Part shown: piece after piece, positions 1 through 26,293 of the stretch | How the letters are laid out: each line of letters opens with the position of its first letter | How positions within the stretch are numbered: the stretch's first letter is position 1 | DNA from: a virus | UHGV virus genome: UHGV-0165251 | Length of the DNA: 26,293 bases | Reading direction: 5' to 3' (one strand) | Notes under the pieces: generated by a model | Seen by the model: the letters and a program-made list of their open reading frames with translations, nothing else | Database searches by the model: none | Told to the model about the DNA's origin: nothing | Position numbers and translations under genes: made by a program

Positions 1-52
1 TTATCAATTTGTTGCAACGAACAGGTCACTATCAGTCAAAATAAAATCATTA
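1..52. other. attL P' arm (partial); Int arm-type binding sites at 23..52; core lies just left of the window
   Basis: Sequence matches my recollection of the lambda attP P' arm (ttatcaatttgttgcaacgaacaggtcactatcagtcaaaat); three arm-type-like decamers (aggtcactat, cagtcaaaat, aaaatcatta) abut the int stop codon. Confidence 0.6.
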
Positions 53-1120
53 TTTGATTTCAATTTTGTCCCACTCCCTGCCTCTGTCATCACGATACTG
101 TGATGCCATGGTGTCCGACTTATGCCCGAGAAGATGTTGAGCAAATTTATCGCTTATCTGCTTCTCATAGAGTCTTGCAGACAAACTGCGCAACTCGTGA
201 AAGGTTGGCGGATCCCCTTCGAAGGAAAGACCTGATGCTTTTCGTGCGCGCATAAAATACCTTGATACTGTGCCGGATGAAAGCGGTTCGCGACGAGTAG
301 ATGCAATTATGGTTTCTCCGCTAAGAATCTCTTTGCATTTATCAAGTGTTTCCTTCATTGATATCCCGAGAGCATCAACATGCAATGTTGTAGGGATGGC
401 AATTTTTACGCCTGTTTTGCTTTGCTCGACATAAAGATATCCATCTACGATATCAGACCACTTCATTTCGCATAAATCACCAACTCGCTGCCCGGTAACA
501 ACAGCCAGTTCCATTGCAAGTCTTAGCCAACATGGTGATGATTCTGCTGCTTGATAAATTTTCAGGTATTCGTCAGCCGTAAGTCTTGATCTCCTTACCT
601 CTGATTTTGCTGCGCGAGTGGCAGCGACCGGGTTTGTTGTTATATGGCCTTCAGCTATTGCCTCTCGGAATGCATCGCTTAGTGTTGATCTGATTAACTT
701 GGCTGACGCCGCCTTGCCCTCGTCTATGTATTCATTGAGCATTGCCGCAATTTCTTTTGTGGTGATGTCTTCAAGTGGAGCATCAGGCAGGCCCCTCCTT
801 ATTGCTTTAATTTTGCTCATGTAATTTATGAGTGTCTTCTGCTTGATTCCTCTGCTGGCGAGGATTTTTTCGTAGCGATCAAGCCATGAATGTAACGTAA
901 CAGAATTATCACTGTTGATTCTTGCTGTCAGAGGCTTGTGTTTGTGTCCTGAAAATAACTCAATGTTGGCCTGTATAGCTTCAGTGATTGCTATCCTCCT
1001 GTCTCGGCCTAATCCAAACTCTTTACCCGTCCTTGGGTCCCTGTAGCAGTAATATCCATTGTTTCTTATATAAAGATTAGGGGGTAAATCCCGGCGCTCA
1101 TGACTTCGCCTTCTTCCCAT
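50..1120 (-). CDS. int: tyrosine integrase, lambda Int type
   Basis: 356-aa ORF starting MGRRRSHERRDLPPNLYIRNNGYYCYRDPRTGKEFGLGRDRR and ending with the HxxR...Y catalytic region; near-identical to lambda Int as I recall it. Confidence 0.95.
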   Translation of the reverse strand: MGRRRSHERRDLPPNLYIRNNGYYCYRDPRTGKEFGLGRDRRIAITEAIQANIELFSGHKHKPLTARINSDNSVTLHSWLDRYEKILASRGIKQKTLINYMSKIKAIRRGLPDAPLEDITTKEIAAMLNEYIDEGKAASAKLIRSTLSDAFREAIAEGHITTNPVAATRAAKSEVRRSRLTADEYLKIYQAAESSPCWLRLAMELAVVTGQRVGDLCEMKWSDIVDGYLYVEQSKTGVKIAIPTTLHVDALGISMKETLDKCKEILSGETIIASTRREPLSSGTVSRYFMRARKASGLSFEGDPPTFHELRSLSARLYEKQISDKFAQHLLGHKSDTMASQYRDDRGREWDKIEIK

Positions 1121-1316
1121 TTCTGATCCTCTTCAAAAGGCTACCTGTTACTGGTCGATTTAAGTCAACCTTTACCGCTGATTCGTGGAACAGATACTCT
1201 CTTCCATCCTTAACCGGAGGAGGGAATATCCTGCACTCGCGTACCCATCGACGAACTGTTTCAAGGCTTCTTGGGCGTCGCTGGCGTGCGTTCCACTCCT
1301 GAAGTGTCAAGTACAT
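1098..1316 (-). CDS. xis: excisionase Xis
   Basis: 72-aa product MYLTLQEWNARQRRPRSLETVRRWVRECRIFPPPVKDGREYLFHESAVKVDLNRPVTGSLLKRIRNGKKAKS inside the listed 102-aa ORF; overlaps the int start by 23 nt as in lambda. Confidence 0.9.
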   Translation of the reverse strand: MYLTLQEWNARQRRPRSLETVRRWVRECRIFPPPVKDGREYLFHESAVKVDLNRPVTGSLLKRIRNGKKAKS

Positions 1317-1328
1317 CGCAAAGTCTCC

Positions 1329-1342
1329 GCAATTACACGCAA
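1329..1342 (-). promoter_or_regulatory. CII-binding site (TTGC-N6-TTGC) at the -35 of pI
   Basis: Minus strand reads ttgcgtgtaattgc just upstream of the xis ATG, the lambda pI arrangement. Confidence 0.5.
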
Positions 1343-1364
1343 GAAAAAGCCGCATTGATGCGGC
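1341..1364 (-). terminator. rho-independent terminator-like hairpin
   Basis: Minus strand gccgcatcaatgcggc (6-bp stem, 4-nt loop) followed by tttttctt. Confidence 0.45.
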
Positions 1365-1442
1365 GATGGTAGGTCTGGATATCATTGAGCAATGAACAGG
1401 CCTCATCGAGTGTGAGGCGGTGTGATTTCTTTATTTCCACTC

Positions 1443-1658
1443 TTAATGTTTGTCAGTGAATGGTTTCTCCATCTCCATTAATGCCTTATTCATCTCATTT
1501 CGTAACTCTATAGCCATCCTGACGGCTTCAACTTGTGCAGGATGTCGGTTAATTGCTGGAGAATATCGTCGGGAACGAAGGATTGAGAAAACAAAGATAA
1601 TGCAAGCAACTATCTGAATTGCATTGCATGTTATTGATACAATGTGAATTGCAGCCAT
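1443..1658 (-). CDS. hypothetical small membrane protein (one N-terminal TM helix)
   Basis: 71-aa ORF with hydrophobic stretch IHIVSITCNAIQIVACIIFVFSIL then RSRR; sits in a ~300-bp insert absent from lambda as I recall it, bounded by two terminator hairpins; gggg 6 nt upstream of the ATG. Confidence 0.35.
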   Translation of the reverse strand: MAAIHIVSITCNAIQIVACIIFVFSILRSRRYSPAINRHPAQVEAVRMAIELRNEMNKALMEMEKPFTDKH

Positions 1659-1669
1659 CTACTACCCCC

Positions 1670-1690
1670 AAAAAAACCGCCATCAGGCGG
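1670..1690 (-). terminator. rho-independent terminator (lambda-type hairpin)
   Basis: Minus strand ccgcc-tgat-ggcgg followed by seven T; overlaps the stop codon of the orf55-like gene. Confidence 0.5.
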
Positions 1691-1850
1691 CTTGGTGTTC
1701 TTTCAGTTCTTCAATTCGAATATTGGTTACGTCTGCATGTGCCATCTGCGCCCACAGCATCCAGTGGTCATAGCAGTCGTTGATGTTCTCTGCTTCGATA
1801 ACTCTGTTGAATGGTTCTCCATTCCATTCACCTGTTACTCGGAAGTGCAT
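1683..1850 (-). CDS. small hypothetical protein, lambda orf-55-like
   Basis: Own translation of the minus strand: MHFRVTGEWNGEPFNRVIEAENINDCYDHWMLWAQMAHADVTNIRIEELKEHQAA (55 aa); below the ORF-track cutoff; DNA matches the lambda region next to xis as I recall it. Confidence 0.5.
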   Translation of the reverse strand: MHFRVTGEWNGEPFNRVIEAENINDCYDHWMLWAQMAHADVTNIRIEELKEHQAA

Positions 1851-1922
1851 TTATCATCTCCATAAAACAAAACTCGCCGTAGCGAGTTCAGATAAAAGAA
1901 ATCCCCGCGAGTGCGAGGATTG

Positions 1923-2207
1923 TTATTCATTGCTGATATTCACCTTTATCGCTAACACCTTTACCGGTTTATCACCGAAGTGCGGATGTGTGATTGTCTT
2001 GATTTCATATCCACCATACGGAACATCAATTCTGCGACTGGAATCGTCGCGCTTCGGATATCCCTTTGTGATAATCAGGCGGTCATATTCCCGGAACATA
2101 ATTCGCTTATTCCAGTAGTCATTACACAGGCGATACTCTTCCGTTTTCTCCCCGCGAATCATGGCATCGAAGTATTCACCTTTGACGGCAAGTTGCAGGT
2201 TAGCCAC
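1923..2207 (-). CDS. ASCH/PUA-like domain protein (DUF3850-like)
   Basis: GTG start 6 nt after aggagg, overlapping the upstream stop; motif LAVKGEYFDAMIRGEKTEEYR resembles ASCH-domain N termini. The upstream part of the listed 142-aa ORF overlaps the Ea22-like gene and is unlikely to be coding. Confidence 0.5.
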   Translation of the reverse strand: MANLQLAVKGEYFDAMIRGEKTEEYRLCNDYWNKRIMFREYDRLIITKGYPKRDDSSRRIDVPYGGYEIKTITHPHFGDKPVKVLAIKVNISNE

Positions 2208-2949
2208 GGTTAACCTCCTGCGGCGGTTCTGGTAGCGGCATCCAGTGTGTGACGTTGCGGCTCTGCGTTTCGAAAAATTCATCACCATCACGGACGACAT
2301 CAAAAAACTCACCGTCTCGATATTGCGCATAAAGAACGAATGCGCCATCACATAAAATAATTACGTGCTGACCATCATCTGGCATTCGCTCACTACAGCT
2401 TATCCAACCATCCGGAGTTACTGGAGAGTTGCCATCCAGCGCGTTCAACTTGTAAGCCTGGCTTACAGGTTCGGCTTCCAGTTCTGCTATGCGCTTCTCT
2501 GATGCTTCAAGTAACGCCTGCTTATCGCGTAGCGCTTCTTCCAGTTCAGCAACATGGCACTCACTATCAATAAGGTTGTTCTCTGCGGCTTCCAGCTCAA
2601 CACGCAGCTTCCCTACCGTTAGCGCAATATCCTCGTTCTCCTGATCACGGTTTTTGATGTATTGCTGGTTTCTTTCCCGTTCATCCAGCAGTTCCAGCAC
2701 GGTAGCCGGATTGGCTGCAGCGATGAATTCAGCATTGGCCTGCTGTTCCATTTGGAAATCTTCATCGAAACCGCTTTCAGGATGCGCTCCTTCAATTCTG
2801 CAAATGGGAATATATCCAGCAACTTCACGATGAATTAGCGCATCATCACCATCAAATCGGCTCTCTCCATATTCGAGCGACCATACACCACACGTTGCTT
2901 TTTCTGCCTTTTCACGCAGTGCCTGATAGTCAATTTTCATACTCGCCAT
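2200..2949 (-). CDS. ea22: Ea22-like protein with a central coiled coil and a DUF551-like C terminus
   Basis: Central segment LLDERERNQQYIKNRDQENEDIALTVGKLRVELE matches lambda Ea22 as I recall it; N and C termini differ. Confidence 0.75.
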   Translation of the reverse strand: MASMKIDYQALREKAEKATCGVWSLEYGESRFDGDDALIHREVAGYIPICRIEGAHPESGFDEDFQMEQQANAEFIAAANPATVLELLDERERNQQYIKNRDQENEDIALTVGKLRVELEAAENNLIDSECHVAELEEALRDKQALLEASEKRIAELEAEPVSQAYKLNALDGNSPVTPDGWISCSERMPDDGQHVIILCDGAFVLYAQYRDGEFFDVVRDGDEFFETQSRNVTHWMPLPEPPQEVNRG

Positions 2950-3581
2950 CCTTCACAGTTGTAATCACGACATCCTTCAAAATCATATGGGCTGTACTGC
3001 CAGGTAATTTTTCCGCAATGCGGACAATTCCAGCGCACCTTACCGCTTCGCGACTTTTTTCTTCTGTTTTGTTTTTTCAACCAGTCAGGTATGACCAAAC
3101 CTGCGCCCTGAACCATTGTTCTGCGGTTAAAATTATTGATATTGAACGTCCGGCGCTTTGCTGCATCGGCAATGGAAAATGGCAACCAAACTATTCCTGG
3201 CTCGTTTTTGTTGGCGACGCTAAAGATGGTTGCTTTACTGAAGTCATCTGTTGGCAATCCACCGTGTTGAAGCCAGTAAACATCGTTGCCGTTCCAGCTA
3301 CCTTTTTTGTAGGCCACATACGCAGTGCAATCTGACTCAATCAGGCTTTCTGTAGGGATGTACTGGCAATCAACGTGCCACACAGCCATTGCATCCACGC
3401 TATCAGCACAAACAGGCTGATCGATATCTCGCCCACAATTCCAGGCTTTTTGGGCTTCTTCCTGCGTGTAAACATGTGCGCGATCGATATCAGAACTGTA
3501 ACCATTGCCGTTATGGCAATGGAATGAGGCGTTAGTACCCACAGTTTCACGCAAGCACATCATGTAAAAGCGGTTATTCAC
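2937..3581 (-). CDS. hypothetical protein with a C-terminal Cys-rich zinc-ribbon-like motif
   Basis: 214-aa ORF; CPHCGK...C..C...C at the C terminus; start overlaps the upstream stop (GTGAATAA); no family recognised. Confidence 0.6.
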   Translation of the reverse strand: MNNRFYMMCLRETVGTNASFHCHNGNGYSSDIDRAHVYTQEEAQKAWNCGRDIDQPVCADSVDAMAVWHVDCQYIPTESLIESDCTAYVAYKKGSWNGNDVYWLQHGGLPTDDFSKATIFSVANKNEPGIVWLPFSIADAAKRRTFNINNFNRRTMVQGAGLVIPDWLKKQNRRKKSRSGKVRWNCPHCGKITWQYSPYDFEGCRDYNCEGWRV

Positions 3582-3837
3582 TGGTTGCCTCCGCTTCCCA
3601 CGTTTTCAGACTTTCACCACAGAACGGGCAAAAGCACATTGCAACGCCACGACCGATATATTTCCCCGAGTGAATTTGAGCAATATCTATGCCTGACTCG
3701 CCGGTGTTTATGTTCACACGCTCCGGGATAAATATGCCTTTACTCTTGAATGTTGGATTTCCATATTCGAGAGATTTTGCCAACACCGCGCACGGTTCTA
3801 TCTTATTGCCATTAATTTGGCATTTTGACTCACTCAC
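3574..3837 (-). CDS. hypothetical Cys-containing small protein
   Basis: GTG start 6 nt after aaaggagg, overlapping the upstream stop (GTGA); contains CPFCG; 87 aa. Confidence 0.5.
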
Positions 3838-4001
3838 TGGTTGCCTCCTTTGCGCCACATCGCATTCAGATATTTGTTTTGATTCACTGATGGAAAAGAA
3901 TTTCTCTTAAGCAATTCCTCTCTCGATGGCATTGGCTTTACGCGTTGGCGAATAATCATTTCTGCCGGAAGAATGCCGGGATTGTATGCAAGTCCTCTCA
4001 T
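3834..4001 (-). CDS. hypothetical small protein (55 aa)
   Basis: ATG preceded by gaggaa at 7 nt; product [55 protein letters not shown]; stop overlaps the next start. Confidence 0.3.
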
Positions 4002-4011
4002 GGTAAATTCC

Positions 4012-4308
4012 TCAGTCATTACTGATAGCGCCATAGCGTGAGCGGTAATTACGCAGGCGCGGGTCGATATATTCAGGGAAGTGGCTATATGTTGCTTTGC
4101 GGAATGGTCGGATTGATGTCTGGTAAATTCGCTCTCGTTCTTCTTTCTCTGCAAGCCATATGCAGTGGCGAAATTCCTTTTCCTCTTTCGTTTCCTGCGG
4201 TAGCGACATTATCAGGTCGTAGTTTTTTCTGAATTTATCCAGCACCTCCGATACGGAATTGCCGGAACAGCGGCGCGCGTCGTCCGCACCATACAGAGGC
4301 GCTGGCAT
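4012..4308 (-). CDS. hypothetical protein (98 aa)
   Basis: ATG 9 nt after aagga, directly downstream of the ssb stop; no family recognised. Confidence 0.5.
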
Positions 4309-4331
4309 AATGGAATCCTTATGTTGCTACT

Positions 4332-4715
4332 TTAGAAGGGAATTGAATCGTCGTATTCAGGATGATTTTGATGATTACTACTTTGCTGCTGCGGGCCATT
4401 TCCTGAAGCTGCAAATCCAATCTTTGCATTCAGTAATTCAAGAGTGATTGATTGACCATTTTGCCCCTGATAAACATCAACCCTGATGTTTTCTCCGGTA
4501 ATTTCTACAATGCCACCTTCAACAAGAACACTACGGTAGTAATCCGCTTGCGCTCCCGGCTTGGCAAATACAACGGCGCTGTAGTTTGTCCATTCTTTCT
4601 TTTTTGTCTGGCGATCGTAATACTGAACGCCAGCACGGATGTTGAATCCGATATTTTCCCCGGCCTGAAACTCTCTTGCGGGCTTGTTTAGTCTTACAGT
4701 AATCGAATGTGCCAT
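4332..4715 (-). CDS. ssb: phage single-stranded DNA-binding protein (OB fold, acidic DDSIPF tail)
   Basis: 127-aa product from the ATG overlapping the erf stop (TAATG); C-terminal ...EYDDSIPF resembles the SSB acidic tail DDDIPF. Confidence 0.7.
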   Translation of the reverse strand: MAHSITVRLNKPAREFQAGENIGFNIRAGVQYYDRQTKKKEWTNYSAVVFAKPGAQADYYRSVLVEGGIVEITGENIRVDVYQGQNGQSITLELLNAKIGFAASGNGPQQQSSNHQNHPEYDDSIPF

Positions 4716-5320
4716 TAAGCAGCCGCTCCTTCTAATTCGTCTCGTCTGATGTTGTAAACGTCCTGCGCTTTGTGCTGCTCCGGTGTGCCTTCGAGCATCT
4801 TCCACGCTTTGGCGAACGCCTGTTTAAGCTCTTCCACGGTGTTTTTCTGCATTGCTGCGTCAGTGAATGCTTTTAGAACCTGTTCAGGTGTAGGTGATGG
4901 TTTTGATTGCTTTGCTGCTGCGTTCTGCTGATGTTTATGCTCGTCTGTATCTGCATCTTTCGCATCATCAATGCCGAACAAACCATTGAGGCAATACTTG
5001 CGTGCATAAGAGCTTGTAGCTCCCGTAACTTGTGCAGAATCCATTCCTTTCTTGCTTTCTTCCTCTCGTGCAAGAGCGGTTGCCGTATGACTGTTTTCGC
5101 CATCGGTAATAGTTGCCGTGGCTTTCACGTAATACCGATCACCAATCAACACAACTTCATCGCTGATTGATAAAAACAGACCATTCAGTAACGGCTTAAC
5201 GCCTTCAAGAATGTCTTCGCAGCTTCTGTATTTATATTTGCCGAATGAGTTGTACTGATTCTTTGGCGCGTTCAGATTCTCCTGAATAGCTGCCAGTCTT
5301 GCGTAAAATTCTTTGCTCAT
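4715..5320 (-). CDS. erf: Erf-family single-strand annealing recombinase
   Basis: Product from MSKEFYARLAAIQENLNAPKNQYNSFGKYKYRSCEDILEGVKPLL... closely matches P22 Erf as I recall it. Confidence 0.85.
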   Translation of the reverse strand: MSKEFYARLAAIQENLNAPKNQYNSFGKYKYRSCEDILEGVKPLLNGLFLSISDEVVLIGDRYYVKATATITDGENSHTATALAREEESKKGMDSAQVTGATSSYARKYCLNGLFGIDDAKDADTDEHKHQQNAAAKQSKPSPTPEQVLKAFTDAAMQKNTVEELKQAFAKAWKMLEGTPEQHKAQDVYNIRRDELEGAAA

Positions 5321-5403
5321 ATGATTGTTCTCAGAATGGACACGGCCCAAGGAAATAACGCTGATTTAATACTTCGGCTCGGGACAAATTAAGGCATACC
5401 CGC

Positions 5404-5580
5404 ATTCCTTCACGGTCGCCATTATGGCGATACCAGAGAGCTTTTTGCGTGTACATGCGTCTCTGTAACTTGCTCTCCTTCACTGTGGTTGCAAGTGACA
5501 TGAATATCTCCTTCGTTACCGATTAAATCTTTCATCTGACGAATGAATTCTTCGTCTGACCAGTTATCTGTAAAACTCAT
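5404..5580 (-). CDS. hypothetical small protein (58 aa)
   Basis: Own translation MSFTDNWSDEEFIRQMKDLIGNEGDIHVTCNHSEGEQVTETHVHAKSSLVSP; ATG overlaps the kil-like stop (ATGA). Confidence 0.3.
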
Positions 5581-5729
5581 TTCCTGCGATACCACGGAAG
5601 GTTGATAGCTGATTTCATCGCTTTATTTGCTTCAAGCCACATTTTGGAATCACCAATAAATCTGGCTATTACTGCTTTGTTTTGTGCAGCACGAAGCATC
5701 TGGTGATTGATGGCTATTTCATTGCGCAT
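5577..5729 (-). CDS. kil: Kil-like small protein
   Basis: Own translation MRNEIAINHQMLRAAQNKAVIARFIGDSKMWLEANKAMKSAINLPWYRRK; FIGD.KM motif as in lambda Kil (...ATFIGDEKM...); start overlaps the cIII-like stop. Confidence 0.5.
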   Translation of the reverse strand: MRNEIAINHQMLRAAQNKAVIARFIGDSKMWLEANKAMKSAINLPWYRRK

Positions 5730-5845
5730 AATAAGACCTCAACTCTTTTCCATCCGTCACGTAATTTACGGGTGATTCGTTCAAGTAAAGATTCATTTAG
5801 TTGGAAGGCACCCATGCGAGCGCCTCCCGCGATTGCGTAAATCAT
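5714..5845 (-). CDS. cIII: CIII-like protease inhibitor
   Basis: Own translation MIYAIAGGARMGAFQLNESLLERITRKLRDGWKRVEVLLCAMK; core ESLLERITRKLRDGWKR matches lambda CIII; aagga 7 nt upstream. Confidence 0.7.
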   Translation of the reverse strand: MIYAIAGGARMGAFQLNESLLERITRKLRDGWKRVEVLLCAMK

Positions 5846-5869
5846 GGGTGGTTCCTTATGTTGGTTTTA

Positions 5870-6838
5870 TTAGTAGGTTATTTTTGTTGCGAATACTTCG
5901 CCTTTTACGATGGCTGTTATGATATTTTTAGCAACATCTTCTGATGCACCAACCTTGATAAGGTCAGCAAGTATTTTGTTATTTACTTCTTTCCGGTGAG
6001 CTTTATCCTTTGCTCTGCGCTCTTCTTCGTCCTTGATTCTTTTTTCTTCTGCTATTCTGGCTTGCTCTTTTGCTTCAGCATCGCGACGGATTTGTTCAGC
6101 ATCCTCCTGTGCTTTTCTGCGTTCTGCTTCAATTGCTGCCTGCTTTTCTCTTTCAGCTCGTTCTGCTGCCTCTTTTGCTTCGCGCTGTGCTCGTTGCTCG
6201 GCTTCAATGCGTTCACGCTCTGCACGTTCCGCTGCGGCCTTAGCTTCTGCTTCTCGCCTTGCTGCTGCTTCAATTTCGGCTTTTGCCTTTGCTTCGGCTT
6301 CTGCTCTGGCTTTCTCTTCAGCTTCTCTTTTTAAGCGCTCTTCATGCTCTCGCTTTTCCCGCTCCGTTTTGAGTCTTGCCTCTTCTCTTTGGCGGTCAAA
6401 TTCGCGATCCATCAAAATCGCTATTTCATGGTCAGACTCAATTTGCTTTGCGAGAGCTTCAGCTGCTGCCTTAGCTTCTTCTTCGGCTTTAATCCGCGCC
6501 TGTTCTTCCTCATAATCAGTAAGAGGCTGGCGTGCCTTGGCTTTCAGCTCATCAAGGCGATCACGCACTGTCTTGCGGTTAGCATCAATTAGCTTTGGAA
6601 TTTCTTTCAGTTCAGCAACAAGGTCTTTGCCAAGACCATCGAGATATGTTTTCGTCTGCGCAACTTTATACGCCAGAGAAGCGATCTCCTTTCTGCCCTT
6701 TGCCGTTGTGATATCAGGCACAAAGGACATAACTTCACGTTCAACCTTTTGAAGGATTTCTTCAATCTGGTCGGAAGACTGAAATACAGTCATTGCATTT
6801 GCTTTTTCAATAACAACTAAATCTGTTACTTCACTCAT
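5870..6838 (-). CDS. hypothetical coiled-coil protein with a long charged E/A/K/R-rich central region
   Basis: 322-aa ORF; ggagga RBS; ~150-aa stretch of AEAKAKAEIEAAARREAEAKAAAERAERE-type repeats between distinct N- and C-terminal domains. Confidence 0.75.
   Translation of the reverse strand: MSEVTDLVVIEKANAMTVFQSSDQIEEILQKVEREVMSFVPDITTAKGRKEIASLAYKVAQTKTYLDGLGKDLVAELKEIPKLIDANRKTVRDRLDELKAKARQPLTDYEEEQARIKAEEEAKAAAEALAKQIESDHEIAILMDREFDRQREEARLKTEREKREHEERLKREAEEKARAEAEAKAKAEIEAAARREAEAKAAAERAERERIEAEQRAQREAKEAAERAEREKQAAIEAERRKAQEDAEQIRRDAEAKEQARIAEEKRIKDEEERRAKDKAHRKEVNNKILADLIKVGASEDVAKNIITAIVKGEVFATKITY
5996..6400. repeat. low-complexity purine/pyrimidine-skewed repeat DNA encoding the charged repeat region
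   Basis: Imperfect reiteration of ctgcttc/ttctgc/ttttgc units; generates spurious long ORFs in other frames. Confidence 0.6.
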
Positions 6839-6850
6839 ATATCCTCCGTC

Positions 6851-6876
6851 AAAAAATTGCCCTCACATCGGAGGGC
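6851..6876 (-). terminator. rho-independent terminator
   Basis: Minus strand ttgccctc-cgatgt-gagggcaa followed by tttttt, immediately upstream of the RBS of the coiled-coil gene; the same hairpin precedes ea10 in lambda as I recall it. Confidence 0.55.
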
Positions 6877-6982
6877 AAAGAAGATTTCCAATAATCAGAA
6901 CAAGTCGGCTCCTGTTTAGTTACGAGCGACATTGCTCCGTGTATTCACTCGTTGGAATGAATACACAGTGCCTATTCGCAGC

Positions 6983-7309
6983 CTACATAATCATTCCGGT
7001 TATTATTACCATTTCAATATCACTATCTTTCATAATGATTGGTGTTGAGTTATCAACTTTACTTTTACTCCATTTTCCTGCATCAGTTTTTACCGCTCCA
7101 CAATAAGAAAGCCAATCATCATCACAATGTTCTGGATCACTGATTCTGACAAGAACTCGTGATAGTGCTTTTTCGATACTTTCATCACAATTAGCATTTG
7201 TGTAATTGCCGTGAGACAATTTCAAATCGTTAACTTCATCTTCATTGGCATCAAAAATATAGATTTCAGTCGACTCTGGAACATTTTCATAAACCATTAA
7301 AACTTTCAT
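6983..7309 (-). CDS. hypothetical acidic protein (108 aa) at the position lambda uses for ral
   Basis: ORF rich in D/E (net charge roughly -11 by my count); no family recognised. Confidence 0.6.
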   Translation of the reverse strand: MKVLMVYENVPESTEIYIFDANEDEVNDLKLSHGNYTNANCDESIEKALSRVLVRISDPEHCDDDWLSYCGAVKTDAGKWSKSKVDNSTPIIMKDSDIEMVIITGMIM

Positions 7310-7324
7310 TTTTACCCCGTATTG

Positions 7325-7352
7325 TTTATGCCAAAAATAAAGGCCTACTATG
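7325..7352. repeat. 28-bp direct repeat, copy 1 (tttatgccaaaaataaaggcctactatg)
   Basis: 27/28 identical to copy 2 at 8095..8122; the same motif lies downstream of ral in lambda as I recall it. Confidence 0.7.
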
Positions 7353-7368
7353 CGTCCTAGTAGAATGC

Positions 7369-7827
7369 CTAATTTTCTGTTTCTTGGTTGTGTCCAAAGT
7401 TATATTCAATATCTGGTGTTGATGTATCAATATTCTTCATCCCATCAACAAGAGTTGATACAACAGCCAAATCTTGTTTGATTCTCATTAAATGGTATTT
7501 CTTCCGGCGCAATAAACTTTCAATGGCAAGTTTCTTCGTTGGGAATGCAAAAGATCTTTCTGCATTTTTTGCTACTTTCTTAATTTCATATCTATTTCTC
7601 TTTTGTTTCCATTCCTGTAACCACTGATTTGGTGCTGGTTTAAAATTAACGATCCAATGCGCAGGAACCAACCATGCATAATGCTCTGTCTGATGAAAAG
7701 CTATATATTGAAGTGCGAATATTTTGATTCCATCTTCTTCAACTGTCGCCTGGAATCTCCAGAAAACAGGCATTCCATCATGTTCAGTTTCTGATTCAGG
7801 AAAAGGTACGCTCCATGATATTGTCAT
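7369..7827 (-). CDS. hypothetical protein (152 aa), second gene of the repeat-flanked cassette
   Basis: Start overlaps the upstream stop (ATGA); no family recognised. Confidence 0.65.
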   Translation of the reverse strand: MTISWSVPFPESETEHDGMPVFWRFQATVEEDGIKIFALQYIAFHQTEHYAWLVPAHWIVNFKPAPNQWLQEWKQKRNRYEIKKVAKNAERSFAFPTKKLAIESLLRRKKYHLMRIKQDLAVVSTLVDGMKNIDTSTPDIEYNFGHNQETEN

Positions 7828-8078
7828 ATCTCACCTTCAAGAGCTTTGCTGATTGCTGACAGTGCTTTCGATACTTCATCAGGATAATGGTCATTCCATT
7901 TTTGCTTGTATGCCTTGTTTAGCATCGCTTGCAGAGCTTCGAGCAAATCAGGAGCTGCCTCCATCAATCTCACATCACCTCGATGGATGGTTGTATCGTC
8001 AAACGTGAAATAAACCCCATCATCGTTAAATCCAGCGCCAACAACATTCCATGGCCTTTTCATTCTTCCTACTGTCAT
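7824..8078 (-). CDS. hypothetical protein (84 aa), first gene of the repeat-flanked cassette
   Basis: gaggtga RBS; translationally coupled to the 152-aa gene; no family recognised. Confidence 0.65.
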   Translation of the reverse strand: MTVGRMKRPWNVVGAGFNDDGVYFTFDDTTIHRGDVRLMEAAPDLLEALQAMLNKAYKQKWNDHYPDEVSKALSAISKALEGEI

Positions 8079-8094
8079 TATTCACCTCTGTGTA

Positions 8095-8122
8095 TTTATG
8101 CCAAAAATAAAGGCCGACTATG
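8095..8122. repeat. 28-bp direct repeat, copy 2 (tttatgccaaaaataaaggccgactatg)
   Basis: Direct repeat of 7325..7352; contains the stop codon of the 8118..8432 gene. Confidence 0.7.
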
Positions 8123-8432
8123 TGGCTTTATATCTGCGCACTGAAATAATTGGGCAGTGTGTAATTCCAGCAGTCTTTTCCCATCTCAACAATGGGATGC
8201 GGAATACTTCGAACTCCACCTTCCCGATATGGTCGTTTTGGAAATCCTTTTTCCCCACCAACCAAACCTTTTCAAATCTACGCTCTATAAGGAAAGCTGA
8301 TGACCATCCATATTTAGAACCAGCTTTTAACGCTTCCTTTTTTGTCGGAAAGGTTGTAACAATGGAAATTATCTCATCAACTCGGAGGCTTAAAAGATTA
8401 TTGTCTTTAAAGCTAATTCCGTTCGACGCCAT
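8118..8432 (-). CDS. hypothetical protein (104 aa) immediately downstream of N
   Basis: Start 3 nt after the N stop; no family recognised. Confidence 0.55.
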   Translation of the reverse strand: MASNGISFKDNNLLSLRVDEIISIVTTFPTKKEALKAGSKYGWSSAFLIERRFEKVWLVGKKDFQNDHIGKVEFEVFRIPLLRWEKTAGITHCPIISVRRYKAT

Positions 8433-8435
8433 AAT

Positions 8436-8741
8436 TCATCCCTCATACAGTGGTTTGCTGCCTAATTTCATTTTCTGGCGACCAACACAAGTCACACCCA
8501 TTTCACTGCGTGGCTTGCGGTAGTAAATACGATTCTGTTTACGCTCGACTTCTTCTGACTTCTTGCAGCGAAGGCTTCCGAGTGATGCTGCTTTATCTGC
8601 TCTGACGCAACCAGAGAGCTTTAGCGCAATTTTTCGCGCCAGTCGCTGCTCTTGCATTGCCTGTTCACGTTGAGCCTGTCTGCGTGCTCTGCGGCGATTT
8701 CTGGCGTTATCGTCAGCCAGATATGTAATGACTACTGTCAT
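8436..8741 (-). CDS. N: N-type transcription antiterminator
   Basis: N-terminal arginine-rich motif NARNRRRARRQAQRE; C-terminal YRKPRSEMGVTCVGRQKMKLGSKPL resembles lambda N (YSKPGERGITCSGRQKIKGKSIPLI). Confidence 0.8.
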   Translation of the reverse strand: MTVVITYLADDNARNRRRARRQAQREQAMQEQRLARKIALKLSGCVRADKAASLGSLRCKKSEEVERKQNRIYYRKPRSEMGVTCVGRQKMKLGSKPLYEG

Positions 8742-8849
8742 GTTGACCTCCGATGATTGACTTTGGCGGTGACGCGCCGGGTGCTTATCTTCCGGTTGCT
8801 GTCGTGCAGCTGCACTTCACGTCACCCCAAAGCCAACTACTCTTTGGTT

Positions 8850-8889
8850 CCCGCATTTCGGCGGGACAATCCCATCAATGTTAAAGAGC
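8850..8889 (-). promoter_or_regulatory. nutL (boxA gctctttaa plus boxB hairpin cccgccgaaatgcggg)
   Basis: The same boxA and boxB sequences recur at 10519..10561 on the plus strand (nutR); nutL lies between pL and N. Confidence 0.6.
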
Positions 8890-8935
8890 CTGCCAATCTT
8901 TTCCGTTTGGCTTCCAGCTTCCTGCTGATGGCTAA

Positions 8936-9022
8936 AGAATACTGTAGGTATTTTATTGTGTAAATACCCAAGGTATTTATTTTTGATGAAATAATGATAA
9001 GCAAATGAATACAAAGGATATT
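8936..9022 (-). promoter_or_regulatory. oL/pL: three operators AATAC-N5-GTATT (8938..8952, 8963..8977, 9008..9022); pL -35 tttaca and -10 tattct
   Basis: Palindromes of the same consensus as in oR; putative -10 and -35 (17-bp spacer) overlap OL1 and OL2. Confidence 0.55.
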
Positions 9023-9108
9023 TATTTTTTCGGTGTCTGCTTGTTCAGTGCTTTTTATGCGGGATATGTGAAGTGGATCCCGATAGCTATTGCTGCCGGG
9101 ATTATAGG

Positions 9109-9477
9109 TTAGTCAGCGAAGGTTAAGACGAGAATTAACTTAATGATGTCTGCTACAACAGACACGGCCATAGATAAACCAAAGACGATCCAAGCCACAG
9201 TGATGTCTTCACTACCATCGTATAGAGTTCCGTAATCACTGGTGTAAGGCGTAAATGTCGCGCCTTGATACAACAGGTATAAGCTTGAACCATAGAGGAT
9301 AAATGCAGATATCCCTTGTATTGCTATGATCACTAGAATCATGAAACGAGCTGATCTATGCGCCCAAGCCTGTCTTATTTTTTCTGATAGAGATTTCGCA
9401 ATAAAAGCATGCGCTAAGCCGTAAATTGTCGAGATTGCCAACATCCCAAAAAAGCTTGCTATAGCGGTTCCAACCAT
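9109..9477 (-). CDS. hypothetical integral membrane protein (3 predicted TM helices) co-transcribed with cI
   Basis: ATG 16 nt after the cI stop with aagggg RBS (the ORF track starts it at TTG overlapping the cI stop); three long hydrophobic segments; not RexB-like. Confidence 0.65.
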   Translation of the reverse strand: MVGTAIASFFGMLAISTIYGLAHAFIAKSLSEKIRQAWAHRSARFMILVIIAIQGISAFILYGSSLYLLYQGATFTPYTSDYGTLYDGSEDITVAWIVFGLSMAVSVVADIIKLILVLTFAD

Positions 9478-9494
9478 AAGCGCCCCTTGCGTGA

Positions 9495-10211
9495 TCAAAC
9501 CAGCCTTAGTTTTGTCTCAATTGCAACGCCTATAATCTTGCAGTTTCCATTGATTGGCACGAGAGGCCATGCAGGGTTAAGTCCCTTGAGGTATTTATTT
9601 CCTCCGTCGATTATCAGCTTCTTGAATGTTGCCTCGTTAGAGTCAGAAAGTTTTGCTATGACCAAGCTGCCGTTGATCGCCTCCCTTCCGGTATCGAAAA
9701 GAACGAATGTTCCCTCTGGAATGCTTAACCCAACCGGTGCCGTCATTGAATCACCTTCCACTTTAAGCCAGAACGCATTACCTTGAATATGCGCGTCAGA
9801 CTCAAGCCAAACATCTATGTCTTTAATGGTGTATGGTTCGCATGCTTCACACCACGAGCCAGCCTGGATACTGCTTAACACCGGATACCTCTTTCCTGCT
9901 CTGTATTCCCCTGCATACCTTACGTTGGCATCGCTCTTAAGGCTTTCTGCCTGTTCTGCAACCTTGGCAGCAATTGACTGGCTAAAATCAGCAATTGAGA
10001 CTTGCAACAATCGTGCAAAACCAGATGCAACCTCAACGTTTAGCGCATTTCTGCCATTAAGATAATGCCCTACCGCTCCTTGGGTGATACCCAGTTCATC
10101 AGCGATTGAGTATTGGGTTATTCCCAATTCTTTCTTTTTTGACTCATACAAAGCCTTAAGCCGCTTAGCGTCTTCCAGCTGTTCTGTCGTCAGTGATTTT
10201 TTATTTTCCAT
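9495..10211 (-). CDS. cI: CI repressor (HTH domain plus LexA/S24-type autocleavage domain)
   Basis: 238 aa; N-terminal HTH (ITQYSIADELGITQGAVGHYLNG), C-terminal GDSM serine and K dyad region (GDSMTAPVG...VIAKL...TFKKL). Confidence 0.9.
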   Translation of the reverse strand: MENKKSLTTEQLEDAKRLKALYESKKKELGITQYSIADELGITQGAVGHYLNGRNALNVEVASGFARLLQVSIADFSQSIAAKVAEQAESLKSDANVRYAGEYRAGKRYPVLSSIQAGSWCEACEPYTIKDIDVWLESDAHIQGNAFWLKVEGDSMTAPVGLSIPEGTFVLFDTGREAINGSLVIAKLSDSNEATFKKLIIDGGNKYLKGLNPAWPLVPINGNCKIIGVAIETKLRLV

Positions 10212-10217
10212 AGCTTA

Positions 10218-10288
10218 ATTCTAATAGCTAAGGTACTTAAACTAAAAATACCCTGAGTATTGATTGCTTTGAATACCTGTAGTATTCT
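10218..10288. promoter_or_regulatory. oR with pRM and pR: operators OR3 10223..10237, OR2 10247..10261, OR1 10272..10286; pR -35 ttgatt/-10 tattct; pRM -10 tagaat on minus strand
   Basis: Three AATAC-N5-GTATT palindromes at 24-25 bp centre spacing between divergent cI and cro; the pRM -10 ends 6 nt before the cI ATG. Confidence 0.6.
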
Positions 10289-10317
10289 TTGTTCATGGTT
10301 AATAACGGAGAGTGCAT

Positions 10318-10512
10318 ATGATTCGAATGACACTTGCCGATTACGCCAAAATCCATGGACAGGCTAAAGCAGCCAGTGACTTTGGTGTAATTCAGTGCGC
10401 TATCAGCAAGGCCATTCTGGCAGGCCGTAACATCATGGTTACGGTAAAGCCTGATGGCAGTGTGATTGGAGAGGAAGTTCGTCCTTTCCCAAGCAACAAG
10501 AAAAACAAATAG
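10318..10512 (+). CDS. cro: Cro repressor
   Basis: [64 protein letters not shown] resembles lambda Cro; ggag 7 nt upstream of this ATG. Confidence 0.85.
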
Positions 10513-10518
10513 TAACAC

Positions 10519-10561
10519 CGCTCTTTAACAGTCATGGTCCTCATTCCCGCCGAAATGCGGG
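10519..10561 (+). promoter_or_regulatory. nutR (boxA cgctctttaa, boxB cccgccgaaatgcggg)
   Basis: Immediately downstream of cro; boxB identical to the nutL copy. Confidence 0.65.
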
Positions 10562-10569
10562 AATACAAC

Positions 10570-10600
10570 GCGCATAAGTTGATGCGCATAACTTCTTATT
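10570..10600 (+). terminator. tR1-like hairpin (gcgcat-aagttg-atgcgc)
   Basis: 6-bp stem followed by a moderately T-rich tract between nutR and cII. Confidence 0.3.
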
Positions 10601-10620
10601 TGTTAAGGAAATACTTACAT

Positions 10621-10914
10621 ATGGTTCGTGCAAACAAACGCAACGAGGCTCTAAGAATCGAGAGTGCGTTGCTTAACAAAATCGCAATGCTTGGAACTGA
10701 GAAGACAGCGGAAGCTGTGGGAGTTGATAAGTCGCAGATCAGCAGGTGGAAGAGGGATTGGATTCCAAAGTTCTCAATGCTGCTTGCTGTTCTTGAATGG
10801 GGCGTCGTCGACGACGATATGGCTCGATTGGCACGACAAGTTGCTTCGATTCTCACCAATAAAAAACGCCCGGCGGCAACCGAGCGTTCTGAACAAATCC
10901 AGATGGAATTCTGA
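10621..10914 (+). CDS. cII: CII transcriptional activator
   Basis: 97-aa product MVRANKRNEALRIESALLNKIAMLGTEKTAEAVGVDKSQISRWKRDW... near-identical to lambda CII as I recall it. Confidence 0.9.
   Translation: MVRANKRNEALRIESALLNKIAMLGTEKTAEAVGVDKSQISRWKRDWIPKFSMLLAVLEWGVVDDDMARLARQVASILTNKKRPAATERSEQIQMEF
10630..10643 (-). promoter_or_regulatory. pRE CII-binding site (ttgcgtttgtttgc on minus strand)
   Basis: TTGC-N6-TTGC direct repeat inside the cII 5' end, antisense orientation. Confidence 0.5.
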
Positions 10915-10937
10915 GGTCATTACTGGATCAATCCACA
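10860..10937 (-). ncRNA. oop: oop antisense RNA with terminator hairpin
   Basis: Plus strand aataaaaaacgcccggcggcaaccgagcgttctgaacaaatccagatgga... matches the lambda oop region as I recall it; cgcccggcggc hairpin plus T-run on the minus strand. Confidence 0.55.
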
Positions 10938-10946
10938 GGAGTAATT

Positions 10947-11108
10947 ATGACAAAACGTCGTAAGAAATACCAGGAAAAAGAAGAGATTCGACACCCTGAT
11001 TCACCTGAGGGATTAGTGGTAGCCGCAGCAAATAACAGGGCGTTCGCAGAGCGCCTTGTTGGTGTTTACAGACTAGCCAAAGCAGGAGTGAAACATGGGC
11101 GTCGTTAA
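10947..11108 (+). CDS. possible small basic protein (53 aa) between cII and the O-like gene
   Basis: Own translation [53 protein letters not shown]; ggag 7 nt upstream; overlaps the O-like start by 14 nt. Confidence 0.25.
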   Translation: MTKRRKKYQEKEEIRHPDSPEGLVVAAANNRAFAERLVGVYRLAKAGVKHGRR

Positions 11109-11916
11109 GTTAGCTGATTACAGGCCTCAACTGGAGGTCGTGGAGCATCGCGTGGCAGATACCGAAGATGGTTTCATGCGCGTTGCTAACGAGATTACCG
11201 ACAGTCTGCTGATGGCTGATTTAACCGTCCGGCAGCTGAAGGTGATGCTCGCTATCATGCGCAAGACATACGGATTCAATAAGCCGATGGATCGACTCAC
11301 AAACACGCAGATAGCAGCCATGACAGGTATTCATCACACTCATGTTTGCGCTGCCAAGCGCCAGCTTATCGAGCGTAAATTCCTCATTGCTGATGGCGTG
11401 AAAATCGGAGTGAACAAGGTGGTTTCTCAGTGGATTAGCCAGGACAGCTTAACATTAGCTAAAACAGCTAATAAAACATTAGCCAAGTCGGCTAATGGGC
11501 ATAAGCCAAGTCAGCTAAACACAAAAGACAATATACAAAAGACAATAAATACAAATACCCCCTTACCCCCTAACGGGGGCGGCGATGGGCAGGTTAAACC
11601 TGAACGTCGCAAGGCAGAACGAATCGACTACGAATCCTTCCTGAACGCCTACAACACCGAAGTCGGTGACAGACTTCCACATGCTGTTGCGGTCAACGAG
11701 AAACGCAAACGCCGCCTGAAGAAAATCATCCCGCAACTGAAAACGCCAAACGTGGACGGTTTCAGAGCGTATGTCAGGGCGTTTGTGCATCAGGCCAAGC
11801 CGTTTTACTTCGGAGACAACGACACGGGCTGGACGGCTGATTTTGATTACTTGCTGAGAGAAGATTCGTTAACGGGGGTTCGGGAAGGGAAGTTTGCAGA
11901 CAGGGGGATAGCATGA
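11095..11916 (+). CDS. O: replication initiator, lambda O / P22 gp18-like N-terminal domain
   Basis: [32 protein letters not shown] matches lambda O (LTKRQFKVLLAILRKTYGWNKPMDRITDSQLS); C-terminal half unrelated to lambda O. Confidence 0.8.
11453..11557. other. candidate replication origin: three ~20-bp iterons plus AT-rich tract inside the O-like gene
   Basis: cattagctaaaacagctaat / cattagccaagtcggctaat / cataagccaagtcagctaaac followed by acaaaagacaatatacaaaagacaataaatacaaatac. Confidence 0.5.
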
Positions 11917-13289
11917 GACAGGATATCGAAGCGAGCGTTATCGGTGGCCTGCTGATTGGTGGATTAACTCCAACCGCCAGCGACGTTCTGGCAACGCTGG
12001 AGCCGGAAGCGTTTTCAATTCCGCTCTACCGGAAAGCCTTCGAGGTTATCCGCAAGCAGGCGAGAAACAGAAACCTAATCGATGCGCTGATGGTTGCCGA
12101 GGCGTGCGGAGAGGAGCATTTCACGTCAATCCTGATGACCAGCAAAAACTGCCCGAGTGCCGCAAACCTGAAGGGATATGCAGGAATGGTCGCGGATAAC
12201 TATCACCGCCGTCTGGTGCTGGAAATCATGGATGAAATGCGTGAACCAATTCAGAGCGGAACCATCGACGCATCGAGTCAGGCGATGGATGAACTTGTAA
12301 AGCGTCTTTCAGCCATCAGAAAGCCCCGTGACGAGGTTAAACCGGTACGGTTAGGGGAAATCATCACTGACTACACTGACACGCTTGACAGGCGTCTGAG
12401 GAACGGAGAAGAGTCAGATACCCTGAAGACCGGAATCGACGAACTTGACGCCATCACCGGAGGGATGAACGCAGAAGACCTGGTGATTATCGCCGCTCGT
12501 CCTGGTATGGGTAAAACCGAACTGGCGCTGAAGATTGCCGAAGGCGTTGCAAGCCGTGTTATTCCTGGTTCTGACGTCCGGCGCGGAGTGTTGATTTTCT
12601 CGATGGAAATGAGCGCATTGCAGATTGCAGAGCGAAGCATTGCCAACGCCGGGAGGATGTCGGTTAGCGTACTGCGAAATCCTGCATCGATGGATGACGA
12701 AGGCTGGGCGCGTGTTGCTAACGGCATGAGTCAGCTTGCAGATTTGGATGTATGGGTAGTCGATGCCTCGCGGTTATCGGTCGAAGAAATTCGCTCAATC
12801 GCAGAGCGGCACAAACAGGAAAATCCAAACCTGTCACTCATCATGGCGGATTATCTTGGCCTGATTGAGAAGCCGAAAGCAGATCGCAACGACCTCGCAA
12901 TTGCTCACATCTCCGGAAACCTGAAGGCGATGGCGAAAGACCTGAAAACACCGGTTATTTCCCTGAGTCAGCTTTCACGCGATGTTGAGAAGCGACCAAA
13001 CAAACGCCCGACAAACGCAGATTTGCGTGATTCAGGAAGCATTGAACAGGACGCAGACTCAATCATCATGCTCTATCGGGAAGCGGTATATGACGAGAAC
13101 AGTAGCGCCGCGCCATTTGCTGAAATCATCGTGACGAAAAACCGTTTTGGCTCACTTGGTACGGTTTACCAGCGGTTCTGCAACGGACACTTTGTTGCAT
13201 GTGACCAGGATGAAGCCAGACAGATTTGCACAACATCAAATGCACCCGCTGCGCGTGGCAGACGATATGCACAAGGGGCTGACGTATGA
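11913..13289 (+). CDS. DnaB-family replicative helicase (P22 gp12-like)
   Basis: 458 aa; Walker [10 protein letters not shown], DnaB motifs (SLEMS-like [18 protein letters not shown]); start overlaps the O-like stop (ATGA). Confidence 0.9.
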
Positions 13290-13315
13290 ACATCTACATC
13301 ACTGAGATAATAACA

Positions 13316-13345
13316 GGGGCTATTTACACAGTAGCCCTTTTTTAT
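13316..13345 (+). terminator. tR2-like rho-independent terminator
   Basis: gggcta-tttacacag-tagccc followed by ttttttatt; at the position and of the form of lambda tR2. Confidence 0.6.
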
Positions 13346-13367
13346 TGGATTAAGAACGAGGGGGATC

Positions 13368-13583
13368 ATGATGGACACCGTTAACGGAATGTGTTCAGAC
13401 GCACCGCGTGCCAAAAAATGTAAATGCGGAAAATCACCGACAATATTCGACATGGAGAACGGGTGCCAAATCTACTGCGCTAACCACGCCGCTGTGGCGG
13501 CCGCGAATTATCGCAGTGCGGTAACGGAGTGGAATAACCTGAAATCTGTTAGAGAGGGAAGTCATGAAAAAACTAACCTTTGA
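13368..13583 (+). CDS. hypothetical small Cys-rich protein (71 aa)
   Basis: gaggggg RBS; C..C.C...C..YC pattern; lies in a ~220-bp insert between tR2 and ninB. Confidence 0.5.
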   Translation: MMDTVNGMCSDAPRAKKCKCGKSPTIFDMENGCQIYCANHAAVAAANYRSAVTEWNNLKSVREGSHEKTNL

Positions 13584-14004
13584 AATTCGATCCCCAGCAC
13601 ATCAGCAAAACGCTATTCACGCAGTACAGCAAATCCTTCCAGACCCAACCAAACCAATCGTAGTAACCATTCAGGAACGCAACCGCAGCTTAGACCAAAA
13701 CAGGAAGCTATGGGCCTGCTTAGGTGACGTCTCTCGTCAGGTTGAATGGCATGGTCGCTGGCTGGATGCAGAAAGCTGGAAGTGTGTGTTTACCGCAGCA
13801 TTAAAGCAGCAGGACGTTGTTCCTAACCTTGCCGGGAATGGCTTTGTGGTAATAGGCCAGTCAACCAGCAGGATGCGTGTAAGCGAATTTGCGGAGCTAT
13901 TAGAGCTTATACAGGCATTCGGTACAGAGCGTGGCGTTAAATGGTCAGACGAAGCGCGACTGGCTCTGGAGTGGAAAGCGAGATGGGGAGATAAAACTGA
14001 ATGA
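13564..14004 (+). CDS. ninB: NinB (Orf-family recombination mediator)
   Basis: MKKLTFEIRSPAHQQNAIHAVQQILPDPTKPIVVTIQERNRSLDQNRKLWA... near-identical to lambda NinB as I recall it. Confidence 0.9.
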   Translation: MKKLTFEIRSPAHQQNAIHAVQQILPDPTKPIVVTIQERNRSLDQNRKLWACLGDVSRQVEWHGRWLDAESWKCVFTAALKQQDVVPNLAGNGFVVIGQSTSRMRVSEFAELLELIQAFGTERGVKWSDEARLALEWKARWGDKTE

Positions 14005-14591
14005 ACAAATACCGACTTATTTACGCAGATCCGCCTTGGCAATATCGCGACAAAGCCAACGATGGCAATCGCGGTGCTGGACATAAATACGATGTTATGA
14101 ATGTTCAGGACATTTGCCGACTGCCAGTATGGGATTTAGCGGATCCAGAATCTTGCTTGTTAGCGATGTGGTGGGTGCCGACACAGCCAGCCGAAGCGCT
14201 AAAGGTAATTGAGGCGTGGGGATTCAGGTTGATGACTATGAAAGGCTTTACTTGGCACAAAACCAATAAGCACAAAGGCAACAGTGCGATCGGAATGGGG
14301 CATATGACCCGGGCAAATAGCGAGGATTGCTTGTTTGCCGTTCGAGGGCGGTTACCTGAGAGAATGGACGCTTCAATATGCCAGCACTTTACCGCACCGA
14401 GAATGGAGCACAGTGCAAAACCACCGATCGTAAGAGACATGTTAGCTAAGTTGCTTGGCGACGTGCCGCGCTGTGAGTTATTTAGCCGCGACAAAGTGAC
14501 CGGGTGGGATATGTGGGGCAATCAGTGCGACTCCGATTTTGAACTGGCTACCGGCATGGCGATTAAACCATGCAAAATGGTGATCGCATGA
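14001..14591 (+). CDS. DNA N6-adenine methyltransferase, MT-A70 family (orphan)
   Basis: N-terminal [10 protein letters not shown] (DPPW catalytic motif); occupies the slot of lambda ninC; no adjacent restriction endonuclease. Confidence 0.8.
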
Positions 14592-14761
14592 AGCACTGTT
14601 ATCGATGTGGAGAGCGAAAGGAAGACGATCGCTTTCGACCCGGGCAACATTACTGGAATCGATGGTGTCTCCGGTGTGAAAGAACACCAACAGGGGTGTT
14701 ACCACTACCGCAGGAAAAGGAGGACGTGTGGCGAGACAGCGACGAAGTATCACCGACATAA
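14588..14761 (+). CDS. ninD: NinD
   Basis: [57 protein letters not shown] resembles lambda NinD; start overlaps the methyltransferase stop. Confidence 0.7.
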
Positions 14762-14910
14762 TCTGCGAAAACTGCAAATACCTTCCAACGAAGCGCTCCA
14801 GAAATAAACGCAAGCCAATCCCAAAAGAATCTGACGTAAAAACCTTCAACTACACGGCTCACCTGTGGGATATCCGGTGGCTTAGAGAACGTGCGAGGCA
14901 TACAAGGTGA
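14728..14910 (+). CDS. ninE: NinE
   Basis: GTG start after aaaggagg; [51 protein letters not shown] matches lambda NinE. Confidence 0.75.
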
Positions 14911-15077
14911 TTGACCCAAATCGAAGTTACGAACAAGAAAGCGTCGAGCGAGCTTTAACGTGCGCTAACTGCGGTCAGAAGCTGCATGTGCTGGAAGTTC
15001 ACGTGTGTGAGCACTGCTGCGCAGAACTGATGAGCGATCCGAATAGCTCAATGTACGAGGAAGAAGACGATGGCTAA
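14907..15077 (+). CDS. ninF: NinF
   Basis: Own translation [56 protein letters not shown] (56 aa); GTG overlapping the ninE stop; below the ORF-track cutoff. Confidence 0.65.
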
Positions 15078-15681
15078 ACCAGCGCGAAGACGATGTAAAA
15101 ACGATGAATGTCGGGAATGGTTTCACCCTGCATTCGCCAATCAGTGGTGGTGCTCTCCAGAGTGTGGAACCAAGATAGCACTCGAACGACGAAGTAAAGA
15201 ACGCGAAAAAGCGGAAAAAGCAGCAGAGAAGAAACGACGACGAGAGGAGCAGAAACAGAAAGATAAACTTAAGATTCGAAAACTCGCCTTAAAGCCCCGC
15301 AGTTACTGGATTAAACAAGCCCAACAAGCCGTAAACGCCTTCATCAGAGAAAGAGACCGCGACTTACCATGTATCTCGTGCGGAACGCTCACGTCTGCTC
15401 AGTGGGATGCCGGACATTACCGGACAACTGCTGCGGCACCTCAACTCCGATTTGATGAACGCAATATTCACAAGCAATGCGTGGTGTGCAACCAGCACAA
15501 AAGCGGAAATCTCGTTCCGTATCGCGTCGAACTGATTAATCGCATCGGGCAGGAAGCAGTAGACGAAATCGAATCAAACCATAACCGCCATCGCTGGACT
15601 GTCGAAGAGTGCAGGGCCATCAAGGCGGAGTATCAGCAGAAACTCAAAGACCTGCGAAATAGCAGAAGTGAGGCCGCATGA
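15070..15681 (+). CDS. ninG: NinG (Rap) recombination-associated endonuclease
   Basis: 203-aa product near-identical to lambda NinG as I recall it. Confidence 0.9.
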
Positions 15682-15884
15682 CGTTCTCAGTAAAAACCAT
15701 TCCAGACATGCTCGTTGAAGCATACGGAAACCAGACAGAAGTAGCACGCAGACTGAAATGTAGTCGCGGTACGGTCAGAAAATACGTTGATGATAAAGAC
15801 GGGAAAATGCACGCCATCGTCAACGACGTTCTCATGGTTCATCGCGGATGGAGTGAAAGAGATGCGCTATTACGAAAAAATTGA
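15678..15884 (+). CDS. ninH: NinH
   Basis: [43 protein letters not shown]... matches lambda NinH. Confidence 0.8.
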
Positions 15885-16527
15885 TGGCAGCAAATACCGA
15901 AATATTTGGGTAGTTGGCGATCTGCACGGATGCTACACGAACCTGATGAAAAAACTGGAGACGATAGGATTCGACACCAAAAAAGACCTGCTTATCTCGG
16001 TTGGCGATTTGGTCGATCGCGGTACAGAGAACGTCGAATGCCTGGAATTAATCACATTCCCCTGGTTCAGAGCTGTACGTGGAAACCATGAGCAAATGAT
16101 GATTGATGGCTTATCAGAGCGCGGAAACGTCAATCACTGGATGCTTAATGGCGGTGGCTGGTTCTTTAATCTCGATTACGACAAAGAAATTCTGGCTAAA
16201 GCTCTTGCCCATAAAGCAGATGAACTTCCGTTAATCATCGAACTGGTGAGCAAAGATAAAAAATATGTCATCTGCCACGCCGATTATCCTTGTGACGAAT
16301 ACGAGTTTGGAAAGCCAGTTGATCATCAGCAGGTAATCTGGAACCGCGAACGAATCAGCAACTCACAAGACGGGATCGTGAAAGAAATCAAAGGCGCGGA
16401 CACGTTCATCTTTGGTCATACGCCAGCAGTGAAACCACTCAAGTTTGCCAACCAGATGTATATCGATACCGGCGCAGTGTTCTGCGGAAACCTCACATTG
16501 ATTCAAGTACAGGGAGAAGGCGCATGA
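15862..16527 (+). CDS. ninI: NinI Ser/Thr protein phosphatase (calcineurin-like metallophosphatase)
   Basis: From [25 protein letters not shown]...GDLVDRG...GNHE (metallophosphatase motifs); matches the lambda phosphatase. Confidence 0.9.
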
Positions 16528-17147
16528 GACTCGAAAGCGTGGCTAAATTTCATTCGCCAAAAAGCCCGATGATGAGTGACTCACCACGGGCCACGGCTTC
16601 TGACTCTCTTTCTGGTACTGATGTGATGGCTGCTATGGGGATGGCGCAATCACAAGCCGGATTCGGAATGGCTGCATTCTGTGGTAAGCACGAACTCAGC
16701 CAGAACGACAAACAAAAGGCTATCAACTATCTGATGCAATTTGCACACAAGGTATCGGGGAAATACCGTGGTGTGGCAAAGCTTGAAGGAAATACTAAGG
16801 CAAAGGTACTGCAAGTGCTCGCAACATTCGCTTATGCGGATTATTGCCGTAGTGCCGCGACGCCGGGAGCAAGATGCAGAGATTGCCACGGTACAGGCCG
16901 TGCGGTTGATATAGCCAAAACGGAGCAGTGGGGGAGAGTTGTTGAGAAAGAGTGCGGAAGATGCAAAGGTGTCGGCTATTCAAGAATGCCAGCAAGCGCA
17001 GCATATCGCGCTGTGACGATGCTAATCCCAAATCTTACCCAACCCACCTGGTCACGCACTGTTAAGCCGCTGTATGACGCTCTGGTGGTGCAATGCCACA
17101 AAGAAGAGTCAATCGCAGACAACATTTTGAATGCGGTCACACGTTAG
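16524..17147 (+). CDS. Q: Q late-gene antiterminator
   Basis: 207 aa with zinc-finger CRDCHGTG...CGRCKG; near-identical to lambda Q as I recall it. Confidence 0.9.
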
Positions 17148-17189
17148 CAGCATGATTGCCACGGATGGCAACATATTAACGGCATGATA

Positions 17190-17219
17190 TTGACTTTTTG
17201 AATAAAGTTGGGTAAATTT
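17190..17219 (+). promoter_or_regulatory. late promoter pR' (-35 ttgact, -10 taaatt) with overlapping qut site
   Basis: ttgactttttgaataaagttgggtaaatt matches the lambda pR' region with a few substitutions. Confidence 0.7.
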
Positions 17220-17223
17220 GACC

Positions 17224-17418
17224 CAACGATGGGTTAATTCGCTCGTTGTGGTAGTGAGATAAAAAGAGGCGGCGCTTACTACCGATTCCGCCTAGTTGGT
17301 CACTTCGACGTATCGTCTGGAACTCCAACCATCTCAGGCTGAGAGGCCTGTAAAATGCAATCCCGAAACAGTTCGCAGGTAATAGTTAGAGCCTGCATAA
17401 CGGTTTCGGGATTTTTTA
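17224..17418 (+). ncRNA. 6S late leader RNA from pR' to tR'
   Basis: Interval between pR' and the tR' hairpin; conserved with lambda. Confidence 0.55.
17359..17418 (+). terminator. tR' rho-independent terminator
   Basis: atcccgaaac ... gtttcgggat followed by tttttt. Confidence 0.7.
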
Positions 17419-17815
17419 TATCTGTGCAACAGGTAAGAGCATTCTCCCTTATGGGGCTTGGCTTAAATGCATTGAGTGCTCTTTCCGTTGTGCTGAATTA
17501 AGCGAATACCGGAAGCAGAACCGGATCACCAAATGCGTACAGGCGTCATCGCCGCCCAGCAACAGCACAACCCAAACTGAGCCGTAGCCTCTGGCTATCC
17601 TGAATTCATCAGTGATAGTTACGCTGCGGCCTTCTACACATGACCTTCGTGAAAGCGGGTGGCAAGAGGCTGCGCTAACAACCTCCTGCCGTTTTGCCCG
17701 TGCATATCGGTCACGAACAAATCTGATTACTAAACACAGTAGCCTGGATTTGTTCTATCAGTAATCGACCTTATTCCTAATTAAATAGAGCAAATCCCCT
17801 TATTGGGGGTAAGAC

Positions 17816-18139
17816 ATGAAGATGCCAGAAAAACATGACCTGTTAGCCGCCATTCTCGCGGCAAAGGAACAAGGCATCGGGGCAATCCTTGCGTTTGCAA
17901 TGGCGTACCTTCGCGGCAGATATAATGGCGGTGCGTTTACAAAAACAGTAATCGACGCAACGATGTGCGCCATTATCGCCTGGTTCATTCGTGACCTTCT
18001 CGACTTCGCCGGACTAAGTAGCAATCTCGCTTATATAACGAGCGTGTTCATCGGCTACATCGGTACTGACTCGATTGGTTCGCTTATCAAACGCTTCGCT
18101 GCTAAAAAGGCCGGAGTAGAAGATGGTGGTAATCAATAA
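17816..18139 (+). CDS. S: S holin/antiholin (dual start M1-K2-M3)
   Basis: [41 protein letters not shown]... matches lambda S107/S105. Confidence 0.9.
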
Positions 18140-18599
18140 TCAACGTAAGGCGTTCCTCGATATGCTGGCGTGGTCAGAGGGAACTGATAACGGACGGCAG
18201 AAAACCAGAAATCATGGTTATGACGTCATTGTTGGCGGAGAGCTATTCACTGATTACTCCGATCACCCTCGCAAACTTGTCACGCTAAACCCCAAACTCA
18301 AATCAACAGCAGCCGGACGTTACCAGCTTCTTTCCCGTTGGTGGGATGCCTATCGTAAGCAGCTTGGCCTGAAAGACTTCTCTCCGAAAAGCCAGGACGC
18401 TGTGGCATTGCAGCAGATTAAAGAGCGTGGCGCTTTACCGATGATTGATCGCGGTGATATTCGTCAGGCAATTGACCGTTGCAGCAATATCTGGGCTTCA
18501 CTGCCGGGCGCTGGTTATGGTCAGTTCGAGCATAAGGCTGACAGCCTGATTGCAAAATTCAAAGAAGCAGGCGGAACGGTCAGAGAGATTGAGGTATGA
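18123..18599 (+). CDS. R: R endolysin (lytic transglycosylase)
   Basis: 158 aa, near-identical to lambda R ([17 protein letters not shown]...). Confidence 0.9.
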
Positions 18600-19033
18600 G
18601 CAGAGTAACCGCGATTATCTCCGCTCTGGTTATCTGCATCATCGTCTGCCTGTCATGGGCTGTTAATCATTACCGTGATAACGCCATGACCTACAAAGAG
18701 CAGCGCGATAAAGCCACATCCACAATCGCTGACATGCAGAAGCGTCAACGTGATGTAGCTGAACTCGATGCCAGATACACAAAGGAGCTTGCTGATGCTA
18801 ACGCGACTATCGAAAGTCTCCGTGCTGATGTTTCTGCTGGGCGTAAGCGCCTGCAGGTCGCCGCCACCTGTGCAAAGTCAACGACCGGAGCCAGCGGCAT
18901 GGGCGATGGAGAAAGCCCAAGACTTACAGCAGATGCTGAACTCAATTATTACCGTCTCCGAAGTGGAATCGACAAGATAACCGCGCAGGTTAACTACCTG
19001 CAGGAATACATCAGGACGCAATGCCTTCGATGA
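18596..19033 (+). CDS. Rz: Rz i-spanin
   Basis: N-terminal TM helix and coiled-coil periplasmic domain; N-terminal third matches lambda Rz, the remainder diverges. Confidence 0.85.
18795..18980 (+). CDS. Rz1: Rz1 o-spanin lipoprotein, embedded in the +1 frame of Rz
   Basis: aaaggag RBS 7 nt upstream; signal peptide with lipobox LLGVSAC and proline-rich mature part ([16 protein letters not shown]). Confidence 0.7.
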
Positions 19034-19412
19034 TAGCGATAATTTTACTCATCATCCTTCACATCTGGCTCTGTAGACAGGGTGGTGATCACTTCTGGAG
19101 TGAATCCAGATTAAACATCTCATTGCTGATGCTTGATATTGAGCATCTGGCGCGCGGTAAGGGGTTGCGTTGAGATAAGAGCCAGTTCATTACAAAGCCT
19201 ATCTACTGGTGGGCTTGATAATGAAACCGGAATTTATTCTGGGTAACCAGTTACGGCAGTACAGCGAAACAACCCAAGCCAGTAAGTGGGGAAATAACAC
19301 TGGCAGCCACTGAAAGATGAACCTCCTGCCTTATGGCAAAAAAAGATTCTTTGTGGTGGCGGACTGATGGAAAGACATCCTAATCAAGCAACCACTCCAC
19401 AGGGTCATAATT

Positions 19413-19793
19413 ATGAACGACCAGCAAATCGAAAAAGAAATCGTTGAGAAAGGCAAAACCGCTCCGAGAATCACTCCGCAGCACATCGAAGACGTGATTA
19501 AAAGCGAGCATTACTTTACTGCTTATGATGGACGTAATGGTGCCATTTCCAGCAACGAATATTGTGGCAGGGAAAAACCAGAAGAAGGCGATCGTGATTT
19601 ATCACCATTGAAGTTGCTCACTTTCTGCGTACTGGTGCTGAAGAATGGCTTCACCGTCACCGGAGAGAGTGCCTGTGCAAGCCCGGAAAACTTTGATGCA
19701 GAAATTGGTCGGAAGATTGCCCGGCAAAATGCTGTAAACAAAATCTGGATGCTCGAAGGTTACTTGCTGAAGCAGAAGCTAAGCGAACAGTAG
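19413..19793 (+). CDS. hypothetical protein (126 aa) downstream of the lysis cassette
   Basis: ORF with a plausible start; no family recognised. Confidence 0.6.
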   Translation: MNDQQIEKEIVEKGKTAPRITPQHIEDVIKSEHYFTAYDGRNGAISSNEYCGREKPEEGDRDLSPLKLLTFCVLVLKNGFTVTGESACASPENFDAEIGRKIARQNAVNKIWMLEGYLLKQKLSEQ

Positions 19794-19896
19794 TTATTAC
19801 AAAAGCCATTCCCTACAGAGTGGCTTTGATAATGGCTTATACCCTACACGGGATAACTTAACTGATATCCCTTTTAACGGATAAACGGAGCCAACA

Positions 19897-20139
19897 ATGG
19901 CAGAGATTATTCCCATGACTGAAGAACAGAAATTCCAGTTAGAGATTTACAAACTGGTCATGAACCAGAACGCAGCCGCAGAAGAAGCATTTCAATTCAT
20001 TGGCGCTGACGAGCTGAAGCTTGAGCTATTCAAAATTCACTTCCAGTCAGGCGGCGCTAATTCAGATATCACGACCCGCACTATCGAAGCGGTGCGTAAA
20101 TCGAAGGAAGCGTTAGACCTGTTCACTACCGGAGCATAA
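19897..20139 (+). CDS. hypothetical protein (80 aa)
   Basis: ggag RBS 7 nt upstream of the ATG; no family recognised. Confidence 0.55.
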   Translation: MAEIIPMTEEQKFQLEIYKLVMNQNAAAEEAFQFIGADELKLELFKIHFQSGGANSDITTRTIEAVRKSKEALDLFTTGA

Positions 20140-20218
20140 ACATGGCAACTCAAGGTTTCGACAACCCATCCAAATTCCGCGATGAATGGGATAAGCAAGC
20201 AGAAGGGAAATAATCAAT

Positions 20219-20644
20219 ATGGCGACTGAGAAAAAGAACGTCGGTCGCCCTTCGGATTACCTGCCGGAGGTGGCTGATGATATCTGTGCGCTGCTTGCCT
20301 CCGGGGAAAGTCTGGTTAAGGTTTGCAAGCGCCCCGGCATGCCAGCAAAGGCTACTGTATTTCGCTGGCTGTCAGAGCATGACGAATTTAGAGACAAGTA
20401 CGCGAAGGCAACTGAGGCACGAGCTGATTCTATTTTCGAAGAGATATTCGAAATTGCTGACAATGCGATTCCAGATGCTGCTGAGGTGGCAAAGGCAAGA
20501 CTTCGCGTTGATACCCGCAAATGGGCGCTGGCCCGAATGAATCCACGTAAGTATGGCGACAAGGTAACTAATGAGCTTGTCGGCAAAGACGGCGGCGCAA
20601 TCCAGATTGAAACATCACCGATGAGCACTCTATTCGGAAAATGA
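20219..20644 (+). CDS. terminase small subunit (Sf6 gp1-like); expected to contain the pac site
   Basis: MATEKKNVGRPSDYLPEVADDICALLASGESLVKVCKRPGMP...ATEARADSIFEEIFEIADNA closely matches Sf6 small terminase as I recall it. Confidence 0.8.
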   Translation: MATEKKNVGRPSDYLPEVADDICALLASGESLVKVCKRPGMPAKATVFRWLSEHDEFRDKYAKATEARADSIFEEIFEIADNAIPDAAEVAKARLRVDTRKWALARMNPRKYGDKVTNELVGKDGGAIQIETSPMSTLFGK

Positions 20645-22053
20645 CCTCGATTAATCCTATCTTTGAACAGTTCATTGAGGCGCATCGCTACAAAGTCGCC
20701 AAAGGCGGTCGAGGTAGCGGTAAATCATGGGCAATTGCGAGGCTGCTTGTTGAAGCGGCGCGTCGGCAGCCGGTGCGCATCCTCTGTGCTCGTGAACTGC
20801 AAAACAGTATCAGTGATTCGGTAATCCGGTTGCTTGAAGACACTATCGAGCGTGAAGGGTATTCGGCTGAGTTTAAAATTCAGCGTTCAATGATTCGTCA
20901 TCTCGGAACGAATGCTGAATTCATGTTCTACGGCATCAAAAACAACCCTACGAAGATTAAATCGCTCGAAGGTATTGATATCTGCTGGGTGGAAGAAGCG
21001 GAGGCGGTAACGAAGGAATCGTGGGATATTCTGATACCAACCATTCGCAAGCCGTTTTCCGAAATATGGGTGAGCTTCAACCCGAAAAACATCCTCGACG
21101 ATACCTATCAGCGATTCGTTGTAAATCCTCCCGATGATATTTGTCTGCTGACGGTGAACTACACCGACAACCCGCATTTTCCTGAAGTTCTCCGTCTGGA
21201 GATGGAAGAGTGTAAACGCAGAAATCCGACACTGTATCGTCACATCTGGCTTGGTGAGCCAGTAAGCGCAAGTGATATGGCAATCATCAAACGTGAATGG
21301 CTTGAAGCCGCAACCGATGCGCACAAGAAACTCGGATGGAAAGCGAAAGGCGCGGTTGTTTCTGCACATGACCCGTCAGATACAGGGCCAGATGCTAAAG
21401 GTTACGCATCGCGTCACGGTTCGGTGGTTAAGCGCATTGCCGAAGGTCTGCTGATGGACATCAACGATGGTGCTGACTGGGCTACTTCGCTGGCTATTAA
21501 AGACGGCGCTGACCATTACCTGTGGGATGGTGATGGTGTTGGTGCCGGGCTACGCAGACAGACAACGGAAGCGTTCTCCGGTAAGAAAATCACCGCCACG
21601 ATGTTCAAGGGCAGCGAATCGCCATTCGATGAAGATGCGCCATATCAGGCCGGAGCATGGGCTGATGAAGTCGTACAGGGCGACAATGTTCGCACTATTG
21701 GCGATGTATTCCGCAATAAGCGAGCGCAATTCTATTACGCGCTGGCTGACAGGCTGTATCTGACATATCGGGCGGTTGTTCACGGTGAGTATGCAGACCC
21801 CGACGACATGCTGAGTTTCGATAAAGAAGCGATAGGCGAGAATATGCTGGAGAAGCTGTTTGCAGAACTGACGCAGATTCAGCGCAAATTCAATAACAAC
21901 GGGAAGCTGGAGCTAATGACTAAGGTCGAAATGAAGCAGAAGCTCGGTATTCCATCTCCCAACCTGGCTGATGCTCTGATGATGTGTATGCATTGCCCGG
22001 CATTGGTCCGCGAAGAAACAGAAATATACGTTCCCTCATCCTCCGGTTGGTAA
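20641..22053 (+). CDS. terminase large subunit (headful type)
   Basis: 470 aa; Walker A KGGRGSGKS near the N terminus; ATPase and nuclease domains; start overlaps the terS stop. Confidence 0.9.
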   Translation: MTSINPIFEQFIEAHRYKVAKGGRGSGKSWAIARLLVEAARRQPVRILCARELQNSISDSVIRLLEDTIEREGYSAEFKIQRSMIRHLGTNAEFMFYGIKNNPTKIKSLEGIDICWVEEAEAVTKESWDILIPTIRKPFSEIWVSFNPKNILDDTYQRFVVNPPDDICLLTVNYTDNPHFPEVLRLEMEECKRRNPTLYRHIWLGEPVSASDMAIIKREWLEAATDAHKKLGWKAKGAVVSAHDPSDTGPDAKGYASRHGSVVKRIAEGLLMDINDGADWATSLAIKDGADHYLWDGDGVGAGLRRQTTEAFSGKKITATMFKGSESPFDEDAPYQAGAWADEVVQGDNVRTIGDVFRNKRAQFYYALADRLYLTYRAVVHGEYADPDDMLSFDKEAIGENMLEKLFAELTQIQRKFNNNGKLELMTKVEMKQKLGIPSPNLADALMMCMHCPALVREETEIYVPSSSGW

Positions 22054-22055
22054 AC

Positions 22056-24182
22056 ATGGCAGAGACATTAGAGAAAAAACATGAGCGGATCATGCTCAGG
22101 TTTGACCGCGCCTATTCTCCACAGCAGGAAGTGCGCGAAAAGTGCATTGAAGCTACGAGGTTTGCTCGTGTCCCCGGAGGTCAATGGGAAGGAGCAACGG
22201 CGGCTGGAACTAAGCTTGATGAGCAGTTCGAGAAGTATCCTAAGTTTGAAATCAATAAGGTTGCAACTGAACTTAACCGCATCATTGCAGAATACCGCAA
22301 TAACAGAATCACAGTTAAGTTTCGTCCTGGTGACAGAGAGGCAAGCGAAGAGTTAGCCAATAAATTAAATGGTCTGTTCCGTGCTGACTACGAAGAAACT
22401 GATGGCGGTGAGGCTTGCGATAATGCATTTGACGACGCTGCTACTGGTGGTTTCGGTTGCTTCCGTTTGACGTCGATGCTGGTCAATGAATACGACCCCA
22501 TGGACGATCGTCAGCGTATTGCTATTGAACCAATATACGACCCGTCGCGCTCTGTGTGGTTTGACCCTGACGCTAAGAAGTACGACAAATCTGACGCGTT
22601 GTGGGCGTTCTGCATGTATTCGTTGTCACCTGAAAAATATGAGGCTGAATACGGAAAGAAACCTCCTGCTTCTCTGGATGTAACGTCTATGACCAGTTGG
22701 GAATATGACTGGTTTGATGCAGATGTTATTTACATAGCGAAGTATTACGAAGTTCGTAAAGAGTCTGTTGACGTCATCAGTTATCGACATCCAATCACTG
22801 GAGAGATTGCAACATACGACAGTGATCAGGTTGAAGATATTGAAGATGAACTGGCAATAGCTGGATTTCAGGAAGTGGCAAGGCGCTCAGTGAAGCGCCG
22901 TCGTGTGTATGTATCCGTAGTGGATGGTGATGGTTTCCTTGAGAAACCCCGACGTATTCCTGGTGAGCATATCCCCCTCATCCCGGTTTATGGAAAACGC
23001 TGGTTCATTGATGACATTGAGCGTGTCGAAGGACATATTGCAAAAGCAATGGATCCACAGCGTTTGTATAACCTTCAGGTATCAATGCTGGCTGATACTG
23101 CCGCGCAAGACCCCGGTCAGATCCCTATAGTTGGCATGGAGCAAATTCGTGGACTTGAGAAGCACTGGGAGGCTCGCAACAAGAAACGCCCAGCGTTCTT
23201 GCCGTTGCGCGAAGTGAGAGATAAATCTGGCAACATTATCGCTGGAGCTACCCCCGCAGGATATACACAGCCTGCGGTTATGAATCAGGCATTGGCTGCA
23301 TTACTACAGCAAACCAGTGCTGATATTCAGGAGGTTACAGGCGGCAGTCAGGCCATGCAGCAGATGCCAAGTAATATTGCTCAGGAAACGGTTAACAACT
23401 TGATGAACAGAGCAGATATGGCTTCGTTTATCTATCTGGACAATATGGCGAAAAGTCTTAAACGCGCTGGTGAAGTATGGCTGTCAATGGCGCGTGAAGT
23501 GTACGGTTCAGAACGTGAAGTGCGCATCGTTAACGAAGATGGAAGTGATGATATCGCTGTCCTGAGCGCACAGGTTGTTGACAGGCAAACAGGGGCTGTT
23601 GTTGCGTTAAATGACCTTTCTGTCGGTCGATACGATGTGACGGTTGATGTTGGACCAAGCTACACAGCACGACGTGATGCAACGGTTTCTGTACTGACAA
23701 ATGTCCTTAGCTCTATGCTTCCAACAGACCCAATGCGCCCGGCAATTCAGGGTATTATTCTGGACAATATCGATGGCGAAGGCCTTGATGACTTCAAAGA
23801 GTACAACCGAAACCAACTGCTGATATCTGGTATTGCAAAACCACGCAATGAGAAAGAGCAGCAGATTGTTCAACAGGCGCAAATGGCAGCACAAAGCCAG
23901 CCAAATCCTGAAATGGTTCTCGCTCAGGCGCAAATGGTAGCAGCGCAGGCAGAAGCGCAAAAAGCAACTAACGAAACTGCTCAAACTCAAATCAAAGCAT
24001 TTACTGCCCAGCAGGATGCGATGGAGAGTCAGGCAAACACTGTCTATAAACTGGCTCAAGCCAGAAACATCGATGACAAAGCAGTGATGGAGGCAATACG
24101 CCTTCTGAAAGATGTCGCCGAGTCACAACAACAGCAATTCCAGTCACCACCACAGTCACCGGCAGACTTAATGCCGAGTTAA
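22056..24182 (+). CDS. portal protein (P22/Sf6 type)
   Basis: 708-aa product from MAETLEKKHER; motifs shared with P22 gp1 (KRRRVY, GEHIPLIPV, NLMNRAD, GRYDVTVDVGPS); ATG 2 nt after the terL stop. The listed ORF start at 21984 is upstream and in-frame. Confidence 0.9.
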   Translation: MAETLEKKHERIMLRFDRAYSPQQEVREKCIEATRFARVPGGQWEGATAAGTKLDEQFEKYPKFEINKVATELNRIIAEYRNNRITVKFRPGDREASEELANKLNGLFRADYEETDGGEACDNAFDDAATGGFGCFRLTSMLVNEYDPMDDRQRIAIEPIYDPSRSVWFDPDAKKYDKSDALWAFCMYSLSPEKYEAEYGKKPPASLDVTSMTSWEYDWFDADVIYIAKYYEVRKESVDVISYRHPITGEIATYDSDQVEDIEDELAIAGFQEVARRSVKRRRVYVSVVDGDGFLEKPRRIPGEHIPLIPVYGKRWFIDDIERVEGHIAKAMDPQRLYNLQVSMLADTAAQDPGQIPIVGMEQIRGLEKHWEARNKKRPAFLPLREVRDKSGNIIAGATPAGYTQPAVMNQALAALLQQTSADIQEVTGGSQAMQQMPSNIAQETVNNLMNRADMASFIYLDNMAKSLKRAGEVWLSMAREVYGSEREVRIVNEDGSDDIAVLSAQVVDRQTGAVVALNDLSVGRYDVTVDVGPSYTARRDATVSVLTNVLSSMLPTDPMRPAIQGIILDNIDGEGLDDFKEYNRNQLLISGIAKPRNEKEQQIVQQAQMAAQSQPNPEMVLAQAQMVAAQAEAQKATNETAQTQIKAFTAQQDAMESQANTVYKLAQARNIDDKAVMEAIRLLKDVAESQQQQFQSPPQSPADLMPS

Positions 24183-24195
24183 CCAGGAGTAATCA

Positions 24196-25080
24196 ATGGA
24201 AAACGAACTGATCATCGACGGTCAGGTTATTGACCTGTCTGAAACACAGGAAAATGCAGAAGAAACCATCATCCAAACAGAGTCACAGCCTGAGAATGAA
24301 AGCCAGGATGACAACGGAAAAGAGATGGCATCTGATCCTGAAAAAACCGAAGAGACACCAGAAGATTACGCCTTGCGTATTGGTGATGAAGAAATTCAGC
24401 TTAACGCTGACGATGATGATCACATTGACGGGCAACCTGCACCGCAATGGGTGAAAGATCTTCGCAAAGGCTTCAAAGAAACACAGAAAGAAAACCGTGA
24501 GTTGCGCCGCCAGCTTGAGGAAGCATTAGCCAAGCCTGCGGAACATCAGCAACCACAACCAGACGATATTCCACCAAAACCGACTCTTGAGTCGTGTGAT
24601 TATGACGAACAGGCGTTTGAACAGGCATTGACTGATTGGCATGAGAAAAAAGGCCGTGTCGAACAGCAGCAGCAACAAAAACTACGTCAGCAACAGGAAT
24701 ACCAACAGCGTTTCCAGCAAAGGGTAGAAGCGCATAAACAACGGGCAGCCAAACTTCCTGTGAAAGATTATCAGGAAATGGAGGCCATTGTTCTTAGTGA
24801 GCTACCACCAATTCAGCAGGAAATCATCATTCACTGTGCAGACGAAGGCTCTGAACTACTCGCCTATGGCTTAGGTAAGAGCCAGCAATTACGCCAGCGT
24901 GTAGCCGCTGAGACAGATCCAATTCGCGCAGCATTCCTCTTGGGGCAGATTAGCAAACAGGTAAGCCTTGCTCCAAAACCAAAGAAAGCCATCAAGCCAG
25001 AGCCGGAAGTACGTGGTGGCGGTGCTGATGCGAAACAAGACGAATTCAACAAATTATGCCCCGGCGCAAAAATCGAATAA
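24196..25080 (+). CDS. scaffolding protein
   Basis: Acidic, Q-rich, helical 294-aa protein between portal and coat, as in P22-like head modules. Confidence 0.7.
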   Translation: MENELIIDGQVIDLSETQENAEETIIQTESQPENESQDDNGKEMASDPEKTEETPEDYALRIGDEEIQLNADDDDHIDGQPAPQWVKDLRKGFKETQKENRELRRQLEEALAKPAEHQQPQPDDIPPKPTLESCDYDEQAFEQALTDWHEKKGRVEQQQQQKLRQQQEYQQRFQQRVEAHKQRAAKLPVKDYQEMEAIVLSELPPIQQEIIIHCADEGSELLAYGLGKSQQLRQRVAAETDPIRAAFLLGQISKQVSLAPKPKKAIKPEPEVRGGGADAKQDEFNKLCPGAKIE

Positions 25081-25091
25081 GGAAAAGATAA

Positions 25092-26243
25092 ATGCCTAAC
25101 AATCTCGACAGTAACGTCAGTCAAATCGTTCTGAAAAAATTCCTTCCGGGTTTTATGTCAGATTTAGTTCTGGCGAAAACCGTAGACCGTCAGTTGCTGG
25201 CAGGTGAAATCAACTCCAGCACTGGCGATAGCGTTAGCTTTAAACGTCCGCATCAATTCTCATCCCTCCGTACTCCAACTGGTGATATTTCAGGGCAAAA
25301 TAAAAACAACCTGATCTCAGGTAAAGCTACTGGGCGTGTAGGTAACTACATCACTGTTGCTGTTGAATATCAGCAACTGGAGGAAGCGATCAAGCTTAAC
25401 CAACTGGAAGAAATTCTCGCGCCGGTTCGCCAGCGAATCGTTACCGACCTTGAAACAGAGCTTGCTCACTTCATGATGAATAACGGTGCGTTGTCACTTG
25501 GTAGCCCCAATACTCCAATCACCAAATGGTCTGATGTTGCGCAGACGGCATCTTTCCTGAAAGACCTCGGCGTTAATGAAGGTGAAAACTATGCTGTAAT
25601 GGATCCATGGTCTGCACAGCGACTTGCTGATGCGCAGACTGGTTTGCACGCTTCAGATCAATTGGTTCGTACTGCATGGGAGAATGCACAGATCCCGACC
25701 AATTTTGGCGGCATTCGCGCACTGATGTCTAATGGGCTTGCCTCTCGTACGCAGGGGGCATTTGGCGGAACACTGACAGTCAAAACACAGCCAACTGTTA
25801 CCTATAACGCAGTTAAAGACTCATACCAGTTCACTGTAACATTGACCGGAGCGACAACCAGCGTTACAGGTTTCCTGAAAGCTGGTGATCAGGTTAAATT
25901 CACCAATACATACTGGCTGCAACAGCAGACCAAACAGGCGTTGTATAACGGAGCCACACCAATTAGCTTCACTGCAACGGTTACTGCTGATGCTGATTCA
26001 GACGGCAGTGGCGATGTGACGGTTACGCTTTCTGGTGTTCCGATTTATGACACTACAAACCCGCAGTACAACTCTGTAAGTCGTCAGGTAGCGGCAGGTG
26101 ATGCCGTATCTGTAGTAGGCACTGCTAGCCAGACAATGAAGCCAAACCTGTTCTATAACAAGTTCTTCTGTGGACTTGGCTCTATCCCACTGCCGAAACT
26201 GCACAGTATTGATTCTGCTGTTGCAACATATGAAGGTTTCTAG
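25092..26243 (+). CDS. major capsid (coat) protein, P22/Sf6 type, apparently 3'-truncated by IS2 insertion
   Basis: 383-aa ORF at the coat position; its stop TAG is the first three bases of the IS2-like terminus; P22-type coats are ~420-430 aa. Confidence 0.8.
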   Translation: MPNNLDSNVSQIVLKKFLPGFMSDLVLAKTVDRQLLAGEINSSTGDSVSFKRPHQFSSLRTPTGDISGQNKNNLISGKATGRVGNYITVAVEYQQLEEAIKLNQLEEILAPVRQRIVTDLETELAHFMMNNGALSLGSPNTPITKWSDVAQTASFLKDLGVNEGENYAVMDPWSAQRLADAQTGLHASDQLVRTAWENAQIPTNFGGIRALMSNGLASRTQGAFGGTLTVKTQPTVTYNAVKDSYQFTVTLTGATTSVTGFLKAGDQVKFTNTYWLQQQTKQALYNGATPISFTATVTADADSDGSGDVTVTLSGVPIYDTTNPQYNSVSRQVAAGDAVSVVGTASQTMKPNLFYNKFFCGLGSIPLPKLHSIDSAVATYEGF

Positions 26244-26293
26244 ACTGGCCCCCTGAATCTCCAGACAACCAATATCACTTAAATAAGTGATAG
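26241..26293. mobile_element. IS2 left terminal sequence (element continues beyond the window)
   Basis: tagactggccccctgaatctccagacaaccaatatcacttaaataagtgatag matches the IS2 left inverted repeat end as I recall it. Confidence 0.7.

Follow-up and report, generated by a model that had tools for sequence, protein, structure and literature searches.

The left end of an IS2 element truncates the coat gene of a mosaic Sf6/HK620-type prophage of Escherichia coli

In the cryptic or IS-disrupted lambdoid prophages of E. coli (K-12 among them) and Shigella, a gene is interrupted by an insertion sequence and the element then persists vertically. IS2, a 1331-bp member of the IS3 family of E. coli, carries the transposase genes insC and insD (orfA and orfB), which are expressed with a programmed frameshift, and generates a 5-bp duplication of its target. 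Likewise, copies of IS2 have been found in prophage genes, such as those lying in the NleG homologue of the Stx2a phage 1447 (Stx2a_1447) and adjoining the int gene of SfX.

For the coat (major capsid) gene described here, the closest known counterparts are gp5 of Sf6 and gp5 of HK620, which belong to the same protein family (PF11651) and occur in the same order of head genes as in our prophage. The capsid structures solved as PDB 5L35 and 7SP4 contain Sf6 gp5 at full length. Compared with both proteins, the coat encoded at this locus is without residues 384-423. The DNA under study, to which we will refer as the window, is the whole stretch of 26,293 nucleotides of the virus genome UHGV-0165251. 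As its best explanation we propose, with considerable confidence, that the left end of IS2 is joined to the coat gene directly after codon 383 and has left a prophage without a capsid of its own.

A coat gene that stops at the left end of IS2

An ORF on the plus strand of the window (25092..26243) runs for 383 codons and ends at a TAG stop. Its coding part (25092..26240) was assigned, from its matches to PF11651, Sf6 gp5 and the coat of E. coli 18KM2445, to a truncated coat gene holding codons 1-383 of the 423-codon gp5 of the Sf6/HK620 type. The Pfam profile P22_CoatProtein (PF11651; HK97 fold with I-domain) matches this ORF with an E value of 3.6e-123 over profile positions 5-384 of 423, whereas Sf6 gp5 covers positions 5-423, and the product is thus a truncated and not a full-length member of the family. 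Aligned with Sf6 gp5 (423 aa), the product shows 99% identity over 383 residues, the alignment ends after F383, and the last 40 residues of gp5 (SIRVHKYADGDANVQKMRFDLLPAYVCFNPHMGGQFFGNP) are absent. With the first 383 aa of the coat of 18KM2445, the closest complete E. coli genome (423 aa, WP_001133483.1-type), there are no amino acid differences at all, and only 3 of the 1149 DNA positions differ. In a megablast search with 25092-26293, query bases 1-1150 matched the coat genes of 237 complete E. coli genomes (up to 99.7%) and 10 phages, with Sf6, HK620 and their relatives at about 99%, and the homology to coat genes stopped at query base 1150, which is position 26241 of the window. The gene also occupies the position expected for a head module of the P22 type, in the order small terminase, large terminase, portal, scaffold and coat.

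The rest of the window belongs to IS2. Positions 26241..26293 (plus strand), which read TAGACTGGCCCCCTGAATCTCCAGACAACCAATATCACTTAAATAAGTGATAG, comprise the left terminal inverted repeat (IRL) with its adjoining bases and are cut by the window end. They are identical to IS2 copies at 53 of 53 positions, and query bases 1150-1202 gave 100% matches to IS2 ends across thousands of genomes as well as several phage records, including records of phages grown on K-12. In one phage record, the same 53 nt sit 91 nt upstream of insC, and they therefore correspond to the left end of the element. The orientation is such that insC and insD would be co-directional with the late operon. A 30-nt IRL pattern occurred once in the window and never in 100 shuffled versions, and the pattern of the right end (IRR) is absent from the window. 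Only the end of IS2 is thus visible here, in comparison with the complete element of E. coli, and the sister contigs described below likewise end within it.

Read directly from the sequence, the junction consists of GAAGGTTTC on the coat side followed by TAGACTGG on the IS2 side, where the uninterrupted native site has GAAGGTTTC followed by TCCATCCGC (also given as GAAGGTTTC followed by TCCATCC). The native codon after F383 is TCC (Ser384), and in its place stands a TAG at the IS2 terminus (26241..26243, plus strand), made of the first three IS2 bases, so that no foreign residues are added; its T can be assigned either to the coat, as in the native TCC, or to IS2. A preliminary description, made from the letters alone, had taken the final 53 bp for the left terminus of IS2 with its TAG serving as the coat stop, and had given the product as 383 aa, its relatives as about 40 aa longer and the gene as interrupted. 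The 53-nt match, unique in the window, bears out the former, and the alignments with the 423-aa proteins of Sf6 and 18KM2445 make both lengths exact. Every close relative is longer than the product by 40 aa, homology stops at 26241, and the observation of a coat ORF truncated by IS2 is confirmed.

The missing part can be placed on the fold of the P22 coat. In a BLASTP alignment, F383-S-I of Sf6 pairs with F381-S-I of P22, and the 40 lost residues align with about 382-430 of P22 gp5. The structure of the P22 procapsid at 2.6 Å assigns residues 31-33, 79-127 and 358-416 to the P-domain and residues 128-221, 346-357 and 417-430 to the A-domain, and temperature-sensitive folding mutations of P22 lie at G403, Y411 and P418 (PMC9965877). 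By the alignment and these domain limits, the lost part corresponds to some 35 residues at the end of the P-domain, with the C-terminal strands of its sheet, plus the terminal A-domain segment, all of which belong to the core of the HK97 fold. A product of 383 aa should consequently not fold or assemble, and since the lost strands are central to that fold, the prophage would almost certainly no longer be able to build capsids of its own.

The junction in sister contigs and the far side of IS2

At least 10 contigs, drawn from ENA, NCBI and Logan, carry an ORF for exactly the same 383-aa protein. The carriers include the 113.5-kb contig NODE_8 of ENA assembly ERZ653892, Logan contigs from SRR5155915 (a contig found in 4 samples), SRR6028274 and SRR6028636, and several NCBI contigs. 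When four contigs were compared with the window as DNA, stretches of up to 11,140 nt showed no mismatch, and these contigs stop either 55 or 26 nt inside IS2. A further carrier of the same prophage, the 52-kb NODE_34 of ERZ1026992 (in 7 samples), was found by look-up of the integrase; over 11,120 nt its integrase region does not differ from the window, and the end of the contig is calculated from coordinates to fall 51 nt inside IS2. Every sister contig thus stops between 26 and 55 nt inside IS2, and the window does so at 53 nt, which makes its right edge most likely a contig end at a repeat and not the boundary of the prophage. The same junction was obtained by different pipelines (SPAdes-style NODE contigs of ENA, NCBI contigs and k=31 contigs of Logan), and its repeated assembly indicates that it is real and not the artefact of a single assembly. 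The scaffolding protein gene upstream (24196..25080, plus strand; PF09306) provides a marker of the lineage, as its exact allele occurs on 10 contigs, only together with the 383-aa coat or on contigs that end before the coat is complete. Exact look-up of this allele in the collections searched gave no uninterrupted version of the prophage.

Some other features of these assemblies deserve description. The Logan k=31 contigs L003, L004 and L005 stop 26 nt into IS2 (window 26241-26266), where 30 nt would be expected. It follows that those genomes should have a further IS2 copy placed after TTTC, which could reflect chance or a target preference. In other E. coli lineages, the 3' end of the coat gene is itself a recurrent assembly breakpoint, and not one caused by IS2. 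Eighteen contigs (entries L007-L016) from unrelated samples and with different tail modules all start at the base corresponding to window position 26214 (TCTGCTGTTGCAAC...), which lies 27 nt before the IS2 site, within coat genes that are otherwise native, and mirror-image partial coats end at residues 387-408. Such a breakpoint may correspond to a short stretch common to co-resident P22-like elements.

A simple insertion makes specific predictions for the far side of IS2. Given the 5-bp duplication typical of this element, the five target bases GTTTC (26236..26240, plus strand) would be expected again beyond it, in a right junction reading ...GGGGCAAATCCA GTTTC TCCATCCGC... (also given as GGGGCAAATCCA GTTTC TCCATCCGCGTAC) and containing an ORF, either edge-partial or starting with GTG, that would read ..(MITD)VWKYRGKSSFSIRV...GNP. 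The exact pattern of the left junction gave no matches in GTDB representative genomes, IMG/VR and JGI metagenomes; among 5,426 complete E. coli genomes neither junction was present, and none of them covered more than 96% of the 25092-26293 query. Patterns combining IRR, GTTTC and coat, also with a spacer of 0-12 nt, had no matches in IMG/VR or in genome and metagenome collections, and a synthetic right junction of 325 nt matched complete E. coli genomes only through its two halves, separately. At the protein level, exact look-up of 10 N-terminal variants of the right-junction ORF (..WKYRGKSSFSIRV..GNP) among about 15 billion predicted proteins returned none, and the only matches to the predicted 54-aa junction ORF in a homology search were native fragments from contig edges. 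For other lineages, 49-aa edge-partial fragments of the same coat region are on record. Among the public sequences searched, no contig crossing IS2 was found.

One protein, P0004 (FSIRV..., 41 aa), was considered as a fragment of the right flank and discarded, because the proteins clustered with it have start sites at many nearby codons; a fuzzy contig break of another lineage is its more likely source. The 90%-identity cluster of P0001, made of coat fragments of 30-54 aa, also holds an unrelated 780-aa methyltransferase-like protein (P0016) and one coat fragment attributed to Catellatospora, the latter probably through assembly contamination; both entries appear to be database noise.

Alternative readings of the junction

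Two alternatives to a broken coat gene have to be weighed. That the 383-aa protein is a natural or still functional short coat, and the prophage viable, seems to us extremely improbable, the sole point in its favour being that the first 383 residues are undamaged. The PF11651 profile and all the close coat homologues run to 423 aa, and none of the relatives ends naturally at residue 383; homologues that did so would, according to the preliminary description, have refuted the interruption. Other short relatives exist in the protein collection, with 387, 399, 402 and 408 aa; those of 387, 399 and 408 aa are partial proteins broken off mid-sequence and cut by contig ends, and the 402-aa form carries three terminal residues that do not match the coat sequence. 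A naturally short coat was rejected on the basis of the profile and the homologues, and against a functional one it also counts that the lost segment comprises the core strands to which the folding mutants of P22 map. The other alternative keeps the coat intact in the genome and explains the junction by a chimeric read or a graph error that joined an IS2 end to a contig end. The window does end within a repeat, where assemblers are least reliable; however, the identical junction has been assembled independently by different pipelines from many samples, and no contig pairs this scaffold allele with a full-length coat, so that an artefact of this kind is close to refuted and, in our estimation, very unlikely.

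A different question is how IS2 came to lie there. We consider a simple transposition with duplication of GTTTC to be the probable event, although with moderate confidence. It is possible, if rather doubtful, that IS2 marks instead the edge of a deletion, an inversion or another rearrangement mediated by the element, with the remainder of the coat either absent or elsewhere in the chromosome. In such a case, genes for head completion, ejection and the tail would perhaps also be gone, and the element would be a prophage remnant and not a prophage with a single insertion. The absence of right-junction peptides from the collection, despite at least 10 contigs with the left junction and comparable edge fragments of other lineages, is mild evidence for a rearrangement. 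The lack of any uninterrupted copy of the prophage in the collections points in the same direction, and so does one carrier contig with a different host-side join at an ERIC repeat, which indicates that rearrangement or mis-joining occurs in these assemblies. However, simple insertion is established as by far the commonest outcome of IS2 transposition, and the junction is a clean one, at the exact terminus of the element. Moreover, a missing small ORF is weak evidence, as gene callers may skip an ORF of 50 aa that starts with GTG or lies at a contig edge. Whether by simple insertion or by rearrangement, the coat gene is broken at codon 383.

Gene content, expected phenotype and related prophages

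Apart from its coat, the element is a typical mosaic P22-like/lambdoid prophage of E. coli with head genes of the Sf6/HK620 type. An intact integrase of the lambda type with complete Pfam domains (50-1120, minus strand) and an intact 72-aa excisionase (1098-1316, minus strand), identical to the Xis of five other prophages, lie at one end beside host genes, as in an integrated lambdoid prophage. Pfam and PHROGs coverage supports early genes for an ERF recombinase, anti-RecBCD, Kil and cIII; the regulatory genes cI (HTH plus S24 peptidase), Cro and cII; the replication genes O and a DnaB-type P; a nin region with NinB, a methyltransferase, NinG, NinH and a phosphatase; a full-length Q-like antiterminator for late control; and an Sf6-type small terminase, large terminase, portal and scaffold. 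The lysis cassette (17816..19033, plus strand) encodes full-length holin, endolysin and Rz spanin with near-complete coverage of PHROGs 126, 90 and 13. The initial claim that the lysogeny, replication and lysis modules are intact agrees with this coverage, by which int, xis, cI, O/P, Q, holin, endolysin and spanin look full length. Among the ORFs of the window that were compared, which did not include every small one, no other truncated gene was seen, and the window holds no tRNAs. The set of virion genes is incomplete in the window, with the coat truncated and the genes for head completion, ejection and tailspike outside it.

Beyond the integrase, the sister contigs carry a ybhC-like pectinesterase gene along with further host genes, a neighbourhood that in K-12 is that of att-lambda. 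Positions 1-60 of the window begin inside an arm of a lambda-like attachment site (CAGGTCACTATCAGTCAAAATAAAATCATTATTTGATTT), about 11 nt from the core-like GCTTTTTTATA of a sister contig. On the left, the window therefore ends at a trimmed boundary of the prophage, in contrast to the right, where it most likely ends with a contig. In the host flank outside the window (at about 15080-15158), the carrier contigs L022 and L018 show no difference across the prophage and the ybhC/ybhJ-like genes and diverge right after an ERIC-type repeat (GTGAATCCCCAGGAGCTTACATAAGTAAGTGACTGGGGTGAGCG), beyond which one of them has the usual neighbours and the other has fbaA/mscS/argO-like genes, either through a chromosomal rearrangement or through a mis-join by the assembler at the repeat.

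From this arrangement, a likely course of events can be proposed. IS2 would have entered the late operon by transposition or recombination, its left end facing the 5' part of the coat gene, and translation of the coat now stops at the terminal TAG of the element, yielding a 383-aa product without the last 40 residues. If the insertion was a simple one, the last 40 coat codons and the genes for head completion, ejection and tailspike would follow 1.3 kb further on, past IS2, and transcription of the genes beyond would need to cross the insertion or to start from it. The lysis cassette and the other genes upstream of the junction are unaffected. As Int, Xis, cI, O/P, Q and the lysis genes are all upstream and intact, the prophage should still be repressible, induction should lead to excision, replication and lysis, and it is a sound expectation from the sequence that the prophage would produce no infectious particles unless a related phage supplies the coat. 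We see a very small chance that the host keeps the coat-less prophage as a capsid-free module, for immunity, superinfection exclusion or inducible lysis, or that the element spreads as a satellite borrowing the coat of a co-resident or superinfecting Sf6/HK620-like helper, an idea suggested by the intact pac/terminase, portal and scaffold and by the occurrence of the element, unchanged, in a dozen or so samples.

For annotation purposes, the prophage should be scored as defective, with its coat as a pseudogene, and the point where the window ends on the right is to be treated as a break of the assembly at a repeat. A lysogen may still lyse upon induction without releasing phage. Insertion of an IS is an ordinary route of prophage decay, of which this locus offers one more case, in which one hit in an essential structural gene inactivated a prophage, and it raises no new question.

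Outside the head genes, the prophage differs from Sf6 and HK620 in being a different mosaic, with an integrase of the lambda/HK97 type, an ERF recombinase and a DnaB-type P. At most 52% of the window is shared with any phage record and 66% with any complete E. coli genome, and this mosaic is recorded only in draft assemblies and only in its interrupted form. In comparison with the IS-disrupted and cryptic lambdoid prophages of E. coli and Shigella, the target here is the major capsid gene, whereas the regulatory, replication and lysis genes in view are intact. In a window that ends inside IS2, these intact upstream genes suggest a fairly recent inactivation by a single hit and not an eroded remnant.
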